Notes under the pieces: model-generated
What the model saw: the letters and a program-made list of their open reading frames with translations, nothing else
Database searches by the model: none
What the model was told of the DNA's origin: nothing
Part shown: one piece after another, positions 1 to 64,000 of the stretch
How the letters are laid out: each line of letters begins with the position of its first letter
Position numbering within the stretch: the stretch's first letter is position 1
Made by a program: the position numbers and the translations under genes
Source of the DNA: a virus
Lineage: Duplodnaviria > Caudoviricetes
Direction: 5' to 3' (one strand)
Length of the DNA: 64,000 nucleotides
Virus record (IMG/VR): IMGVR_UViG_3300036857_000386
Coordinates: 121 to 64,120 of that record

Positions 1-340
1 ACGAGGTGTCACGTTGGACAGGGTTTCGGGTATGACGCGCAGGGTATCGCGCTAAGATCGGACTGGACACGGGCTGAAAGGCTCTCCGCCACACGTGCGG
101 AGTAACTCAATCGACGAGACAGCTAAGTCGCGTGGGCTCCCCTTCAGTGGGAAGCTTGGCGGTCGAAGATGGGAGCGCAAATGCTCAATGCGTGTGAAGA
201 CGGGCAGGTATCCTGCCGGGTAGCACTACTTCGAACCGGAAGACCGCCAAGCGTAGTGGCCATGACGTGTGGAATGTCACAACGGTTGAGAGGGGATGCG
301 GCGTAACCGGACAACGACTCCGACGACACTGGCGATCCCT
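1..340 (+). ncRNA. Candidate large structured RNA (3' part; continues from ~63915-64000 if the genome is circular)
   Basis: Nested stems 154-164/242-252 (11 bp perfect) and 106-113/283-290; GAAA tetraloop hairpin 71-84; hairpins 84-102, 173-186, 203-217, 263-279; no convincing ORF. Confidence 0.55.
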
Positions 341-675
341 AATGAAGCAACACATCCACTCTCGTTATCGGCGTTATGCAGAGCGAGAGCGCTTGTGTTG
401 CACGAACGCAGTTACACATCGCTGCGCTTGTGCAACACAAGCAAATGGACATCTACCATGGCCAAGGTCAATCGCTGTCGTCGTGCCGACGCTGCCGCCA
501 ATGCGGCGCGTTGCGTGCACGTTGTCGCGGCGTCGCCGCGTCGCGGCGCGTCGGCTGCAGTCGCTCGCGCCAACGCCAATCATGGTTTCGGTTACCAGTC
601 GGGCGTTAAGCACGCGTTGTCGCGTCAGCGCACGACGTGGGCGTCGCAATACGCCAAATCTCACGTAAAGTAGGC

Positions 676-1033
676 TAGTGTCAGCTACCTCTGGTATGCA
701 GGACACCGCTTTCGGACAGCGCAGCGCGTTTTCGGCATGCGCCAGAATCGTATTTCGTCCCTATATACTACGTATATAGGGACGGCCTTAGTGCCGGCAA
801 TTTTTGGTGTCCTTATTGTCTGTAGTGTCAGGAGTCTTTTTATAAGCTTCATAGAGTCGATGCGTTTTTGCGAGAAAAAATTCGCGCGCGAAAATGCCGA
901 CTCTAATTGGCTCTCTGCTGCAGAAATTACGCTGACACTAGGACACTAAACGCAGCAAGCGCGTTTAGCGTTGATTTCATTGCCGTTTCAGCGACGTGCT
1001 GACACTAAACCGCATTAATGGTGTCTGACACTA
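676..1033. repeat. CTGACACTA iteron-like repeats (5 exact copies) around an AT-rich palindrome; candidate origin or packaging region
   Basis: Minus-strand copies 676-684 and 823-831; plus-strand copies 932-940, 999-1007, 1025-1033; variant GGACACTA 941-948. Confidence 0.7.
756..784. repeat. Perfect 13-bp inverted repeat with 3-nt loop
   Basis: CGTCCCTATATAC-TAC-GTATATAGGGACG. Confidence 0.9.
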
Positions 1034-1066
1034 AGCGTAAATTCAGCCACTAAATGGACCAATCTG

Positions 1067-1660
1067 ATGTACGACCGCGACATGCCGCGCATGCGTGCGC
1101 ACGCTTTGGCGTCTCCTGAAGGCTTGACGGATGTCATTGCATTCGTGCTGTGCACGATCCAGCAGCCGCTGCAATCGGTGAAAAACCAGCTTGCCGACAT
1201 CCGAGTCAACGGCGTTGACTCCAAATATCTGTTCGGTTCGAAGCGTGCCGGATACGCCTACGCGCAACAACACGCTTCCGTTCTGCATGCCGCAATCGTC
1301 GCTGCCGTGGCAAGCGACGACGTCGTTGGCGCAATCGACGTGCTCACCAACGTGCCTTCATTGGGCATCGTCAAGGCCGCGTTCGTCGCGCAGATATGCG
1401 GGCTGGATGTAGCTTGCATCGATACGCACAATTTGCGCGTGCTCAATCTGCCGGAAACGGCATTCCGTCTGGCCAAGAGCGTCAAGCCTGAAACGCGCCG
1501 CGCCAAGATCGCGCATTACGTCCAAGTCACGCGTGAAACCGGCGGAGCGCGTCACTGGTGGGAAACTTGGTGTGCATTCGTCGCGGGTTCGCGGCATAAT
1601 CGCTCCTTGCCGACCGCCGACGCGGTCTCGGCTTTCCACGTGGATTGCCTACTGGCGTAG
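1067..1660 (+). CDS. HhH-GPD superfamily DNA glycosylase-like protein
   Basis: VPSLGIVKAAFVAQICGLDVACIDTHNLR matches the HhH hairpin plus the catalytic Asp (IDxH) pattern. Confidence 0.65.
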   Translation: MYDRDMPRMRAHALASPEGLTDVIAFVLCTIQQPLQSVKNQLADIRVNGVDSKYLFGSKRAGYAYAQQHASVLHAAIVAAVASDDVVGAIDVLTNVPSLGIVKAAFVAQICGLDVACIDTHNLRVLNLPETAFRLAKSVKPETRRAKIAHYVQVTRETGGARHWWETWCAFVAGSRHNRSLPTADAVSAFHVDCLLA

Positions 1661-1739
1661 GCAATCGCCTCGCTCTTGAGCCTGCTAGGCTGCTCGACTG
1701 CGGCCGATGCCGCGCCGATCATTGGGAGTAACCGCTATC

Positions 1740-1907
1740 ATGACGCGCTATTTCTACGCGTGCTGCTACCGCACGCTTGCCGAGGCCGAGCTTGCGCTGG
1801 TCGACTGCTTCGCCACGGGCGAGCTGGATTATGCCGACGCGCCGACAATCGAGTCGTACGTCGCTCGCAACGGCAAGCGCTATTACGGTATCAAGATCAG
1901 GGGGTGA
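1740..1907 (+). CDS. Hypothetical early protein
   Basis: GGGAG RBS before ATG at 1740. Confidence 0.6.
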   Translation: MTRYFYACCYRTLAEAELALVDCFATGELDYADAPTIESYVARNGKRYYGIKIRG

Positions 1908-1909
1908 GA

Positions 1910-2116
1910 ATGCTCAACGTCTCTTTCCGCCGCGTCGGCGGTCTTCACTTCCTGCGCGTCGGCAGGCTGCAGATAAGCTGGTGCGTGTGCCGCGACTACC
2001 GCGACATCAACGCGCCCAATCCCCACAACGTGCTCCCTGAGCCCCAGCCCGCGCGGTTTCGGACCAGCGTGGACGGACAACTGGTGCTCGGCTTTATCGA
2101 CGAGGCCGCCATGTAA
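1910..2116 (+). CDS. Hypothetical early protein
   Basis: Starts 2 nt after the upstream stop; MLNVSFRRVGGLHFLRVGR. Confidence 0.6.
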   Translation: MLNVSFRRVGGLHFLRVGRLQISWCVCRDYRDINAPNPHNVLPEPQPARFRTSVDGQLVLGFIDEAAM

Positions 2117-2219
2117 CGGGATCACGCGACAGCCGGGACGCGCGGCGACCGAGGAATGCCTGAGCATGGCCAGCATGAAACACGGCTGGCCATGAGTGGA
2201 CATTCGGGGAGTTCGAGAA

Positions 2220-2435
2220 ATGAACGACGCCAAGTGCAACACCATGTTGTGGGGATACGGCCACGACGCCAAGCGTGACGCCATGCTGTGGGGTTACGGC
2301 CTCAGCAAGGGCCGCTACATGATCCTTGACGGCAACGGCGTCGTCATCTGCGGGCCGCAGCTTTCCTATGAGGCCGCGCACCGCATCTGCCGCGAGCATA
2401 ACCACATGATCGAGGACCTGCTCGACAGGGAGTAA
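2220..2435 (+). CDS. Hypothetical protein with an internal 13-aa duplication
   Basis: GGGGAG RBS; DAKxxxMLWGYG occurs twice. Confidence 0.55.
   Translation: MNDAKCNTMLWGYGHDAKRDAMLWGYGLSKGRYMILDGNGVVICGPQLSYEAAHRICREHNHMIEDLLDRE
2224..2301 (+). repeat. Imperfect 39-bp tandem duplication
   Basis: ACGACGCCAAG...TACGGCC at 2224-2262 and 2263-2301. Confidence 0.85.
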
Positions 2436-2440
2436 CCGCC

Positions 2441-2686
2441 ATGCCCAAATCGTTCACGCTCGACGGCAAGCGCCACAAGCTCGACCCGCGCGTGCCCGCG
2501 CGCCAGATCCAATGGCTTGTCGACCGCCTGCACGTCGCCACGCCCGACGAGGACCTGCGCGGCATCATCGCCAAGCGTGCCGCCGAAGGCTGGCCGGCGC
2601 ATTGCCTGAAGCAGGCGCAGGAATTCGCGGTCTACTGCCACCGCAAGAACCAGAAGATGTATCTCTTCGTCATGAGAGGACGTTGA
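2441..2686 (+). CDS. Hypothetical protein
   Basis: RBS, typical codon usage, tight packing. Confidence 0.7.
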   Translation: MPKSFTLDGKRHKLDPRVPARQIQWLVDRLHVATPDEDLRGIIAKRAAEGWPAHCLKQAQEFAVYCHRKNQKMYLFVMRGR

Positions 2687-2687
2687 C

Positions 2688-3068
2688 ATGTTCACCCAAA
2701 AGTTCGCCGCCTTCGCCTGCCTTGGCGACGTCATCACCTGCGACGTCGACGGGTTCACCGTCTACGCGCGCCTCGAATTCGACTACGACACCAAGGTCGA
2801 CGACTTCGATTGCTACACGCCCGACGTGGTCGCGGCGTGGAACAACGACGACTGGCGTTTCGTCGGGGTCGTGCTCTCGGTCGAGCGTGCCGACGTGACC
2901 CTCGTCACCAACGGACCTTCGCTGTGGGGATGCGAGATGAACTTTCCGGCTGGCGACAACGCCCGCCTTGCCGAGGTGGCGAACGAGCTGCTGCCGGAAG
3001 CGCTCGATCTAGCCAAGGCCAAGCTCGCCGAGCTTTGCGCCGCAGCCAACAAGGAGAACGATCAATGA
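2688..3068 (+). CDS. Hypothetical acidic protein
   Basis: RBS; adjacent to the upstream stop. Confidence 0.75.
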   Translation: MFTQKFAAFACLGDVITCDVDGFTVYARLEFDYDTKVDDFDCYTPDVVAAWNNDDWRFVGVVLSVERADVTLVTNGPSLWGCEMNFPAGDNARLAEVANELLPEALDLAKAKLAELCAAANKENDQ

Positions 3069-3316
3069 GCTGGAAACCCGAGGTCACCACCGACAACGGC
3101 ATCAATTGGGGCTCCAACGCGCTGCGCTTCGCAACGCGCGAGGAAGCCGAGCAGAACGTCCACGACCTGATGATGCGCTGGTGGTCCGTCACCGATACGC
3201 GCGTCGTCGAGTCCGACGATCCCGTCAACTACGCCTACGTGGATCACAAGCTGATCCCCGTCGACTTCTCCGGCGCGGAAGGTTTCCCCGAAGGTGGCGG
3301 CGGCATCATCGAGTAA
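3065..3316 (+). CDS. Hypothetical phage protein (MSWKPEV...NALRFATREEAE)
   Basis: ATGA overlap with the upstream gene; AAGGAG RBS. Confidence 0.75.
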   Translation: MSWKPEVTTDNGINWGSNALRFATREEAEQNVHDLMMRWWSVTDTRVVESDDPVNYAYVDHKLIPVDFSGAEGFPEGGGGIIE

Positions 3317-3401
3317 CACGTAGTGCCACCACGAAAGTGTGGCGGGCTCTTGGACCGTAGCCGCTGACCCACGGTCCCCAACCAACAAGGACCAAGGACC
3401 A

Positions 3402-3599
3402 ATGAAGAACCTCGCACTCATCCTGGCATCATCCGCCTCGATCTTCTGCGCCTGCACCGTGTGGGCGCTCGACATCTACGCGCCGCGCGAGACGGTGCTC
3501 GTCGCGCAAGAGGACGACTGCCCCTACGCCTACGGCGTGCTCGCCCTCGATGCGGTTGCCCGTGTCGACGCTGGCCACGTCGCCTGCATGTACAGGTGA
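3402..3599 (+). CDS. Hypothetical exported or membrane protein
   Basis: AAGGA RBS; N-terminal hydrophobic segment. Confidence 0.55.
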   Translation: MKNLALILASSASIFCACTVWALDIYAPRETVLVAQEDDCPYAYGVLALDAVARVDAGHVACMYR

Positions 3600-3602
3600 C
3601 CC

Positions 3603-3824
3603 ATGAGCAAGGCTGAAATATTTATCGGAGCACTGCTGCTTTCCATGCCATGGGGCATCGGCGCGGGTCTGACCATGGTCATCTACGATCTGATCGTTCT
3701 CGACCGGCCGCTGTCGCAATGCGGAACATATCCCGGCGAGTTCATGCCGGGACGCCTGATCCTCGCAATCATCGGCGGCGTGGCGTTCGTCAAGCTGCTG
3801 ATGCATGTCATCAGGAGAGCCTAG
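3603..3824 (+). CDS. Small two-TM membrane protein
   Basis: Two hydrophobic segments. Confidence 0.6.
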   Translation: MSKAEIFIGALLLSMPWGIGAGLTMVIYDLIVLDRPLSQCGTYPGEFMPGRLILAIIGGVAFVKLLMHVIRRA

Positions 3825-3912
3825 ATCGCATTAACTTATCCACAGCCTGACTGGCGCTGCGTAACATAACGCGCTATCATGTGCCAACTCACAGCAACAA
3901 GGACCAACCGAA

Positions 3913-4827
3913 ATGAATGCTCCCGCAACCACGCCCAACCTCTCCGCCATGCTGAGCCAAGTCGCCACCGTGGCGCGCGTCAGCACGTCCTCGCTGGGGC
4001 TGCGCCGCCTCGACAAGACCGCCTCGAAGGAATCGGACCGCGCCCACAACGCGCTGCAGGGCACCGCCAAGGTGACCGCGTCGCGCTTCTCCGGTGCCGA
4101 GGACCGCGTCAAGGAGATCAACGATATTGCAGCCGAGGTACGTGCCGGCCTGTTCTCGATGACCACGGCGTGGGGCGATTACCGCCTGCTCGCCAACGTC
4201 AATCTGCAGAAATGGCTGGAATTCTACGCGCCGAAAAAGCAGGCCTACGACGCCAAGGTGGCGCGGCTCAGGGCCGACGCGCCTGCGCTGATCGCTCAGG
4301 CCGAGCGCAACAAGGGCAACTTCAACGTGGCGACCGTATCCGAGGACGAAATCGACGATGCGTTCTCGCTTGAGTTCGACATGCAGCAGATACCGGACTC
4401 CAAGAACTTCGCCGCATCCGGCGTGTCCAAGGAAGTCGAGGCGCACATGCGCCGTCACTTCGAGGCGGGCATCGAGGCGGCCTACAAGAACGCCCAGACC
4501 GATGCCATGCAGCGCGTCGCCAAGCCGCTGGGTCATCTGGTCGAGAAGCTCGCCGCCTACGACAAGGCGGCGGACGAGAAGGCGCGCGGCATCACCTCAG
4601 AGGGCAGCGTGCGCATGCATGCCTCGACGATAGGACACGTGCAGGACATCGCCAAGGTGTTCCGCTCGTTCAACCTCACCAACGATCCGCTGCTCGCAAG
4701 CGTGGCGGACAAGCTCGATGCCTTCGAAGGCATCGAGATCGAGGATATCAAGACGTCCGGCGATCTCAGGAAGGACCTGACCAAGCGGGCCGACGAAATC
4801 CTCAACGATCTTCGCGATCTCATCTAA
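3913..4827 (+). CDS. DUF3150-like helical protein
   Basis: 304 aa, helical, directly upstream of the AAA and VWA genes as in known phage/ICE triads; family call is by context. Confidence 0.55.
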   Translation: MNAPATTPNLSAMLSQVATVARVSTSSLGLRRLDKTASKESDRAHNALQGTAKVTASRFSGAEDRVKEINDIAAEVRAGLFSMTTAWGDYRLLANVNLQKWLEFYAPKKQAYDAKVARLRADAPALIAQAERNKGNFNVATVSEDEIDDAFSLEFDMQQIPDSKNFAASGVSKEVEAHMRRHFEAGIEAAYKNAQTDAMQRVAKPLGHLVEKLAAYDKAADEKARGITSEGSVRMHASTIGHVQDIAKVFRSFNLTNDPLLASVADKLDAFEGIEIEDIKTSGDLRKDLTKRADEILNDLRDLI

Positions 4828-4845
4828 CCAACAGGACCAACGGAA

Positions 4846-5955
4846 ATGGACAATCCCAACGTGAAGGTCCGCGACGCGGACCTCGCAGCCTTCCTCGCGC
4901 TCGTCTTCGCGGCGGGCAAGACCCCCAAGATCAAGGGCCCGCCGGGCATCGGCAAGTCGAAAGGCGTCGAGCAGTACGCCAAGGATCAGGGCGACGACTA
5001 CGGCTACTTCGAGATCGACATGTCGAAGGCCAACATCGGCGACTTTCAGGGGTTCCTGATGCCGCGCGAGGAGACCATGCTCGATGCCGACGGCAACTCG
5101 ATGAGCTACATGGCGGGCCGCTACACCTACCCTTACTGGGCTTACGACAAGTTCTCGGGGCGGCCGCTGCACATGTTCAAGCGCGGCGTCGTCGTCTTCG
5201 AGGAATGGGGACAGGGCGACCCGGAGGTGAAGCGCGCGTCGGCGCCGATGATCTACGAGCGCAGGCTGGGGCTCTACCACTTCCCCGGCTTCGACTGCGT
5301 GATGCTGTCGAACCGCCCGGAGGATCGCTCCGGCACCACCAAGGAATACGACTTCATCATCAACCGCACCACCGAGGTGACGCTGCAGCCGACGCTGGAC
5401 CACTTCCTCATGATCGGCACCAAGCTCGGCTTCACGCCGCTGACCATGGCGTTCGCGGCGCGCAACGAAGCCAAGCTGTTCACCGATCCCGAGGTGCCGA
5501 AAAGCCAAGGGCCGTGGATGACGCAGCGCTCGCTGCATGCGGCGGATGACCTGATCAAGACGGCGCTGTCCAAGGGCATGCCGCTCGAAAGCCCGCTGCT
5601 TCTGGTGGCGATGGCCGGCACCATCGGCTTTGGTAATGCCAACGCCTACATGGAGTTCGTCAAGTGCCGCACCGAAATCCCGACGCTGTCGAAGATCGTC
5701 GCGGATCCGATGAGCACGCCGGTGCCGACGCGCCTCGATCTCTTGACCTTCCTCGTCTTCGACATCGCCGCGAAGGCGACGCACGCCAACATCGGTGCGC
5801 TCGCAACGTATGTGAAGCGCATGTCCGACGGCATGGGGGTGATGTTCTTCAACGCGGTGACGCGGCGCGATCCGACCATGGTGTCGACCGCCGAATTCTC
5901 ATCCTTCGCCAAGGACAATTTGACCCTGCTCAGCGCCGTCGCGATGCGGCGCTGA
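4846..5955 (+). CDS. MoxR/CbbQ-like AAA+ ATPase
   Basis: Walker A GPPGIGKS, Walker B VVVFEE, sensor SNRPED. Confidence 0.85.
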   Translation: MDNPNVKVRDADLAAFLALVFAAGKTPKIKGPPGIGKSKGVEQYAKDQGDDYGYFEIDMSKANIGDFQGFLMPREETMLDADGNSMSYMAGRYTYPYWAYDKFSGRPLHMFKRGVVVFEEWGQGDPEVKRASAPMIYERRLGLYHFPGFDCVMLSNRPEDRSGTTKEYDFIINRTTEVTLQPTLDHFLMIGTKLGFTPLTMAFAARNEAKLFTDPEVPKSQGPWMTQRSLHAADDLIKTALSKGMPLESPLLLVAMAGTIGFGNANAYMEFVKCRTEIPTLSKIVADPMSTPVPTRLDLLTFLVFDIAAKATHANIGALATYVKRMSDGMGVMFFNAVTRRDPTMVSTAEFSSFAKDNLTLLSAVAMRR

Positions 5956-5971
5956 GGAAAGGAGGAAAGCA

Positions 5972-6139
5972 ATGGACGAAGACCTCGCCGAGAAGATCGC
6001 CCGCAAGCACGGCTGGACCACCATCGAGGAAGGCGGCTGGGACGGCAACCTGATCTGCCACCGCGATCACCTCGAAGACCGCGCAGGCAACGAGTACGGC
6101 TCATGGGCCGATTGCGTGAAGGAGGAAGCGCTATCATGA
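5972..6139 (+). CDS. 55-aa hypothetical protein (not in ORF track)
   Basis: AGGAGG RBS; stop overlaps the next start (ATGA). Confidence 0.65.
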   Translation: MDEDLAEKIARKHGWTTIEEGGWDGNLICHRDHLEDRAGNEYGSWADCVKEEALS

Positions 6140-7407
6140 ATGTGCTGCCAAGGGAATCGACGCGCGCGGATTTGCCGACGTGCAGGGCCACGCGCGAGGA
6201 ACAGAGGTTCGTCGACGACGGGCTGAGCTACCTGAACATGACCACGCCGTTCTGGTCGGGCGTGCTCTACCACTCCATGTACATCGTCTTCACCGACGCG
6301 GTGCCGTGGGCGGCGACCGACGCGCACGTCATCTTCGTCAACGCCGCCGCCATGATCGCCGAGGGCTGGGGCATCGAGGAATGCGCCTTCGTGCTCGCCC
6401 ATGAGGTGATGCACTACCTCTACTGCGACCTGCTGCTGGCCATGGGATGGCGCGAGGCGAACAGCATCATCTGTCCGGATGGCACCGTGCTGCCCTACGA
6501 TCATCACCACATGAACCGCGCGATGGACTACCGCATCAACGCGGCGCTGGTCGACGCCAAGGTGGGGCGCATGCCCAAGATCGGGCTCTACGACCCGTCG
6601 ATATCGGCCAAGGGCATGGAGTCGTGCGTCGACATCTACGCCAAGACGTGGCGCGAGAGGAAGGACGGCGGCAAGGGCTTCGATGAGCATCTTGAGCCTT
6701 CGCCCGCCCAGCAGGAGGAAGAGAAAAAGAACGGCGACCTGAGACGCGCGGGGGCTATTGCCGCTGGGGTTCAGGCTGCCACGGCGGCGGGCTCGGGAGC
6801 ATTGCCCGCCGCCGTCAGGCAATTGATCGGCGAGATACTGGAGCCCAAGACCAGATGGCAGGACCATCTGCGCTCGTCCATGCAGCGCGCCGCAGGCGAG
6901 CCCGCCCATGATTGGGGCAAGCTCGACAAGCGGCATATCGCGCGGCCCGAGCCGTGGGGCAAGATCGTCTTCGCCAGGCGCGCCGACTATGGCTGCGGCA
7001 CGGTGGTGGTCGGCTACGACACGTCCGGCTCGTGCATCAAGCCCGAGGTGCAGCAGAAGTTCTTCTCGGAGATGGCGGCCATCGTCGCTGACCTGAACCC
7101 GACGGAACTGATCGTCTTGTGGTGCGACACGCATGTGCAGCGCGTCGACCGCATCGAGGAGCCGAGCGATCTCGAACAGCTGAGGCTGGAGATCAACGCG
7201 GCGGGCGGCGCTCCCGGCGGCGGCGGCACGAAGTTCACGCCGGTATTCGACTGGATCAGGGACGAGCACGTCGAGCCGGACATGGTCGTGTATCTCACGG
7301 ATTGTCTCGGCTCGTTCCCCAAGAGCGAGCCTGACTACCACACGATATGGGCGAGCATCCGCCCCAACAGCAAGGTGCCGTTCGGCACGCTGGTCGAGAT
7401 CGACTGA
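6136..7407 (+). CDS. DUF2201-type HEXXH metallopeptidase plus VWA-like domain protein
   Basis: AHEVMH; MIDAS-like DTSGS, GGGGT, VYLTD. Confidence 0.85.
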   Translation: MNVLPRESTRADLPTCRATREEQRFVDDGLSYLNMTTPFWSGVLYHSMYIVFTDAVPWAATDAHVIFVNAAAMIAEGWGIEECAFVLAHEVMHYLYCDLLLAMGWREANSIICPDGTVLPYDHHHMNRAMDYRINAALVDAKVGRMPKIGLYDPSISAKGMESCVDIYAKTWRERKDGGKGFDEHLEPSPAQQEEEKKNGDLRRAGAIAAGVQAATAAGSGALPAAVRQLIGEILEPKTRWQDHLRSSMQRAAGEPAHDWGKLDKRHIARPEPWGKIVFARRADYGCGTVVVGYDTSGSCIKPEVQQKFFSEMAAIVADLNPTELIVLWCDTHVQRVDRIEEPSDLEQLRLEINAAGGAPGGGGTKFTPVFDWIRDEHVEPDMVVYLTDCLGSFPKSEPDYHTIWASIRPNSKVPFGTLVEID

Positions 7408-7476
7408 CAGCTTCGCCTGCCGGCAAGGGGCCACCGGCACGCGTCTCCCATTCAACAGGCCACCAAGGAAACGAGC

Positions 7477-7623
7477 ATGAGAAAGTTTGCACTCACCACG
7501 CTCGCGGCGCTCGCCGCGCTGACCGTCTTCTCGACCTATCCGATGAAGGCCAGCGCCGAGAACTGCAGCACCCGCTGCTACTGGCTGGGTGATACCCAGT
7601 ACTGCGACACCACCTGCTACTGA
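7477..7623 (+). CDS. 48-aa secreted Cys-rich peptide (not in ORF track)
   Basis: MRKFALTTLAALAALTVFSTYPMKASA|ENCSTRCYWLGDTQYCDTTCY; signal peptide with A-x-A site; AAGGA upstream. Confidence 0.7.
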   Translation: MRKFALTTLAALAALTVFSTYPMKASAENCSTRCYWLGDTQYCDTTCY

Positions 7624-7715
7624 GGAACTGAGACCATTCCCCCGGATGGTCGAAGTAAGGCCGCTGCCCGCGCCCAATTCGGGCGGCGGCCGCAACCAAC
7701 AGAAGGACCAAGCCA

Positions 7716-7913
7716 ATGGGCACCAGAACCTACGCCACCACCAATGCGCGGCTCGCCGAGGTCATCGCCATGGTCAACGAGCTGATCGACTGGGCCGAGG
7801 CCGATGCCGAGCATGCACTCGACAACGACGCGCCGGATACGGCGCGTGACGACCGGCGGCGCGCCAAGACGCTGCGCCGAGCGCGCGAGCTGCTCAAGGC
7901 CTGCGAGAGATGA
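7716..7913 (+). CDS. Hypothetical protein
   Basis: AAGGA RBS. Confidence 0.65.
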   Translation: MGTRTYATTNARLAEVIAMVNELIDWAEADAEHALDNDAPDTARDDRRRAKTLRRARELLKACER

Positions 7914-7924
7914 GGAGCGCTATC

Positions 7925-8134
7925 ATGAAATTTCGTGTGCTGGTGCGCCAGTGGTTCGAGGAGGTCGCCGAGGTCGAGGTCGAGGCGGCAACCTATGGTG
8001 CTGCGATCATCAAGGTCGAGAACGGCATCGCCGACGGCGACATCGATCCGAATTGGCGCGATGGCGATCATGGCGCTTGCGAGACCGAGGCCTACGCCGT
8101 CTATGACGACAAGTATCTTCTGTGGAGCAAGTGA
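7925..8134 (+). CDS. Hypothetical protein
   Basis: GAGGAG RBS. Confidence 0.65.
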   Translation: MKFRVLVRQWFEEVAEVEVEAATYGAAIIKVENGIADGDIDPNWRDGDHGACETEAYAVYDDKYLLWSK

Positions 8135-8283
8135 TGAAACCGACAATCATCAGGAACGAAATGCACAAAGGCTGGGTGCAGCTGCGCATCATGTACCCCG
8201 ACGGCAACGGAGGCATCGTTACGCTGCCGACCGCCATCGCCGACAAGATCGTCGCGTTTTTGGAGAGCACAGGAGACCGATGA
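8134..8283 (+). CDS. 49-aa hypothetical protein
   Basis: TGATG coupling; GGAG RBS. Confidence 0.55.
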   Translation: MKPTIIRNEMHKGWVQLRIMYPDGNGGIVTLPTAIADKIVAFLESTGDR

Positions 8284-8284
8284 A

Positions 8285-8503
8285 ATGCAGACCTATGAAG
8301 TGAAGTGGACGCGCTGCCCGACGGCGTACAACCCTTCCTACATGCTCTATGTCGAGGCGGTCGACGCCGAGGCGGCCAAGGTGCTGGCGCGCGACCACGT
8401 CAAGCGCAGGCTGGGCGTCGGCGACTGGGTCAAGATCGAGGTGTTCGAGTACGTCGCGCCCGATGCCAGCCTTGGCCGCATTCTCGACGGAGCACCGCGA
8501 TGA
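8285..8503 (+). CDS. Hypothetical protein
   Basis: Tight packing; RBS. Confidence 0.65.
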   Translation: MQTYEVKWTRCPTAYNPSYMLYVEAVDAEAAKVLARDHVKRRLGVGDWVKIEVFEYVAPDASLGRILDGAPR

Positions 8504-8733
8504 TCGTCTTCGAGAAATGGCTGGATGAAGCCAAGCGCTACGCCGAGCACGCCTACTGCTACGGCGGCATGGTGCCCGAGTTCCCGGAGTTCTTCGCCAA
8601 TGCGTTCGCGCAGGGCGACGACCCCTATAAGGCGGTCGACGATTTCGGCGACGACGGCGGGCTCGACCGGCAGGACGGCTTCTACGGCATCAACTCCGAC
8701 AAGAAGTTCGTCAAGGCGGAGGGCTGCCGATGA
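8500..8733 (+). CDS. Hypothetical protein
   Basis: ATGA overlap; GGAG RBS. Confidence 0.65.
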   Translation: MIVFEKWLDEAKRYAEHAYCYGGMVPEFPEFFANAFAQGDDPYKAVDDFGDDGGLDRQDGFYGINSDKKFVKAEGCR

Positions 8734-9008
8734 GCGATTACGTGATCCAGATCGCCGGCTATGCACAGGACATTCCCTGCCCATACGTCGGGCAGTTCCT
8801 CAAAAGCTTCACGCCGAGAGAGAAGGTGAAGGGCAGCTTTACACCCGACATCGCCAAGGCGATGCGCTTCAAGGATCAGGTCGATGCCTGGGAGATGTGG
8901 CGCACCTCGATCGGCACGCGCCCGGACGGCAAGCCCGACCGGCCGCTGACCGCGTTCTCGGTCAGCATCGTGCTGATCTCCGATTCTGAAACACAGAAGG
9001 ACCAGTGA
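8730..9008 (+). CDS. Hypothetical protein
   Basis: ATGA overlap; GGAGG RBS. Confidence 0.7.
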   Translation: MSDYVIQIAGYAQDIPCPYVGQFLKSFTPREKVKGSFTPDIAKAMRFKDQVDAWEMWRTSIGTRPDGKPDRPLTAFSVSIVLISDSETQKDQ

Positions 9009-9009
9009 A

Positions 9010-9201
9010 ATGAGCAACGGCCATTACCGCGTGCTCACCGAGAAGGGGCTGCGCTACATCCAGCATCACAGCAACGACCCCGCGGTGCTCGCCGACGTCA
9101 AGAAGGAGCTGCATCGTCGCGGCCTGCCGCTCGAAGGCAGGCTGGAGCCGAAGCCGAGGATCCCGGTCGCCGACTGGGAGAAGGAGCATTGGCTGCGCTA
9201 G
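9010..9201 (+). CDS. Hypothetical protein
   Basis: AAGGA RBS; tight packing. Confidence 0.6.
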   Translation: MSNGHYRVLTEKGLRYIQHHSNDPAVLADVKKELHRRGLPLEGRLEPKPRIPVADWEKEHWLR

Positions 9202-9223
9202 GGCCAGCCGAAGGGGGCTCACC

Positions 9224-9655
9224 ATGCCGATGAAGATCGAGCGCCTCAGGCAGGCGCTGCTCGTCGCCCTTGTCTCGGACAAGGAGGGCGAGGCGCTGGC
9301 TGCGTTGAAGGTGGTCAGGAAAATACTGGCCGGCGACGGCAAGGACGCTCACTGGCTGGCGGCGAAGCTCGTCGAGGACAACGCTGCCCCCGGCGGCATG
9401 AAGCCCGCCAGCGGGCGTTGGACGCCGCCGCATACCGGCAAGGACGACAGGTGGTGGCAGGAAGGCGCTGCCGCCAACTGGGCCGAGCAGCTCGACTTCC
9501 TCGCGCTGCACGACGACTGGCTAAGGCCACGCGAAGAGGAGTTCATCTATTCGCTGGTCAGTCAGTGGCAGGTCGGCGGCAGCGGCTGGAAGCCAACGCC
9601 CCGCCAGGGCGCGTGGCTGACCGCCATCTACTCACGCGTAAAGCTATGGGCGTGA
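9224..9655 (+). CDS. Hypothetical protein
   Basis: ORF with typical codon usage. Confidence 0.7.
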   Translation: MPMKIERLRQALLVALVSDKEGEALAALKVVRKILAGDGKDAHWLAAKLVEDNAAPGGMKPASGRWTPPHTGKDDRWWQEGAAANWAEQLDFLALHDDWLRPREEEFIYSLVSQWQVGGSGWKPTPRQGAWLTAIYSRVKLWA

Positions 9656-9676
9656 AACTTCACACAGGACGATAAG

Positions 9677-10339
9677 ATGAGACTGGGCGACATGGAGGTG
9701 GTGGGCGAACTGCCGCCGAAGCTGATGAAGGCGTGCGCTATCATAAGTTCTGCGCTGCACGCCGAATTCGACCGCACCGGCTGGATCGAGCCGGGGCATT
9801 CCAAGGTGAGCTGCGTTCTGTGCGCGCTCACCGTGCGCGATTTCCTGCGCCGCATCGGCTTCCGCCGCGCCGAGGTGCGCTCCGTCTACCTGATGATCCG
9901 CTCGTTCGCGGGCAACGAGGAGACTTGGTCGATTGGGGTGGGCGATCACGAGGCGGTGGCCAGAAACCTGCCGTGGTGGGCCGAGGGCCGCAAGAACCGC
10001 ACGTTCTCGGATGCCGACAGCAATGGCTGGGACGGTCATCTGGTGGCGTGGGAGCCCGACAGCAACACAATCATCGACACCACCGTCTACCAGGCGATCC
10101 GGCCGCAGTGGAGCGAGTTCCCCGGCATGCTGGCCATCGAGCTGGCCAAGACCGAGCCGATCTACGGGCACCGCGTGCTGGCGGGGCTGACCGGCGAGCA
10201 GGACGACGGCACCGAGGTGCACGCATTCTGGCTCGATCAGAACAGCAACGACGGCTGGAGATCAGCGCCCGACCGCGAGCACGAGCGGCGGCTCAAGACG
10301 GTGAAGCGATTGGTGGAAAGGTTCGGAAAATGGCGGTGA
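9677..10339 (+). CDS. Hypothetical protein, possibly transglutaminase-like (Cys...His...Asp)
   Basis: SCVLCA, GHLV and IIDTT fall in the order of a papain-like triad; weak. Confidence 0.6.
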   Translation: MRLGDMEVVGELPPKLMKACAIISSALHAEFDRTGWIEPGHSKVSCVLCALTVRDFLRRIGFRRAEVRSVYLMIRSFAGNEETWSIGVGDHEAVARNLPWWAEGRKNRTFSDADSNGWDGHLVAWEPDSNTIIDTTVYQAIRPQWSEFPGMLAIELAKTEPIYGHRVLAGLTGEQDDGTEVHAFWLDQNSNDGWRSAPDREHERRLKTVKRLVERFGKWR

Positions 10340-10581
10340 GGGTATTCTATCCCGACAAGGAACTGGAGAAGTGGGAGGCCGGCCCCTACACGCTGACGCT
10401 ACAGCGCGGCGGCCGCCTGCAAGACGAGCCTCTCCTCTACAACGTCGTCGTGAGGCGCGGCTTCGCGTGGATCGATTCGAAGAGCTACGTCGATCTCGAC
10501 AAGGCGCGTCGTAATTTCGAGATCTGCAAGGAAGAGATCGTGCTGGCCATCGCCAGGGAGGCGATGGGCCTGCTGCTTTGA
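10330..10581 (+). CDS. Hypothetical protein
   Basis: Overlaps the upstream stop. Confidence 0.6.
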   Translation: MAVRVFYPDKELEKWEAGPYTLTLQRGGRLQDEPLLYNVVVRRGFAWIDSKSYVDLDKARRNFEICKEEIVLAIAREAMGLLL

Positions 10582-10594
10582 AGGAAGAAAGGAA

Positions 10595-10744
10595 ATGACG
10601 TTCTACACCAAGTGCCCGATCTGCGGGCTCATCAACAACACCTATGCCGGCGTCGTGCCGATCAAGATCGACGGCGCCAAGCGCTTCATGTGCGTCGCCC
10701 ACAAGGCACCGCCGCCGCCTCCCGTCAAGGAAGCCGCAGAATAG
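10595..10744 (+). CDS. 49-aa Zn-finger-like protein
   Basis: CPIC...CVAH; AAGGA RBS. Confidence 0.55.
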   Translation: MTFYTKCPICGLINNTYAGVVPIKIDGAKRFMCVAHKAPPPPPVKEAAE

Positions 10745-10930
10745 CTAGCGTTGCTTGTCTTTCAGCTCCGCCTCGCGGCGCTGCAGCTCCGTCTCTACCG
10801 CCCTGCGGATGAAGGCGGAGCGCACCTCTCCTCCATAGAGAACGCGGTCTATGCGCTCTCCCGTGCCACGGGTGAGTCGGGCGTTGACGATCTCGTCCTT
10901 GAGCACTGCGGATTCCATAAGTTTCATCAT
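10745..10930 (-). CDS. Ribbon-helix-helix (CopG/Arc-like) regulator
   Basis: VNARL strand followed by two helices ending RSAFIRRAVETEL. Confidence 0.65.
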   Translation of the reverse strand: MMKLMESAVLKDEIVNARLTRGTGERIDRVLYGGEVRSAFIRRAVETELQRREAELKDKQR

Positions 10931-10937
10931 AGCTAAA

Positions 10938-10984
10938 ATTATCTAGCGGTACCCCTTGCACACGTCAATATCGTAGTATATGTA
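10938..10984. promoter_or_regulatory. Overlapping divergent sigma70-type promoters
   Basis: Minus TTGACG(10968-10963)-N17-TAGATA just before the RHH ATG; plus TTGCAC(10956-10961) with TATATG/TATGTA. Confidence 0.5.
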
Positions 10985-11115
10985 GGCAACGTGGCATGTG
11001 TCATGTGCTGAGAGCAACAGGTGTTTGTTGCTGTCAGGGCATGACGCCCAACCGTGAAGCCAGACAGTCCTCTCGGACGAATCCTCTGGCGCGGGTAAAA
11101 AGAAGGAAGTTGGAG

Positions 11116-12162
11116 ATGAGTTTCTCCGAAAACAGTGCAGAGCATGCCAGTTCAGCATCCGCCGAGGCGGTTGCCGCTGGTTCCACCTGGGAACCGAGGT
11201 TCCCATTCGACCACGAGAAGCCGAACACCAAGAAGTTCGACGACCTCGTGGACGCCTACGACGCATATAACGCGGTACATCAGCCCGAAGGGCCGGTGCC
11301 GTTGAGCGATGGCTGGCACGTGATTACGCCGGTCATGGCCGAGGAGCTGTTGCGTCGCAATCCTCCCGGTGCCAACCGCAAGGCGTCGCTGGCCACAATC
11401 CAGTATTACGCCATGCAGATGAAGAGCGGCGCCTGGCCAAAGACCGGCCAGCCGTTGATCTTCTCCGAGAACGGCATGCTCATCGACGGTCAACACCGTC
11501 TGTGGGGTTGTCTGTTCTCAGGGGTGCCGTTCACGACCTACGTCGTGACAGGTGTGCCGGAATACCCGGAGTTGTTTGCCTACATCGACAATTGTCGTCC
11601 CCGCTCGCCGGCTGCTGCTCTGCAGACCGCCGGCTTCAACGGGGTGTCGACGCTGATCTCGCAGATCATCAAGATCAAGAACGAGATCGGTGGCTACACG
11701 CCATCGGCCAAGACCAAGATGCCCCGGCTCACCCCGGTTGAGATGGTCCAGCTGGCAAAGGGTCTCCCCAATGCTCAGCAGGCTGCCCATCTCGCTAGTG
11801 GCGACTGGGACGATGCGGTCACCGCCGTCGGCTATAAGGATGTCGTTGCCTATCTCGGCATGGACATCCTCGACAACTACGATCAGGCGATCGCCGACGA
11901 CTTCTTCGATGCCGTCGGTGCGCCGGTCGATGCGGATACCCCGGAGCCGATCAGCAAGTTCCGCAAGCTGATGCACGACGACATGCGCAAGGATAAGCGC
12001 ATGAAGCGGCATCAGGTGCTGGGCAATCTGATCAAGGTTTTCAATGCTTGGCTGCAGGACGAAGAACTGCCCAAGCGCTGGACCATGTCGGTCGACGAGG
12101 ACTTCCCGTCGCTGCTCGTGCTGGAGACTGACGACAGCGTCGCTACACCCGACGCTGTCTAA
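11116..12162 (+). CDS. ParB/Srx-like N-terminal domain protein
   Basis: ITP..A..LL..N...NR, G.W, LIDGQHRL. Confidence 0.75.
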   Translation: MSFSENSAEHASSASAEAVAAGSTWEPRFPFDHEKPNTKKFDDLVDAYDAYNAVHQPEGPVPLSDGWHVITPVMAEELLRRNPPGANRKASLATIQYYAMQMKSGAWPKTGQPLIFSENGMLIDGQHRLWGCLFSGVPFTTYVVTGVPEYPELFAYIDNCRPRSPAAALQTAGFNGVSTLISQIIKIKNEIGGYTPSAKTKMPRLTPVEMVQLAKGLPNAQQAAHLASGDWDDAVTAVGYKDVVAYLGMDILDNYDQAIADDFFDAVGAPVDADTPEPISKFRKLMHDDMRKDKRMKRHQVLGNLIKVFNAWLQDEELPKRWTMSVDEDFPSLLVLETDDSVATPDAV

Positions 12163-12185
12163 GTCACCGAACCTTGTGAGCGTGG

Positions 12186-12211
12186 AGGGGTGGCCGAGAG
12201 GCTGCCCCTCT
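12186..12211 (+). terminator. GC-rich hairpin with GAGA tetraloop between the ParB-like genes
   Basis: GAGGGGTGGCC-GAGA-GGCTGCCCCTC; weak U tract. Confidence 0.45.
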
Positions 12212-12246
12212 GCTTCCTGCACATCCCGAACATAGGAAATAGGGAA

Positions 12247-13188
12247 ATGAAATTCCATCCATTCGCAGAAGTCTGGCCGCTGCTTGAAGGGCCGAAATTC
12301 GACAAGCTCGTCGCCGACATCAAGGCGCACGGGCTGCACTACCCGATCACCACCTACCAGGGAATGATCATCGACGGTCGCAATCGCTTCCGTGCTTGTA
12401 TCGAGGCTGGCATCAAGCCGCGTTTCGAGCAGTCGAAGGCGAAGAACGACCATGATGCGCTGGTGCTCAGCGCATCGCTGAACGAGCATCGCCGGCATCT
12501 TTCCGAAGCAGAACTGGCTTTCGTCGCCAGTAAACTTGCGAACTTGGAAAGCGGTTACAACGCACGTTATTCTAATGCGGCTATATCTAAAGATAGAGCC
12601 GCCCCGGAAAACAACGTCATCTCTATTGAAGAGGCCGCAAAAGCTGTTGGCGTTAGCGCCATCAGCGTTCATCGTGCTCGTGCGGTGCAGAAGCATGCCC
12701 CGGAATTGGAGAAGGAAGTGAAAGCTAAGAAGCTTTCTCTGACTGCTGCAGCTGCGGAAGCCACCGCCCGCAAGCGGGCAAAGACTGTCGCCAAGAAGAC
12801 CGTTGCTGAGATCAAGGAAGCTCAGGCCAAGGAGCGTGCCGCCAAGCCGCTGCGTGCGCCGCTGACCAAGCGGGACGTCGATCCCGAGTTCCACGGCACT
12901 GACCACCAGTTCGTGACTGAGTACGGCCACGTCTGGACACAGACCAGCCAGGAGCGCTCGACAGCGCGCTTCATGGCGTGGTCGATCGCCATGGGTTTTC
13001 TGGTCAAGACCATGAAGGGCCAGAAGCTGCCTAAGGTCAACGATGTCGTCGTGTCGTGGCTGCGCAAGCCCAAGCAGGTCGACATCGAGCGCATGGAGGC
13101 AGCATTGGCCGAGCTTGAGGAAGCGGTCGCCATCGCCCGCCGCCTGCTCGACCGGGCCAAGGACGTTCAGGCTGCCAAGGTTGCCTGA
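12247..13188 (+). CDS. ParB N-terminal domain and HTH protein
   Basis: FHPFA...LVADIKAHGL..PI...IIDGRNRFRAC; HTH AAKAVGVS. Confidence 0.8.
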   Translation: MKFHPFAEVWPLLEGPKFDKLVADIKAHGLHYPITTYQGMIIDGRNRFRACIEAGIKPRFEQSKAKNDHDALVLSASLNEHRRHLSEAELAFVASKLANLESGYNARYSNAAISKDRAAPENNVISIEEAAKAVGVSAISVHRARAVQKHAPELEKEVKAKKLSLTAAAAEATARKRAKTVAKKTVAEIKEAQAKERAAKPLRAPLTKRDVDPEFHGTDHQFVTEYGHVWTQTSQERSTARFMAWSIAMGFLVKTMKGQKLPKVNDVVVSWLRKPKQVDIERMEAALAELEEAVAIARRLLDRAKDVQAAKVA

Positions 13189-13382
13189 TGCATTAGGGGG
13201 ATGTCATTTTGAGGGCGAGCGGCCAGCCCGACAACGGAAAGTCAGCCTCCCCGTCCCCCGCTCCGTCTCCAGGCGGAGTTGTACGTAGGGGTCAAGGCTA
13301 TGACGCGGCCAGGAAAATGCATGTGGTGTTTAAGGTTCATCAAGATCCTTCCACCCCGAGTTCGCAATGGTGGAGGGCAACT

Positions 13383-13410
13383 GGGGGAGCGTTGGCGCTC
13401 CCCCTCTTTT
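13383..13410 (+). terminator. Rho-independent terminator
   Basis: GGGGGAGCG-TTGG-CGCTCCCCC-TCTTTT. Confidence 0.8.
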
Positions 13411-13427
13411 CCTGTAACACAAGTGAC

Positions 13428-13925
13428 ATGACAAACCTGAAATGTCCATTCTGCGAGCGGCCGCACCGCCGCATGTTTCGCGAGATCGTCGGGCATATCG
13501 ACGAGCGCGCGTTGCTGACCATCTGTCCCAACTGCGGCGAACCGCTGATCGTCGAGCGCGACGTCGGGTTCCGCAAGCCGACGCCAGAGGAATACATGCG
13601 CATGGTCGACGATCCGCGCGTCGACTTCGCGCGGGTCGCCTTCCTGAAGAACCGGCAGGACGAGCCGGTCGTCACCAAGATGTGGCGCATCTATTCCGAA
13701 GAGCGCCTCGGGCCGTCGCTGAAGGATGAGGTGGTCAGTGGCGAGACGCTCTACATCGCCTTTCAGGACGTGTTCTTTTCCGCCTGCGCCATGCTGATGG
13801 CCAGGTTTCAGCAGTACAGCAAGATGACCGACGAGGAGTTCCATAACGAGCTGGACCTCATCGAGGCCGAGCTAAACGCCTATGCCGCCTACACAACATC
13901 CGAGAAGAAGAGGGTTACCAGATGA
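13428..13925 (+). CDS. Zn-ribbon protein
   Basis: CPFC...CPNC. Confidence 0.65.
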   Translation: MTNLKCPFCERPHRRMFREIVGHIDERALLTICPNCGEPLIVERDVGFRKPTPEEYMRMVDDPRVDFARVAFLKNRQDEPVVTKMWRIYSEERLGPSLKDEVVSGETLYIAFQDVFFSACAMLMARFQQYSKMTDEEFHNELDLIEAELNAYAAYTTSEKKRVTR

Positions 13926-14254
13926 ACGCGCTTACCGATTTCGAGAAGGACCTCGGCGCCGAGCTGAGCAAGGACTTCCCCGACGCCAAGCTCAAGCACG
14001 AGCCAATGCCGCTCAAGACCACCGCGCCGGCCAAGCTCGACAACGACGCCGAGCGCTACCTCGCCCACCTCGATACGCTGATCCACGGCCTGCGCAGGCG
14101 CATGATGGATGCCGAGACCGAGCACCTGAGGGAGCGCAGCGCGGTGATGCAGGCGACCGTCGACAAGGTCAAGGCCATGGACCGCGAGCACAATGAGCGG
14201 CTCGGCCGTCTGCGCGGCATGCTGGCCAAGCTTGAGGCGGCCAAGGACGCATGA
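13922..14254 (+). CDS. Coiled-coil hypothetical protein
   Basis: ATGA overlap. Confidence 0.65.
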   Translation: MNALTDFEKDLGAELSKDFPDAKLKHEPMPLKTTAPAKLDNDAERYLAHLDTLIHGLRRRMMDAETEHLRERSAVMQATVDKVKAMDREHNERLGRLRGMLAKLEAAKDA

Positions 14255-14334
14255 TCTCGTTCTACTGGGATCTAGTGCTCGGCTGGGCGCTGCTGGTCAT
14301 GCTCGCCGGGCTGGTGGTGTGGTGGAGCATATGA
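14251..14334 (+). CDS. 27-aa single-TM peptide
   Basis: MISFYWDLVLGWALLVMLAGLVVWWSI; ATGA overlaps on both sides. Confidence 0.55.
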   Translation: MISFYWDLVLGWALLVMLAGLVVWWSI

Positions 14335-14663
14335 GCGACAACAAGAGCCTCGAAGAGCGCATCAAGGCCGGTCACCGCCACGAGGTGACCTTCATGGACA
14401 AGGGGCTCTATTTGTCGTTCGACGCCAGGTTCGTGCCGTCCATGGAGACCGGCAGGCTGGAGCCTTTCCGCGGCTGGATCGTCGAATACTGGGACGGCCC
14501 GACCAAGTTGCGCGAGTATCTGTTCGACGACCTCGACGAGGCGCTGACCGAGTGGAACGCGCAGCTGGAGAAGCACGCTCACGCGATTGCTGTGAAGGCG
14601 CTCGGGCTGAAGCTGGATACGGTGAAAATGATCGCCCCGCCGAAGTTCGATAAGGAGCCGTAG
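14331..14663 (+). CDS. Hypothetical protein
   Basis: GGAG RBS; ATGA overlap. Confidence 0.65.
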   Translation: MSDNKSLEERIKAGHRHEVTFMDKGLYLSFDARFVPSMETGRLEPFRGWIVEYWDGPTKLREYLFDDLDEALTEWNAQLEKHAHAIAVKALGLKLDTVKMIAPPKFDKEP

Positions 14664-14708
14664 CGTGTTATGTTCGCGCCGTCCTAAACTTCACCGGAGG
14701 AACTGAAC

Positions 14709-15188
14709 ATGTCTGACCAAGCAGCCACCGCCCCCGTGGTCTGGGAGCCGCCGGACGGCGACGAGGAGTTCGTGTTCGAGGACATCGGCTCGGCGCCCGG
14801 ATGGGTCGACAAGGGCTGGGCGTCCTACAACCAGGGTCCTGCGCTGGCGCTGCCGGCTGGCGACGTCTACGGCTCGCCGCCCTACACTACGATCACGGCG
14901 CGCGTCGGCGACACCGTGAAGTATGTCGCCCCGACGCCGTCGCGTCCCGGCCATTTCGAGGTGATCCCCGGCGAGCCGGTTGGCGAGGCCGCCACCAAGA
15001 AGCCGCCGCAGCAGTCCGCCGCATCGCTTGAGGACATGCTCAAGACGGGTGTGATGACGCCCGACGATCTCGGCCCCGACGCCAAGGCGCAGGTGACGGC
15101 GCGCTCGCCGCAGCTCAAGGGTCTCGTCGAGGAAGGCAAGGCCGCGCCCGACCCGATCCCGGTCTCCGATCTGGTCAAGACCAGCTGA
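14709..15188 (+). CDS. Hypothetical protein (similar to the C-terminus of 62191-62853)
   Basis: GGAGG RBS; APGWVDKGW...ARVGDTV. Confidence 0.75.
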   Translation: MSDQAATAPVVWEPPDGDEEFVFEDIGSAPGWVDKGWASYNQGPALALPAGDVYGSPPYTTITARVGDTVKYVAPTPSRPGHFEVIPGEPVGEAATKKPPQQSAASLEDMLKTGVMTPDDLGPDAKAQVTARSPQLKGLVEEGKAAPDPIPVSDLVKTS

Positions 15189-15259
15189 GCACTATCATTT
15201 GCGTTACGCGGGATTTTCGGTTTTTTCAAAAATTCGGAAATCCCGCTTTTTCAAGGGCA

Positions 15260-15410
15260 AAGAAAAACCCCGGCAGGGGGTGTGGGGGGATGCGCCGGGG
15301 TTTTCTCTCTTGCGTGCGGATCAGGGTGGCAACACCGAGAAGCCTTGTTGTCACCGAGGGAACACGATGCGCCACCCTGATATCGGTGGTAGCAAGCGCC
15401 ACCGATATCG
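15260..15410 (-). ncRNA. Candidate three-hairpin small RNA ending in a terminator
   Basis: Stems 15379-15389/15399-15409 and 15320-15330/15371-15381; terminator stem 15264-15274/15294-15304 with U-run; C-rich loop on the minus strand. Confidence 0.45.
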
Positions 15411-15452
15411 CGTAACATAATTGAAACCCTGTAAAAAACAAGTGACCAAGAA

Positions 15453-17333
15453 ATGCAGCTGGTTTGGGCAGACTTCGAGACGTTCTGGGCCGACGACTTT
15501 TCACTCAGGAAAATCACACCGATCGAATATGTAAGCTCGCCCCGCTTCGAGGCGCTGGGCTGTGCCTTCGTCAGCGAAGACAGCGCCGAGTGGGTGGATG
15601 GCCCCGATCTGCCGGATTACTTCGCCGGCATCGACTGGAGCGAGCGTTTCGTCGTTTCCCACAATGCGCTGTTCGACGCCACCGTGCTGGCGGTGCGCTA
15701 CGGCGTCGTGCCGGGCTGGTACGGCTGCACCTTGTCGATGGCGCGCAACTGGCTGTCGCACCAGTTGAAATCGTTGTCGCTCGACAGCGTCTCAAAGTTC
15801 TACGGCCTGCCGCCGAAGATGGACACGGTTCTGAAGACGAAAGGCGTCAACTTCCAGCAGCTCAGAAACACGCCCTCCCTCCACGAAGAGGTGAAGACCT
15901 ATGCGATCGACGACGCCAATAAGTGCCGGACGATCTTCACCAACATGCTGAAAGAAGGCTTTCCGCAGGGCGAGCTGGAGACCATCGACATGGTTATCCG
16001 CATGGCGACCCAGCCGAAGTTCGAGCTGGACGGCAATGTGCTCGCCGAGCACCTCGCGAAAGTAAAGTCGGACAAGCAGGGCCTGCTCGATGCCGCCAGC
16101 CTCGATCGCGAGAACCTCAGCTCGATCATGAGCGACCAGCAGCTGGCCGCCAAGCTGCTGTTCCTCGGCGTGCAGCCGCCCACCAAGATCTCCAGGACGA
16201 CGGGCAAGGAGGCCTTCGCCTTCGCCAAGACCGACAAGGAATTCACAGCGCTGCTGGAGCATCCCAAGCCGATGGTGCAGGCGCTGGTCGCCGCCAGGCT
16301 CGGGCACAAATCAACGCTGGAGGAAACGCGCACCGAGCGGCTGCTGTCGATCAGCAGAAGCGTCGAGCAGATGCCGGTGCCGCTCAAATATTCCGGCGCG
16401 CATACACACAGGTTCAGCGGCGACTGGAAGATCAACTTGCAGAATTTGGTTCGCGGCTCCGAGATCCGCCGCGCCTTCAAGGCGCCGCGCGACCACGTCG
16501 TCGTGTCCGTCGACGCCAGCCAGATCGAGGCGCGCTTCAACGCCACGGTCGCCGGCCAGACCGACCTGATGGAGGCATTCCGCCAGGGGCGCGACGTCTA
16601 CGCGGAATTCGCGCAGGACATCTACGGCTACGAGATTACCAAGGAGACGTTCCCCGATGAGCGCTTCGTCGGCAAGACCGGGATTCTTTCCCTTGGCTAC
16701 GGCAGCTCGTGGCCGGTGTTCCAGAACATGTGCCGCGTCAAGGGCGGCGTGACGCTGCCCGATGGTGCGGCCGCGCAGGTCGTCACCGTCTATCGCGCCC
16801 GCTACCACATGATCCAGGAGCTGTGGAAAACCGCGCACCAGTCGATCATCCCGAGGCTGGCAAGCTCCCGGCAGACCGACTTCGCCGAGCTGCTGCCGCC
16901 GGGGCAGAGCGATGGCTGGAACATGTGGGGGCCGGCGCAGGTGCTGGCCAATGCCCTGCTGCTGCCCAACGGCAACCGGCTTCGCTATATGAACCTCAGG
17001 GCCGAGAACCACGACGGCCAGTGGAACTGGCTCTACGAGCGCAGTGAGCAGACCTTCAAGCTGTACGGCGCCAAGCTGGTGGAGAACCTGATCCAGGCGC
17101 TCGCCTTCGTGCACATCATGGAGGTGGCGCTGCGCGTCAAGCACCTCACCAACGGCATGCTGATGCCGGCCCATCAGGTCCATGACGAGCTGATCTACGT
17201 GGTGCATGCCGGCATCGCCGGGATGGTCCGCGACCTGGTGGTCAAGGAGATGTCGACGCCGCCGTCGTGGCTTCCCAAGGCGCCGCTCGCGGCCGAGGGG
17301 CATATCGGCGAGAGCTATGGAAACGTTAAATGA
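15453..17333 (+). CDS. polA: DNA polymerase family A with 3'-5' exonuclease
   Basis: DFET and HNALFD exonuclease motifs; NLQN, DASQIEAR, KTGILSLGYG, VHDE. Confidence 0.95.
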   Translation: MQLVWADFETFWADDFSLRKITPIEYVSSPRFEALGCAFVSEDSAEWVDGPDLPDYFAGIDWSERFVVSHNALFDATVLAVRYGVVPGWYGCTLSMARNWLSHQLKSLSLDSVSKFYGLPPKMDTVLKTKGVNFQQLRNTPSLHEEVKTYAIDDANKCRTIFTNMLKEGFPQGELETIDMVIRMATQPKFELDGNVLAEHLAKVKSDKQGLLDAASLDRENLSSIMSDQQLAAKLLFLGVQPPTKISRTTGKEAFAFAKTDKEFTALLEHPKPMVQALVAARLGHKSTLEETRTERLLSISRSVEQMPVPLKYSGAHTHRFSGDWKINLQNLVRGSEIRRAFKAPRDHVVVSVDASQIEARFNATVAGQTDLMEAFRQGRDVYAEFAQDIYGYEITKETFPDERFVGKTGILSLGYGSSWPVFQNMCRVKGGVTLPDGAAAQVVTVYRARYHMIQELWKTAHQSIIPRLASSRQTDFAELLPPGQSDGWNMWGPAQVLANALLLPNGNRLRYMNLRAENHDGQWNWLYERSEQTFKLYGAKLVENLIQALAFVHIMEVALRVKHLTNGMLMPAHQVHDELIYVVHAGIAGMVRDLVVKEMSTPPSWLPKAPLAAEGHIGESYGNVK

Positions 17334-17505
17334 GTTCAGCTCCCGGAATTGGTCCACGAGCACAGCCGGGGCGGCAACGGGTGCGCGGGTTGTTCCCGCA
17401 ACAAGGTCAGGTTCGGGTCCGGGAGCGGTCGCGCGATCGACCAACATTTCCCCGCGAAGCCTGGCAAGCCGTCATCAATCATCCATCTAGAAGCGGGGAT
17501 CCCCA

Positions 17506-17778
17506 ATGAACGACGATCGCAAAGTCATACCGTTACGCGCGCCGCGCAAGTCGAAGCCGCTGGTCGTGCTGCTCAACAGCGAGGCGACGCTGAAGCACAT
17601 CCGCGACGACATCCTCAGATACAAGGTCACCTACAAGGAGCTGGCCGAGAAGGCGCAGCTCGCCAACAGCACCGTCTCCAACATCGCCATCGGTCACACG
17701 CGTTTCCCCCGCCTGGAAACGATCATAAGGTTGCTGTCGGCGCTGGGCTGGACGATGCAGGCGGTGCGCGATGACTGA
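17506..17778 (+). CDS. XRE-family HTH regulator
   Basis: TYKELAEKAQLANSTVSNIAIGHTRFPRLETI. Confidence 0.85.
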   Translation: MNDDRKVIPLRAPRKSKPLVVLLNSEATLKHIRDDILRYKVTYKELAEKAQLANSTVSNIAIGHTRFPRLETIIRLLSALGWTMQAVRDD

Positions 17779-18076
17779 GCCGGTGGCGTGGCGGTGGCGA
17801 TTGCCTGATGAAGATAGGTGGCAATTCACGGATGGCCCAGAAAGACCGAACCTTGGCCTGCCCAAATCAACCGAGGCAAAGGCAATCAAAGAGCCTGTCT
17901 TCGCCGCCAGCGCCCTCGCGGCCGTCGTGAAAGAACGGGACGAGGCCATAAAGCGAGGCGATCATTGGAAGGCTGATGGCTGCGCTTGGGAAGATCGCGC
18001 CAAGGCGGCCGAAGCCCGCGCCGAGAAGGCAGAAAAAGAACGGGACGAGGCGCTTGCCACCATGAAGGTGCTTTGA
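17771..18076 (+). CDS. Hypothetical protein
   Basis: EPVAWRW start; coiled-coil tail. Confidence 0.65.
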   Translation: MTEPVAWRWRLPDEDRWQFTDGPERPNLGLPKSTEAKAIKEPVFAASALAAVVKERDEAIKRGDHWKADGCAWEDRAKAAEARAEKAEKERDEALATMKVL

Positions 18077-18258
18077 TGCAGGACACCATCTGGACAACGG
18101 CGGACGGCCGCCAGGTGCCGGTGTCGCTGATGACCGACAGCCACCTTCACAATTCGATCGCCAAGATCCTGCGGTCGAAGCGTGGCTGGCGGCGTCAGTA
18201 CCTCGACCGCCTGCTGCTGGAAGTGACGATCCGTTCGATCCGTGGGAGATCGACATGA
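18076..18258 (+). CDS. Hypothetical protein (WTTADG...MTDSHL)
   Basis: TGATG coupling. Confidence 0.65.
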   Translation: MQDTIWTTADGRQVPVSLMTDSHLHNSIAKILRSKRGWRRQYLDRLLLEVTIRSIRGRST

Positions 18259-18374
18259 TACCTGTGCAGGAAACGCCGACGCCGGAATTCTGGAAGAGCA
18301 TGGTGTGGATGGTGCCGACCAGCGTGCTGCTGTGGGCCGGCATCTGCTGGGCAATAGCGAGGTATGTGTGGTGA
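18255..18374 (+). CDS. 39-aa membrane peptide
   Basis: 4-nt overlaps on both sides; hydrophobic. Confidence 0.5.
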   Translation: MIPVQETPTPEFWKSMVWMVPTSVLLWAGICWAIARYVW

Positions 18375-19054
18375 AGCCGTTCGCTTGGTCGTGGTCGAGG
18401 CTCAAGAATTACAGGACCTGCCCGAAGCGGCACTGGGAGATCGACCTCCAGAAGAACTACACGGAGGACGAGAGCGAGCCGATCAAGTGGGGCCATGCCG
18501 TCCACGACGCCATGGCCAAGCGTATCGCCAAGGGCACGCCGCTGCCCGCCACCATGCAGCACTACAAGGACTGGCCGGAGCGTTTCGCCAGGCTCAAGGA
18601 GATCGACGGCATCGAGGTTCTGGTCGAGAACAAGCTGGCGATGTCGTCGGAGTTCGGGCCGACCAGCTTCTTCGACGGCAAGACATGGTTCCGCGGCGTC
18701 GTCGATGCCCTGGCCCTGCTTCTCCAGCACCGCGTCGCCATCGCCGTCGACTGGAAGACCGGACAGGTGCAGCCCGACTACGAGCAGCTCGGCCTGTTCG
18801 CGCAGCTGATCTTCGCGCGCTGGCCCGAGGTCGACCACGTCGCCACGATCTACGTATGGCTCGGCCATGACACCCACACGCTGAAGATCTATTCGCGCGA
18901 CGAGATGGTGCCGCTGTGGAACAAGGTGATGCCGGAGGTGAAGACGCTCGCCGAGGCATGGCGCACCACCACCTATCCGCCGAAGCCATCCGGCCTGTGC
19001 ATCAGGCATTGCCCGGTGACCTCGTGCCCGTACCATGGCAAGGGATCGCGATGA
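18371..19054 (+). CDS. PD-(D/E)XK (RecB/Cas4-like) exonuclease
   Basis: WSWSRL...CP, G..VH, VD...DWKTG, QL, C-terminal C..C....C. Confidence 0.85.
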   Translation: MKPFAWSWSRLKNYRTCPKRHWEIDLQKNYTEDESEPIKWGHAVHDAMAKRIAKGTPLPATMQHYKDWPERFARLKEIDGIEVLVENKLAMSSEFGPTSFFDGKTWFRGVVDALALLLQHRVAIAVDWKTGQVQPDYEQLGLFAQLIFARWPEVDHVATIYVWLGHDTHTLKIYSRDEMVPLWNKVMPEVKTLAEAWRTTTYPPKPSGLCIRHCPVTSCPYHGKGSR

Positions 19055-19245
19055 AAAACACCTGCGCTTCATGCCGCTACTATGAGCCCAACCACGGCGA
19101 GTGCAGGCTGCAGCCGCCAGTCAGGTTGCCACGCCGCTTCGCCGACGATGCCACCGCCGGCAACCGGGTCCGCGACGAAGAGGTGTTGTGGGGCTGGCCG
19201 AAGGTCAAGTCTAACGATTGGTGCGGACACTTTTCGCTTGAGTGA
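19051..19245 (+). CDS. Cys-rich small protein
   Basis: CASC...GECR..PP...WCGHF. Confidence 0.7.
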   Translation: MKNTCASCRYYEPNHGECRLQPPVRLPRRFADDATAGNRVRDEEVLWGWPKVKSNDWCGHFSLE

Positions 19246-19454
19246 TGAAGCTCGTAACCGTGTGGTGGACGATTGACTGCAACATGCTGGGTGTCGAGTG
19301 TGACTGCGGCACGCGCATCGCGTGGCCGTCGCGCATCAGCACGGTGATGTGTTTCGACTGCGGCCGCCAGGAGCTGTGGCATGACGTCTATCCACCTGGA
19401 AAACCTGGCGAAATTTTTTCTCTGCCGGTTATGCGAAACTGCTTGACCGCGTAA
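19242..19454 (+). CDS. Zn-ribbon small protein
   Basis: CDCG...CFDCG. Confidence 0.6.
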   Translation: MMKLVTVWWTIDCNMLGVECDCGTRIAWPSRISTVMCFDCGRQELWHDVYPPGKPGEIFSLPVMRNCLTA

Positions 19455-19471
19455 CACAAATGAATCATATA
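19443..19471 (+). promoter_or_regulatory. Sigma70-type promoter containing the GTAACACAA motif
   Basis: TTGACC-N17-CATATA. Confidence 0.6.
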
Positions 19472-19479
19472 GGACGTCG

Positions 19480-19836
19480 ATGAAGACGCCCGAATCAAAG
19501 GTCAAGACCAAGGTTCGGAAAATTCTCGCTCGCTACCCAAGCATGTATACGTACTGGCCGGTGCCGAGCGGATTTGGGCGGACAAACATCGACGTGATCG
19601 GCTGCTACAGGCGGCGCTTCTTCGGCATCGAGATCAAGGCCGACGGCAAGAAGCCGACGCTCAAGCAGACCATCGAGCTGGCCGCCATGGCCAGGGCGAT
19701 GGGCAAGACATTCGTGATCACCGGGCTTGAAGACCCGGCGATCGATGACCTCGTGCGCTGGCTCGACCAGCTGACGGAGACCGTTGCAGATGATCCTGAT
19801 ATCCCACGCGACACGGTCCGTCGTCGTCCAATATAG
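19480..19836 (+). CDS. VRR-NUC domain nuclease
   Basis: TPESKVK, D, GIEIKA..KKPT..Q. Confidence 0.85.
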   Translation: MKTPESKVKTKVRKILARYPSMYTYWPVPSGFGRTNIDVIGCYRRRFFGIEIKADGKKPTLKQTIELAAMARAMGKTFVITGLEDPAIDDLVRWLDQLTETVADDPDIPRDTVRRRPI

Positions 19837-21364
19837 GGCTGACATCGGGGCGCTGTTTCCGCACGGCAAGAGGTTCACCTGGAACGACAACGACATGCTG
19901 GCGCTGCCGCACGGCATCGACGAGACCCGGCTGCTCAGGAACTTCGACCTCAACGTGCCGGCGCCGATCGTCGAGCATTACCACTTCCCCTCCGCCGATG
20001 GCGCCAAGCCATTTGCCAAGCAGGTGCTGACCGCCGCCTCGATGGTCATGAACCCGAGGAGCTACGTGCTGAACGGCATGGGCACCGGCAAGACCAAGGC
20101 CTGCATATGGTCGTTCGACTATCTGAAGCGCGAGGCGCTGGTGAACCGCATGCTGGTGGTGGCGCCGCTGTCCACCCTGGAGTTCACATGGCTCAAGGAG
20201 ATCAGGCGCACCCTGCCGCACCTGCGCGTCGTGGTGCTGTCCGGCTCGGCCGACCGGAGACGACGCCTGCTCAAGGAGAACGCTGACATCTACGTCATCA
20301 ACCACGATGGCGTGAAGGTGATCTTCGACGAGCTGATGCAGCGTCTCGACATCGACGTGATCTGCTTCGACGAGGCCGCCGCCTATCGCAATGCCCGCGC
20401 CGAGCGCTCCAAGCTGGCCCGTAAATTGACGCTGCGCCGCAAGTATGTGTGGGCAATGACGGGTTCGCCGACGCCGTCGGCGCCGACCGATGCGTTCGGG
20501 CTGGCGTGGCTGGTGACGCCCGACACCGCGCCGCGCTCGTTCGTGTCGTTCCGTCACGAGACCATGCTGCAGGTCTCGCAGTTCCGCTGGATACCGCGCC
20601 GCGACTCCGTCGAGACGATCGCCGCGGTGCTGCAGCCTTCGGTGCGCTTCACGCTCGACGAGATCGTCGAGCTTCCTCCGGTCATCGAGCGCGAGATCGA
20701 GGTTGCGATCGGCCCCAGGCAGCGCGCCGCCTACGACGCGCTGCGGGACCATGCCGCAGCGCTGCTCAGAGAGGGGACCGTGACGGCAGCGAACGGCGGT
20801 GTGGTCTTCACCAAGATGCTGCAGGCCAGCATCGGCTGGGTATATGGGGACGAAGACAGGAAGATCATAGCGCTCGACAATCAGGCGCGCCTCGACGCGC
20901 TGCTCGACGTGATCGAGTCGGCCGAGCGCAAGGTCATCGTGTTTTCCCCATTCAAGTCGGCAACCGCCGGCATCTCCGCCACGCTGAAGAAGCACAATAT
21001 CGAGTTCGCCGAGGTGACCGGCGACACGCCGGCCGGCGAGCGCAACCAGATCTTCACGGCTTTCCAGGGCACCGAGAAATACAAGGTGCTCAACGCCCAC
21101 CCCGAATGCATGAGCCATGGGCTGACGCTGACTGCCGCCGACACCATCGTCTGGTTCGGCCCGGTCACCAAGCTGGAGGTGTTCGAGCAGGCCAACGCGC
21201 GCATCACCCGCGTCGGCCAGGCGCACAAGCAGCAGATCATCAAGCTGACCGGCACGCCCGCAGAGCGGCTGGTCTACCGCAGGCTCGCAGACAAGCACGA
21301 GCTGCAGGAGACCATCCTCGACATGCTGGCGGAGCTGGCGGGATATGGAGAGAACGGTGGCTGA
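19790..21364 (+). CDS. SNF2-family helicase
   Basis: MGTGKT, DEAA, MTGSP, HGLTL, QANARITRVGQ. Confidence 0.9.
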   Translation: MILISHATRSVVVQYRADIGALFPHGKRFTWNDNDMLALPHGIDETRLLRNFDLNVPAPIVEHYHFPSADGAKPFAKQVLTAASMVMNPRSYVLNGMGTGKTKACIWSFDYLKREALVNRMLVVAPLSTLEFTWLKEIRRTLPHLRVVVLSGSADRRRRLLKENADIYVINHDGVKVIFDELMQRLDIDVICFDEAAAYRNARAERSKLARKLTLRRKYVWAMTGSPTPSAPTDAFGLAWLVTPDTAPRSFVSFRHETMLQVSQFRWIPRRDSVETIAAVLQPSVRFTLDEIVELPPVIEREIEVAIGPRQRAAYDALRDHAAALLREGTVTAANGGVVFTKMLQASIGWVYGDEDRKIIALDNQARLDALLDVIESAERKVIVFSPFKSATAGISATLKKHNIEFAEVTGDTPAGERNQIFTAFQGTEKYKVLNAHPECMSHGLTLTAADTIVWFGPVTKLEVFEQANARITRVGQAHKQQIIKLTGTPAERLVYRRLADKHELQETILDMLAELAGYGENGG

Positions 21365-21635
21365 GATCAGGCTGACGAACAGACGGCGGCAGTGGCTGGA
21401 GAAGCTGCTCGACGGACCGGCGACGCGCAGCAAGGCCAACACCGCCTTCTACTGCATGCAGGCCGGCTGGAGCGAGTGGAACTACGTCGACGATGGCGGC
21501 ATGCCGATCACCGTCGAGCAGGCGAGGGAGCACTTCGGCTATCAATGGTGGAGGCTGGTGCGCATCGACGGCGAGCGCATCACCGAGCTGGGTCGGCAGG
21601 TGCTGGAGGGGGCTAAGCTTGGGCAAGCGCAGTGA
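21357..21635 (+). CDS. Hypothetical protein, paralog of 27359-27619
   Basis: YCMQAGWSEWNYVD; start uncertain (GTG 21357 or ATG 21345). Confidence 0.7.
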   Translation: MAEIRLTNRRRQWLEKLLDGPATRSKANTAFYCMQAGWSEWNYVDDGGMPITVEQAREHFGYQWWRLVRIDGERITELGRQVLEGAKLGQAQ

Positions 21636-22536
21636 TTTCCCGCGTCGTCCGCACGACGACTACCAGACCATCGACCCCAAGGCGCTGGCGCGGCTGCTGC
21701 CGTTCCTGAAGCGCGACGGCATCGAGAGCTTCGCCGAGCCGTGCATAGGCGAGGGGCATCTGGCGACCGCGCTGACCGATCTCGGCTTCCACTGCGTGCT
21801 CGGCTCCGACATCAAGGGTGGCATCGACGCGCTGCTGCTGATCGATTTCAATGGCGCCGACGCGATCATCACCAACCCGCCATGGACGCGGGCCGTGCTG
21901 CACCCGATGATCGAGCACTTCCTCGCCCATGCGCCGGTCACCTGGCTGCTGTTCGACAGCGACTGGGCGCACAACGTCCAGGCCGCGCCGTACCTCAGGT
22001 ACTGCTCCGACATCGTCGCCGTGGGGCGGCTCAAATGGTTCAACGGCACGGCCGGCAAGGACAACGCCAGCTGGTATCGGTTCGCTACCGACTGGCAAGG
22101 GAGTGAACCTCGGTTTCACGGTAGGGAGATAAGCATGAACGCACCAATAGAAATGAAGCCCGCGCAGCTGGTGACCGAGTTCATCCAGCTGCGCGATGCC
22201 AAGAAGCAGTTCGAGGAGCTGTGCGCCGAGAAGGCCAACGAGCTTTACGTCACCCGCATGAACGAGATCGAGGGGCAGCTGCTCGAACTGCTCAACAAGC
22301 TCGGCGTCGAATCGATCGCCGGCAAGGGCGGCATCGCCTACAAGAAAGTCTCGACCTCGGTTACCGTCGCCGACATGCGTGAGTTCAGGCGGCACGTGAT
22401 CGGCACAGAGAACTGGGACCTCGCCGACTGGAAGGCCAATAAGACCGTCGTCAACGAGATGGTCGAGGCAGGCGGCGAGATCCCGCCAGGCGTCAACCGA
22501 ACAAGTTTCATCTCAGTTGGAATCAGGAGGAAATAG
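21619..22536 (+). CDS. Amino-DNA (N6A/N4C) methyltransferase running in frame into a second conserved phage protein (internal ATG 22135)
   Basis: Motif I EPCIGEG, motif IV ITNPPW; TTG start with GGAGG; no stop before MNAPIEM, which has its own AGGGAG RBS. Confidence 0.75.
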   Translation: MGKRSDFPRRPHDDYQTIDPKALARLLPFLKRDGIESFAEPCIGEGHLATALTDLGFHCVLGSDIKGGIDALLLIDFNGADAIITNPPWTRAVLHPMIEHFLAHAPVTWLLFDSDWAHNVQAAPYLRYCSDIVAVGRLKWFNGTAGKDNASWYRFATDWQGSEPRFHGREISMNAPIEMKPAQLVTEFIQLRDAKKQFEELCAEKANELYVTRMNEIEGQLLELLNKLGVESIAGKGGIAYKKVSTSVTVADMREFRRHVIGTENWDLADWKANKTVVNEMVEAGGEIPPGVNRTSFISVGIRRK

Positions 22537-22538
22537 AA

Positions 22539-23933
22539 ATGACCAATCAAATTGTCGGCCCGCTCGCCAACCGGGTCGCACAGCTGCCTGAATCGATGCG
22601 CCGCCGCATGGCGGAGAAGGCTGGCAACAGGGCGTTCGCGTCCAACCTCGCCGCCAGCTACCCGATGCTGTCGATCATGGGCAAGGAGTTCTCCATCCGC
22701 ATGCCCGACGGCAGGAAGCAGCGCATCGAGAATGAGCAGGGCTTCGCAGCCCAGTACCTCGACGTCGTGCTGGTCGATGCCTCGACGCAGCTCGCCAAGA
22801 ACTACTACGAGAGCGGCTTCGACCCCAAGGCCAAGGAGTTCCTGCCGCCCGACTGCTGGTCGCTCGACGCGGTCAAGCCTGATCCGTCCTCGGCGGCGCT
22901 GCAGGCCGGCAAGACCGGACCAGTGTGCGCGACGTGCTGGGCCAATGCGTTCGGCTCGGCGATCACCGACACCGGCAAGAAGGCCAAGGCCTGCCAGGAC
23001 CATCGCCGCGTCGTCATCATGTTCCCGCACCAGATCGGCGACGACCGCGTGCAGCCGCTGATGATGCGCGTGCCGCAGTCGTCGCTGAAGAACCTGCGCG
23101 GACATGCCGATCACATGGACCGCTACGGCCTCGACGTCAGGGCGATCGTGACGCGCATGTCGTTCGCCACCGAGCCGTTCCCCAAGCTGGTCTTCGACTA
23201 CACCGAGAAGGTGCTCGACGAGGTCCAATACGACTGGGTGCTGGAGCTGGCGGAGTCGCAGATGGTCAAGGGCATGATCGCCACGCCCGACTTCGACAAC
23301 ACCGTGTCGCCCGAGCAGGACACCATGACCCGCGAGAAGCCGCGCCCGCAGCCGGTCGGCACCGCGCCGTCGGGCTTCAGCGCGCCGGTTGGCGAGGAGG
23401 AAGAGAACGAGGAGGTCGTCAAGGTGCCGCCGGTCCTGCAACGCGGTCCGGTCGAAACGCAACAAAAACCTGCCGAAACGCAACAAAAACCTGCCGAAAC
23501 GCAACAGGCGTCCAACCTGATGCAGCTCGCCGACGGCAAGTGGATCGACAGGGACACCGGCCAGTATGTCGAGGCGCCGGCACCCAAGGCGCCGCCCAAG
23601 GAAAAGGTGCTCAAGGCAGGCCTGATGAAGCTCGCCGACGGCAAGTTCGTCGACATGAAGACCGGCCATTACATCGACGATCCCTACGAGGAAGAGGCTC
23701 CGGCTGCAGAGGTGCAGGCCGAGGCTCCTGCTCCGGCACCCAAGCGGCAGCGCGCTCCCCGCAAGCCGAAGCCCGAGCAGCAGGCCGCGCAGGCACAGGC
23801 CGCCGAGCCGGAGATAATTCCTCCCGCTGCCGAGAAGCCGGCCGATAAACCGGCTGTGAAGAACGGCAACGGCAGCGTCACCCCGGCACCGGCGGCGCTC
23901 GACGCGGTGCTGAAAGGGCTCCTCAATACGTAA
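22539..23933 (+). CDS. Putative ssDNA-binding or replication accessory protein with Cys motif and long low-complexity tail
   Basis: DCWS...CATC..N..GS...KAC; position between helicase and primase. Confidence 0.6.
   Translation: MTNQIVGPLANRVAQLPESMRRRMAEKAGNRAFASNLAASYPMLSIMGKEFSIRMPDGRKQRIENEQGFAAQYLDVVLVDASTQLAKNYYESGFDPKAKEFLPPDCWSLDAVKPDPSSAALQAGKTGPVCATCWANAFGSAITDTGKKAKACQDHRRVVIMFPHQIGDDRVQPLMMRVPQSSLKNLRGHADHMDRYGLDVRAIVTRMSFATEPFPKLVFDYTEKVLDEVQYDWVLELAESQMVKGMIATPDFDNTVSPEQDTMTREKPRPQPVGTAPSGFSAPVGEEEENEEVVKVPPVLQRGPVETQQKPAETQQKPAETQQASNLMQLADGKWIDRDTGQYVEAPAPKAPPKEKVLKAGLMKLADGKFVDMKTGHYIDDPYEEEAPAAEVQAEAPAPAPKRQRAPRKPKPEQQAAQAQAAEPEIIPPAAEKPADKPAVKNGNGSVTPAPAALDAVLKGLLNT
23453..23506 (+). 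repeat. Perfect 21-bp tandem repeat (~2.6 copies; ETQQKPA)
   Basis: CGAAACGCAACAAAAACCTGC twice plus a partial copy. Confidence 0.9.
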
Positions 23934-23944
23934 CGCAACGCGAT

Positions 23945-23982
23945 TTGCCAAAGGGTGGAAGGCGGGGCTATGCTCCGCCTTC
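23945..23982 (+). promoter_or_regulatory. Promoter-like TTGCCA...TATGCT overlapped by an 11-bp hairpin upstream of the primase
   Basis: GAAGGCGGGGC-TAT-GCTCCGCCTTC at 23958-23982. Confidence 0.45.
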
Positions 23983-24017
23983 ACATTTGTTAGATCTGAT
24001 GTCACCGGGGATGACTG

Positions 24018-26954
24018 ATGTTCACGACGGAAGAACAGCAGGAAATTCAAATATTTCTGGCACTTTTATTCCCTTGGGGCACAGCCGACAAAGACCTTTG
24101 GAAATCCGTCACATGGACGTTCGTCAACAAGGAGGGCAACGTCGGCTACGCCAGCTACGCCGCCCAGTCCTTGCAGGACCTTACCCGGCTCATCGATACA
24201 CGCGCCAATAGGCCCTTCGCCAACCTCTATGTGGCGCTCGGCACACAGCGTGTGGCACTCCCCGAGACCAAGACCTCCGACGGCTTCCCCAAGGCGAGCC
24301 GCGTCCAGAAAAACATCGTCTCGCTGAGGTCGCTGTTCATGGATATCGACGTCGGCAAGGCCGGCGCCTACGCCACCACGGCCGACGCACGCAGCGCGGT
24401 CAGGGACTTCTGCGACAAGACCGGCATGGTCGCGCCGACCATGGAGATCATGTCGGGCTCCGGCGGACTGCACGTCTACTGGTGCTTCGATCACCCGGTG
24501 CCCTACGACGACTGGAAGCCTCTTGCCGCGGCGCTGCAAGCGGCTGGGCTGCGCTACGAGCTGAAGTTCGACCCGCAGGTCACCGTCGACGGCTGCCGAA
24601 TTCTACGTGTGCCTAACACCTTCAACCACAAGGGCTCGGAAAAGAAGAAGGTGGTCATGCTGCGCAACGCGGAGAACCATTTCCCGCGTTACAGCTACGA
24701 TCAGATGCGCGGCGTGCTGGCGCAGTGGACGACGATCGAGCCGCCGTCGCGTGCCGCTCAGGCGGGACCGAATCAGCAACGCAGCAAGAACGAAAGCTTC
24801 AAGGGCGGCATGGATACCGCGCCGCCGCTGTCGATCGACGACGTGGCGGTCAACTGCCCGACCATCGACGACATCCTGCAGCGCGGCGGCAACGGCGATT
24901 CGGAGCCGCTGTGGAACCTGGCGCTGCTCGCCGCCTCGTTCACCGAGGACGCCTTCGATGCCGGCCACCGGCTCTCCAACCGGGATCCGCGCTACACCAA
25001 GGACGGCACCAACAAGAAGCTGCACGAGAAGATCAACGCCCGTGCCAACAATCCGTCGATCGGCTGGCCGCGCTGCGCCCAGTTCGCGGCGCTGCATCCG
25101 GCCTGCAAGACCTGCCCCTTGCTCGTCCAGGACAAAACGCCGTTCCACCATGCGCAGCGCATCTACAACAAGCCCGCCGAGGAGATTATCAAGGAGTTCA
25201 CCGCGACCAGCGGCGACCCGCTGATGCCGCCGCACTACTGGCGCAACAAGATCGGCCACGTGCTGACCACGATGACCGACAAGCAGGGCCTGCCCTATAC
25301 CGTCACGGTGATCAACTATCCGATCGTCGACGCCGGCCTCGACCGCGACGACCCTGCGACGATACGTTTCGAGGCGGTGATCTCCGACGAGAAGCACTGG
25401 TGCGAGGTCGACGTCGGCGGCAACGTCCATCCCAACCAGATGGCGGCGGCGCTGATCAAGAACGGCCTGGCAATCGAGCCGACGTCACACAAAGCAGCGA
25501 GGGATTTTTTCGTGGCCTGGGTTTCGCATCTGCAGAATATCAGGCGCTACAGCAATCAGAGCGCCTATGGCTGGAGCGCCGACGGCAAGACGTTCGCCTA
25601 CGACGACAAGCTGTTTAGGTCCAACGGCAAGACCGACATGGTCTTCCGCGGCCGTCATCACAACCAATATTTCACCAATGTCGGCGACCTCAAGCCCTGG
25701 CAGGACGCCATGCGGCTGATCGCCGGCAACATGCCGCTCGAAGTGCTGGTCGCCTCGGCCTTCGCGGCGCCGCTGGTCGAGCTGGTCGGCTCGTCGTCGC
25801 TGGTATTGTCGGTGTTCTCGAAGCTGTCCGGCATCGGCAAGACCACGGCGATGTCGATCGCCCAGGCAGTGTGGGGCCATCCGCGCGCCGGCATGCACGC
25901 GCTGTTCGACACCTCCAACGCCATGATGAAGAAGCTCGGCGACCTGAAGTCCCTGCCGGTTTATTGGGACGAGCTGCGCACCAGGGACCAGCTCGAAAAG
26001 GTCATCGAGATCATCTTCCAGGTGACGCAGGGCAAGGGCAAATCCCGCCTCAACCGAGATACAACTGCAGCCGATGTGGCGGTGTTCTCGACCATGTTCG
26101 TGATCGCCTCCAACCATGGCGTCGGCGATACCGTCTACAGTCAGACCGAGCAGACCGAGGCCGGGGGCCTGAGGCTGTTCGAGATCCAGGCGTGGGGACT
26201 GGCGGCGACGATGAGCAGCTACGATGCACAGCAGCGCATCATCGCGCTGCAGAACAACTACGGCGTCGCCGGCATGATGTATGCCGAGAAGCTGGCGCAG
26301 AACCGCGACGCCGTGATCAAGGCGCTGAAGACGGTCTCCGAGCAACTGCAGGCACACCACAAGTTCGAATCGAAGGAGCGCTTCTGGCTGATGACGGCGA
26401 CGGTGCTCTTGGTCGGCGCAGGGCTCGCCAATCACTGGGGCATCGCCAGCTTCGATCTCGACAGGCTGCGCAGCTATCTCGACGCTGCGATCGATGATCA
26501 ACGTGGCGAGATGAAGACCCAGGAATTCGCCACGATGGCGGCGACCCAGGACGTGGTCTCGCTGATGCACGAGATCATGTCGGACGCCCGCCCCAGGAAC
26601 CTGATCATGACCGAGACCATACCATTCAGGCAGATCGGGCAGCCGGCGCCGCTCAAGCTGGTCGACACCGACATGTCGAAGGTCGACAATCCATGCATAT
26701 GGGCCGGCGAGAAGGACGGCCGCATCCGCACCAAGGTGCGCTATTTCAACGACGTGCTGCGCAAGCGGCACCTCAATCCGCGCCAGGTTCTCGACTCGCT
26801 CAGGGGCCACTACGCCATCGTGCAGTCGAAGCAGACGATCGGCGCCGGCGTGGTCGGGATCGACGCGCTGGCACGCTTCGGGCGCTCCGAATGCTACGAC
26901 TTCACGCCGCTCACCCCTCCCTCTCCCAGCCCCGATTCCGATGAACAGAGCTGA
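24018..26954 (+). CDS. Primase-helicase (AEP/RepB-type primase plus DUF927-like helicase)
   Basis: DID, SGSGGLHVYW, RILRVP; Walker A SGIGKTT; DE. Confidence 0.85.
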   Translation: MFTTEEQQEIQIFLALLFPWGTADKDLWKSVTWTFVNKEGNVGYASYAAQSLQDLTRLIDTRANRPFANLYVALGTQRVALPETKTSDGFPKASRVQKNIVSLRSLFMDIDVGKAGAYATTADARSAVRDFCDKTGMVAPTMEIMSGSGGLHVYWCFDHPVPYDDWKPLAAALQAAGLRYELKFDPQVTVDGCRILRVPNTFNHKGSEKKKVVMLRNAENHFPRYSYDQMRGVLAQWTTIEPPSRAAQAGPNQQRSKNESFKGGMDTAPPLSIDDVAVNCPTIDDILQRGGNGDSEPLWNLALLAASFTEDAFDAGHRLSNRDPRYTKDGTNKKLHEKINARANNPSIGWPRCAQFAALHPACKTCPLLVQDKTPFHHAQRIYNKPAEEIIKEFTATSGDPLMPPHYWRNKIGHVLTTMTDKQGLPYTVTVINYPIVDAGLDRDDPATIRFEAVISDEKHWCEVDVGGNVHPNQMAAALIKNGLAIEPTSHKAARDFFVAWVSHLQNIRRYSNQSAYGWSADGKTFAYDDKLFRSNGKTDMVFRGRHHNQYFTNVGDLKPWQDAMRLIAGNMPLEVLVASAFAAPLVELVGSSSLVLSVFSKLSGIGKTTAMSIAQAVWGHPRAGMHALFDTSNAMMKKLGDLKSLPVYWDELRTRDQLEKVIEIIFQVTQGKGKSRLNRDTTAADVAVFSTMFVIASNHGVGDTVYSQTEQTEAGGLRLFEIQAWGLAATMSSYDAQQRIIALQNNYGVAGMMYAEKLAQNRDAVIKALKTVSEQLQAHHKFESKERFWLMTATVLLVGAGLANHWGIASFDLDRLRSYLDAAIDDQRGEMKTQEFATMAATQDVVSLMHEIMSDARPRNLIMTETIPFRQIGQPAPLKLVDTDMSKVDNPCIWAGEKDGRIRTKVRYFNDVLRKRHLNPRQVLDSLRGHYAIVQSKQTIGAGVVGIDALARFGRSECYDFTPLTPPSPSPDSDEQS

Positions 26955-27153
26955 CGGCAAGGTTCTTCTTGCCGTTGGAGCCGCCGTTTCTCAGCGCCTT
27001 CTTGTGGTGGACGTCCTTGCCGTCGAGCGCGGCCTTGCCCAGGCTCCTGGCCATCTCGGCGCGGGCCGCGTTGCGCTTGGCGCGCTTGGCGATCTCGGCG
27101 GGTTTCCCGTGAAACCTGGCATACTCGGCCTTATAGTCGCGCGGCTTAGCCAT
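26911..27153 (-). CDS. Small HNH protein
   Basis: RDYKAEY...GKDVHH...GGSN...NL....NR. Confidence 0.75.
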   Translation of the reverse strand: MAKPRDYKAEYARFHGKPAEIAKRAKRNAARAEMARSLGKAALDGKDVHHKKALRNGGSNGKKNLAVSSVHRNRGWEREG

Positions 27154-27355
27154 CGCTCTTCTCCAGCTCGCCACTGTGCTTGACCATCGCCTCGATGAGC
27201 GCCACCAGCGTATCGGCGACTTTATGCCATGCCTCTGCTGCATCGAGCGAGATGTTCTCGCCGGGCTCGTAGAGCGCACCGCGCGCGACGCTGGTGCGGG
27301 CCGCCTGCTCCAGCCTGGAGCCCAGCGCGATGACGATCTGATCCCTGTCCTTCAT
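27146..27355 (-). CDS. Hypothetical protein
   Basis: GGGAG RBS; tight packing. Confidence 0.6.
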   Translation of the reverse strand: MKDRDQIVIALGSRLEQAARTSVARGALYEPGENISLDAAEAWHKVADTLVALIEAMVKHSGELEKSDG

Positions 27356-27358
27356 GGA

Positions 27359-27619
27359 TTACTCCCTGTTTGCCTCGACCAGCTTGCGACCCAGCTTGGT
27401 GAGCCTCTCGCCCTTGATGCGGACGTGTTCTTCCCATCCCTTGCCCCAGCGCTGCATGGCGTCTTGTATGCTGATCGGCCTGCCTTCGCCATCGACGTAG
27501 TTCCATTCGGTCCAGCCGACGTCCATGCAGTATGAAGACACAGGTCCCGTCACCCGGCGTGGCCTTGGATCGTCGACCAGCCGACGCAGCCATTCCAGCC
27601 GGGGCGTCGTCAGGTCCAC
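27359..27619 (-). CDS. Hypothetical protein, paralog of 21357-21635
   Basis: YCMDVGWTEWNYVD. Confidence 0.7.
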   Translation of the reverse strand: MDLTTPRLEWLRRLVDDPRPRRVTGPVSSYCMDVGWTEWNYVDGEGRPISIQDAMQRWGKGWEEHVRIKGERLTKLGRKLVEANRE

Positions 27620-27624
27620 ATGGT

Positions 27625-27840
27625 TTAGCTTACCCTGGGCAGGGTTAGGTTGCCGCCGGTCCCGACCAGCTGCAGCAGCACCAGCACAAGCACCAGCACG
27701 GCGATCACCACCACGACGATCTTGATGATGCGATTGATCGGCTGCGGGATTGGGATAGCGTCCAGCACCCAGTAGACCAACGCCAGCAAAATTCCGACGA
27801 TCAGAAGATATACGATCAAATTTATCAGCGCGCCGATCAT
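27625..27840 (-). CDS. Two-TM membrane protein, holin candidate
   Basis: Two long hydrophobic helices downstream of the endolysin. Confidence 0.6.
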   Translation of the reverse strand: MIGALINLIVYLLIVGILLALVYWVLDAIPIPQPINRIIKIVVVVIAVLVLVLVLLQLVGTGGNLTLPRVS

Positions 27841-28163
27841 TTAGTTGCTCCTTTGGGCTGCGGTGGAGACTGCTGCGGCGGTGGCGTCTGCGCGGTTGCC
27901 GCAGCCGTTGCGGCCGCAGCTGTGGCTGGCATCGACGAGAACGCCACCTCGATGCAGCGGTCGACGGTCTTCAACGCCATCTGGTAGCGCTCGTTGGTCT
28001 GCCGCTGCTGCTCGTCGTAAGCCTGCTTGACAAGCTGCCCGGTGAAATAGGTGAAGACCAGAAAGGCGATGTTGACGATCGTGAGGAACAGCAGGCCGGG
28101 CTGCGAGCGCATCGCCTCGACGGTCGACGTCGCAACTTTCCCGCTTTCCTCTATGGCGCCCAT
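27837..28163 (-). CDS. Single-TM protein of the lysis cassette
   Basis: TM segment then coiled coil; directly after the endolysin. Confidence 0.55.
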   Translation of the reverse strand: MGAIEESGKVATSTVEAMRSQPGLLFLTIVNIAFLVFTYFTGQLVKQAYDEQQRQTNERYQMALKTVDRCIEVAFSSMPATAAAATAAATAQTPPPQQSPPQPKGATK

Positions 28164-28164
28164 C

Positions 28165-28902
28165 TCAACCCTCGTCGGTTATCTCCTCGACCTGGATCGA
28201 AACGTCGCCGACCGGCGCAGTGACAGTCACCTTGTAGATGGTAGTCTGAGTTGCCGGCGGCGGCTCGGGCTCGGGTTCAGGCTCGGCGCCAACCGGGCCG
28301 AACCATTTCAGGCAGTTGCTGCGCGAACCGTTGAAAGTGTTGGTGTCGACGGCGCCTTTAATGCCGTCCACCCTGCCTTCCTGCGAGAACTGCCAAGCTG
28401 TCCATACTGGCCAGATCGCCGTGTTGATGACCGGCTCCTTGGATGAATAGCGCGCCGCCCACAGCGACGTGCCCTTGAGAATACCGGTCGTCGAAGCTTT
28501 CGAATCGTCGGTAAGCTTGGACGCGCCATAGATAGCGATCTCAAGGTCGGGCCGGTTGTCGCATAGCCAGTCAACCGCCTGCTCCAGATCGCTGATCGTG
28601 CAGTCCGTATGTTCGTAGTCGATAACTACGCGCTCACCGACGTCGGGACCGCAGACGTCGATATAAAAGTCCATCTGCGCGGCAACGTTGCCGTGGCGCA
28701 GGAAGTGGTAGGAGGCGAACGCCAGCCCCGCGCCCAGCGCCCCGGCGCGGTTGGTCTCGTAGGTCGGGTCCTTGCTGCCGGTGCCTTCGGTACACTTGGC
28801 GATGACGCCGAGCACACCTGCTGCGGCTACCTTTTTCCAGTCAATGGGACCGGCATCGACCTGATAATGCGACACGTCGATGAAATCGAGCCGCTGGCTC
28901 AT
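28165..28902 (-). CDS. GH25 muramidase endolysin
   Basis: IDVSHYQ, KCTEG, YHF, DYE, LWAARY, WQFS...VDTN. Confidence 0.9.
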
Positions 28903-29276
28903 GTCTTCCTCCAGTTCCACGGCCGGAAGTTCCTGAGGATCTCCGGCGACAATACGTCCCACGAGCCCATGAAGGTCATGGCGCGGTCGTCGATGGTCAG
29001 GAACGCCTTGGGCTTTTCCGAGCAGAACTCGATCGGCACGGCGTGCTCGTCCCAGCCCTTGGAGATCAGCCAGGTTTCCATGGCGTTGATGCCGCCGGGC
29101 TCGGCCGAGCGGCTCGAATAGACCATCAGCCGGAAATATTTCTGCGCCTGTTCGGCCCATTCGAGGAAGCCGCTTGTCAATTCGCCGTAGATCTCGCCGT
29201 CCTGCCAGCCGCGCATGTAGTCGTGCACGACTCCGTCGAAATCAAGAACGAGTATGGGCTTGCGATCGTCCGACAC
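28899..29276 (-). CDS. HAD-superfamily phosphatase-like protein
   Basis: [14 protein letters not shown]...IDDRA. Confidence 0.8.
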
Positions 29277-29604
29277 CGAGCTTCTCCCTGAGCAGGTATC
29301 CCTCCAGCTGCCACAGCTGACGGATGCAGTCCTCCTTGGCGAAGCGCTTGCCCAGCTCCTCGTCGTAGTTGGATGGGTCGGCAGGCGCGGACTTGCCGAC
29401 CACCGCGAAGCCGTTCTGGGTGTGGCACACGCAGATCGTCAGCGTCGGCAGATAATTGGATTTTATATATTCGATAGTGACGATCTTGGCCTCGATGTCG
29501 GCCAGCGACACGCGCGGATGGCCGTCCTGCTGCACGGCGCGTGCCGCGTCGTCGCCTTCCTTGAGGTAGTCCCTGGCTCCGTCAGGCGTCAGCTTACGGG
29601 TCAT
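29242..29604 (-). CDS. Phage Gp49/Sf6 gp66 family protein (Acb4-like nucleotide sponge candidate)
   Basis: PRVS..DIEA.I, LTICV...NGF.VVG.SA..DP.NYD.ELG...A......LW.LEGYLL. Confidence 0.8.
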
Positions 29605-29849
29605 ATCCACACCTCCACGATCACGGGATCGTCCTCCTCTCTGCGATTTATCCTGACCAAGCCCAGCGCCGCGAAAGTCTCCCGCAGCTCCTCGATGTCG
29701 TCCGACTTCATGAGCATGTCGGTGGCAAACGCTCCGCCGGATTTGATGATCGACAGCCGCGCGCAGTAGCGTGTCTCCGGCACGTCGGAGGCACCCTTGT
29801 AGACCGTCCAGAGCTGCACGCCTCTTTCGGGCTTGGGTGCCTGTTTCAT
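29601..29849 (-). CDS. Hypothetical protein (ends [11 protein letters not shown])
   Basis: GGAGG RBS before ATG at 29849. Confidence 0.7.
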   Translation of the reverse strand: MKQAPKPERGVQLWTVYKGASDVPETRYCARLSIIKSGGAFATDMLMKSDDIEELRETFAALGLVRINRREEDDPVIVEVWI

Positions 29850-29945
29850 GCCTTGCCCTCCATCCGGAGCTGCCCCTCGAAGCGGGCGATCATCTCCTTC
29901 ATCAGCGTCACCACGTCCTGCGGTCGGCACCGTTCGACATGAAGG
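29846..29945 (-). pseudogene. Frameshifted gene remnant (FMSNGADR / DVVTLMKEMIARFEGQ...)
   Basis: Two protein-like fragments in different frames; the second ends in an ATGA overlap with the next gene. Confidence 0.4.
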
Positions 29946-30034
29946 CGCGGCCATGTCGTTGATCCCTTCGTGCCTCATGGTGATGTTGGCGCCGCCGTCG
30001 GCCGGATGCTCGCGGCGGTACTGCTCGACGTCGC

Positions 30035-30181
30035 TCATTTTTTCCTCTTGCCCCTGGCCTTCTTGTCCGCGGCGACGAACTCTTTTGCCACCGCGACGGA
30101 CGGACCCTTGCCGCCCTTCGGCTTCATGCCGTGCGCCACCGCGCGCATGAACTTGGCCTGCTTAGCTGACTTCGACGGCAT
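30035..30181 (-). CDS. 48-aa basic protein (MPSKSAKQAKFMRAVAHG)
   Basis: GGAG/AAGGA RBS; Lys-rich. Confidence 0.7.
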   Translation of the reverse strand: MPSKSAKQAKFMRAVAHGMKPKGGKGPSVAVAKEFVAADKKARGKRKK

Positions 30182-30347
30182 CGTCCTTCTCCATGCAGCT
30201 GTGCCGCTTGACGTCGGGCGGCAGGTTGTTCTCGCACCCGAGCATGGTCAGCAGCGGCTTGCCCTCGTCGCGGAGCCGCGCCACCATCGGGCAGTCGGGG
30301 CGATGAGCGACCAACCGTGTCCTGCCCATCGCCAGCGTGATGTCCAT
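30162..30347 (-). CDS. Hypothetical protein
   Basis: Coupled to neighbours; HRPDC. Confidence 0.6.
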   Translation of the reverse strand: MDITLAMGRTRLVAHRPDCPMVARLRDEGKPLLTMLGCENNLPPDVKRHSCMEKDDAVEVS

Positions 30348-30526
30348 CAGCGCTTCTTCCCTTTCACCATGCCGCCCTTGGCGTACTTGGTGCGCTCGCT
30401 GTCGTCGGGCACGGCATGGATGGTGTCGAGCGGCCCCGGCGTGCGATGGCTCAGCTTCTTGTTCTTGATTTCGCGCCTGATCGATTTCTCGACGAACTTC
30501 TCGTAGTCGTCCTTGGCGTCGGCCAT
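30347..30526 (-). CDS. Small basic protein with YAKGGMV motif
   Basis: GGAGG RBS. Confidence 0.65.
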   Translation of the reverse strand: MADAKDDYEKFVEKSIRREIKNKKLSHRTPGPLDTIHAVPDDSERTKYAKGGMVKGKKR

Positions 30527-30527
30527 G

Positions 30528-30782
30528 TCAGTGGTCCTCCCATGACGGCATGTCGTAGGCATCGAAGTTGCCAACGGCATAGCCGATCTCTTCGGTGCCG
30601 AATTCATAATAGGCAAGCAGGTCGTAGTCGTAATCGTCGATCGGCATGTGGTCGTCGTCGAAGAAGCCGACGATCGGCAGCTGCATGCCGTTGCCCATCA
30701 CCACGTAGCGCTTGGAGATGCAGATCGCCTCGACGCGCACCTCCTTCTCCTTCATGGCGACGATCCTGTAGGGGCTGGCCAT
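30528..30782 (-). CDS. Hypothetical acidic protein
   Basis: TGATG coupling to the giant gene. Confidence 0.65.
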   Translation of the reverse strand: MASPYRIVAMKEKEVRVEAICISKRYVVMGNGMQLPIVGFFDDDHMPIDDYDYDLLAYYEFGTEEIGYAVGNFDAYDMPSWEDH

Positions 30783-33700
30783 CAACTCTCCCTCTCGCGT
30801 TCGCGCTTGCGCTGCGCCGCGCTCTTCTTCGAGCGGATCAGATTGCCCATGGTGATGCGGTCTTTGGGGTTGGCGCGGTTGAACGCCTGGATGTCCTCGC
30901 GGAAGATGCGCTGCCTCTCGGACCCGCCGGCGTTGCGCCAGCGGGCCATCAGGTTCTGCCGCCTGCCCCGCATCTCGCCCTCGGCGCGGCGCTGCGTGGC
31001 GCCGCCGCCAGCCTCGAACTCCCGCGCCGCCTCGGCCGGGCGGAAGCCCAGCGCCTGACTCAACGCAGCGCCGTAGCTCGGTTCGTTGTAGACCTCGCCG
31101 GTCTTCTTGGAGACGTTGCCGTAGGTGGCCAGCTCGCGCGCCTTGATGATGTTGCCGATCAGCTTCGGCCACGGGATGGCGCCGGCAATGTCGCCGTTGA
31201 CCAGCGCCGAGCCGCTGTCGATCAGCATGCCGCCCGGCGCCCCGAAGACCGCCTTGCCGAGCCATGCGTAGACGGACTCTTTCTCGAGTTTTTTCGGCTG
31301 GCCGAACATCAGCAGCGAGTCCGCGCCGAAAGTGTTCGAGGTGTCGATGCCGGCGAGCCGCGTCCAGCCGCGCGTGTTCGCCTCGGCAAGCGCATTGCCG
31401 AGCGTTTTCGAGCCCGACGCCCATGCGATCATCGAGGACAACCATTGCTGCATGTAGTTTTCCAAGTCGTCCCACTCCGGCGTGCCGAACGCCACCGAGG
31501 CGATGTTGGCGAGCATCCGCAATGGCTCGACCAGCGGCAGTCCGTAGACGCCGGCCAGCGAGATCGTCGTGCCCATCAGCCACGCCACCGTCTTGATTGC
31601 TTGTTTACGGCCCTGCGGTCCGCCGCCAAAAGCATGCGCCAGGTTGCGGTAGAACAATTGCCCGTAGCTCAGCGAGTATTTCTTGAAGGTCAGGAATGGC
31701 GACAGCCACTTGTTCTGGAAGAACGTCGGATTGTTGGCGGCGCCGTAGCCGCCCTGCGTTTCCTCGACCGTGAGCACCGCCTCGCGCTTGGCGCTCTCGT
31801 GGCTCTTGCCGGAACGCCGCGCCAGCCGGTAGGTGGCGGTCGCCGTCGCATAGCGATTGACGCCCTCGATCGATTCGGGCAGCGCCTTGGCGACGTTCAT
31901 GATGCGGCCGAGGCCTTTCTCAAACCAGCTCTTGTCCAGCTCCGACACCGACGGCGCCTCGATGCCGGACTGCGCACCGAAGCCGAGCCCGGCAACCTCG
32001 TCGAAGACGTCGGCCAGCTCGGCCGCGTCGGGCTCGTTACGGATCTGGTACTTCCACCACTGGTCGTTGTCGAAGCTCGGCGGCGCCTCGCCGGGCTTCA
32101 GGCCCATCGTCTGGCGGCCCATCTCGCGGAAGCCGACGCCGAAGCCTTTACCCCCGCCGAGCGCATAGGCGCGGCCCAGCTCGCGCGATGTCGCGCCCGG
32201 CCCGTACTTGCCGTTGAGCACGGGAATGGTGGTCATGTAGGGCTGCACCGCCTGCATCACCCAGTAGTGCGGCGAGAACAGGTGGAACAGGAACAGCACC
32301 TCCTTGACCGCGTCGGCGACGCGCGACAGCTTGCCGTTGTGTGCATCGCCGTTCCAGCCACGGATCCTGTTGCGCGCCTCCGCCGCCATCGCCTGGCGTA
32401 TGGCGGTCAGCCCGGTGCCGGGCGGCTCGATGTGCTGCTGGGCGCGGATGTAATCCTCGACAGCTTTATCTGCGGCGGCGAGCTGCGGCGCCATCTCCAG
32501 GTTGGCCATGTGGTGGGCGAAGTCGCGGTTATAATCGCGCGTCGAGAACACCAGGTCGCGCTGCTCGCCGAGCACGCCGGAGCGGCGCAGGCCCCTGGCC
32601 AGCGCGCCGGGCGTCGTGAGTGAACGAATATAGGCGTCGTAGAGCGCGTCCTGCATGGCCTGTTGGCCGACCGTGGTCTGACCGAGCGTGGTCTGCTCCA
32701 TGTTCTTGGCGAGCCGCGAGATCTCGGCCGGCACGATCTGGCGGATGGCGTCGTTCAAATGGGTGCGGGTGATGCCGGTATCGGACGAGTGATGCCCCTG
32801 CGCAGCCAGCTCCCTGGCGCGGTTGACCAGCTGGGTGTGGTTGTCGCTCATCTCGACGCGCTTGTTCTGCACCGTGGCGACGAACAGCTTCTTCGGGGTG
32901 ACCAGCACGTTCGGCTTGGTCGGATGCGCGTAGGATCCCGTCGAGGTGGTTTTCTTGCCGGTCAGCGGGTCGACCCACATGATGTTGAGCTTGACCTGGA
33001 TCGGGTGTGAGTCTGCGAAAGCGCGGGCCTGCTTCTCGTCCTTGAACAGCAGGCGATTTTCGGCATCCATCACAGCCCCGGCCGGCAGGTTCTTGGGGTT
33101 GGCCATGGTGCCGAACGGCCGCTCGGTGACCGAGATGAAGTATTTGCCCTTGCGCATGAACGGCACGTAGACGCCCTGCACGGACCTGACCTGCGGCACG
33201 TCGGCGAGGCTGGTCGCGGTCTTGCCCAGAGCGGCGTGGTAATCCTTGTCCTCCTGGGTCTGGTTGGCCGGATCGCGCGCCGCCGCGCCCGACATCACCC
33301 AGTTAACCGCGTCGTCGATGGTCTTTCCCGCCGGTAGCTTACCTCCGTACTTGTTCTGGGCGTTGACCAGCGCATTGCGGATGATGCCGCGCGAGGTCAT
33401 GTCGGCGGTGGCGCGGAAATGCCGGATGGTATCGAGCCCGACTTTCTTCGCTTCCGGCGACAGCGCCGCCCACTCTTTCGCCAGCCGGGCGTGCATGGCG
33501 CGGGCCTGCTCGTTGCGCACGCCCTTCTTGGAGATGTGCTTGTTGACCGGGTTGGACAGCGGCACCGTCGGATCGACGCGGTAACGGCTCGCCTCGTGCA
33601 GGACATCGTTGAGGCGATCGTACATGCGGCGGTTGGTGCGCCTCAGCCGCGCCTGGTCGACCTCCAGCTTCTCGGAATTGATGTGCGGCGCCGGGTTCTT

Positions 33701-36700
33701 GCGATACTTGGCACGCAGCGGTTCGCGCTTGAGGTGCCACCGGTACAGCCTTTCGAGAACGTTGCCCTCGCCGCCGAACAGCTCGCCGGAGCGGCGGATC
33801 TGCTCGCCGGTGGTGGACAGCACGTCGCGGGCGCGGCGGCCCTCCGGCGTCGCCAAATTGTCGGCGCGGCTCTTGGCGGCGCCGGCCAGCTGGTTGAAGT
33901 TCCTGAGCAGCGCCTCGACGTCGGCGACCGGATGCTTGGGAATGGCGGGCTGGAAGCCGCCGCTCTTGTCCCTGGCCACCGCCTCGCGGGCGAGCACGCG
34001 CTGGCCAGCTTCCGAATAGGTCAGCTCGGGCAGCAGCGAGACGACCTTCTCCATGTAGGTCTGGCCGCGCTCGCCACGGATCATGCCGATGGCGTTGGAG
34101 ACGGCTGCGGTGAAGGCGCTCCACCAGCTCGGGCCGCGCCCCGGCGTCAGGCCGGGGATCTTGTGACGGATCGATGGCGGCACGTTGATCGAGGCGAGCA
34201 GCCGCTGGAAGCGCGGGTTGGAAAACGCCTCGGCGACGAACTCGGCCTCGTTGAGGAAGGCGTGACTGAATTCCTCCTGCAGCTCGGGCGTCAGCTGCGC
34301 GTGGAACGAGCGCCGCAGGCCGGCCATGATGTTGGAGGTGCCGCGCAGGTTCAGACGGATCGCCAGCGAGGTGGCGGCATGCGTCATCTCGTGCAGCACG
34401 GTGTGCGCGTAATCGTCGGGGAAGAACTGCACTTCCTCGTTGATGAACACCTGCGGCCGCTGCCCGGCGACGCGCTGCGCCGGGGTGTAGTTGAAGTACA
34501 GGCCCTGCGGCGCGCCCGCCTTGCCGTAGAGCTTCTTGATGTCGGCGTCGGAGACGAAGTGCACGTCGATGTCGCCGACCAGCTGGGTCAGGTGGCGGAC
34601 ATGGGCGTTCTGCAGCATCGCCAGGAAGCCGCGCGGATTGTCGGCCTTGAGCAGCCGGTGCACGTCGCGCAGCACCGCCGAGCCCTTTTGCGTGCGGGCA
34701 GTGACGGTGACGTTGCTGCTGTCGGTCGGCCGCATCACCGTGATCTGGCGGACGTCGCGCTCGCCGGCCTTCTCGCGGCGCCGCCTGGCCGCCTCGCGCT
34801 CACGTGTTTCTACGCGGCCGGAGCGCAGCAGCGCCTGCTCGTCCGGGCTCAGCGTGGCAGCCTCGCCTTCCTCCTCGACGTGCTTGCCGGCGACGTGGGT
34901 GATGTCCTCGCTCTCGCTCCAGGCGCGCTCCGGCGTCGTGCCGTGATCGCCGCTGGCTTCCTCGTAGCCGCTGCCCATCAGCTGCTCGTTGGTGGCCAGC
35001 CCGTAGAAATCCTCGTCGGCGCCAGTCTCGGCGAACAGCTGAAGCATCATGAAGTCGTGCGGCTTGAGCCTGGCCTTGGGATTGGTCGACACGTATTTGG
35101 CGACGATCGCCAGGTTCTCCTCCATCGACTGGTGGGTGCGGTCGATGTGGTCGGCAAGCGGGATCTTGGCGTCGCGCACCGCCTGGCGGAACGCGTTGAG
35201 ATGGTCGACCATGACGTTGTTGACGGCGACGTCGGTGGCGTTCTCGGGAACTTTCGGCAGCGGATGCGCCGCAAGCACCGTCTTGACCTGGTCGCGCACG
35301 GCGGCGCGCTCGGGCTTCAGTCCGGCGCGGCCTTCCTCGGCCTCTTCGAGGGCGACGGCACGCTGTTCCTGGATCTCAGCTTTCCTGGCCTTGTGCTCGG
35401 CGCGCTTTCTCTCGACCTCTTCCAGCTCCTCGGGCGGGGGGTTCTTCTTCAGCTTGGTCTGCTTGTGGTGCTCCTGTCCCCACTCCATCAACAACTTGTC
35501 ACGCTGCTCCGGTGGCTTCTTCAGCTCCTTCGCGTAAGCGCGCAGCGTCGCTTCCTCGGTCTCGTGGCGCAGCCCCTCGGCCGACTTGCCCTTCTTCTTG
35601 CCGGTCCGCTCCAGCTCCTGAGGCTTGCCCTCGCGCAGCTTCCTCTCGCGCTCGGCCTTCTTCTCGGCACGTTCGGTGGCGCGACGCGCCGAGACGTTCC
35701 TGTGCTCCTCCTCGCGGATGCGCGCCTCGTCGGCGGCTTCCTTCTTTTCGGAAAGCCGGCTCTCGACCTCCGCGGCGATCTCCGGCTCGGCCTTGGCGAT
35801 GATCTCGCGCGGCGACATGCCGGGGTTGTCTTTACGCAGGCGGGCGACGACGTCGGCCGCGACGTCCTCGGCGGTGCCGTGGAACTCGGGCAGCTCGCTG
35901 ACTGTCGACTTCAGCAGGCGATCGGCATCGCGGGCATGGCGGGCGGCATCACGACTTAGGTTGGTTCTTGGAGGGCCTGCCCTCGCCTCAGGCGCGGCCG
36001 CTGGCGCGATTTCCGGCCCTGGCTGGACACTCGGAGCCGCAATAACTTCGCCGCGCCGTAGCAGCTCCGTAGCCGGCGCTGCCTTCTTAGGAATAGTTAC
36101 CTCGACTTTCTTCTTGCGCTTGAACTTCTCGCCCTTGGCGCCGGGTTGCGGAACGGCAACAGGCTCGACGGCTTGTGGTTCGCCGACCGTCACCGGCGCG
36201 GCTTGCGGCTGGACAGAAGGAGGCGCAGCCTCTCCTCTTACCGCCGCCGCCAGCGCCCGTTCGTCAGGGGCGGCGGGCGCCGGGGCGGCGGTGAAGGCTG
36301 CCAGAGACCCCGGTGACGGCTCGCGCGGAGCCGCCACCTGGGAAACCGTCTCGTCGGGTGCGGGGGGCCTCGCCTCCAAGCCGGCTTCCCGAGGCACAGC
36401 GGCGGTCGCCGGTTGCGCCTGTTCCATTGCGGCGGGGGTAACAGGAGGGGGAGCCGCAACAGCTGCCGGAGCCGCCTCCGGCGCCGTCACTATAGCCTCT
36501 TCAGTCGGACCTGGCTGTGACGCGATCGGAGAAATCGCCTGGCCCGTGCCTAATGTTTCCGGCTGTGCCACGGCCGCCGGTTGTGTCCTTAAGGCAGCGG
36601 CTATGTCTTCGTCTGGAGTAGATATCTTGGTAGCCGCGGCGCGCTGCTCCTGGGCGTGCTCGGCCTCCAGCTCCTCGCGGAACATGTCGCGCAGCCGCGC

Positions 36701-38239
36701 CTCATGCTCGCCAACCGTGGTCTCGATGTCTTCGGGCGCCAGCGTCTCGGACAGCGTCTCACGGATGTCGAACTCGCCGGGCTGCTCTTCTTCCTCCTCG
36801 ACCGGAGCTGCGACGGGAGCGGCAGGCTGCGCCACCGGCGTTCCGGTCAGCACCGTGCCGATGTCGGGCGGCACCTGGCCGGGCTGGACCACGGTCGTGC
36901 CGGCGGCCGGCGCGACGACCGGCGCCGTCGCCGGAGACGGCGGCTTGGCCTCGGTGCGCGGATCGGTCGGCGCCACCGGCACCTGGACCGGCGGCTGTGG
37001 CGGCTGCTTCTCCGCGCCCTCGGGCTGCTTGGGCTCGGTGATGGCGGTGTCGCCGGGCGTGGACTCGCCGGCTTCCGGGGTCACCGCGGCTGGCGTGCCC
37101 TCGGTCTCGGCGGGCGCCGCCACGTCGGGGATGTCGTCGATCTTGTCCGGCTCTTCCTCGCCCTCGTCCTTGACGGGCGCGGTGGCGATCTCGGCGCCGC
37201 CGGTGGCGGTGCGCACCGCCGGCCCGAAGATGGCGCCGACCAGGCCAGCCTGCAGCGTCTGCTCGGCCAGCTCCCACCAGTCCATGCCTTTCTGCGTGAA
37301 GGCATGCTCGCCGGAATACTGCGCCGCCTGCTGCGCGGCCTCCGTGGCGCCCTCGGTGGCCAGCGTCTTCAAAAGCTCGGCGGGCAGCTGCTTGAGTTCA
37401 GTCAGCGCCGCCTCGCCGACGCCGAGCAGCTTCTCGGTGCCGAACTTCTCCATCCACGCCGAAATAGTGGCGGCCGGCAGTGCCTTGATAATGTCGCCGA
37501 AGGTCGGCTCGGCGCGGCCCTCGTTCTTGGCACGCTCGCCGCCGATCTCGCCGGCCTGCTCGACGACATAGACCGGTGCGTTCTTGACCGCCGCGATCAT
37601 GTCGGGAATCGACACCAGGCCCTGCTCGATGGCGAACGGCACAATGTTGGTGAAGGGCGCGTTCTTGACGTCCTTCCAGGTGGTGCGCGGGTCGTAACCG
37701 AAGTCGGGGTCGGTCATACCCTTCTCGACTTCAAGCAGCTTCTGTGTCAGCCAAAGCTGGCTGCTCTTGGCTTCCTCCGGCGTCTGCCTGCGCCACGAGA
37801 TATTGCCGTCGGCGTCCCACACCGGCTTGCCGAGGTTCTGGTCGAGCCAGTCACCGGCACCTTCGACGATGCGTCCAATGGTGCCTGCTGTGCCACCGAC
37901 CAGCTCGACGCCGCGCTCGCCGACACCCTTGGCGACGTTGGTCAGCCAGTCGTCCGGGATGTTGTCGATAGTGATCGGCTTTTCCGGCTCGGCGAACGGA
38001 TCGTAGTCGAGCGGGATCAGGCCGGTGGCCGGCTTGGCCTTCTTCTCCGGCTCGCCGGCGTATTCGACGGTCGGCAGCTCCGGTGCAACCGGAATGACGT
38101 AGTCGGGTTTCTCCTGCTCAGCGGGAGCAGGTTGAGGCGGGGCTAATGCCGGTTGCGCATCCGGCTGCGACCCCGCCTCTTCCGTGGTCGTCTCCTCGTC
38201 CGCAAACGGATCGTAGTCGAGTGGGATGAGGTCGGCCAT
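30782..38239 (-). CDS. 2485-aa internal virion/ejection protein with a zincin-like domain
   Basis: Position after the tail-lysozyme protein; HEMTH...EFVAEAF; long Pro/Ala-rich linker. Confidence 0.8.
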   Translation of the reverse strand: MADLIPLDYDPFADEETTTEEAGSQPDAQPALAPPQPAPAEQEKPDYVIPVAPELPTVEYAGEPEKKAKPATGLIPLDYDPFAEPEKPITIDNIPDDWLTNVAKGVGERGVELVGGTAGTIGRIVEGAGDWLDQNLGKPVWDADGNISWRRQTPEEAKSSQLWLTQKLLEVEKGMTDPDFGYDPRTTWKDVKNAPFTNIVPFAIEQGLVSIPDMIAAVKNAPVYVVEQAGEIGGERAKNEGRAEPTFGDIIKALPAATISAWMEKFGTEKLLGVGEAALTELKQLPAELLKTLATEGATEAAQQAAQYSGEHAFTQKGMDWWELAEQTLQAGLVGAIFGPAVRTATGGAEIATAPVKDEGEEEPDKIDDIPDVAAPAETEGTPAAVTPEAGESTPGDTAITEPKQPEGAEKQPPQPPVQVPVAPTDPRTEAKPPSPATAPVVAPAAGTTVVQPGQVPPDIGTVLTGTPVAQPAAPVAAPVEEEEEQPGEFDIRETLSETLAPEDIETTVGEHEARLRDMFREELEAEHAQEQRAAATKISTPDEDIAAALRTQPAAVAQPETLGTGQAISPIASQPGPTEEAIVTAPEAAPAAVAAPPPVTPAAMEQAQPATAAVPREAGLEARPPAPDETVSQVAAPREPSPGSLAAFTAAPAPAAPDERALAAAVRGEAAPPSVQPQAAPVTVGEPQAVEPVAVPQPGAKGEKFKRKKKVEVTIPKKAAPATELLRRGEVIAAPSVQPGPEIAPAAAPEARAGPPRTNLSRDAARHARDADRLLKSTVSELPEFHGTAEDVAADVVARLRKDNPGMSPREIIAKAEPEIAAEVESRLSEKKEAADEARIREEEHRNVSARRATERAEKKAERERKLREGKPQELERTGKKKGKSAEGLRHETEEATLRAYAKELKKPPEQRDKLLMEWGQEHHKQTKLKKNPPPEELEEVERKRAEHKARKAEIQEQRAVALEEAEEGRAGLKPERAAVRDQVKTVLAAHPLPKVPENATDVAVNNVMVDHLNAFRQAVRDAKIPLADHIDRTHQSMEENLAIVAKYVSTNPKARLKPHDFMMLQLFAETGADEDFYGLATNEQLMGSGYEEASGDHGTTPERAWSESEDITHVAGKHVEEEGEAATLSPDEQALLRSGRVETREREAARRRREKAGERDVRQITVMRPTDSSNVTVTARTQKGSAVLRDVHRLLKADNPRGFLAMLQNAHVRHLTQLVGDIDVHFVSDADIKKLYGKAGAPQGLYFNYTPAQRVAGQRPQVFINEEVQFFPDDYAHTVLHEMTHAATSLAIRLNLRGTSNIMAGLRRSFHAQLTPELQEEFSHAFLNEAEFVAEAFSNPRFQRLLASINVPPSIRHKIPGLTPGRGPSWWSAFTAAVSNAIGMIRGERGQTYMEKVVSLLPELTYSEAGQRVLAREAVARDKSGGFQPAIPKHPVADVEALLRNFNQLAGAAKSRADNLATPEGRRARDVLSTTGEQIRRSGELFGGEGNVLERLYRWHLKREPLRAKYRKNPAPHINSEKLEVDQARLRRTNRRMYDRLNDVLHEASRYRVDPTVPLSNPVNKHISKKGVRNEQARAMHARLAKEWAALSPEAKKVGLDTIRHFRATADMTSRGIIRNALVNAQNKYGGKLPAGKTIDDAVNWVMSGAAARDPANQTQEDKDYHAALGKTATSLADVPQVRSVQGVYVPFMRKGKYFISVTERPFGTMANPKNLPAGAVMDAENRLLFKDEKQARAFADSHPIQVKLNIMWVDPLTGKKTTSTGSYAHPTKPNVLVTPKKLFVATVQNKRVEMSDNHTQLVNRARELAAQGHHSSDTGITRTHLNDAIRQIVPAEISRLAKNMEQTTLGQTTVGQQAMQDALYDAYIRSLTTPGALARGLRRSGVLGEQRDLVFSTRDYNRDFAHHMANLEMAPQLAAADKAVEDYIRAQQHIEPPGTGLTAIRQAMAAEARNRIRGWNGDAHNGKLSRVADAVKEVLFLFHLFSPHYWVMQAVQPYMTTIPVLNGKYGPGATSRELGRAYALGGGKGFGVGFREMGRQTMGLKPGEAPPSFDNDQWWKYQIRNEPDAAELADVFDEVAGLGFGAQSGIEAPSVSELDKSWFEKGLGRIMNVAKALPESIEGVNRYATATATYRLARRSGKSHESAKREAVLTVEETQGGYGAANNPTFFQNKWLSPFLTFKKYSLSYGQLFYRNLAHAFGGGPQGRKQAIKTVAWLMGTTISLAGVYGLPLVEPLRMLANIASVAFGTPEWDDLENYMQQWLSSMIAWASGSKTLGNALAEANTRGWTRLAGIDTSNTFGADSLLMFGQPKKLEKESVYAWLGKAVFGAPGGMLIDSGSALVNGDIAGAIPWPKLIGNIIKARELATYGNVSKKTGEVYNEPSYGAALSQALGFRPAEAAREFEAGGGATQRRAEGEMRGRRQNLMARWRNAGGSERQRIFREDIQAFNRANPKDRITMGNLIRSKKSAAQRKRERERES

Positions 38240-38242
38240 CTG

Positions 38243-41200
38243 TCATTCCTGCGCCGAGATCGCGAAGTTCTCGCCGTTACGGCTCACCACCCAGATCGGA
38301 TTGCCCTGCCTGTCCTTGCCGGGCTTGACGACGTCGCCGGCCTGCTTGCCAGCGTATTCGGTCGGCGGCTTGTCGCCGACGCGCGCCATGGCGTTGGCAG
38401 CTGGCGCCTTGTATTTGAACTGTGAAGCGTCGTAGCCGAGATCGGAAAAAGTCTTGGCGCGGTCGGCCTGCGGCAGCGCATCCCACAGCCGCGACAGCTT
38501 GTCGTTGATCTGGTCCTGGTCCTCGCTGGCAACGGCGTCGGCGGCCGCGCCCATCAGCGGATTGACCGTGTCCCAGTTCACGTCCTTGCGGGTCTCGGCT
38601 AGTTTCTCGGCGCGGGTGATCGCCGCATCGCGCAGACGACGGCGATCGTTCTCCTTGGATTCGCGGCCTTCCTTGGCAAGCTCGGCCTCGGCCTTGGCCT
38701 TGGCTTCGGCGATCTTGGTCTCGCTCTCGCGCTTTTCCTTTTCCAGCTCGCGCTGCGCCTTGCGCTCCTCCTCGCCGCGAGCGCGGGTCTCTTCGCGGGT
38801 CTCCTTCTCCAGGCCTTCCTTGGTCTCCAGCTCGTGGCGGCGCGTCCACTCCTCGCTCTCGGCGCCCTGGCGCTGCTTGGCGCGGTAGCCCTCGGGATCG
38901 GCAAGCTGCATGATCTGCTGCCAGTACAAGCTCTTGTTCTGCACGCCCTGGATGATACCGGGCAGCTGCTCGGCGGTGATCGGCACGTTCTCGGTTTCGC
39001 CGTTCTCGTTGACCTTGGAGACCACCAGCTGCCTGGTCTCGGGATCGATGGCGACGTCGAGCGAGCCGCCGTCGGGGATCATCTCGTAGGCCTTTTCGAG
39101 AAGGTGCGTGGTGTTCTCAAGATGCCTGGGATCGTTGCTTGCCAGGTACTGCTTGTAGGCAGCGGCGGCGAGCGAGCCGAGCTGCGCGGTGCGCTGCGCG
39201 CCGTACTGCATGAGCCCGGCGGCGGCAGCCTCGGCGTCGTCCTTGCGGCCGTGCGCCAGATACCACTGCACGGTCTTGGCGATGCGCTGCATCTGGCGAT
39301 CGCCCTCGGCCATCTGCCGGTCGGGGTCGACCTTATCGTCGATGCCGTTGATCTCGTCGGGCGTGGTGGCGCCCTCGCCCTCGGCGAAGCGGCGGGCGCC
39401 GTCGGCCGATGCTTGGTTACCCTCGGGGGTGGCGATGGCACCATCCTGGCCGAGCCCGAAGGCGCGGGTCAGGAACCTGACGCCGCCATCGAGCGCCTGG
39501 GCGACGTGGTCGAGCAGCAGCGGCGTCGGCTTGTAGCGGTGCTTGCGCTCGGCGTCGTCGATGCTGCCGGTGGTCTCGTCGGACACCGGCGCCGCCTGCA
39601 CGCCGGGACTGCCGCCGCGCCACTGCTCGCCCATGCCGGGCTCGGGAATGACGCCGCCCTCCTGGAATCCGTAGAAGTCCTTCTGCGCTGCCTTGTCGGA
39701 GCGGTCCGGGCCGATCACCTCATAGCCGGTGATATGGCCCTGCGGGTCGAAGATCGGCCGCATCGCGCGGTCGCGCGGGATCGGCTCGCCATTGGCATCG
39801 AGCGGCAGCGGGTTGCCGTTGGGGTCGTAGAAGCGCGCCTCGTCGCCTTTCGGCACGATGCGGCCCTGGCGGCCGGTCTGCATGTCGCGCGACACCTTCT
39901 GCGCGGCGGTCGGCTCGCCGAGCACCTTCTGCGGGTCGGTCTCGGGCACCACGGGCGGCGGCAGGTCGGGGATGACGGGCGCCGTGGTGCGGCCGCTGAC
40001 GCCGAGATACGGCTCGGTCGGACCGGGCGACGGCACGGTGACGCCGGTCGCGGCCTGCGGCGTGATGGGCGACGGCTGGGTCACGCCGGTCGCCGCTTGG
40101 GGAGGTATGGGCGACGGCTGCGTGACACCAGTCGCCGCTTGCGGCGGTATCGGCGACGGCACAGTGACGCCGGTCGCCGCCTGCGGGGTGATGTCGGGCG
40201 TTGTCGAAGAGGTGGTCTCGTCGGGACGCGGCTCGGGGCGCGGCGCCTTCCTGGGCAGCTTGACGCCACCGCCGCCGCCACTCCTCGGTTTCGGCGCGGC
40301 TCTGCGCGGCGTTTGCTTCCAGTAGTCGCCGCCATAGGCGGTCGAGGAAACGCCGCGCTCGCGGATGTTGAGACGGCGCGCCACGGCGTCACGAGCGGTG
40401 TCGCCGGTCGAACGGCCGGCGCTGCCACGCCGCTCCTCCTCGTGGACCAGGCGGTTGAACTCCTCCCTGGAGACGTGACCGCCGCGCTGGAACGACTGCG
40501 TCGGCTCGGGAATGACGCCGCCCTCCTGGAACCTACCGGGGTTGGCGTTGCGCCATGCCGACAGCTGCTGCTCGTAGTTCTGCCAGGCGGCGCTCTGATG
40601 CGGCACGCCGCTCCTGCCGCGCGTCGCATTGCCGGCGTAGTAGCCGGCTTCCGAATAGGCCGACGGCAGCTGCGGCGCTCGTGGGCGTGCCGCGGGCACC
40701 GCCGGAGCAGGCGCCGCAGCGACGGGTTTCGGCTTGGCCTGCTGCGCGGCAAGCCTGTCCTGAGCCTGCTTAAAGGCGAGCTGTGAGGGGGTCAGCCCGT
40801 TGACCAGCTGCAGGCCCGTCGCTGCGGCAGCTCCGGCCGGAGCCTGGCCGACACGCCGCGGCGTGAAGGTCGGCTTGGGGCTCGGCACGATCTGCTGGGT
40901 GTAGTTGCGGAACCGCGAATACTTATCGACGCCGCCGACATTCGAGGGATTGGCCGGATTGCCGGGCGGCACGACCGGCTGGCCGCCGGTCTGGAAGCGC
41001 TGCGGCTCGGGCAGCACGCCGCCGGTCTGCGCGAATGTCGTGCCCTGCATCCATTCCTCCTCGGGCTGCACCAGGGTCGGCGCGAATGCGACCTGCTCGG
41101 GCTCGGGAATGGCGACGCCCGCATCCGGGCTGAGCGGCGTCGCGTCGGCGCTCTGCTGGGTCTCGTCCTTGCTGGTGTCGAGGGTCGGCTCTTCGGTCGC

Positions 41201-41935
41201 CGGCTTCTCGGTGGCAGCGGCCGCCGCCGGCTTCTCCGGCATTGCCGGACCGTAGTCACGCTTGATCGGCGCAATGCCGGCGATCTTGTCGGCCCAGCTG
41301 TAGCGACCGCCGAGATTGACCTTGCCGGGTCGCAGGAAACCGGTCTTGTCGGCGGCGCTGCCGGTGAAGATGCGGGTTGCATCGCGGATCGTCTTGGCAC
41401 CGCGGAGCTGGTCGAGGATCTTGCCCTCGTCGGTGTTCTGCAGCTCGTGCTTGAGGAAGCCGTAGTTGGCGGCGTAGCTCTTCGGATCGAAGCCCTGCTC
41501 CTGCGCCCAATGGGCGAACGCCACGCGGCGCGGCCCGGTCCATTGCGCATAGCCCCAGCCGCCCTGCGTCCCTGGAATGGTCGGCGCCAGCTCCTGCAGC
41601 TGCTTGAAACCGCCGGATTCGGCGGCGAGCGAGGCGACGATGCCGCCCGCCTCGATGTCGTTGAGGCCGAAGTCGCGCATCAGGTCGCCCTTCAGGCGGC
41701 CGGCGATCTCGCTGGTGTCGTTGTCAACGGCACCGGTCTTGGAAGGATCCGTGCCAGGGCTCGCCTCGGGGATCGCGGTCGAGCCCGGCGTAATGCCTGG
41801 ATATGGATCGGTATCCTTGTCGCTCGGCGCGCCGTAGCGCTCGCGCTCCAGCTTGCGCTTTTCACGGTCGCCGATGATCTTCTCGCCGGCCTGGTAGCCT
41901 TCGATGAAGTCCTTCATTTCCCCTCGGAACGACAC
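38243..41935 (-). CDS. Internal virion protein with N-terminal phage tail lysozyme domain
   Basis: GIVASLAAESGG...GYAQWTGPRR; FQxGG repeats. Confidence 0.8.
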   Translation of the reverse strand: MSFRGEMKDFIEGYQAGEKIIGDREKRKLERERYGAPSDKDTDPYPGITPGSTAIPEASPGTDPSKTGAVDNDTSEIAGRLKGDLMRDFGLNDIEAGGIVASLAAESGGFKQLQELAPTIPGTQGGWGYAQWTGPRRVAFAHWAQEQGFDPKSYAANYGFLKHELQNTDEGKILDQLRGAKTIRDATRIFTGSAADKTGFLRPGKVNLGGRYSWADKIAGIAPIKRDYGPAMPEKPAAAAATEKPATEEPTLDTSKDETQQSADATPLSPDAGVAIPEPEQVAFAPTLVQPEEEWMQGTTFAQTGGVLPEPQRFQTGGQPVVPPGNPANPSNVGGVDKYSRFRNYTQQIVPSPKPTFTPRRVGQAPAGAAAATGLQLVNGLTPSQLAFKQAQDRLAAQQAKPKPVAAAPAPAVPAARPRAPQLPSAYSEAGYYAGNATRGRSGVPHQSAAWQNYEQQLSAWRNANPGRFQEGGVIPEPTQSFQRGGHVSREEFNRLVHEEERRGSAGRSTGDTARDAVARRLNIRERGVSSTAYGGDYWKQTPRRAAPKPRSGGGGGVKLPRKAPRPEPRPDETTSSTTPDITPQAATGVTVPSPIPPQAATGVTQPSPIPPQAATGVTQPSPITPQAATGVTVPSPGPTEPYLGVSGRTTAPVIPDLPPPVVPETDPQKVLGEPTAAQKVSRDMQTGRQGRIVPKGDEARFYDPNGNPLPLDANGEPIPRDRAMRPIFDPQGHITGYEVIGPDRSDKAAQKDFYGFQEGGVIPEPGMGEQWRGGSPGVQAAPVSDETTGSIDDAERKHRYKPTPLLLDHVAQALDGGVRFLTRAFGLGQDGAIATPEGNQASADGARRFAEGEGATTPDEINGIDDKVDPDRQMAEGDRQMQRIAKTVQWYLAHGRKDDAEAAAAGLMQYGAQRTAQLGSLAAAAYKQYLASNDPRHLENTTHLLEKAYEMIPDGGSLDVAIDPETRQLVVSKVNENGETENVPITAEQLPGIIQGVQNKSLYWQQIMQLADPEGYRAKQRQGAESEEWTRRHELETKEGLEKETREETRARGEEERKAQRELEKEKRESETKIAEAKAKAEAELAKEGRESKENDRRRLRDAAITRAEKLAETRKDVNWDTVNPLMGAAADAVASEDQDQINDKLSRLWDALPQADRAKTFSDLGYDASQFKYKAPAANAMARVGDKPPTEYAGKQAGDVVKPGKDRQGNPIWVVSRNGENFAISAQE
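40026..40192 (-). repeat. Four 42-bp tandem repeats, I[TP]PQAATGVT[VQ]PSP
   Basis: GGCGACGGC at 40026, 40068, 40110, 40152. Confidence 0.9.
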
Positions 41936-41936
41936 C

Positions 41937-42125
41937 CTACCCTCCTTTGCCCTTGCCGAGCCCTTTCAGGGTTTTCGCCAGTCGTGCCTGCTTGCCGACC
42001 TTGCCCTTCTGCTTGGCGGCCGCTTCGATCTTCGAGGACGGGATCTTCTGGCCCTCGGGGACGCCGAGACTGCGGTGTAGGCCGCCCTTGTTCTTGACCG
42101 CTCCGGCGATCCAGTTCTTAGCCAT
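41937..42125 (-). CDS. Small basic phage protein (NWIAGAVKNKGGLHRSLGVP)
   Basis: GGAGGAG RBS; Lys-rich. Confidence 0.75.
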   Translation of the reverse strand: MAKNWIAGAVKNKGGLHRSLGVPEGQKIPSSKIEAAAKQKGKVGKQARLAKTLKGLGKGKGG

Positions 42126-42134
42126 GGTCTCCTC

Positions 42135-43247
42135 CTACGGGATGGCGCCGACGCTATCGACCGGCATTGGCGGCCCGGTCTCGGGCTGTGCCGGCCGCTC
42201 GCCATTGGCGCCGGTCATCTCCTTGCGCGCCTTCAGGATCATCTGCTGCAGGCCCTTCTCGCCCATCCACTTGGTGACGTCCTCGGGGATCACGAACTCG
42301 CCAGCGCTGAGCTGCGCCGGAGCCTGGCCATCGATCTCGGCGGGGATGTCGTCGGGGATGGCGCCGCCCGACGGCGACGCCTCCGGCGGGATCATGGTGC
42401 CGGTGTCGTCGGGAATGGCGCCGCCTTCGGCGAAACCGAACGCCTTGCCGAGCAGGCTGGCGCCCATGCCGAGCGCCGAACCCCATCCCGACGATGAATC
42501 CTGGTCCGCCTTGAAGCGGTCCATGGCATTCGAGAAGCCGGTATTGAGGATATTGCCCCACTGGCCGATCGCCTGGTTACCCAGGCCCTGCCATTGCGAC
42601 CCGGTGCCCAGCGTCTGCGCGCCGGACGCCGTCGTCGCCAGGCCGGTATTGGCAGCCTGGTTGCCGGATTGCCCGGCGCCGGCCATCGACGCCTGGATCT
42701 GGCCGGGATAGCCGCGGCCTACGTTAATCGCCTCAGACCGGAGAGCGCGCCCGATATTCTCAGTCTGTGTGCGCGCCTGATTACCCGCCGAAGCCTGGGC
42801 GGCAGCTTCCGCGATGCGCGTTCCGAGATCGAGCGCACCAGCGCGCGTCTGCGAAGGGTCGACCCCGAATCCCTCAAGACGGTCCTGAGCCGTCTGGCGA
42901 GCCGCCTCGAACTGGGCAGCAACGTCGGCCTCGGCCTTGCCGGCCTCCTGCTCCATGCGTTCTGGGCTGGCGTAAGATTCCGCTTCATAGGCGAGCTGCT
43001 CCTCCAGCGGCTGGTAGATCTGCTCGTACCTGGCACGGTCGCGCGCCGCGTCGGCCTGTTGCTGGTCGAGCATGCCGAGCGCCTTGTTGACGACGACGTC
43101 GGACAGCGCCTTGTTCTCGGCGTAGGTCTTCTCGGCCCAGTCCTGCTGCCTGGTGGCGAGATTGTAGGCGTAGTTCGCGGACTTCTCGGAGGCTGCCGCC
43201 AGCGGCCCGTAATCAGGCGCCTTGGGCGCTTTTGCCTTACCACCCAC
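42135..43247 (-). CDS. Putative DNA-ejection/pilot protein
   Basis: MGGK..APKAPDY start; Ala/Gln-rich; follows the GNAT gene. Confidence 0.7.
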   Translation of the reverse strand: MGGKAKAPKAPDYGPLAAASEKSANYAYNLATRQQDWAEKTYAENKALSDVVVNKALGMLDQQQADAARDRARYEQIYQPLEEQLAYEAESYASPERMEQEAGKAEADVAAQFEAARQTAQDRLEGFGVDPSQTRAGALDLGTRIAEAAAQASAGNQARTQTENIGRALRSEAINVGRGYPGQIQASMAGAGQSGNQAANTGLATTASGAQTLGTGSQWQGLGNQAIGQWGNILNTGFSNAMDRFKADQDSSSGWGSALGMGASLLGKAFGFAEGGAIPDDTGTMIPPEASPSGGAIPDDIPAEIDGQAPAQLSAGEFVIPEDVTKWMGEKGLQQMILKARKEMTGANGERPAQPETGPPMPVDSVGAIP

Positions 43248-43248
43248 T

Positions 43249-43704
43249 TTAGTGCCTCCCTCGGTATAAAGGCTGGATAAATCTGGGCTTTATGGTCAGG
43301 AACCTGCAATCCTCGCGGTCCATCCGCATGACCATGCAGGCGATGTCTCCAGGGAATACTCCTTCGACACGAGCGACGTACCAGAAGCCAAGATTCTCGT
43401 TGAAGCTACGCGCGTGCTTGTTGTCTTCCGGCACCTGTCCGAAGATTCGTTTAACCCCAAGCTGGTTGAAGGGGTAGTCGAAAACGACGAACAGCATGTC
43501 CCGGTTGATCCAGTGCGGATCCCAGGAGCCCGAATGGATGGCGATCGACTCGCCGGTGTAGTGCGAGAAGATCACGCCGCCGAGCAAGACGTCGTTGTCC
43601 GATTTCCGGCAGATCGACATGCAGCTGACGGGATCGTAAGTGGTCCCGGCGCATGCGGCTATGGCGTAACCACAGTCGTGGTCGTTAAGGACGATGCGGC
43701 ACAA
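43249..43704 (-). CDS. GNAT-fold acetyltransferase-like virion assembly protein
   Basis: FDYPFNQLGVKRI...N......ENLGF. Confidence 0.8.
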   Translation of the reverse strand: MCRIVLNDHDCGYAIAACAGTTYDPVSCMSICRKSDNDVLLGGVIFSHYTGESIAIHSGSWDPHWINRDMLFVVFDYPFNQLGVKRIFGQVPEDNKHARSFNENLGFWYVARVEGVFPGDIACMVMRMDREDCRFLTIKPRFIQPLYRGRH

Positions 43705-43897
43705 CTCCTGGATCTACCTGTTCGGGTTTGATCAGGCCGAGCCTGATCAGGTCGCCCCACGTCACCGCGACGTCGTCGACTGAACCGCGCTGCCCGGCCA
43801 GCGATTCGACCAGCTCCTTGGTCGCCATCGCGGTGGCATGCAGCGAATCGAGCGTCGTGTAGGGTTCGGGGATGGTGGCCTGCGGGCGCCTAGACAT
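43685..43897 (-). CDS. Hypothetical virion-module protein
   Basis: KE.VE.L.GQRG...AVTW.DL..LG. Confidence 0.65.
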   Translation of the reverse strand: MSRRPQATIPEPYTTLDSLHATAMATKELVESLAGQRGSVDDVAVTWGDLIRLGLIKPEQVDPGVVPHRP

Positions 43898-45665
43898 TGC
43901 GCAGCTCCTTCACGCTTGAGGCGACGTGCAGCGAATAGACGGGGGCGCGGGCGCGGATCTCGAACTGCCAGATGTCGGACTTGAAGCCGGACGGCAGCCG
44001 CACCGGACGACCGTTGCGCGGCACCACCTGATCGTAGACGACCTGGCGGTTGGCATAGGCGCGAAACCTGACATGCTCGTTGGACGGCAACACCCCGGTG
44101 CCATAGCTGTTGTTGCTATAGCGGGCGTCGTCCCAATAGATCGCGTAGGCGCCGAAATTCTCCTCGAACTGATACTGGAATTCCTTGGATTTCCAGATTA
44201 CCGGCATAAGGTCGTCGGTCGGCGGATCCCAGCGCTGCACCATGCCTTCGAGGATGATGAACACCTCGCCCGACCAGAAGTCGTTGTTGAGCGCCTTGAC
44301 GTCGGCGAACTCGCTCAACTCGGTGAGCGCCACCTTGAGCGCCGTCGGATCGAGGAAAAAGCCCGAACGCGGCTCTGGGACCGGTGGCATGCGCGACGCC
44401 AGGTAGCCTTCCTGGTAGCGCACCGCACGCAGAAACTGTGGCGCATAACTTCGCACCCACTCGTCCTTGGTGATGAGATCCTTGGTGACGTTCTGGATAC
44501 CGCTCGGCCCGACCAGCATCAGACCGTTCTGCGAGGCATAGACGACGCCGTCGGGGGTCGACACGATCGAGCCTCGGCTCAGACATGGTTCGCCAGTCGT
44601 CGCCTTGGTGAACGAGCAGGTCGCCGGCTTCACACCGGTAATCGTCGCCGGATAGCCCTGCGTGCAGACCACGCAGGTCTGGCCGAGAATGCCCAGGCCG
44701 ACAATCGGCGTCTCGGTGGCCTGCTTGTACTCGGCGGGCCAGGCGTGCCAGCGGTAGGCTTCCGACATATAGACGTTGTTGCCCTTGAAACCGATCAGGA
44801 AGCCGTTGGGCATGGCGATCCAACCCTGCAGGTCGGCCGGCGGTGGTGCCCAGCTGGTACTCTCCAGGGTGAGATTGTTGACGATCACCGCGTCGGTCGA
44901 CTTCGAGCCGTCGTCGGCATAGGTGGTGGTCGCGGTGGCGACGGTGTTGACGAAATAGAACGTGGTCTGGCCGCTCGCCCCGGTGACGGTGCGGTAGAGC
45001 CGCTTCTCCTTCCAGGCCGGCTGGTTGGCGGCCGGAGCCGGCGGCACGACGATGTTGCCGATGTTCCAGATCGCGGTGGTGTTGCCGGAGCCGACCACCG
45101 GCAGCGACGGCGAGGATTCCTCGCCGAACTCGTTGACCCAGGTGTAGACGTAGGAGCGCGTCACCACTGGCGCGGCGCCGCCGGTGATCGAAGTGATGGT
45201 CGGCTTGTTGGGATTGTTGCCGGAGCCGTCATAGGCGTTCGACGGACCCGGCACGCCGAGCTTGTAGGCGGTCTGGCCGGCAAGCAGGCGGGCATAGGTG
45301 TTGAACATCGGCCCGGTGGTCGGCGAGCAGAAATAGTAGCGCTCGTAAGAATCCTCGACCAGCTGCCCCTTGAGGATGTCAGTGAACGGATCGGTGAACT
45401 GCAGCCACACGCTGTCGCCCAGATAACTGGGCGGCGGGACGACGCCGGGAAACGCCGGATCGCCGCCGGGCGTGCGCTTGGGAATACGGAAGACGCGGCG
45501 GGTGCCGACATTGATGGCGATAATGTCGACCGGCGGGCGGATGCCGCGCAGCTCCGAGCCGTACAGCCAGGTGTTAAACGCCGACGTCGCGAAATTGTCG
45601 GGCAGCGCGCGGTCGCCCTGCACAGGAACGACGCCGGAGAATTCCTGGACCCGCAACGTCGCCAT
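43890..45665 (-). CDS. Tail tube/nozzle (stabilisation) protein
   Basis: 591 aa, beta-rich; YVYTWV...GEES.PS, SE....HAWP, WKSKEF. Confidence 0.75.
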   Translation of the reverse strand: MATLRVQEFSGVVPVQGDRALPDNFATSAFNTWLYGSELRGIRPPVDIIAINVGTRRVFRIPKRTPGGDPAFPGVVPPPSYLGDSVWLQFTDPFTDILKGQLVEDSYERYYFCSPTTGPMFNTYARLLAGQTAYKLGVPGPSNAYDGSGNNPNKPTITSITGGAAPVVTRSYVYTWVNEFGEESSPSLPVVGSGNTTAIWNIGNIVVPPAPAANQPAWKEKRLYRTVTGASGQTTFYFVNTVATATTTYADDGSKSTDAVIVNNLTLESTSWAPPPADLQGWIAMPNGFLIGFKGNNVYMSEAYRWHAWPAEYKQATETPIVGLGILGQTCVVCTQGYPATITGVKPATCSFTKATTGEPCLSRGSIVSTPDGVVYASQNGLMLVGPSGIQNVTKDLITKDEWVRSYAPQFLRAVRYQEGYLASRMPPVPEPRSGFFLDPTALKVALTELSEFADVKALNNDFWSGEVFIILEGMVQRWDPPTDDLMPVIWKSKEFQYQFEENFGAYAIYWDDARYSNNSYGTGVLPSNEHVRFRAYANRQVVYDQVVPRNGRPVRLPSGFKSDIWQFEIRARAPVYSLHVASSVKELRNV

Positions 45666-46111
45666 CAGTCCAGCCTCGTCAGCGTAAAATTCTCGGACGT
45701 CTGGAAGAAATCGCCGTTGTTGCCGCTCGACAGCACGCCGCCGATGTAGACCATACCATCGGACGGCGCAGTGAACGTCATCGAGATATTGCCCGACGCG
45801 CTGGTGGTGGTTTCGGCGTAGTCATTAGCGGTCAGATTGGCGGTCGACGAAACGCGGTAATAGGTGGTCAGCCCGGCGGTGCCCATGGTGTGCACGGTGT
45901 CGATCCGGTAGGTCTTGTCGGGCACCAACGCGGTGACCTGCCTGCTGATGCGCGGGTTGTCGCTGCCCAGCCGCTCGCAACGCGCCTTGCCGGCGCTGAT
46001 CGGCACCGGTGACACGGTGTTAGTGCCGGCTGCCCACGGCGCGATCATCGGTCCGATAAGCTGGCCGCCGCCCTGGATTTCCTCTTTGTGACGCTGCGAA
46101 CGGGTAACCAT
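45665..46111 (-). CDS. Hypothetical virion protein
   Basis: Coupled ORF; beta-rich. Confidence 0.65.
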   Translation of the reverse strand: MVTRSQRHKEEIQGGGQLIGPMIAPWAAGTNTVSPVPISAGKARCERLGSDNPRISRQVTALVPDKTYRIDTVHTMGTAGLTTYYRVSSTANLTANDYAETTTSASGNISMTFTAPSDGMVYIGGVLSSGNNGDFFQTSENFTLTRLD

Positions 46112-46112
46112 G

Positions 46113-46703
46113 TCAGGCTCCGCTGGTCACCGTCAGCCGACCCTTGGCTTCGAGCGGCGCGGTAAGCTCGTAGGGATTGTCGACGACAATCCGATCGCCA
46201 TCGATCGACAGCACCGCATAGGATCCGTTGACGCCGGTGTTGGTGGTCGCCTCGACCAGCACGGTATCGCCGACCTGGACGTCCGTGCCGGTGGGCACGG
46301 TGAGCGCGATGCCGTCGGGATCGTCCTCGACGAGCACCAGGCTGACGGGACCGATCGGGAAGGCGCGGCCGCCTTCCGGCGGCGGCTCGGTCTCCGGCGG
46401 CGGCTCTTCTGGCTCGACCGGCGGCTCCTCGGGCGAGACCAGCTCTTCCGGGATGGCGCCGGTCAGGCTCGATCCGGCCAGCGGTCCACCGGGCTCGCCG
46501 ATCGGGACTTCGACCTCGGTCAGATCAGGCGGTTCCTCGCGCTCCTGGCCACTGTTGAAAAGCGGCGACCCAACCTTCAGCACGTTAAGCGCTTCGGGAT
46601 CGACCTGCATGGCAATGCCGGGCGCCACCACGCCCTCGGCATGGATCTCGCCGGCTGCCGTGGCGCCATGTTCCCAAAGCATATGCCGTTGCGAACGTCC
46701 CAT
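46113..46703 (-). CDS. Hypothetical acidic virion protein
   Basis: GAGGAGG RBS. Confidence 0.7.
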   Translation of the reverse strand: MGRSQRHMLWEHGATAAGEIHAEGVVAPGIAMQVDPEALNVLKVGSPLFNSGQEREEPPDLTEVEVPIGEPGGPLAGSSLTGAIPEELVSPEEPPVEPEEPPPETEPPPEGGRAFPIGPVSLVLVEDDPDGIALTVPTGTDVQVGDTVLVEATTNTGVNGSYAVLSIDGDRIVVDNPYELTAPLEAKGRLTVTSGA

Positions 46704-46713
46704 GGCTACCTCC

Positions 46714-47655
46714 TCAGAGCTTCATGATGAATGCCAATGCATAATAGGGGATCGCCTCACGCAAGGTCAGCGCGGCAATGGTGTGCGCATGATCGCCGGC
46801 GGTGACCAGCGTATGGGCGTGCGATCCGCCGCCGCCCTGGTTCGACGTCGCGCCGCTGGAAATATCGCACGAGCCTGACACCGAATGAGCATGCGCAGCG
46901 GCGGTCGAGGTCGACGAGGTCAGCACCCAGCCGCTACCGCTCGTGCCTTGCCCGCCGGGGCCGCTGCCCTGGGTCAGGAACGACAGGCCGTTGGCGGCGC
47001 CATGCGCGTGCGCCCCGGCCGCAGCCGCCGTGCCGCTGATCGTGCCGGCCAGCGTGCCGGAGGCATGGGCGTGCGCCGGGATCTGCGAAATCGACAGCAC
47101 CGTGCCGTTGACGGTGTGGACGTGGGCGCCCTTGGTATCGGTGGTGATCGCCGCCCCGGAAGACTTGGCGCCGACCGCCTTGTTGCCGGCGCCGATGATG
47201 AACTTGTCGCGCAGGTCCGGCGTGCCGGAGCCGCCATCGCACAGGTGCCAGCCGGCAAGGTTACCGACGCCGACATCGGCGATCGAGCCTGAATACATCA
47301 TGATCATGCCGCGCGTGAAATTGAGCTGCGGCAGCGCCGACGTGATATCGGTAACAGCCGAGTTGAAGTCGGTGATCTGGCTCGCGGTATGAGTATGCAC
47401 CGTCGGCGCACGCGTCTCGATCTGCACATCGGTGTAGGCGTTGGCCTGGACGACCGCGTCGTCGATATCGGCGAGCAGCGAGACGATGTCGGAAATCAGT
47501 ACGGAGCCAGCCGGGTCGACCGCCGGATCGACGCCCAGCCACAGCGTCCGCGACTGCAGGTCGGCGTAGAGATCGCCGGGGTGCGCCGTGCCCAGCGCGG
47601 GCGGCGAAGCGCTGGCGCGCAGCTTCAGCGAGCTGGGCTTGACGATGGCGTTCAT
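46714..47655 (-). CDS. Tail fibre with collar-like domain and HxH repeats
   Basis: GMIMMYSG...GWHLCDG..GTPDLRDKFIIGAG; ends PYYALAFIMKL. Confidence 0.85.
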   Translation of the reverse strand: MNAIVKPSSLKLRASASPPALGTAHPGDLYADLQSRTLWLGVDPAVDPAGSVLISDIVSLLADIDDAVVQANAYTDVQIETRAPTVHTHTASQITDFNSAVTDITSALPQLNFTRGMIMMYSGSIADVGVGNLAGWHLCDGGSGTPDLRDKFIIGAGNKAVGAKSSGAAITTDTKGAHVHTVNGTVLSISQIPAHAHASGTLAGTISGTAAAAGAHAHGAANGLSFLTQGSGPGGQGTSGSGWVLTSSTSTAAAHAHSVSGSCDISSGATSNQGGGGSHAHTLVTAGDHAHTIAALTLREAIPYYALAFIMKL

Positions 47656-47855
47656 GCTGCACCTGTGCCGGGCTCGCCGCCGGGCGGCGGCACGAACTCG
47701 CCGTCCTTGTAGGAGCAGCCGGGGCCGGCCTTCATCTCGGTGTCCTCGACCATCGTGTAGCCTTGCGGCGGCTTCCACGTCTGCTCGTTGCCGTCCCATT
47801 CGATGACGTTGACGACGATCTGCGAGCCGTCGTCGACCATTGCATAGCGTGCCAT
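47652..47855 (-). CDS. Small tail-fibre-associated protein
   Basis: YA.V.....VVNVIEWDG...AGPG..Y.DGEF. Confidence 0.7.
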   Translation of the reverse strand: MARYAMVDDGSQIVVNVIEWDGNEQTWKPPQGYTMVEDTEMKAGPGCSYKDGEFVPPPGGEPGTGAA

Positions 47856-49318
47856 CAGTGATACTCCGTGATGATGACGCAGCCGTTCGCGCCTGCGCCG
47901 CCTGCCTTCGATCCTGCGCTGAGATTGACTGCCCCGCCACCGCCGCCGCCCGCGCCGTATGACGACGCGGCTGCATTGCCGCCGACGCCGCTGATGACTG
48001 ATGCCGTCGTCGTGATGTAGCTCAGACCGCCGCCGCCGCCCAAATAGGCGGGAGCGCCACGTCCGCTGACACAGGTCATATTAGCGCCGTTGGGGACGAC
48101 CCAACTGTCGCCGCCCCGCTGGCCCTGCATCACCTGATCGAAATTCTCGGGATTGGACGAATAGCCGCCTGTCCCACCTTGGAAAATCGCGCCGGGAGAG
48201 TCCACGCCAGCCGCGCCACCGGTACCGCCGATCACTGACATCGATGGAGTGACACCGTCGCTGTAGCCGGAATTGCCGCCTGCAGTGCCGTTATTGCCAG
48301 CCGAGCCAATAGTACAGGCAGGGGTCATCCCCGGCTGACGGACGATCATTTTCTTGCCGTAGCCACCCGCGCCACCGCCTGATCCAGCCGATCCACGATT
48401 ATTGGCCGATGGATTGGCGCAAGCGCCGCCGCCGCCACCCGCCGCCTGCACCTCGACCAGAAAATACGTGGTACTGGGATCGAGCGTGATCGACCCGCTC
48501 GTGGTGTAGGTCGTCGACTTGATGAACGCCGCAGACGAAGACGGTGCCGCCAGCTTGAAATAATACTCGCGCAGGATGACGACACCCTGAATGCCCGCGC
48601 CGCCGATCTGAGAGGGTTGGCTGGGGCCGTTGCCGCCACCGCCGACACCGGTTCCCCAATTGCTTACGAAGGGCGGTTCGCCCGGCAATCCGCCAGAATT
48701 CACGACATCTCTTTGCTTGGTGGACAGCATCGAGGTGCCGCCGGCACTGGTCATAAACGTGTTGGCGACGCCGTGGGCATTGCGGACGGCATAGCTGGCT
48801 CCGCCGCCCCGGATATTGAGGTCCCCGCCGCTGGCAGTACCACCAGCGCCGCCGCCCACGAAGATGAAGCTCGTGCCCGCGCCGGTCGTCGCGCCAGGCG
48901 CACCACCATTGGCCGACATACCTGAGAAGGTCGACGTGCCACCAGTGCCACCGAGACCACCAGCAGCACCGACCGTGTAGGCGACCGATGCCGGGAGGTT
49001 CGCCGCCGAAAAAAGCTTGGTCGACGTGCCGCCGCCACCGCCACCGCTGTTGGCTGCGTTTGCTCCCGCGCCGGTCGCGGGAACATCGACGCCTCCGCCG
49101 CCGCCGCCGACGATGGTCACCTCCAGATAAGTCAGCGCGCCGGACTTCGTCCACGTTCCCGACGTGGTCAGCACCGACTGCACGATCTCGACATCGACCG
49201 GCGTCGAGGTGCCGAGCATGCGCCATGTGCTCGACGCGGCGTTCCAGATGTAGCTCGGCCCGCCTGCGGGGCTGAATTTCTGGCCGTCAGAGGGTGAGGC
49301 GGGGAAGTCGAACGCCAT
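47855..49318 (-). CDS. Glycine-rich tail fibre protein (two Gly-rich domains)
   Basis: MAFDFPASP; two GGGGGG...G.VII.EY modules. Confidence 0.8.
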   Translation of the reverse strand: MAFDFPASPSDGQKFSPAGGPSYIWNAASSTWRMLGTSTPVDVEIVQSVLTTSGTWTKSGALTYLEVTIVGGGGGGVDVPATGAGANAANSGGGGGGTSTKLFSAANLPASVAYTVGAAGGLGGTGGTSTFSGMSANGGAPGATTGAGTSFIFVGGGAGGTASGGDLNIRGGGASYAVRNAHGVANTFMTSAGGTSMLSTKQRDVVNSGGLPGEPPFVSNWGTGVGGGGNGPSQPSQIGGAGIQGVVILREYYFKLAAPSSSAAFIKSTTYTTSGSITLDPSTTYFLVEVQAAGGGGGACANPSANNRGSAGSGGGAGGYGKKMIVRQPGMTPACTIGSAGNNGTAGGNSGYSDGVTPSMSVIGGTGGAAGVDSPGAIFQGGTGGYSSNPENFDQVMQGQRGGDSWVVPNGANMTCVSGRGAPAYLGGGGGLSYITTTASVISGVGGNAAASSYGAGGGGGGAVNLSAGSKAGGAGANGCVIITEYH

Positions 49319-51624
49319 CAGAGCCTCGCGCTCGCTTTAATGTTGGAAACACTACAGCCAGTGCCGACACCAACCGTATCGCAGAACGCGGTCCAGACTG
49401 TCGCAGTGCCGGAAGAAATAGCCTGATTGGAGCCTGTGGAAATAGTCCCGGTTATGGTGGGCGCAGCCCGCATCGGAACGGGGTGCGTATCTTGGCGCTG
49501 TCGCCGCGTGAAATCCTGAACGTAGGCGTACATCAGCCTGCCGCTGTCGTCCCGCCAATAGTAGCGCTGGCAGCGGCGCAGTTCGTCGCCAATGTCCGGT
49601 GTTTCGAAGCGCGGGGCCCTGCCGGTGCTTTCCGGGTCGGCGTAGAGGCCAACCTGACCGATCCTGAAATCGTTGCCAGCGGCGCCCCAGCCATTGCTGA
49701 TGCCAGCTCCCGCAAGGAAATTGCCGCTGGCCCATGCATTGGGCGACGGCGAATGGTAGGTCGAACCCATTGCGAGGGCCAAGGTGAGGTAGCCGCCTAT
49801 CGAATTATCGTTAGGCCACGTCCCACCCGTGCAGGCCGGAATAGGGATTTCGATCTCGTACCACTGGTTGGCCGCAGCCAGCGTGAACGATGCGACGAAC
49901 GACACGGATGGCACACTGTCGCGAAGAGCAATGAAGTAAGTGCCGGGAGCGTTGATGGTCAGCGCCGAGAAGCGCAGCACCGCCGGGATCGCCTGCGACG
50001 TGCCCCACTGCAGGTCGGCGATCATCTGGCCTTCCAGCTTCTGGCCTATATAGAGGCTGTCGGTAGCTGCAATCGACGTATCGGCGGTGCCGATGAGGAC
50101 GCGAGCCGTCTGACGCGGGTAGGACGCCGTGATCGACTGCGAAAACGTAGCCGTGCCGCCGCCGCCTAAGCCCGCATACCACTGATCGGCGAAGTAACCC
50201 GTCGAGGTCGAGGTCGAGGTCTGCTCCTGCGCAATCTGGAAGGCCGGATTGACGATGCGGTTGCGCGTCGTGGCGGTCTTGCTCTCGGCGATGTCGGTGA
50301 CGTTCTGCTGCACCCACTGCCCCGGCGCGCCGCCGGGGTCGACGTAGTAGAGGAACGTGTTGCCGGTATCGCTTTCCCACCAAAGCTGACCGTTCTGCAG
50401 CGCGCCGGTCGGCGCGGTGTCGGAGACGATGGCACCGCCGACGATGGTCGACCACGCGCCGTTCTTGCGACCATAGGTGAAGCCGTCGCTCGGCGCGTCG
50501 GTCAGGTAGGCCTGCGCCTTGACGAACGCCGTCGTGGCGATCGACGTGTCGTTGTCGGCAGTCGCGGGCGTCGGCGCCTTGGGATCGCCGGTGAAGGTCG
50601 GCGAGGCGATGTTGGCCTTGCCGGTCTGCAGCGCCGCGATGTCGCTACTGTTCTGGTTGATCGCGTTGGTCTGGCCGGTATTGATATTTTCGATGCTGGT
50701 CAGCCGGCCGTCCTGCGCGGTGTTGACGCCCTCGACCGCCGTCAGCCGATTGTCCTGCGCGGTGTCCTTCGCTTCGACCGCCGTCAGCCGGCTGTCCTGC
50801 GTCGTGTTGAGCGTCTCGACCGCCGTCAGCCGATTGTTCTGCGTGGTGTTGAGACTCTCGATCGCGTCGAGCCGGCCATCCTGCGCGACGTTCTTGGTCT
50901 CGTTGGTGGTGATGCGAGTATCCTGCGCATCGTTGACCGATTCGGCTGTCGACATGCGGTCGAGCAGGTCGGCGACGTCGGCCGCCGTGCCGAAATGATC
51001 CGAGTTGAGCCCGTCGAGCAGATCGGCATCAAGGCCGCTGCCCTCGCCGTCGACGGTGATCAGCTTGGCCAGCACCTGCTCGGGCGTGTCGGTCAACGCT
51101 GTCGACGGCGCCCAGGCGCCGGACTGGCGCACATAGGCCGTGCCGTCGAGCGGCGCCTCACCGGGCGGCAAGGCATCGGCGTAAGCCTTTGTCACGGCTT
51201 CGCTTGGATCGGTCGGCGCCGCGGTTGGCAGGATCAGCGGCCCGGTCATGGTGTCGCCGGCCACGTCGACGAACTTCGCGTCAGCCTCGCTCTCGGTGTA
51301 GCCAACGGTATTGAACAGCTCCGCCATCGTCGCGGCAGTGAGCCGATTGGAAACGGTCGCGCCCAGAAGGAAATTTTGCGCAACCGTTCCCTCCTGGGCG
51401 CGCTGCACGGTCAAGATGTCGCCCGAGCGTGCCGTGCATTTCATGATCTCGATCTGCCCGGAGCGGCGATCCTCGACGGTGACGAAGAAGAAATCCGGGT
51501 CGGTCGGACTAGGAAATTTCGCGCCGTGGCCGTCCTGCACGCGGATCGTCGTCGAGGCCGACGGCGTGTCCTGGTAGAGCCGCGACGAAGCATTGTTAGC
51601 AAACAGGACGTTCATCGTGGTCAC
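49318..51624 (-). CDS. Tail fibre with 14-aa coiled-coil repeats
   Basis: FANNASS.L N-terminus; QDxRLTAVE repeats; EL.RCQRYY; GTG start with GAGGG RBS. Confidence 0.85.
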   Translation of the reverse strand: MTTMNVLFANNASSRLYQDTPSASTTIRVQDGHGAKFPSPTDPDFFFVTVEDRRSGQIEIMKCTARSGDILTVQRAQEGTVAQNFLLGATVSNRLTAATMAELFNTVGYTESEADAKFVDVAGDTMTGPLILPTAAPTDPSEAVTKAYADALPPGEAPLDGTAYVRQSGAWAPSTALTDTPEQVLAKLITVDGEGSGLDADLLDGLNSDHFGTAADVADLLDRMSTAESVNDAQDTRITTNETKNVAQDGRLDAIESLNTTQNNRLTAVETLNTTQDSRLTAVEAKDTAQDNRLTAVEGVNTAQDGRLTSIENINTGQTNAINQNSSDIAALQTGKANIASPTFTGDPKAPTPATADNDTSIATTAFVKAQAYLTDAPSDGFTYGRKNGAWSTIVGGAIVSDTAPTGALQNGQLWWESDTGNTFLYYVDPGGAPGQWVQQNVTDIAESKTATTRNRIVNPAFQIAQEQTSTSTSTGYFADQWYAGLGGGGTATFSQSITASYPRQTARVLIGTADTSIAATDSLYIGQKLEGQMIADLQWGTSQAIPAVLRFSALTINAPGTYFIALRDSVPSVSFVASFTLAAANQWYEIEIPIPACTGGTWPNDNSIGGYLTLALAMGSTYHSPSPNAWASGNFLAGAGISNGWGAAGNDFRIGQVGLYADPESTGRAPRFETPDIGDELRRCQRYYWRDDSGRLMYAYVQDFTRRQRQDTHPVPMRAAPTITGTISTGSNQAISSGTATVWTAFCDTVGVGTGCSVSNIKASARL
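50640..50960 (-). repeat. ~7 degenerate 42-bp repeats (xNTxQDxRLTAVEx)
   Basis: CGACCGCCGTCAGCCG recurs at 42-bp spacing. Confidence 0.8.
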
Positions 51625-51917
51625 GGCAGCACCCTCAATCCCAGATCGTCGCGCTTGACCTGTCCCTGGTCGGTCCGCACCACCATCTGCAGCGTGTAGT
51701 TGGTGTTGCCGACGCCGCCGCCGACGAACATCGCCAGCTTCTTGTTGGTGGTGTCGGTGTAGGCGACGCTCATCGAGACCGGCGCGTCTTCCGTGAATGG
51801 ACTGACGGTCACCTGGAAGTCGGTCAGCACCTCTGTCTCGCCGAGCCAGCACGAATAGTCGAGATAGAGCCGACGGCGCTCGACTGTGGTCTTGCGGAAG
51901 CTCTTGATAACGCTCAT
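51621..51917 (-). CDS. Fibre-tail adaptor-like small protein
   Basis: K...E.....DYS.WL...GG.....Y......T..G. Confidence 0.7.
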   Translation of the reverse strand: MSVIKSFRKTTVERRRLYLDYSCWLGETEVLTDFQVTVSPFTEDAPVSMSVAYTDTTNKKLAMFVGGGVGNTNYTLQMVVRTDQGQVKRDDLGLRVLP

Positions 51918-52195
51918 GCCGCCTTCCTGATCACGATGGTCTCGGGCTCGGCCGGGAATACGACAGCGGTGTTCTCGCACGGCACCACGTAGTCGGCGCA
52001 GCCGTCGAACACTTCGAGCAGCTCCTCGGTCATGATGACGATCTGCTTCGGCTCGAAGGTGTCGAACAGCATTGGCCAGATGGGCTCGTTGACGCCCGGC
52101 CCATTCATCTCGTCACCATTGAGATCCCAAGAATCGTAACCGGCGGGCAGGATCGGCTGACCGTAATAGCTGAGCTTGGGATCGGGGACGCTCAT
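51914..52195 (-). CDS. Hypothetical virion-module protein
   Basis: Overlaps the next start (ATGA). Confidence 0.6.
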   Translation of the reverse strand: MSVPDPKLSYYGQPILPAGYDSWDLNGDEMNGPGVNEPIWPMLFDTFEPKQIVIMTEELLEVFDGCADYVVPCENTAVVFPAEPETIVIRKAA

Positions 52196-52230
52196 GGACA
52201 AGCCCCCAACCAACCACTATTGTAACCACT

Positions 52231-52710
52231 ATGAAGATCAAGCCTCTGCCATCTCAAACCCGCTTGCTCGAACTCCTCGATTACGACCCTCGTACTGGGG
52301 TTCTCCGTTGGAAAGTTCGTCGCGGCATGGCCCGCGCTGGCTCTATAGCTGGCCATAAAGACCTCCGTAGAATCCGCGTCTACATCGACAATAAACCGTA
52401 CACTGCCCATGCTTTGATCTGGAAAATGGTCACTGGCCACGACCCAATTTTTATAGTCGACCACCGCAATACCGACCCGTTCGACAACCGCTGGGTCAAC
52501 CTTCGTGAATCGGGTGCCACTGACAACGCCGGCAACCGAAACTGCAACAAAATCCACAGCACTGGTTTCAAAGGCGTGCGCCGCCATCGGCGTAAGTTCT
52601 ACGCTCGTTGCAACGGCAAATTCCTGGGCATGTTCAACACTGCCCCGGAAGCCCATGCTGCTTATGTCGCTGCGGCTAAACAGCATTTCGGTCCTTTCTT
52701 TAGGCCCTAA
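52231..52710 (+). mobile_element. Free-standing HNH homing endonuclease (HNH plus AP2-like), inserted antisense in the late operon
   Basis: L.YDP.TG.L.W, VDHRN....DNR..NLR, GFKGV, LG.F.T..EA..AY; lower GC. Confidence 0.85.
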
Positions 52711-53116
52711 ACCAGCCGCGTTGGGCGAGCCAATCCGGCTGCGCGATCAGGTCTGCCCCGTTTGGGGTAAACGGCAGTTCGAAGGCATCGTCGATGAACA
52801 GGATCAGCTCGGAATTGTCCTGCACGGCGGGATCGCGCTTGACCATCAGGAAATGCGTGATGTCGGGTCCGACCGGCACCGCAGGGATCACCACCTGGTT
52901 GGTCTGCGCCGTGCCGTCGGCGGCCGCGGTCTTCGAGGTGATGGCCAGCGACCAGCCGCTTTCCACCGCGCCGCGTGCCTTGAACTGCGACACCGTCGAA
53001 TCGGTCTCGATGAACACCGGCGTGCCGGAGAAGGCGACCAGGCGGATGTCCGCGCCGATCCAGTCGAAGTTGCCGACCAGGAGATTGTAGCGCGAGATAT
53101 TGAAGATCGAATTCAT
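52700..53116 (-). CDS. Hypothetical virion protein
   Basis: GGAGG RBS; ATGA coupling. Confidence 0.7.
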   Translation of the reverse strand: MNSIFNISRYNLLVGNFDWIGADIRLVAFSGTPVFIETDSTVSQFKARGAVESGWSLAITSKTAAADGTAQTNQVVIPAVPVGPDITHFLMVKRDPAVQDNSELILFIDDAFELPFTPNGADLIAQPDWLAQRGWFRA

Positions 53117-53844
53117 GTCCAGCCTCCGACCCTCGGGAAGCGCCAGGCCGGCACGTTGTAGACCAGGCCGCGCATCGCCTCCTGCTTGCGGAATGCCATC
53201 TTGTTGCGGAATTTCTTGAGGTGGAACTGCGCGTGGGTCGGCGACGTCCATGGCTTGGCGGGGATGCCGTACATGCGGCCGAGCACGCCGTTCAGCCAAT
53301 CCTCGAAGAACAGGTCGAACATCCACTCGGGCAGGTTCCAGTCGCCGCAGTCGCACTCCAGGCAGCTCCTCGACACGGTCAGCGCCATGATGATCGCGAA
53401 CGGATAGGTCGGCTGCTGCTCGGTCGGTTCGTTGATGATCTGGATGTAGTCGGGCCGGTAGACGGCGTAGCTGAAGATATTGCTGGTATCGATATCGGTG
53501 ACGGCCGGATGGAAGCTGGCGTCGCCGTCGGGGAAATACTGCTCGTAGCTCAGCCGCCCGAGCGAGGCCTGCGCCGTCGAGGTGCCGGAAGCGGACGGCA
53601 CCGGCGTCGAGTTGTAGCTCGCCGACAACATACGTACGAACGCCGCCCCAGACGGCAGCACCAGGTCGTACTGGCCGGAGCCGTTAAGCTCGATGTCCTG
53701 GCTCTCCTGCCAGGTGTTGGTGCGCCGCAGGAACTCGTCGACGACGTTGAAGAGCTGCAGCTCCAGCATGTCGTCGGTAGCGCCGGGGACCTGGGTCCGC
53801 AGCGTCTGCATGAGCCGGTCGGTGGGAGCGCAGGCGTCAGCCAT
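53113..53844 (-). CDS. Head-tail adaptor (tail tubular A-like)
   Basis: VPGA....EF...T..W; G.L.RM..IP.KPWT. Confidence 0.7.
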   Translation of the reverse strand: MADACAPTDRLMQTLRTQVPGATDDMLELQLFNVVDEFLRRTNTWQESQDIELNGSGQYDLVLPSGAAFVRMLSASYNSTPVPSASGTSTAQASLGRLSYEQYFPDGDASFHPAVTDIDTSNIFSYAVYRPDYIQIINEPTEQQPTYPFAIIMALTVSRSCLECDCGDWNLPEWMFDLFFEDWLNGVLGRMYGIPAKPWTSPTHAQFHLKKFRNKMAFRKQEAMRGLVYNVPAWRFPRVGGWT

Positions 53845-54031
53845 CGGCGGGCTCCTCGTCGAACATCAGGAACGCGACGACGTCATCGCTTTCGCCGGTG
53901 TGCTCCCAGCGAAGCGACGACGCGCGGCGGCCACGGCTCTCCAGGCCGTCCCGAAAACGCACGAGCACAGTGGCATCAGGATCGACAGGCAGGTCCTGGC
54001 TCCCATCCCATTCTCTCCAGCCCGGCATCAT
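53837..54031 (-). CDS. Hypothetical protein
   Basis: GGAGGAG RBS; W.H.G...D.VA. Confidence 0.6.
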   Translation of the reverse strand: MMPGWREWDGSQDLPVDPDATVLVRFRDGLESRGRRASSLRWEHTGESDDVVAFLMFDEEPADG

Positions 54032-54038
54032 CTCCTCC

Positions 54039-54404
54039 TCACGCCGTCGTCAACAGCTGCTGCGCGAACTTCTGCAGGAGTGCGGCGGCCCGTGAATCCA
54101 CGGTCGGCTCGTCGTCCCGCAGCTGCAGACGGCCGACAACGTAATAGATCAGCGCTGGCCGGTACATCGGGTCCATGGTCACCGTGGCGGCGCGGTCGAT
54201 GGTGCCGGTCGCGTCGGTCCACGGCAGCTCGAACATCGGCAGGAAGAGGTCCGCCCTGAGGCGACGGACCTCCTGCATGCCGATGTTGAGGGCGTCGACG
54301 AGATCGTCGTCGGGGTAGCGGTACGGCGCGAACTCGTCCTGCAGCAACCGACGCGATTCGTCGATGTACTGACCAAGCGTTTCGAGCGCGCTCGAAGTCG
54401 GCAT
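54039..54404 (-). CDS. Head completion/adaptor protein
   Basis: R.LLQD....RY.DD.L...LN; directly after the MCP. Confidence 0.7.
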   Translation of the reverse strand: MPTSSALETLGQYIDESRRLLQDEFAPYRYPDDDLVDALNIGMQEVRRLRADLFLPMFELPWTDATGTIDRAATVTMDPMYRPALIYYVVGRLQLRDDEPTVDSRAAALLQKFAQQLLTTA

Positions 54405-54470
54405 GGGCGTCTCTCCCGGCGCCTGACGCGTCTCCAACCACGCCGGGCGCTGCTCCCGGTGGCGAGCCTA

Positions 54471-55484
54471 TCAGCCCGGCGTGACGATCGCCTGCGCGAG
54501 CGCCGTTCCGTCGAGCACCTTGGCACCGTAGACCTGCAGGCCGCGCAGGATCTGGCCGAAAGTCATTTCAGAGCGCAGAGTCTCAACTTTATTTATCTGA
54601 CTTGCAAAAGTCAGTGCATGTTGAGTGCCCGCGTAAATAACCCATTCTCCAGCTGCTAGTCCTGCTGCAGTTCCACTTGGTAACAAGTTGCTGACATAGA
54701 TGGTGAAGCGATCGACCATGCCGAGCCGTCCGTTTCTGAGGATCGACGTGCCGTCGCCGGTCAGCGAGGCGTCGCGCAGCTCCGACATCTTGATCTGCGA
54801 GGACACCCACGCCGGCAGCACGACCCAGCGGCCGGTCTCCGGGATGTTCTGCTCGTCGAGCACCTGGCCGAGGCGCACGAGCAGATCGACGATCTCAACC
54901 TTGCCGGCGGTGCCGGCCGGGTTGCGAGCGACGATCTGCAACGGCGTCCCGGTGACACCCAGATTGACGTTCTGCGAAATCTTGCCTGCCGTGGTGCCGC
55001 GGTTCTGCGGGGCGGCTTGCCCGAGCAGACCCTTGAGCACCTCGGTGTCGACGACGATCTTGAACTGCTGGGCGGCGTCGTCCGACCACATGTTCATCAT
55101 GTTGAGGTCGGACTGCACCTCGTAGACGTCGTCGAGGATCAGGTTGAAATACTTGCCCTTGTCGATCTTCAACTCGATGATGTTCGAAGCGGGGCGCTCG
55201 ATGTCGAGCAGGCCGTCGGCCTTGTAATCCTTGATGGTGATGGTCGGCTTGGTGCGGATGACGACGGTGTCGCCCTTGTTCTTGATCTCGCCTTCGTAGT
55301 CGGTGTTCGAGATCGCTGCCAGCACCGTCGAGGCGTAGAACTTCTCGATCAGCTTGGTCGACCACAGCACCGGGATGAAGGTGCCGGAATAGGCCGGAGT
55401 GGGTGTGGTTGCCCCTGTCGGGTAGATGGGTGGCGTGGTGCCGGCACCGGCTACCGGAAAGCCACCAGTGGTGGTGTATGCCAT
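54471..55484 (-). CDS. Major capsid protein (P22-coat/HK97-fold type)
   Basis: FIPVLWS.KL...FY, NTDYEGEI...GDTV.I, RGLQVYG.KV. Confidence 0.9.
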   Translation of the reverse strand: MAYTTTGGFPVAGAGTTPPIYPTGATTPTPAYSGTFIPVLWSTKLIEKFYASTVLAAISNTDYEGEIKNKGDTVVIRTKPTITIKDYKADGLLDIERPASNIIELKIDKGKYFNLILDDVYEVQSDLNMMNMWSDDAAQQFKIVVDTEVLKGLLGQAAPQNRGTTAGKISQNVNLGVTGTPLQIVARNPAGTAGKVEIVDLLVRLGQVLDEQNIPETGRWVVLPAWVSSQIKMSELRDASLTGDGTSILRNGRLGMVDRFTIYVSNLLPSGTAAGLAAGEWVIYAGTQHALTFASQINKVETLRSEMTFGQILRGLQVYGAKVLDGTALAQAIVTPG

Positions 55485-55512
55485 GGCGATCCTCGCTTCT
55501 TGCTAAAGCGCG

Positions 55513-56556
55513 TTACTGGATTCGCCCTTCATGCTGTGCCTGCCAGATATCCCGCTCGATGGCCTCCGCGTCGGCTTCACGCCCGCGATACTTGCCAGCG
55601 ATCCTGTCCGCAGTGAACCTCGCAATCCAGGCGGCTGTGTAGACGGGCTTTTCGGGCGGCAATGACTGCGGCGCCGACCTGGCTCTGCCGGGTGCCGCGA
55701 AGTCTTCCAGGGAGGGCTTCCCGCTGGCGTGTCCATTGGTGTCGGACAGAGGCGGCGCTGACGGCCCTGGGCTGGAAGGCGACGGCGGGGTGCCGACAGC
55801 CTCAAGAAATCCCCGGAAAAAAGATACGACCCGATTCGCTTCGTGTCTAGTGAAGGCCTCCTGCAGCATATCGTTGCGGATTTTTCCCGAATACTGATCC
55901 GGCTCGGCGAGCCAGTCCTTGAACTCCGGCATGCGGTTGATGTCGCGCCATGACGGGATCGCATTGGTCAGCGAGGAGTAGACATCCTGCACCTGGTTCT
56001 TGGAGATCACCGTGCCGACGCCGTCGACGCGGCCTTCGAGACGCTGCAGGCGCTTGGCCAGCTCGTCGAACTCCGGGAAGTATTCCTCCTTGGCGCGTTT
56101 TCCCACCACGTCGAGGAAGTCCTCGCCGTATTCGGAGACCTGCTGCTCGGTGACGAATTTCGGCTTGACCGCCGGCACCGCCGCGTCGGGACGCTTGTCC
56201 TCCTCGGCGCCCTTGATCTTCAGCGACGCGATCAGCCGCTCCAGCTCGTCGATGCGCTGGCCCTGCTGATTGTAGTTCTTCTGCAGCGTGTCGTAGCGAC
56301 CCTGCAGCGATCGATAACGCTGGTCCTGATCCTCCTCCCCAGCCGGCTGTGGCGCTGGCTGAGGAGGAGATGCAGCCTCCGGCGAAGCGGGGGGGCTCGG
56401 GGGTGGAGGCTGTTCGGGTGACGCGCTGGCCGACGGAGCTGGCGCGTCGCCGCCGTTGTTATTAAACATCGCCTCGACGGCCGCAAGCTGATCCTGCACC
56501 TGCTTGGGCGGTTTCGGCGTATATTCGTCGACGACTTGTTTGGGCGTCTTAGCCAT
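55513..56556 (-). CDS. Capsid scaffolding protein
   Basis: Upstream of the MCP; Y.SLQGRY coiled coil; ends AQ.EGRI. Confidence 0.75.
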   Translation of the reverse strand: MAKTPKQVVDEYTPKPPKQVQDQLAAVEAMFNNNGGDAPAPSASASPEQPPPPSPPASPEAASPPQPAPQPAGEEDQDQRYRSLQGRYDTLQKNYNQQGQRIDELERLIASLKIKGAEEDKRPDAAVPAVKPKFVTEQQVSEYGEDFLDVVGKRAKEEYFPEFDELAKRLQRLEGRVDGVGTVISKNQVQDVYSSLTNAIPSWRDINRMPEFKDWLAEPDQYSGKIRNDMLQEAFTRHEANRVVSFFRGFLEAVGTPPSPSSPGPSAPPLSDTNGHASGKPSLEDFAAPGRARSAPQSLPPEKPVYTAAWIARFTADRIAGKYRGREADAEAIERDIWQAQHEGRIQ

Positions 56557-56791
56557 TGCCCTTCATCATCCTCTCGTAGAGCTTCGGCGCATTGACCAGC
56601 GCGGTGGAGATTTCGTTCACCGCCAGTGCCATGCCCTGGGCGCGCGGCAGCAGCTCCGGCTGACACTGCAGCATCTCGGTCATCTGCATAGCGGCGTATT
56701 CGCGCATCGCAACCACGAACTCGTTCCACTCGTCGCCGGCTACGGCCCTGAGCTGCATCGCCGTCTTCACGATGCGCGCCGAGGACGGCAT
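56549..56791 (-). CDS. Hypothetical head-module protein
   Basis: W..FV...RAQG.A. Confidence 0.7.
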   Translation of the reverse strand: MPSSARIVKTAMQLRAVAGDEWNEFVVAMREYAAMQMTEMLQCQPELLPRAQGMALAVNEISTALVNAPKLYERMMKGNG

Positions 56792-57099
56792 CAGGGCATC
56801 CTTGACGCCGGAGCTGCCGCGGTCGGGCCGACACCGGGCAGCGCCGGACGCGAACCAGGCACCGGCGCCGACGGACCGCCGCCGGCGACGCGCTGCGCCA
56901 TCGCCTGGCGTGCGCCGAGCTGGGCAGCGGCGGGCGACGACCCGAAGCCCATATTGACGCCGGGCCGCGCCTGGGCGCCGCCGAACTGGCCGCCGAGCCC
57001 GCCGGCCAGCGACGGCGGCGAGCGATAGCCGCTGCGCGAAGTGATGCCCGGCGTATTGAACGCCTGCGACTGCTTGAGCTGCATCGGATTGATCGCCAT
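56791..57099 (-). CDS. Gly/Pro-rich low-complexity protein
   Basis: AAGGAGG RBS. Confidence 0.6.
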   Translation of the reverse strand: MAINPMQLKQSQAFNTPGITSRSGYRSPPSLAGGLGGQFGGAQARPGVNMGFGSSPAAAQLGARQAMAQRVAGGGPSAPVPGSRPALPGVGPTAAAPASRMP

Positions 57100-57101
57100 C
57101 G

Positions 57102-57272
57102 TCACCTCCTTGGCGTTGCGAGGATCCTGATCTCGGCCGGATTGGGCTCGCTCGGCACGATCGGCGTCGCCTTGGCGTAATCGACGATCGTCCTGCGCGA
57201 CGCCTGAAGGTCGTTGAGCGCGCCGCGGTTGGGCAGCTGGCGGATCGGCTTGCCCTTGCTCACTTTCGCCAT
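57102..57272 (-). CDS. 56-aa basic protein (LPNRGAL...DYAKATP)
   Basis: Fills the gap between neighbours. Confidence 0.6.
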   Translation of the reverse strand: MAKVSKGKPIRQLPNRGALNDLQASRRTIVDYAKATPIVPSEPNPAEIRILATPRR

Positions 57273-57568
57273 TGCTTGGCCTTCTGCCTGCCGAGCCCGA
57301 CGCTGGCGCGCGACGGCTTGCGCGCGGCGACTGCCTCGATGTCCTTGAGATCGGTGGGGAAGTAGGTGTCGCCGTAGCTGACGTTGAAGCTGGATTCAGG
57401 CATGTCGCCGCCGTCTTTCGAGTAGCCGCGCTTCTGGCCGCTGCCATCGGTGCCGGACGAGAATCTCGCGGTCAGCCCGCCCTTCATCCGGTAGGCCTTC
57501 TGGTAGGCAAGCCTGGAGATGCCCTGTCCGGACGTCGACGAGACCTTGGCGCGCGGCGCCCGTGCCAT
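57260..57568 (-). CDS. Small basic protein
   Basis: TGATG coupling. Confidence 0.6.
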   Translation of the reverse strand: MARAPRAKVSSTSGQGISRLAYQKAYRMKGGLTARFSSGTDGSGQKRGYSKDGGDMPESSFNVSYGDTYFPTDLKDIEAVAARKPSRASVGLGRQKAKQWRK

Positions 57569-57801
57569 CAGCTCTGGCTCGACCGCCCGGCCTTCTGCGG
57601 CTTGACCGGCGAAAAGCCCTGCATCTTGCCGGACGGCCCGCCCTTGGCGTAGCTGGCGCCCTTACCCGAGTGCTGGGTCACCGCGGTGACACCGGGCGCC
57701 TGCGCGCCGGCCCCGGCGAACTTATGCATTTTGTTCGAGCCGCCGGCCTGGATCTTCTGCTTGCCAGCCGATTTGGAGCTGGACTTCTTGGACGCTGCCA
57801 T
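57568..57801 (-). CDS. Small basic protein with YAKGG motif
   Basis: AAGGA RBS; Lys/Gly/Ser-rich. Confidence 0.7.
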   Translation of the reverse strand: MAASKKSSSKSAGKQKIQAGGSNKMHKFAGAGAQAPGVTAVTQHSGKGASYAKGGPSGKMQGFSPVKPQKAGRSSQS

Positions 57802-57815
57802 CAGCTTTTCCTTTC

Positions 57816-59903
57816 CTAGCCTGGTCCCTGCGCTGGGTTGGGCGGCGTGCCGGGTCCCTGCCCGGCGGTCGGCCCGACCACGTTGGTCTGCGGCCCCTGC
57901 GGCGCGGCCGGCGCGCCGGGTGCCGACGGCCCGCCTGGTGCTCCTCCGGGAGCGCCTGGCGGACCGCCCTGCTGCGACTGCTGCTGCGCGTTGATCTCCT
58001 CCTCCGGGGGGACGATGTCCTCGCCCGGCAGGCCGATCCCCTTCGAGACCTCGCGCAGCACCGTCGCGCGACCCTTCACCCCGGTGATCTGCACGTCGAT
58101 CGGGTTGCCTGTAATTTGAAGGAACTCGAGTTGACGCTGGCGCTGCGTCTCGCGCTGCATGGCGACGTTGACGCCGAGCACGGTAATGGCTTCGTCGCCG
58201 CGCAGGATGCCGGTCTGGTCGGTCAGCATCACCATGTCGTAGAGATCCGAGACCGACGGCTCGACGACATCGTTGTCGATATTCGCCGCCACCGTTTGCA
58301 GGATCTTGGCTGCATTTCCCATGAGCATAGCAAGGCCACTAGCAGTGCGGCCCGCGCCGCCCATCCTCTCGGATCCGGTGATGTAGCGGGGTATCGCGGA
58401 GAGTTCGTCGGCGATCTGGGTGAACTTCTCGTAGACACCGAGCAGCTCCTGGGCGTTGGAATTTGGCTGGAAGAAGGTGATCGGCTGCTGGCCGTTGTTG
58501 GCGCCTAGCGGGTCGGTCTCGACGTGCCAGCGCTTCCATGGATAAAGCTCGTCGCCGTTCTCGTTCTCGGCCACGCGATCGTCGTTGACCACGACCTGCG
58601 GACCGGACGCAATGCTCATGTTGTTGATGAGGGAGCGCAGCGCTGCGTTCGTAGCGTCCTGGATATCCTCCAGTATGTCTGGCAGCGCATTTCCAACGAC
58701 GGTGCCGGGCACTTTCTCGAAGGAGGTGACATAGTAGGGCGGCCTCTTGCGCAGCGAGGGAGAGAGCTGCACCTTGAGCACATAGCGGCCGATCTTGTAG
58801 GCGTCGACGAAGTAATCCAGCATCGGGTCGGGCACCTCGGCCGCGCCGAGCCCATAGTCCAGCAGCATCTCGCCCTGCACGTAGCCGTGGTATTCCAGCA
58901 TGTCCATCATGCCGGACTGGTTCATGCGCGGATCCTCGCGGCTTTCCATCACGGCCCGCGCGGTGTCGGCGTAGGATGCCGCCGCCTCGACGTAGCCGGA
59001 GCGGCCGTACCACCTGAGCACCTCGCGGATGGCGTCCTGGTTGTAGCCGGGCAGGCCGATCAGCTCGTTGAGATCCGAGCGGGTGACGCGGGTGCGCTCG
59101 ATGACATCGGCGTCCTTGATGTCGGACACGCCGGGCGTCCACCACACGTCGAAGGGAGAAACCCGGTTCCAGAACATCTTCGGCTTGTTCTGAGTGATCG
59201 CCCTTCCGTTGACCCAGGTCACCTCGGGCACGATCCTGACCACCGGCCCCTTCAGGCACATGAAGGGAAACAGCGGAATGTCGACCAGGCAGGCGGCGAG
59301 CGCCTCGTAGAACATTCCTTCCGTCAGAATGTCGTCGAGCCTGGTGAACGCCACCTCGGCCTCGACGCGCGCTTTTTTCAGCGCGGCGCGCTTGGCCGAC
59401 GCCATCAGCGAGGAGATGCGGTCCTTGATGTCGTTGGGCGCCACCGGCTGGCCGAGCCGCTGCATGGTGGCGATCTCGACCTGGACCAGGTTGGTGACGT
59501 CGTTCAAGACGTCCTCCGGCAGCGTCGGATCGGGGGTCGGCTCCAGGCCCCACGGTTTTTCGGTGTTAAGGTAGACATCGCGCAGCAACGACGTTGCTCC
59601 GCGGCACTTGGTGGCGATCAGCCGTGCGTAAATTTCCGAACCGCCGAAGCGTCTGATCTCGCTAAGCTTTTGGCTGTCGTACTGCCCCGAAAACACGCGC
59701 ATCGCCGAGGTCAGCCGATCGGTCCAGCCGGACGCGGAGTCACGATGCCGCGCGAAGCGCTCGAACTCGCCGTCGATGAAGCCCACGAGAGACGTGGTGA
59801 AGCGATCGGAGGTGCTGTCCTCAGCTGCGGCGCGAGCCCGCGCGGCGTCAGCCTCTTGGCCGATCAGTCCTTCCGGGGTAACTAGTCTGAGACCGGCAGC
59901 CAT
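57816..59903 (-). CDS. Portal protein
   Basis: ~695 aa first gene of the late operon; NMSIASGPQV, GRTASGLAML. Confidence 0.85.
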   Translation of the reverse strand: MAAGLRLVTPEGLIGQEADAARARAAAEDSTSDRFTTSLVGFIDGEFERFARHRDSASGWTDRLTSAMRVFSGQYDSQKLSEIRRFGGSEIYARLIATKCRGATSLLRDVYLNTEKPWGLEPTPDPTLPEDVLNDVTNLVQVEIATMQRLGQPVAPNDIKDRISSLMASAKRAALKKARVEAEVAFTRLDDILTEGMFYEALAACLVDIPLFPFMCLKGPVVRIVPEVTWVNGRAITQNKPKMFWNRVSPFDVWWTPGVSDIKDADVIERTRVTRSDLNELIGLPGYNQDAIREVLRWYGRSGYVEAAASYADTARAVMESREDPRMNQSGMMDMLEYHGYVQGEMLLDYGLGAAEVPDPMLDYFVDAYKIGRYVLKVQLSPSLRKRPPYYVTSFEKVPGTVVGNALPDILEDIQDATNAALRSLINNMSIASGPQVVVNDDRVAENENGDELYPWKRWHVETDPLGANNGQQPITFFQPNSNAQELLGVYEKFTQIADELSAIPRYITGSERMGGAGRTASGLAMLMGNAAKILQTVAANIDNDVVEPSVSDLYDMVMLTDQTGILRGDEAITVLGVNVAMQRETQRQRQLEFLQITGNPIDVQITGVKGRATVLREVSKGIGLPGEDIVPPEEEINAQQQSQQGGPPGAPGGAPGGPSAPGAPAAPQGPQTNVVGPTAGQGPGTPPNPAQGPG

Positions 59904-59958
59904 CCTCGCTTTCCCTCGGTGCCGGCAGCAATACACCGCAAAGACGCGGATTGACAAC

Positions 59959-60423
59959 ATGGCAGCACAGACACGCTCGGAGGTGTTCGCGATCAACTTC
60001 GCCGCACTGGCCCGCGAGATCGCCATGGATATCCTGCCGATCGGGGATATTTTGGCGCTCCACCAGATCTCCGAATCCGACTGGGAAAAGATCCAGAAGA
60101 ACAAGCTCTTCCAGGACCAGGTGGCGCAGCTCACCCGCGACTGGATGAGCGCCGCCAACACCCGCGAACGCGTAAAAATCAAGGCGGCGACGGGACTGGA
60201 ATCGCAGCTGGAGACCTACATCGCCGAGATCGGCGACAACTCCGTCCCGCTCATCCAGCGCGTCGAGGCCGGCAAGTTCCTGGCCAGGTTGGGCGAACTC
60301 GACGGCGGCCGCGCCGAGGGTGCGCCAGGCGAGAAGTTCTCGATCTCGATTACGATCGGCAACGTCGAAAAGCACATCGACGTCAAGCCGATGAAGACCA
60401 TCGAGGCGATCCCCGAGCCATGA
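59959..60423 (+). CDS. Putative terminase small subunit
   Basis: Overlaps the terL start; helical; ends FSISITIG. Confidence 0.65.
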   Translation: MAAQTRSEVFAINFAALAREIAMDILPIGDILALHQISESDWEKIQKNKLFQDQVAQLTRDWMSAANTRERVKIKAATGLESQLETYIAEIGDNSVPLIQRVEAGKFLARLGELDGGRAEGAPGEKFSISITIGNVEKHIDVKPMKTIEAIPEP

Positions 60424-61811
60424 GCATCCATTTTACCGCGCCGCCGACAATCGCGCGCTTCATGCTCTCGGAAGCCTTCATCCGCATCATCGTCGGGCCG
60501 ATCGGATCGGGGAAAACCACCGGCTGTTTGATGGAGCTGCTTAGGCGCGCCATCGAGCAGCGGCCCGGCCCGGACGGTTTGCGCAGGACGCGCTGGGCGA
60601 TCGTCAGGACGACGCTGTCGCAGCTCAAGATGTCAGTCTTGCTGGACATTTTGAGCTGGTTCCGCGAGATCGCTGTCTACAAGGTTACCGAGCAGCTCGT
60701 GACATTGAGCTTCAACGACGTGCTCGCCGAGATCTACCTGATCCCGCTGGAAGAAGAAGAGGACCAGAAGCGCCTGCTCTCCATGCAGCTGACCGGGGTG
60801 ATGGTCAACGAGGGCATCGAGCTTTCGGTCGATTTGATATCGGCGATCGCCGGCCGCTGCGGAAGATTTCCCAGCGCTGCGGATGGCGGCCCGAGCTGGT
60901 TCGGCATCATCTGCGACACCAACGCGCCGGTCACCGGCAGCGATTGGTGGCGGATGATGGAGCATGACAAGCCTGCCGACTGGGACGTGTTCTGGCAGCC
61001 GGACGGATTATCGCCAGAGGCCGAGAACGTCGAAAATCTTCCGCCCGGCTACTACCAGCGGCTGGCGCTCAATCCCAACGCGGACTGGGTCAGGCGCTAT
61101 GTCAACGCCCAGTACGGCGAGGACCCCTCCGGCGTCGCCGTCTTCAAGGGCTCGTTCCGCTACAATTTCCACGTGGTCGCCTCGCTCGACCCGGTGCGCG
61201 GGCAAGTCGTCCTGGTCGGCCAGGACTTCGGACGCCATCCGTGCTCGCTGATCACCCAGGTCGACCATGCCGGCAGGCTCTTGATCCTTGAGGAGGTGCA
61301 CGCCGAGAACGTCGGCCTGGAGCTGCACGTCACCAGATCGCTGAAGCCGCGGCTGTGGAGCGAGCGCTATTTCGGGTTGATGATGGCCGCGGTCGGCGAT
61401 CCCTCCGGCCGGGCCAAGGGCAACTTCCTGGAGGAAGATTCCTTCGACGTCATGCTCAGGCTCGGCGTGCCGTGCTTCCCGGCGCCGACCAACGACGTCG
61501 ACGCACGCATCCGCGCCGTGGAGACGCTGCTTTTGCAACAGCGCGACGGCGGCCCCGCCGTACTGGTCGACGGCGGACGCTGCCCGATGACGGTCAGGGC
61601 GCTGAACGGGGCGTATCGCTACGGAAAAACAAGTGCCGGGGAAACACGTCCGCTGCCGGAAAAGAAACACCCATGGTCGGATTTCGCGGATGATCTCCAA
61701 TACGTGGCGCTGACCGTCAACGCCGGGCTGGTGCTGAGGATCGCGCGCAAGATCAAGCCCAAGCCGGCCAGGCGGCCGGCCTCGAAGGTCAGCGCTGCGG
61801 GCTGGACCTAG
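60420..61811 (+). CDS. terL: Terminase large subunit
   Basis: GPIGSGKTT, R.T, NE, DTNAP, GQDFG, GDPSG, SDFADDLQY. Confidence 0.92.
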   Translation: MSIHFTAPPTIARFMLSEAFIRIIVGPIGSGKTTGCLMELLRRAIEQRPGPDGLRRTRWAIVRTTLSQLKMSVLLDILSWFREIAVYKVTEQLVTLSFNDVLAEIYLIPLEEEEDQKRLLSMQLTGVMVNEGIELSVDLISAIAGRCGRFPSAADGGPSWFGIICDTNAPVTGSDWWRMMEHDKPADWDVFWQPDGLSPEAENVENLPPGYYQRLALNPNADWVRRYVNAQYGEDPSGVAVFKGSFRYNFHVVASLDPVRGQVVLVGQDFGRHPCSLITQVDHAGRLLILEEVHAENVGLELHVTRSLKPRLWSERYFGLMMAAVGDPSGRAKGNFLEEDSFDVMLRLGVPCFPAPTNDVDARIRAVETLLLQQRDGGPAVLVDGGRCPMTVRALNGAYRYGKTSAGETRPLPEKKHPWSDFADDLQYVALTVNAGLVLRIARKIKPKPARRPASKVSAAGWT

Positions 61812-62143
61812 GGGTTGATCTCCAGCGAGAAGCCCTGGCGGTGATGCCTGCGGCGTGGGTATTGATCGCGATCGTAGAGCCCGTAGTCGCGCTCGTACCG
61901 GCGCTGCTGGGCATGGCGCCGCATCACGTAGAGCCTGCGACAGTCGCCATAGCGGTAGCACTCGCGGCGCGCCTGCCGCCAATGGTGCCTGCGCTGCCAG
62001 CGCGGCGGGCCGTAATTGTCGCCATCCCACTGCACGGGAACAGCCTCGGCAGCGGGACTGCGAAACGAGACCGTGGCCGCATTCGCGACCTCGGGGAGCG
62101 CCACGGCAAATGCTAGCGCGGCAGCGAGAACGAACCTGTTCAT
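61808..62143 (-). CDS. Secreted Arg/Tyr-rich protein of rhizobial type
   Basis: Signal peptide MNRFVLAAALAFAVALPEVANA; ..PVQW then RH-rich. Confidence 0.65.
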   Translation of the reverse strand: MNRFVLAAALAFAVALPEVANAATVSFRSPAAEAVPVQWDGDNYGPPRWQRRHHWRQARRECYRYGDCRRLYVMRRHAQQRRYERDYGLYDRDQYPRRRHHRQGFSLEINP

Positions 62144-62190
62144 GACGTTTCTCCTTCGAGAGGGTAAACGCCATCGGAACCATTTATGTT

Positions 62191-62853
62191 TCACGCGGCG
62201 GCGCTGACGCCGGGGGCAACGGGCACGAACAGCTTTTCAAATTCGTTGCTCGGCCAGACCTCGATGCGCACTACCCCCGGCACGCCGGGCGCCATCAGCA
62301 CCTCCTGGCGGGCGACGTAATCGCCGATCCTGCAGATCAAGACATCGTCGCTGTGCGGCACCCTGAGGCACGGCCCCGCGGCTATGCCGCGCTCGACGTC
62401 GTCGGCGTCGGCATAGCCGATCCAGTTGCGGTCGACCCACGGCGGCGCGTCCTTGAGCGATCCGGGATACCGGTAGGCCTCCAGCACGCGGATCCTGCTC
62501 TCGTAGCGGATGGGTTGGCCGGGGGACGGGCTTGCTGCGCCTGGACGGGGCGCCTGCATTGCCGTCGCCGGCTTCGCGGGCGGCACGATGTCGCGATCGG
62601 GGGCGTCGAGGGGAGGACGGTCCTCGTCTTCGTCCTCGTCGGGCGTGTAGCGATCCGGCAGCGGCACGTCCTCCTCTTCCTCGTCGGGGCCCCGTGGCTC
62701 GGGATCGCGATGGCCGGGGTTGTCCTCGTCCGGCAGGGGGCGCGGCGGACGGCCTGCCTCGGCAGGTGTGGCGGCGGAGAGCGTCGCTTCGAGGATGGTG
62801 GAAATGTCGTCGAGCTGCGTGGCTGTTCCCCTTGGGGCGGTCTTTCTCGGCAT
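62191..62853 (-). CDS. Hypothetical protein with acidic disordered N-terminus and conserved C-terminal domain
   Basis: EAYRY...APPWVDRNW...IGDYV...FEKLF. Confidence 0.7.
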   Translation of the reverse strand: MPRKTAPRGTATQLDDISTILEATLSAATPAEAGRPPRPLPDEDNPGHRDPEPRGPDEEEEDVPLPDRYTPDEDEDEDRPPLDAPDRDIVPPAKPATAMQAPRPGAASPSPGQPIRYESRIRVLEAYRYPGSLKDAPPWVDRNWIGYADADDVERGIAAGPCLRVPHSDDVLICRIGDYVARQEVLMAPGVPGVVRIEVWPSNEFEKLFVPVAPGVSAAA

Positions 62854-62863
62854 GGGCTTGTTC

Positions 62864-63202
62864 CTAGCGGAGCGTCAGCTTGGGCTTATCGGCACGCCTG
62901 TCAAGCTGGGAGGGCGGCAGCTTCTGGGTGCTGGAGAGCGGCTTGACGCCAAGCTTGAGCGGCGGCTGCATGCGATCGGGAAGGGCCGAGGGAACGCCGT
63001 CTTCGGCAGAAGGAGGACTGCGCTCGTCCTCGCGGCTGGCCTTGCGGTCGAGCAGATCCAGATAATTGTCCAGGGCGCGGCGGATGTGCTCCTGCAGCGC
63101 AATACTGTCGCGCTCGCGATGGGCGACCAGGCGATCGTACTGGCGCTGCGTGATGCGCATCGGCAGCGGACGTAAATTGGCGGGACGCTGGGAAAAAGGC
63201 AT
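62864..63202 (-). CDS. Ribbon-helix-helix regulator
   Basis: LPMRITQRQYDRL...IALQEHIRRALDNYL. Confidence 0.7.
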   Translation of the reverse strand: MPFSQRPANLRPLPMRITQRQYDRLVAHRERDSIALQEHIRRALDNYLDLLDRKASREDERSPPSAEDGVPSALPDRMQPPLKLGVKPLSSTQKLPPSQLDRRADKPKLTLR

Positions 63203-63230
63203 GGCAGATCCTGTGCTTATCGGTAATGGG

Positions 63231-63268
63231 AAAATAGGCGAGGTTCGAACAATTTTCAATTGTGTTAC
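63231..63268 (-). promoter_or_regulatory. Promoter TTGAAA-N17-TATTTT preceded by GTAACACAA
   Basis: Read on the minus strand upstream of the RHH gene. Confidence 0.5.
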
Positions 63269-63783
63269 GGGTTCCTGAGCGAATCGAGGTCCATCTCGAA
63301 GATGCCGCGTTCGCGCAATCTCTGCAGCCTGTGCTTGAGGCTGTCGCGCCTGACGCCAAGCAGCTCTGCTGCCTCGCGCGTCGTCAGCAGCTTGCCGTCG
63401 TCATAGATGAAGCTCAGCGAGCCCGAATGCGGCAGGGCTCTGGGCCTGCGGTTGTCAGCCTGCTCGCGCATCGTCGCCCAGCGCCAGTTGCCCGGTCCAT
63501 AACCCTTGTCGTTGTCCGGTCGGTCCACCGTCAGCCCATACTGCGGAGGATTACCGACGTCCGCGTAGTAGTTCTCGAACTCATGCCACCGCTTGTCGAC
63601 GTGGATGCCGCGTCCGCCGTAGTTGTCATAGCCTGGCGCGTGCTCGTCGTAGCAGCGATCCATCATACCGCTCCAGCGCCGGTAGGCGAGCTGCCTGTCC
63701 AGCTTGACGCGCCTGACATCGGCGTTCGTCCTGGACGATACCTTCCACCTCATTCCGCGTTTTCCAACCATCGGGTTCTCCAT
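63265..63783 (-). CDS. HNH-type homing endonuclease (YGGRGI family)
   Basis: W..M..RC.......Y.NYGGRGI.V..RW..F, DR.DN..GY.P.N.RWAT..Q..NRR. Confidence 0.85.
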   Translation of the reverse strand: MENPMVGKRGMRWKVSSRTNADVRRVKLDRQLAYRRWSGMMDRCYDEHAPGYDNYGGRGIHVDKRWHEFENYYADVGNPPQYGLTVDRPDNDKGYGPGNWRWATMREQADNRRPRALPHSGSLSFIYDDGKLLTTREAAELLGVRRDSLKHRLQRLRERGIFEMDLDSLRNP

Positions 63784-63842
63784 TCTCGATGCGTTGTGTT
63801 ACATCGGTTTTTTGCTTTATACAATTGGGGTACATCCAAAAA

Positions 63843-63872
63843 GGGCGAGGGGGGTGGGGGGCGTTGGGCGGG
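63843..63872 (+). other. G-run tract (G-quadruplex-capable; possible packaging or terminus signal)
   Basis: GGGCGAGGGGGGTGGGGGGCGTTGGGCGGG. Confidence 0.5.
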
Positions 63873-64000
63873 TGGCCGCCGGGTAGGCCCCTAGTTCGCA
63901 TTGCGTGGCTTTTCCCTAGGTGTCCGGAGCGTTTCCAGACAGCCCAACGACAACCGGGGCGAGATGAGGCTAGGCGAGAGCGCGGGCCGCAAGACGAGGT

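What the first reader, a model, noticed from the sequence alone, without database searches (positions are those of the whole stretch)
1..340. Candidate ~420-nt highly structured phage ncRNA spanning the genome junction
Seen: this ORF-poor region has nested stems. Stem 106-113/283-290 encloses 154-164/242-252 (GCTTGGCGGTC/GACCGCCAAGC), which encloses hairpins 173-186 and 203-217. There is also a GAAA-tetraloop hairpin (71-84), hairpins 84-102 and 263-279, and a closing stem ~292-299/332-340. Two further nested stems form only if the ends are joined: 63920-63927 with 63-70, and 63944-63949 with 12-17. The G-U pairs work on the + strand. A TACAAT box lies at 63820-63825. Inference: a large multi-junction RNA transcribed ahead of the early genes. 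It is conceptually like large phage ncRNAs such as GOLLD or ROOL but matches none I recognise. It could be a ribozyme, a decoy or an anti-defence RNA.
Basis: partly seen in the sequence, partly recalled or inferred. Interest (0 to 1): 0.8.

Follow-up and report, generated by a model that had tools for sequence, protein, structure and literature searches.

The report
Conserved structured early leader RNA
The long gene-free stretch at the head of this soil phage's early genes holds folded RNA helices that three related phages keep through compensating base changes, so it is probably a new structured RNA whose job is still unknown.

Summary
Folding energy alone does not set the region apart. The whole 426-nt stretch folds no better than shuffles (z +0.11). 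The core 150-256 ranks 53 of 3200 genome windows.

The case rests on comparison. Three uncultured relatives (L092/L093, L096, L003/L004 type) have the same layout. It runs: sigma-70-like promoter (GTTACA-16-TACAAT, 63798-63825), G-box, CCCTAG hairpin, then a structured stretch.

- Hairpin 84-102 keeps an invariant ACA[A/C]G loop on covarying stems.
- Stem 106-113/283-290 is kept at 7-8 of 8 pairs in all four sequences, with different letters.
- Stems 71-84, 292-297/335-340 and 63944-49/12-17 are kept with compensating changes in L092.

Not supported: 63920-27/63-70, where a local 6-10/66-70 pairing fits better. The 11-bp stem 154-164/242-252 and its two inner hairpins lie in an expansion that only the window has.

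G-U pairs and the alignment fold favour the + strand. One metatranscriptome contig covers 63972-239. There is no Rfam match.

Verdict: a real, clade-restricted structured RNA of about 500-600 nt. It is most likely a cis-acting early leader. Function is unproven, and the evidence rests on four sequence types.

The parts
63798..63825 (+). Promoter-like site P_R: GTTACA, 16 nt, TACAAT. The GTTAC box is invariant in 8 relatives.
   Evidence: 9 of 12 matches; 2 sites found against 0.3 expected. Alignment A8, (GTTAC invariant in 8 of 8 sequences).
63849..63867 (+). G-box GGGGGGTGGGGGG followed by CGTTGG. It is the most conserved DNA of the region and lies in the predicted first 40 nt of the transcript. 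Role unknown.
   Evidence: exact 19-mer in 4 other viral contigs. (CGTTGG invariant in 8 of 8; L092 carries a C-run in place of the G-runs).
63914..63974 (+). H1: arms CCCTAG (63914-19) and CTAGG (63970-74). This is 5 pairs here, 6 in L004, 8 in L092, and 10 in Rhizobium phage RHph_TM27A. The sequence is conserved, so there is little covariation.
   Evidence: Pairing was read directly from the sequences.
63944..63949 (+). P2, 5' arm CCAACG. It pairs with 12-17.
   Evidence: 6 of 6 pairs in the window; 5 of 6 in L092 with 2 both-side changes. Not recognisable in L004 (alignment: 3 of 6).
6..70 (+). P2 3' arm (12-17) and local helix P3 (6-10 with 66-70).
   Evidence: RNAalifold on window + L092, (helix 5: 7 pairs, 3 with both-side change); 5 of 5 kept in L092.
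71..84 (+). P4: GAAA-loop hairpin.
   Evidence: 5 of 5 pairs in the window and in L092, 2 with both-side changes. Loop sequence is not conserved.
84..102 (+). P5: hairpin with a conserved loop ACA[A/C]G and covarying stem.
   Evidence: Alignment A9. Loop invariant in 4 of 4 sequences. 79% of cells paired against 54% in shuffles (2 of 500 reach it). Covariation score 0.75 against 0.18 (0 of 500). Model R1, built only from L096 + L004, gives its best hit here (L001 202-235, E 0.034).
106..290 (+). P6 domain. Closing stem 106-113/283-290; P6b 113-116/275-278 with a conserved UGUC-ACAA 3' side; P7 131-135/260-264; hairpin 137-154. The interior measures 169 nt here, 109 in L092, 40 in L096 and 22 in L004.
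   Evidence: 8, 7, 7 and 7 of 8 pairs in the four sequences, with different letters. Shuffles that put a full 7-mer complement within 3 nt of the expected place: 29, 14, 6 and 4 of 2000. Also.
154..252 (+). Window-specific expansion: the 11-bp stem 154-164/242-252 with hairpins 173-186 and 203-217. L092 has a different 6-bp stem (GGCCGG/CCGGCC) at a similar place. L096 and L004 have nothing there.
   Evidence: (I7), (gaps in L092).
292..340 (+). H4 domain: outer stem 292-297/335-340, inner hairpin 308-311/319-322 with conserved loop CA[A/T]CGAC.
   Evidence: Alignment A10: 11 of 11 pairs in the window and in L092, 5 with both-side changes. Slid controls give 0-1.
347..442 (+). Three-element block: R1 GCAACACA (347-354), R2 GCTTGTGTTGC (391-401), R3 GCAACACAAGC (432-442). 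R2 can pair with R1 or with R3. The R2:R3 hairpin 391-442 is the most stable 107-nt window of the genome.
   Evidence: I1, I3. (z -6.87). (rank 1 of 3200 on both strands); the same R1/R2/R3 order in L092 and L096, where R3 overlaps a Shine-Dalgarno-like AAGGA or AGGAGG.
458..673 (+). Small basic ORF (71 aa) directly after R3. L092 (58 aa) and L096 (85 aa) have an ORF at the same place, but the three products are not detectably alike.
   Evidence: BLASTP E 1.5.

Best explanation
The gene-free stretch from about 63832, across the arbitrary record join, to about 442 is transcribed rightward from a sigma-70-like promoter. It folds into a conserved, modular RNA.

The modules, in order:
- a G-rich 5' end;
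- the CCCUAG/CUAGG hairpin;
- a small 5' domain (P2-P4);
- a hairpin with an invariant ACA[A/C]G loop (84-102);
- directly after it, a multi-branch domain closed by 106-113/283-290, whose interior has expanded in this phage;
- a second conserved-loop hairpin domain (292-340);
- a block of three elements in which CUUGUGUUG (R2) can pair either with an upstream ACACA element (R1) or with a downstream one (R3) next to the start of a small ORF.

Most likely it acts in cis, as a leader that sets expression of the first rightward early unit. The conserved 5' domains would sense or bind something, and the R1/R2/R3 block would open or close the ribosome-binding region.

Shown: the helices, their conservation, the strand and the promoter-like site. 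Inferred: the transcript ends, the switch and the cis action.
For: Same layout in three other phage types, found through the neighbouring RHH-like gene and DNA patterns.

Stem 106-113/283-290 is kept as CTCAATCG/CGGTTGAG, CTCTACT/GGTAGAG, CTCTTCA/TGAAGAG and CCTTTCT/GGAAAGG. In each sequence it starts 3-5 nt after the ACAAG-loop hairpin. Chance placement occurred in 29, 14, 6 and 4 of 2000 shuffles.

Hairpin 84-102 has an invariant loop and a covariation score of 0.75 against 0.18, reached by 0 of 500 shuffles.

For 292-340, 11 of 11 pairs are kept in L092, 5 through both-side changes.

RNAalifold on window + L092 gives 60 pairs, 19 with both-side changes. The column-shuffle z is -1.76 on + (6 of 150 shuffles as low) against +0.35 on -. 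The G-U pairs in the kept helices would be A-C mismatches on the other strand.

The promoter-like site is conserved in position.

There is no protein-level conservation. tblastx hits fall in all frames and include stops.

A metatranscriptome run holds a 261-nt contig identical to 63972-239, and nothing else of the 2320 nt laid.

The R1/R2/R3 order recurs in L092 and L096, with R3 over AAGGA or AGGAGG before the ATG.
Against: Only four sequence types exist in the collections I could reach. Most of the 5' domain and 292-340 rest on one pair (window and L092, about 63% identical).

An automatic four-way alignment gives almost no consensus fold: -6.2 kcal/mol, 16 pairs.

A model built from the two short forms finds only hairpin 84-102 in the window (E 0.034, rough). 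It does not find the closing stem.

Whole-region energy is no better than shuffles.

The L003/L004 type keeps the 5' domains but has no recognisable R1/R2/R3 block and no small ORF. This argues that the 5' domains do something other than gate that ORF.

The window's ORF has no Shine-Dalgarno-like sequence, and the three small ORFs are unrelated.

The RNA contig comes from contigs of one library. Such contigs show neither strand nor ends, and DNA carry-over is not excluded.
Confidence: 0.45

Rival explanations
1. It is a stand-alone, trans-acting early non-coding RNA, such as a decoy, sponge, scaffold or ribozyme. It is made from P_R and possibly released from the downstream message by cleavage at the long 391-442 duplex. 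The small ORF is incidental.
For: The L003/L004 type keeps the G-box, H1, hairpin P5 and domain P6 but lacks the R1/R2/R3 block and the ORF. The loops ACA[A/C]G, UGUC-ACAA and CA[A/T]CGAC are conserved as sequence, as binding surfaces would be. In four other relatives (L006, L008, L098, L100/L101) the same promoter and G-box drive an ordinary gene of about 240 aa, so the RNA sits where a first early product would be. The only RNA-library contig on the 2320 nt laid lies on this element.
Against: No discrete ends are known and no terminator-like site follows until 946-968. There is no match to any Rfam family, ribozymes included. The domain interior varies from 22 to 169 nt, which is unusual for a catalytic core. 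No partner is identified.
Confidence: 0.27
2. It is a replication element. Either it is a structured pre-primer or origin-activating transcript that runs into the palindrome, AT-rich and CTGACACTA-repeat region (676-1033), or it is a single-stranded DNA fold used for priming.
For: The transcript points into an origin-like block that is conserved in layout in L004 and L092. The G-run at the 5' end recalls, from my own knowledge only, G-run/C-run hybrid formation by ColE1 RNA II and at mitochondrial CSB II. The genome splits into two arms at this place.
Against: GC skew shows no clear switch here. In L092 the G-runs are replaced by C-runs on the same strand. Nothing links the conserved helices to the origin-like block. 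G-T pairs are weak in DNA.
Confidence: 0.1
3. There is no functional RNA. The region is a fast-evolving spacer with regulatory DNA sites, and its apparent stems are chance in GC-rich sequence.
For: Whole-region z is about 0. The core ranks 53 of 3200. 80 loci carrying the downstream gene show no similarity to window 1-700. The four-way automatic alignment gives no fold.
Against: Complementarity is kept at anchored positions in four sequences while the letters change. The asymmetry between strands also argues against it.
Confidence: 0.12

Closest known systems
GOLLD and ROOL large non-coding RNAs
   Same: A long, multi-domain structured RNA carried by a phage, with unknown function.
   Different: No Rfam family matches the window or its relatives at gathering score or at E up to 10. 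This element lies in a fixed place behind an early promoter. It is found in only four sequence types and has a variable-size domain.
Riboswitch or attenuator-type leaders (sensor domain plus alternative-pairing expression platform)
   Same: A conserved 5' fold is followed by three elements in which the middle one can pair either way. The third overlaps a ribosome-binding region in two relatives.
   Different: No known aptamer matches. No ligand or protein is known. One relative lacks the platform. No terminator U-run follows R2:R3.
Phage HK022 put RNAs and other processive-antitermination leader RNAs (from my own knowledge, not from a call)
   Same: A structured RNA encoded directly downstream of an early phage promoter that could act on the transcribing polymerase in cis. 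A terminator-like hairpin (946-968) lies between it and the first long gene.
   Different: put RNAs are two stem-loops of about 70 nt, and this element is several times larger.
ColE1 RNA II pre-primer (from my own knowledge)
   Same: A structured RNA of several hundred nt with a G-run, transcribed toward an origin-like region.
   Different: No RNase H site, antisense partner or hybrid-forming C-run was identified. The G-run is not kept on the same strand in L092.

Membership tests
Any Rfam 15 family (including GOLLD, ROOL, HEARO, riboswitches, ribozymes) | Covariance-model score at or above the family's gathering score | tested here: not met
   whole window, 0 matches. L001 1-1200 at E up to 10 gives only 4 weak hits (microRNA precursor, plastid and lncRNA models, best E 0.12); relatives L093, L096 and L010 give 1 weak microRNA precursor hit at E 0.52.
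Structured functional RNA (generic criteria) | Base pairs kept through compensating changes in homologues | tested here: met
   for 84-102, 106-113/283-290 and 292-340. for 63944-49/12-17, 6-10/66-70 and 71-84. Only 4 sequence types, and 2 for several helices.
Structured functional RNA (generic criteria) | Folding energy below shuffled controls | tested here: inconclusive
   Whole region z +0.11 and -0.45. Sub-windows z -2.96 and -3.90, but cut after the fact. Genome rank 53 of 3200. Alignment fold z -1.76 on +.
Structured functional RNA (generic criteria) | A discrete transcript of the right strand | tested here: inconclusive
   one 261-nt contig in one metatranscriptome library covers 63972-239. 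Contigs give no strand and no ends, and DNA carry-over is not excluded.
Riboswitch or attenuator leader | Mutually exclusive pairings that include the ribosome-binding site or a terminator | tested here: inconclusive
   R2 pairs with R1 or R3 in 3 of 3 sequences that have the block. R3 overlaps a Shine-Dalgarno-like sequence in 2 of 3. The block is absent from the L003/L004 type. No U-run terminator is present.
Riboswitch or attenuator leader | A defined ligand, tRNA or protein that shifts the fold | not testable with these tools
   Needs in-line probing, binding assays or genetics.
Self-cleaving ribozyme | Site-specific self-cleavage or a known catalytic core | not tested
   No Rfam ribozyme model matched.

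The most novel reading that the evidence does not exclude
A previously undescribed family of large (about 500-600 nt) early phage RNAs that act in trans. The RNA would be made first after injection from a host-type promoter. It would carry conserved loop motifs (ACAAG, UGUC-ACAA, CAACGAC) on a covarying scaffold and an expandable domain. It would bind or disable a host factor or defence system, or catalyse a reaction.
Probability: 0.25. Interest if true: 0.8.

Novelty: new variant of a known kind. Interest (0 to 1): 0.58.

Why it matters
Large structured RNAs in phages are few, and most have no known function. This one sits at a defined place: it is the first thing transcribed rightward from a host-type early promoter. 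In sister phages that same slot holds an ordinary protein gene. It has conserved loops on covarying stems and a domain that has grown from 22 to 169 nt. That makes it an approachable case for asking what an early phage RNA does, whether gene control in cis, takeover, or counter-defence in trans. If it is only a leader, it is still a new regulatory RNA family for an uncultured group of soil podophages related to Rhizobium phages.

Tried and rejected
Homologue searches
- DNA similarity of window 1-1100 to 50,697 deposited phage records: no match in near or distant mode.
- Relatives found through the downstream 197-aa gene. There were 2 loci in viral contigs and 2 in metagenome contigs, all of the L003/L004 type. 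With a profile there were 80 loci. Of 82 sequences searched, only L011/L012 matched the intergenic DNA, and only at 63794-63880 and 804-823. No tblastx match to window 1-700. nhmmer found only 63912-47, at E 0.052.
- A profile of the G-box region found no new locus among all those held.
- Pattern CGTTGGSCRGGT...GCATT...CCCTAG: 5 viral contigs, which are the 3 known types. In GTDB genomes there was 1 hit, AT-rich and unrelated.
- Pattern AATGTCACAACNGNNGAGA: 8 stretches. One is L096's contig. The other 7 lack the upstream hairpin and complement.
The many close homologues of the 197-aa protein in other collections (241 proteins) could therefore not be traced to DNA.

Structure tests that gave little
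- The four-way MAFFT + RNAalifold run on the 5' domain misplaced L004 and L096 and gave -6.2 kcal/mol. A four-way alignment of 80-298 was also misaligned.
- Model R1, built from L096 + L004, did not find the window or L092 with default filters. With filters off it found only hairpin 84-102 in the window (E 0.034) and only a weak, not best, hit on the right place in L092.

Ideas dropped
- A loop-loop contact between the ACAAG loop and the CUUGUG of R2. The window's loop change to ACACG is not matched in R2, and its best complement lies elsewhere, at 265-272 (read).
- Pairing of the G-box with a downstream C-run. Possible in L096 and L004, weak in the window, and reversed in L092 (read).
- Homology of the small ORFs. 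None found.
- A shared core in Rhizobium phage RHph_TM27A. It has a G-box and a 10-bp CCCTAG inverted repeat but no ACAAG hairpin or closing stem that I could find.
- tRNA or tmRNA: none.
- A phage RNA polymerase (PF00940): no match, but the control genomes did not ring either, so this says nothing.

Sequencing runs
- Parts of the stretch without RNA contigs are not evidence of silence.

Literature
- Three searches (listings and abstract starts only) showed no paper on an RNA in this phage group. Supplements were not seen.

Full report
**Where the finding lies**

The window is bases 121-64120 of a 64,120-nt virus record whose two ends repeat. Record bases 1-120 equal window 63874-63993, and window 63994-64000 repeats window 1-7. 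The unit is therefore a 63,993-nt circle as assembled, and the 'genome junction' is an arbitrary cut.

The phage has T7-like virion genes: portal/adaptor, internal virion proteins and tail fibres on the - strand. Its replication genes are on the + strand. Its nearest cultured relatives are Rhizobium phages of the RHph_TM27A type, with 60% portal identity.

The two gene arms diverge at the finding. The last - strand gene starts at 63783 (an HNH endonuclease). The first long + strand gene starts at 1067. That leaves about 1.27 kb without a convincing gene.

**The observation**

The 11-bp perfect inverted repeat 154-164/242-252 is also reported by the repeat finder (I7). The TACAAT box belongs to a promoter-like site, GTTACA-16-TACAAT at 63798-63825, + strand. 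A second site on the - strand, TTGAAA-17-TATTTT at 63259-63231, serves the leftward genes.

**Is it more than chance by energy?**

For the whole element, no.
- The joined 426 nt has z +0.11 on + and +0.07 on -.
- Window 1-345 has z -0.45.
- Sub-windows cut at the stems do better: 104-292 z -2.96; 150-256 z -3.90 on + and -3.33 on -. These borders were chosen after seeing the stems.
- Against 3200 windows of 107 nt across the genome, corrected for GC, 150-256 ranks 53rd on + and 457th on -.
- The outstanding local fold is the neighbouring hairpin 391-442: z -6.87, rank 1 of 3200 on both strands.

**Known families**

There is no Rfam match at gathering score in the window. Permissive thresholds on the joined region and on three relatives gave nothing credible. 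No tRNA or tmRNA was found.

**Relatives**

The region has no DNA match in deposited phage genomes.

Loci found through the downstream 197-aa gene number 2 + 2, then 80. They mostly have short, unrelated upstream DNA. Only the L003/L004 type shares the flanks. Nothing matches window 1-700 at protein level.

The useful relatives came from two other routes:
- a conserved 19-mer, GGGGGGTGGGGGGCGTTGG;
- the small RHH-like gene to the left, window 62867-63202.

Eight phage types share the block GTTAC box, T-run, -10-like element, CTAAAA, G-box, CGTTGG. In four of them (L006, L008, L098, L100/L101) a gene of about 240 aa follows within 100-230 nt. In the window and in three others (L003/L004 type; L092/L093; L096) a long gene-free stretch follows instead. 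Further pattern scans found no more members.

**Covariation**

(a) Hairpin 84-102. In a gapless alignment of the four sequences, the loop ACA[A/C]G is invariant. The stems read CUCCGC/GCGGAG, CAUCC/GGAUG, CCGG/CCGG and a shorter form in L096. 79% of cells pair against 54% in shuffles (2 of 500 reach it). The covariation score is 0.75 against 0.18 (0 of 500 reach it), and slid partners score at most 0.36.

(b) Stem 106-113/283-290. Three to five nt after that hairpin, each sequence has a 7-8-nt strand. Its complement lies just before a conserved A-G-R flank.

| Sequence | Strands | Pairs of 8 |
|---|---|---|
| window | CTCAATCG/CGGTTGAG | 8 |
| L092 | CTCTACT/GGTAGAG | 7 |
| L096 | CTCTTCA/TGAAGAG | 7 |
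| L004 | CCTTTCT/GGAAAGG | 7 |

In each sequence that site is the best, or joint best, complement in the 300 nt upstream. A full complement within 3 nt of the expected place arose in 29, 14, 6 and 4 of 2000 shuffles.

(c) Inside this stem, a four-pair helix with the conserved 3' side UGUC-ACAA recurs in all four. It is 113-116/275-278 in the window: GACG/UGUC here, GACA/UGUC in L096, GGCA/UGCC in L004, GACU/GGUU in L092.

(d) Window against L092, which are alignable at about 63% identity. RNAalifold gives 60 pairs, 19 with changes on both sides. They include 6-13/64-70, 71-75/80-84, 131-135/260-264 and hairpin 137-154. The structure was derived from the same alignment, so I also shuffled columns. 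The result was z -1.76 on + (6 of 150 shuffles as low) and +0.35 on -.

(e) Region 292-340. All 11 tested pairs hold in both sequences, 5 through both-side changes. Slid controls give 0-1, and the loop CA[A/T]CGAC is conserved.

- 63944-49/12-17 is 5 of 6 in L092, with two compensating changes.
- 63920-27/63-70 is only 5 of 8 and scattered. The local alternative 6-10/66-70 is 5 of 5.
- 154-164/242-252, 173-186 and 203-217 face gaps in L092.
- 263-279 is 3 of 5 and overlaps helices (c) and 131-135/260-264.

The domain closed by 106-113/283-290 has an interior of 169, 109, 40 and 22 nt in the four types.

**Results against the reading**

- An automatic four-way alignment of the 5' domain misplaces two sequences and yields almost no consensus fold.
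- A covariance model built only from the two short forms fails to find the long forms with default filters.
- With filters off, that model recovers the window's 84-102 hairpin as its best hit (E 0.034, rough). It does not recover the closing stem, and it scores only weakly on L092.
- Several helices rest on two sequences only.

**Strand and coding**

The kept helices contain G-U pairs that would be A-C on the - strand, and the alignment fold is better than shuffles only on +. tblastx between the four leaders gives short hits in all frames, with stops. The region is non-coding.

**Transcript**

Of seven runs that hold the DNA, one is a soil metatranscriptome. Its contigs include one of 261 nt identical to window 63972-63993 + 1-239, and nothing else of the 2320 nt laid. 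This is a hint only. Contigs show no strand or ends, depth is 2.8, and DNA carry-over is possible.

**Downstream part**

In the window, L092 and L096, the stretch ends with three elements in the same order:
- R1, ...ACACA(AG)...
- R2, CUUGUGUU
- R3, ...ACACA(A)G...

R2 can pair with either neighbour. R2:R3 scores -27.6, -17.3 and -20.5 kcal/mol in the three sequences. When R3 is held single-stranded, R1:R2 forms in all three. R3 overlaps AAGGA (L092) or AGGAGG (L096) just before an ATG. The window has ATG 458 but no such motif.

The three small ORFs (71, 58 and 85 aa) are not detectably related. The L003/L004 type lacks this block and the ORF, yet keeps the 5' domains.

**What it most likely is**

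It is a conserved, modular + strand RNA of about 500-600 nt, transcribed from P_R. I rate the existence of selected RNA structure at about 0.85.

On function, I favour a cis-acting early leader with a sensor part and an alternative-pairing platform (0.45). Next comes a trans-acting early RNA (0.27). A replication-linked role (0.10) and no function at all (0.12) are less likely. The L003/L004 type, with 5' domains but no platform, is the main argument for the trans reading.

**Novelty**

It is not a member of any Rfam family and is not mentioned in the papers my three searches listed (listings only). It is a new family within a known kind, the structured phage leader or non-coding RNA. So far it is confined to four sequence types from soil and sediment-type metagenomes.

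Noticed in passing
window 63265-63783 (-), with TGTGTTAC at 63262-63270 and 63795-63802: An HNH endonuclease gene (PHROG 3377, E 1e-37) sits between two copies of the TGTGTTAC box. L004, L092, L096, L008 and L006 go straight from the RHH-like gene's promoter to the box. It therefore looks like a free-standing homing endonuclease inserted into the control region of this phage only.
   Followed up: partly
window 63849-63867: The G-box GGGGGGTGGGGGG + CGTTGG is the best-conserved DNA of the region in 7 relatives and could form a G-quadruplex. In L092 the G-runs are replaced by C-runs while both flanks keep their orientation. Rhizobium phage RHph_TM27A has a similar G-run block. No explanation found.
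   Followed up: partly
window 391-442: A 21-bp imperfect hairpin is the most stable 107-nt window of the whole genome on both strands (rank 1 of 3200; z -6.87). It is long enough to be an RNase III-type processing site just before ATG 458.
   Followed up: partly
window 756-784; L004 2722-2750; L092 (reverse complement, after the small ORF): A perfect palindrome, CGTCCCTATATAC-TAC-GTATATAGGGACG. Its arms differ in L004 (ACCCTTACTAC...GTAGTAAGGGT) and L092 (CCCCCTATAC...GTATAGGGGG) but stay palindromic. It is followed by the conserved GGTGTCCTTATTGTCTGT.
   Followed up: no
window 676-1033; L004 2880-2970; L008 and L006 equivalents: Each phage type has its own short repeat clustered before the first long + gene: CTGACACTA here, GACAATTAG in L004 and L008, GCCAATTAG in L006. 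This looks like iterons or operators that co-vary with a phage-specific binding protein.
   Followed up: partly
window 62867-63202 (-): A small protein with an invariant LRPLP.R...QEH.RR.L..YL core is the first leftward gene in all relatives that share the G-box. It has no Pfam or PHROG match. It may be the regulator of the divergent promoters.
   Followed up: partly
L001 about 1006-1015 (window about 886-895): Contigs of three DNA runs (X4, X5, X6) all end here, at the TTCGCGCGCGAA palindrome next to an A-run. This could be strain variation, a repeat, or a physical genome end.
   Followed up: no
window about 10950-11100 (+): Three overlapping 107-nt windows (starts 10950, 10970, 10990) rank among the seven most stable on the + strand.
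   Followed up: no
window 946-968 (+): A terminator-like hairpin, CTAAACGC...GCGTTTAG, is followed by a T-poor tail. After it comes TTGATTTCATT, which is conserved as TTGAATTCATTAGGAAATTT in L004 and L092. This may be a second promoter for the first long early gene.
   Followed up: no
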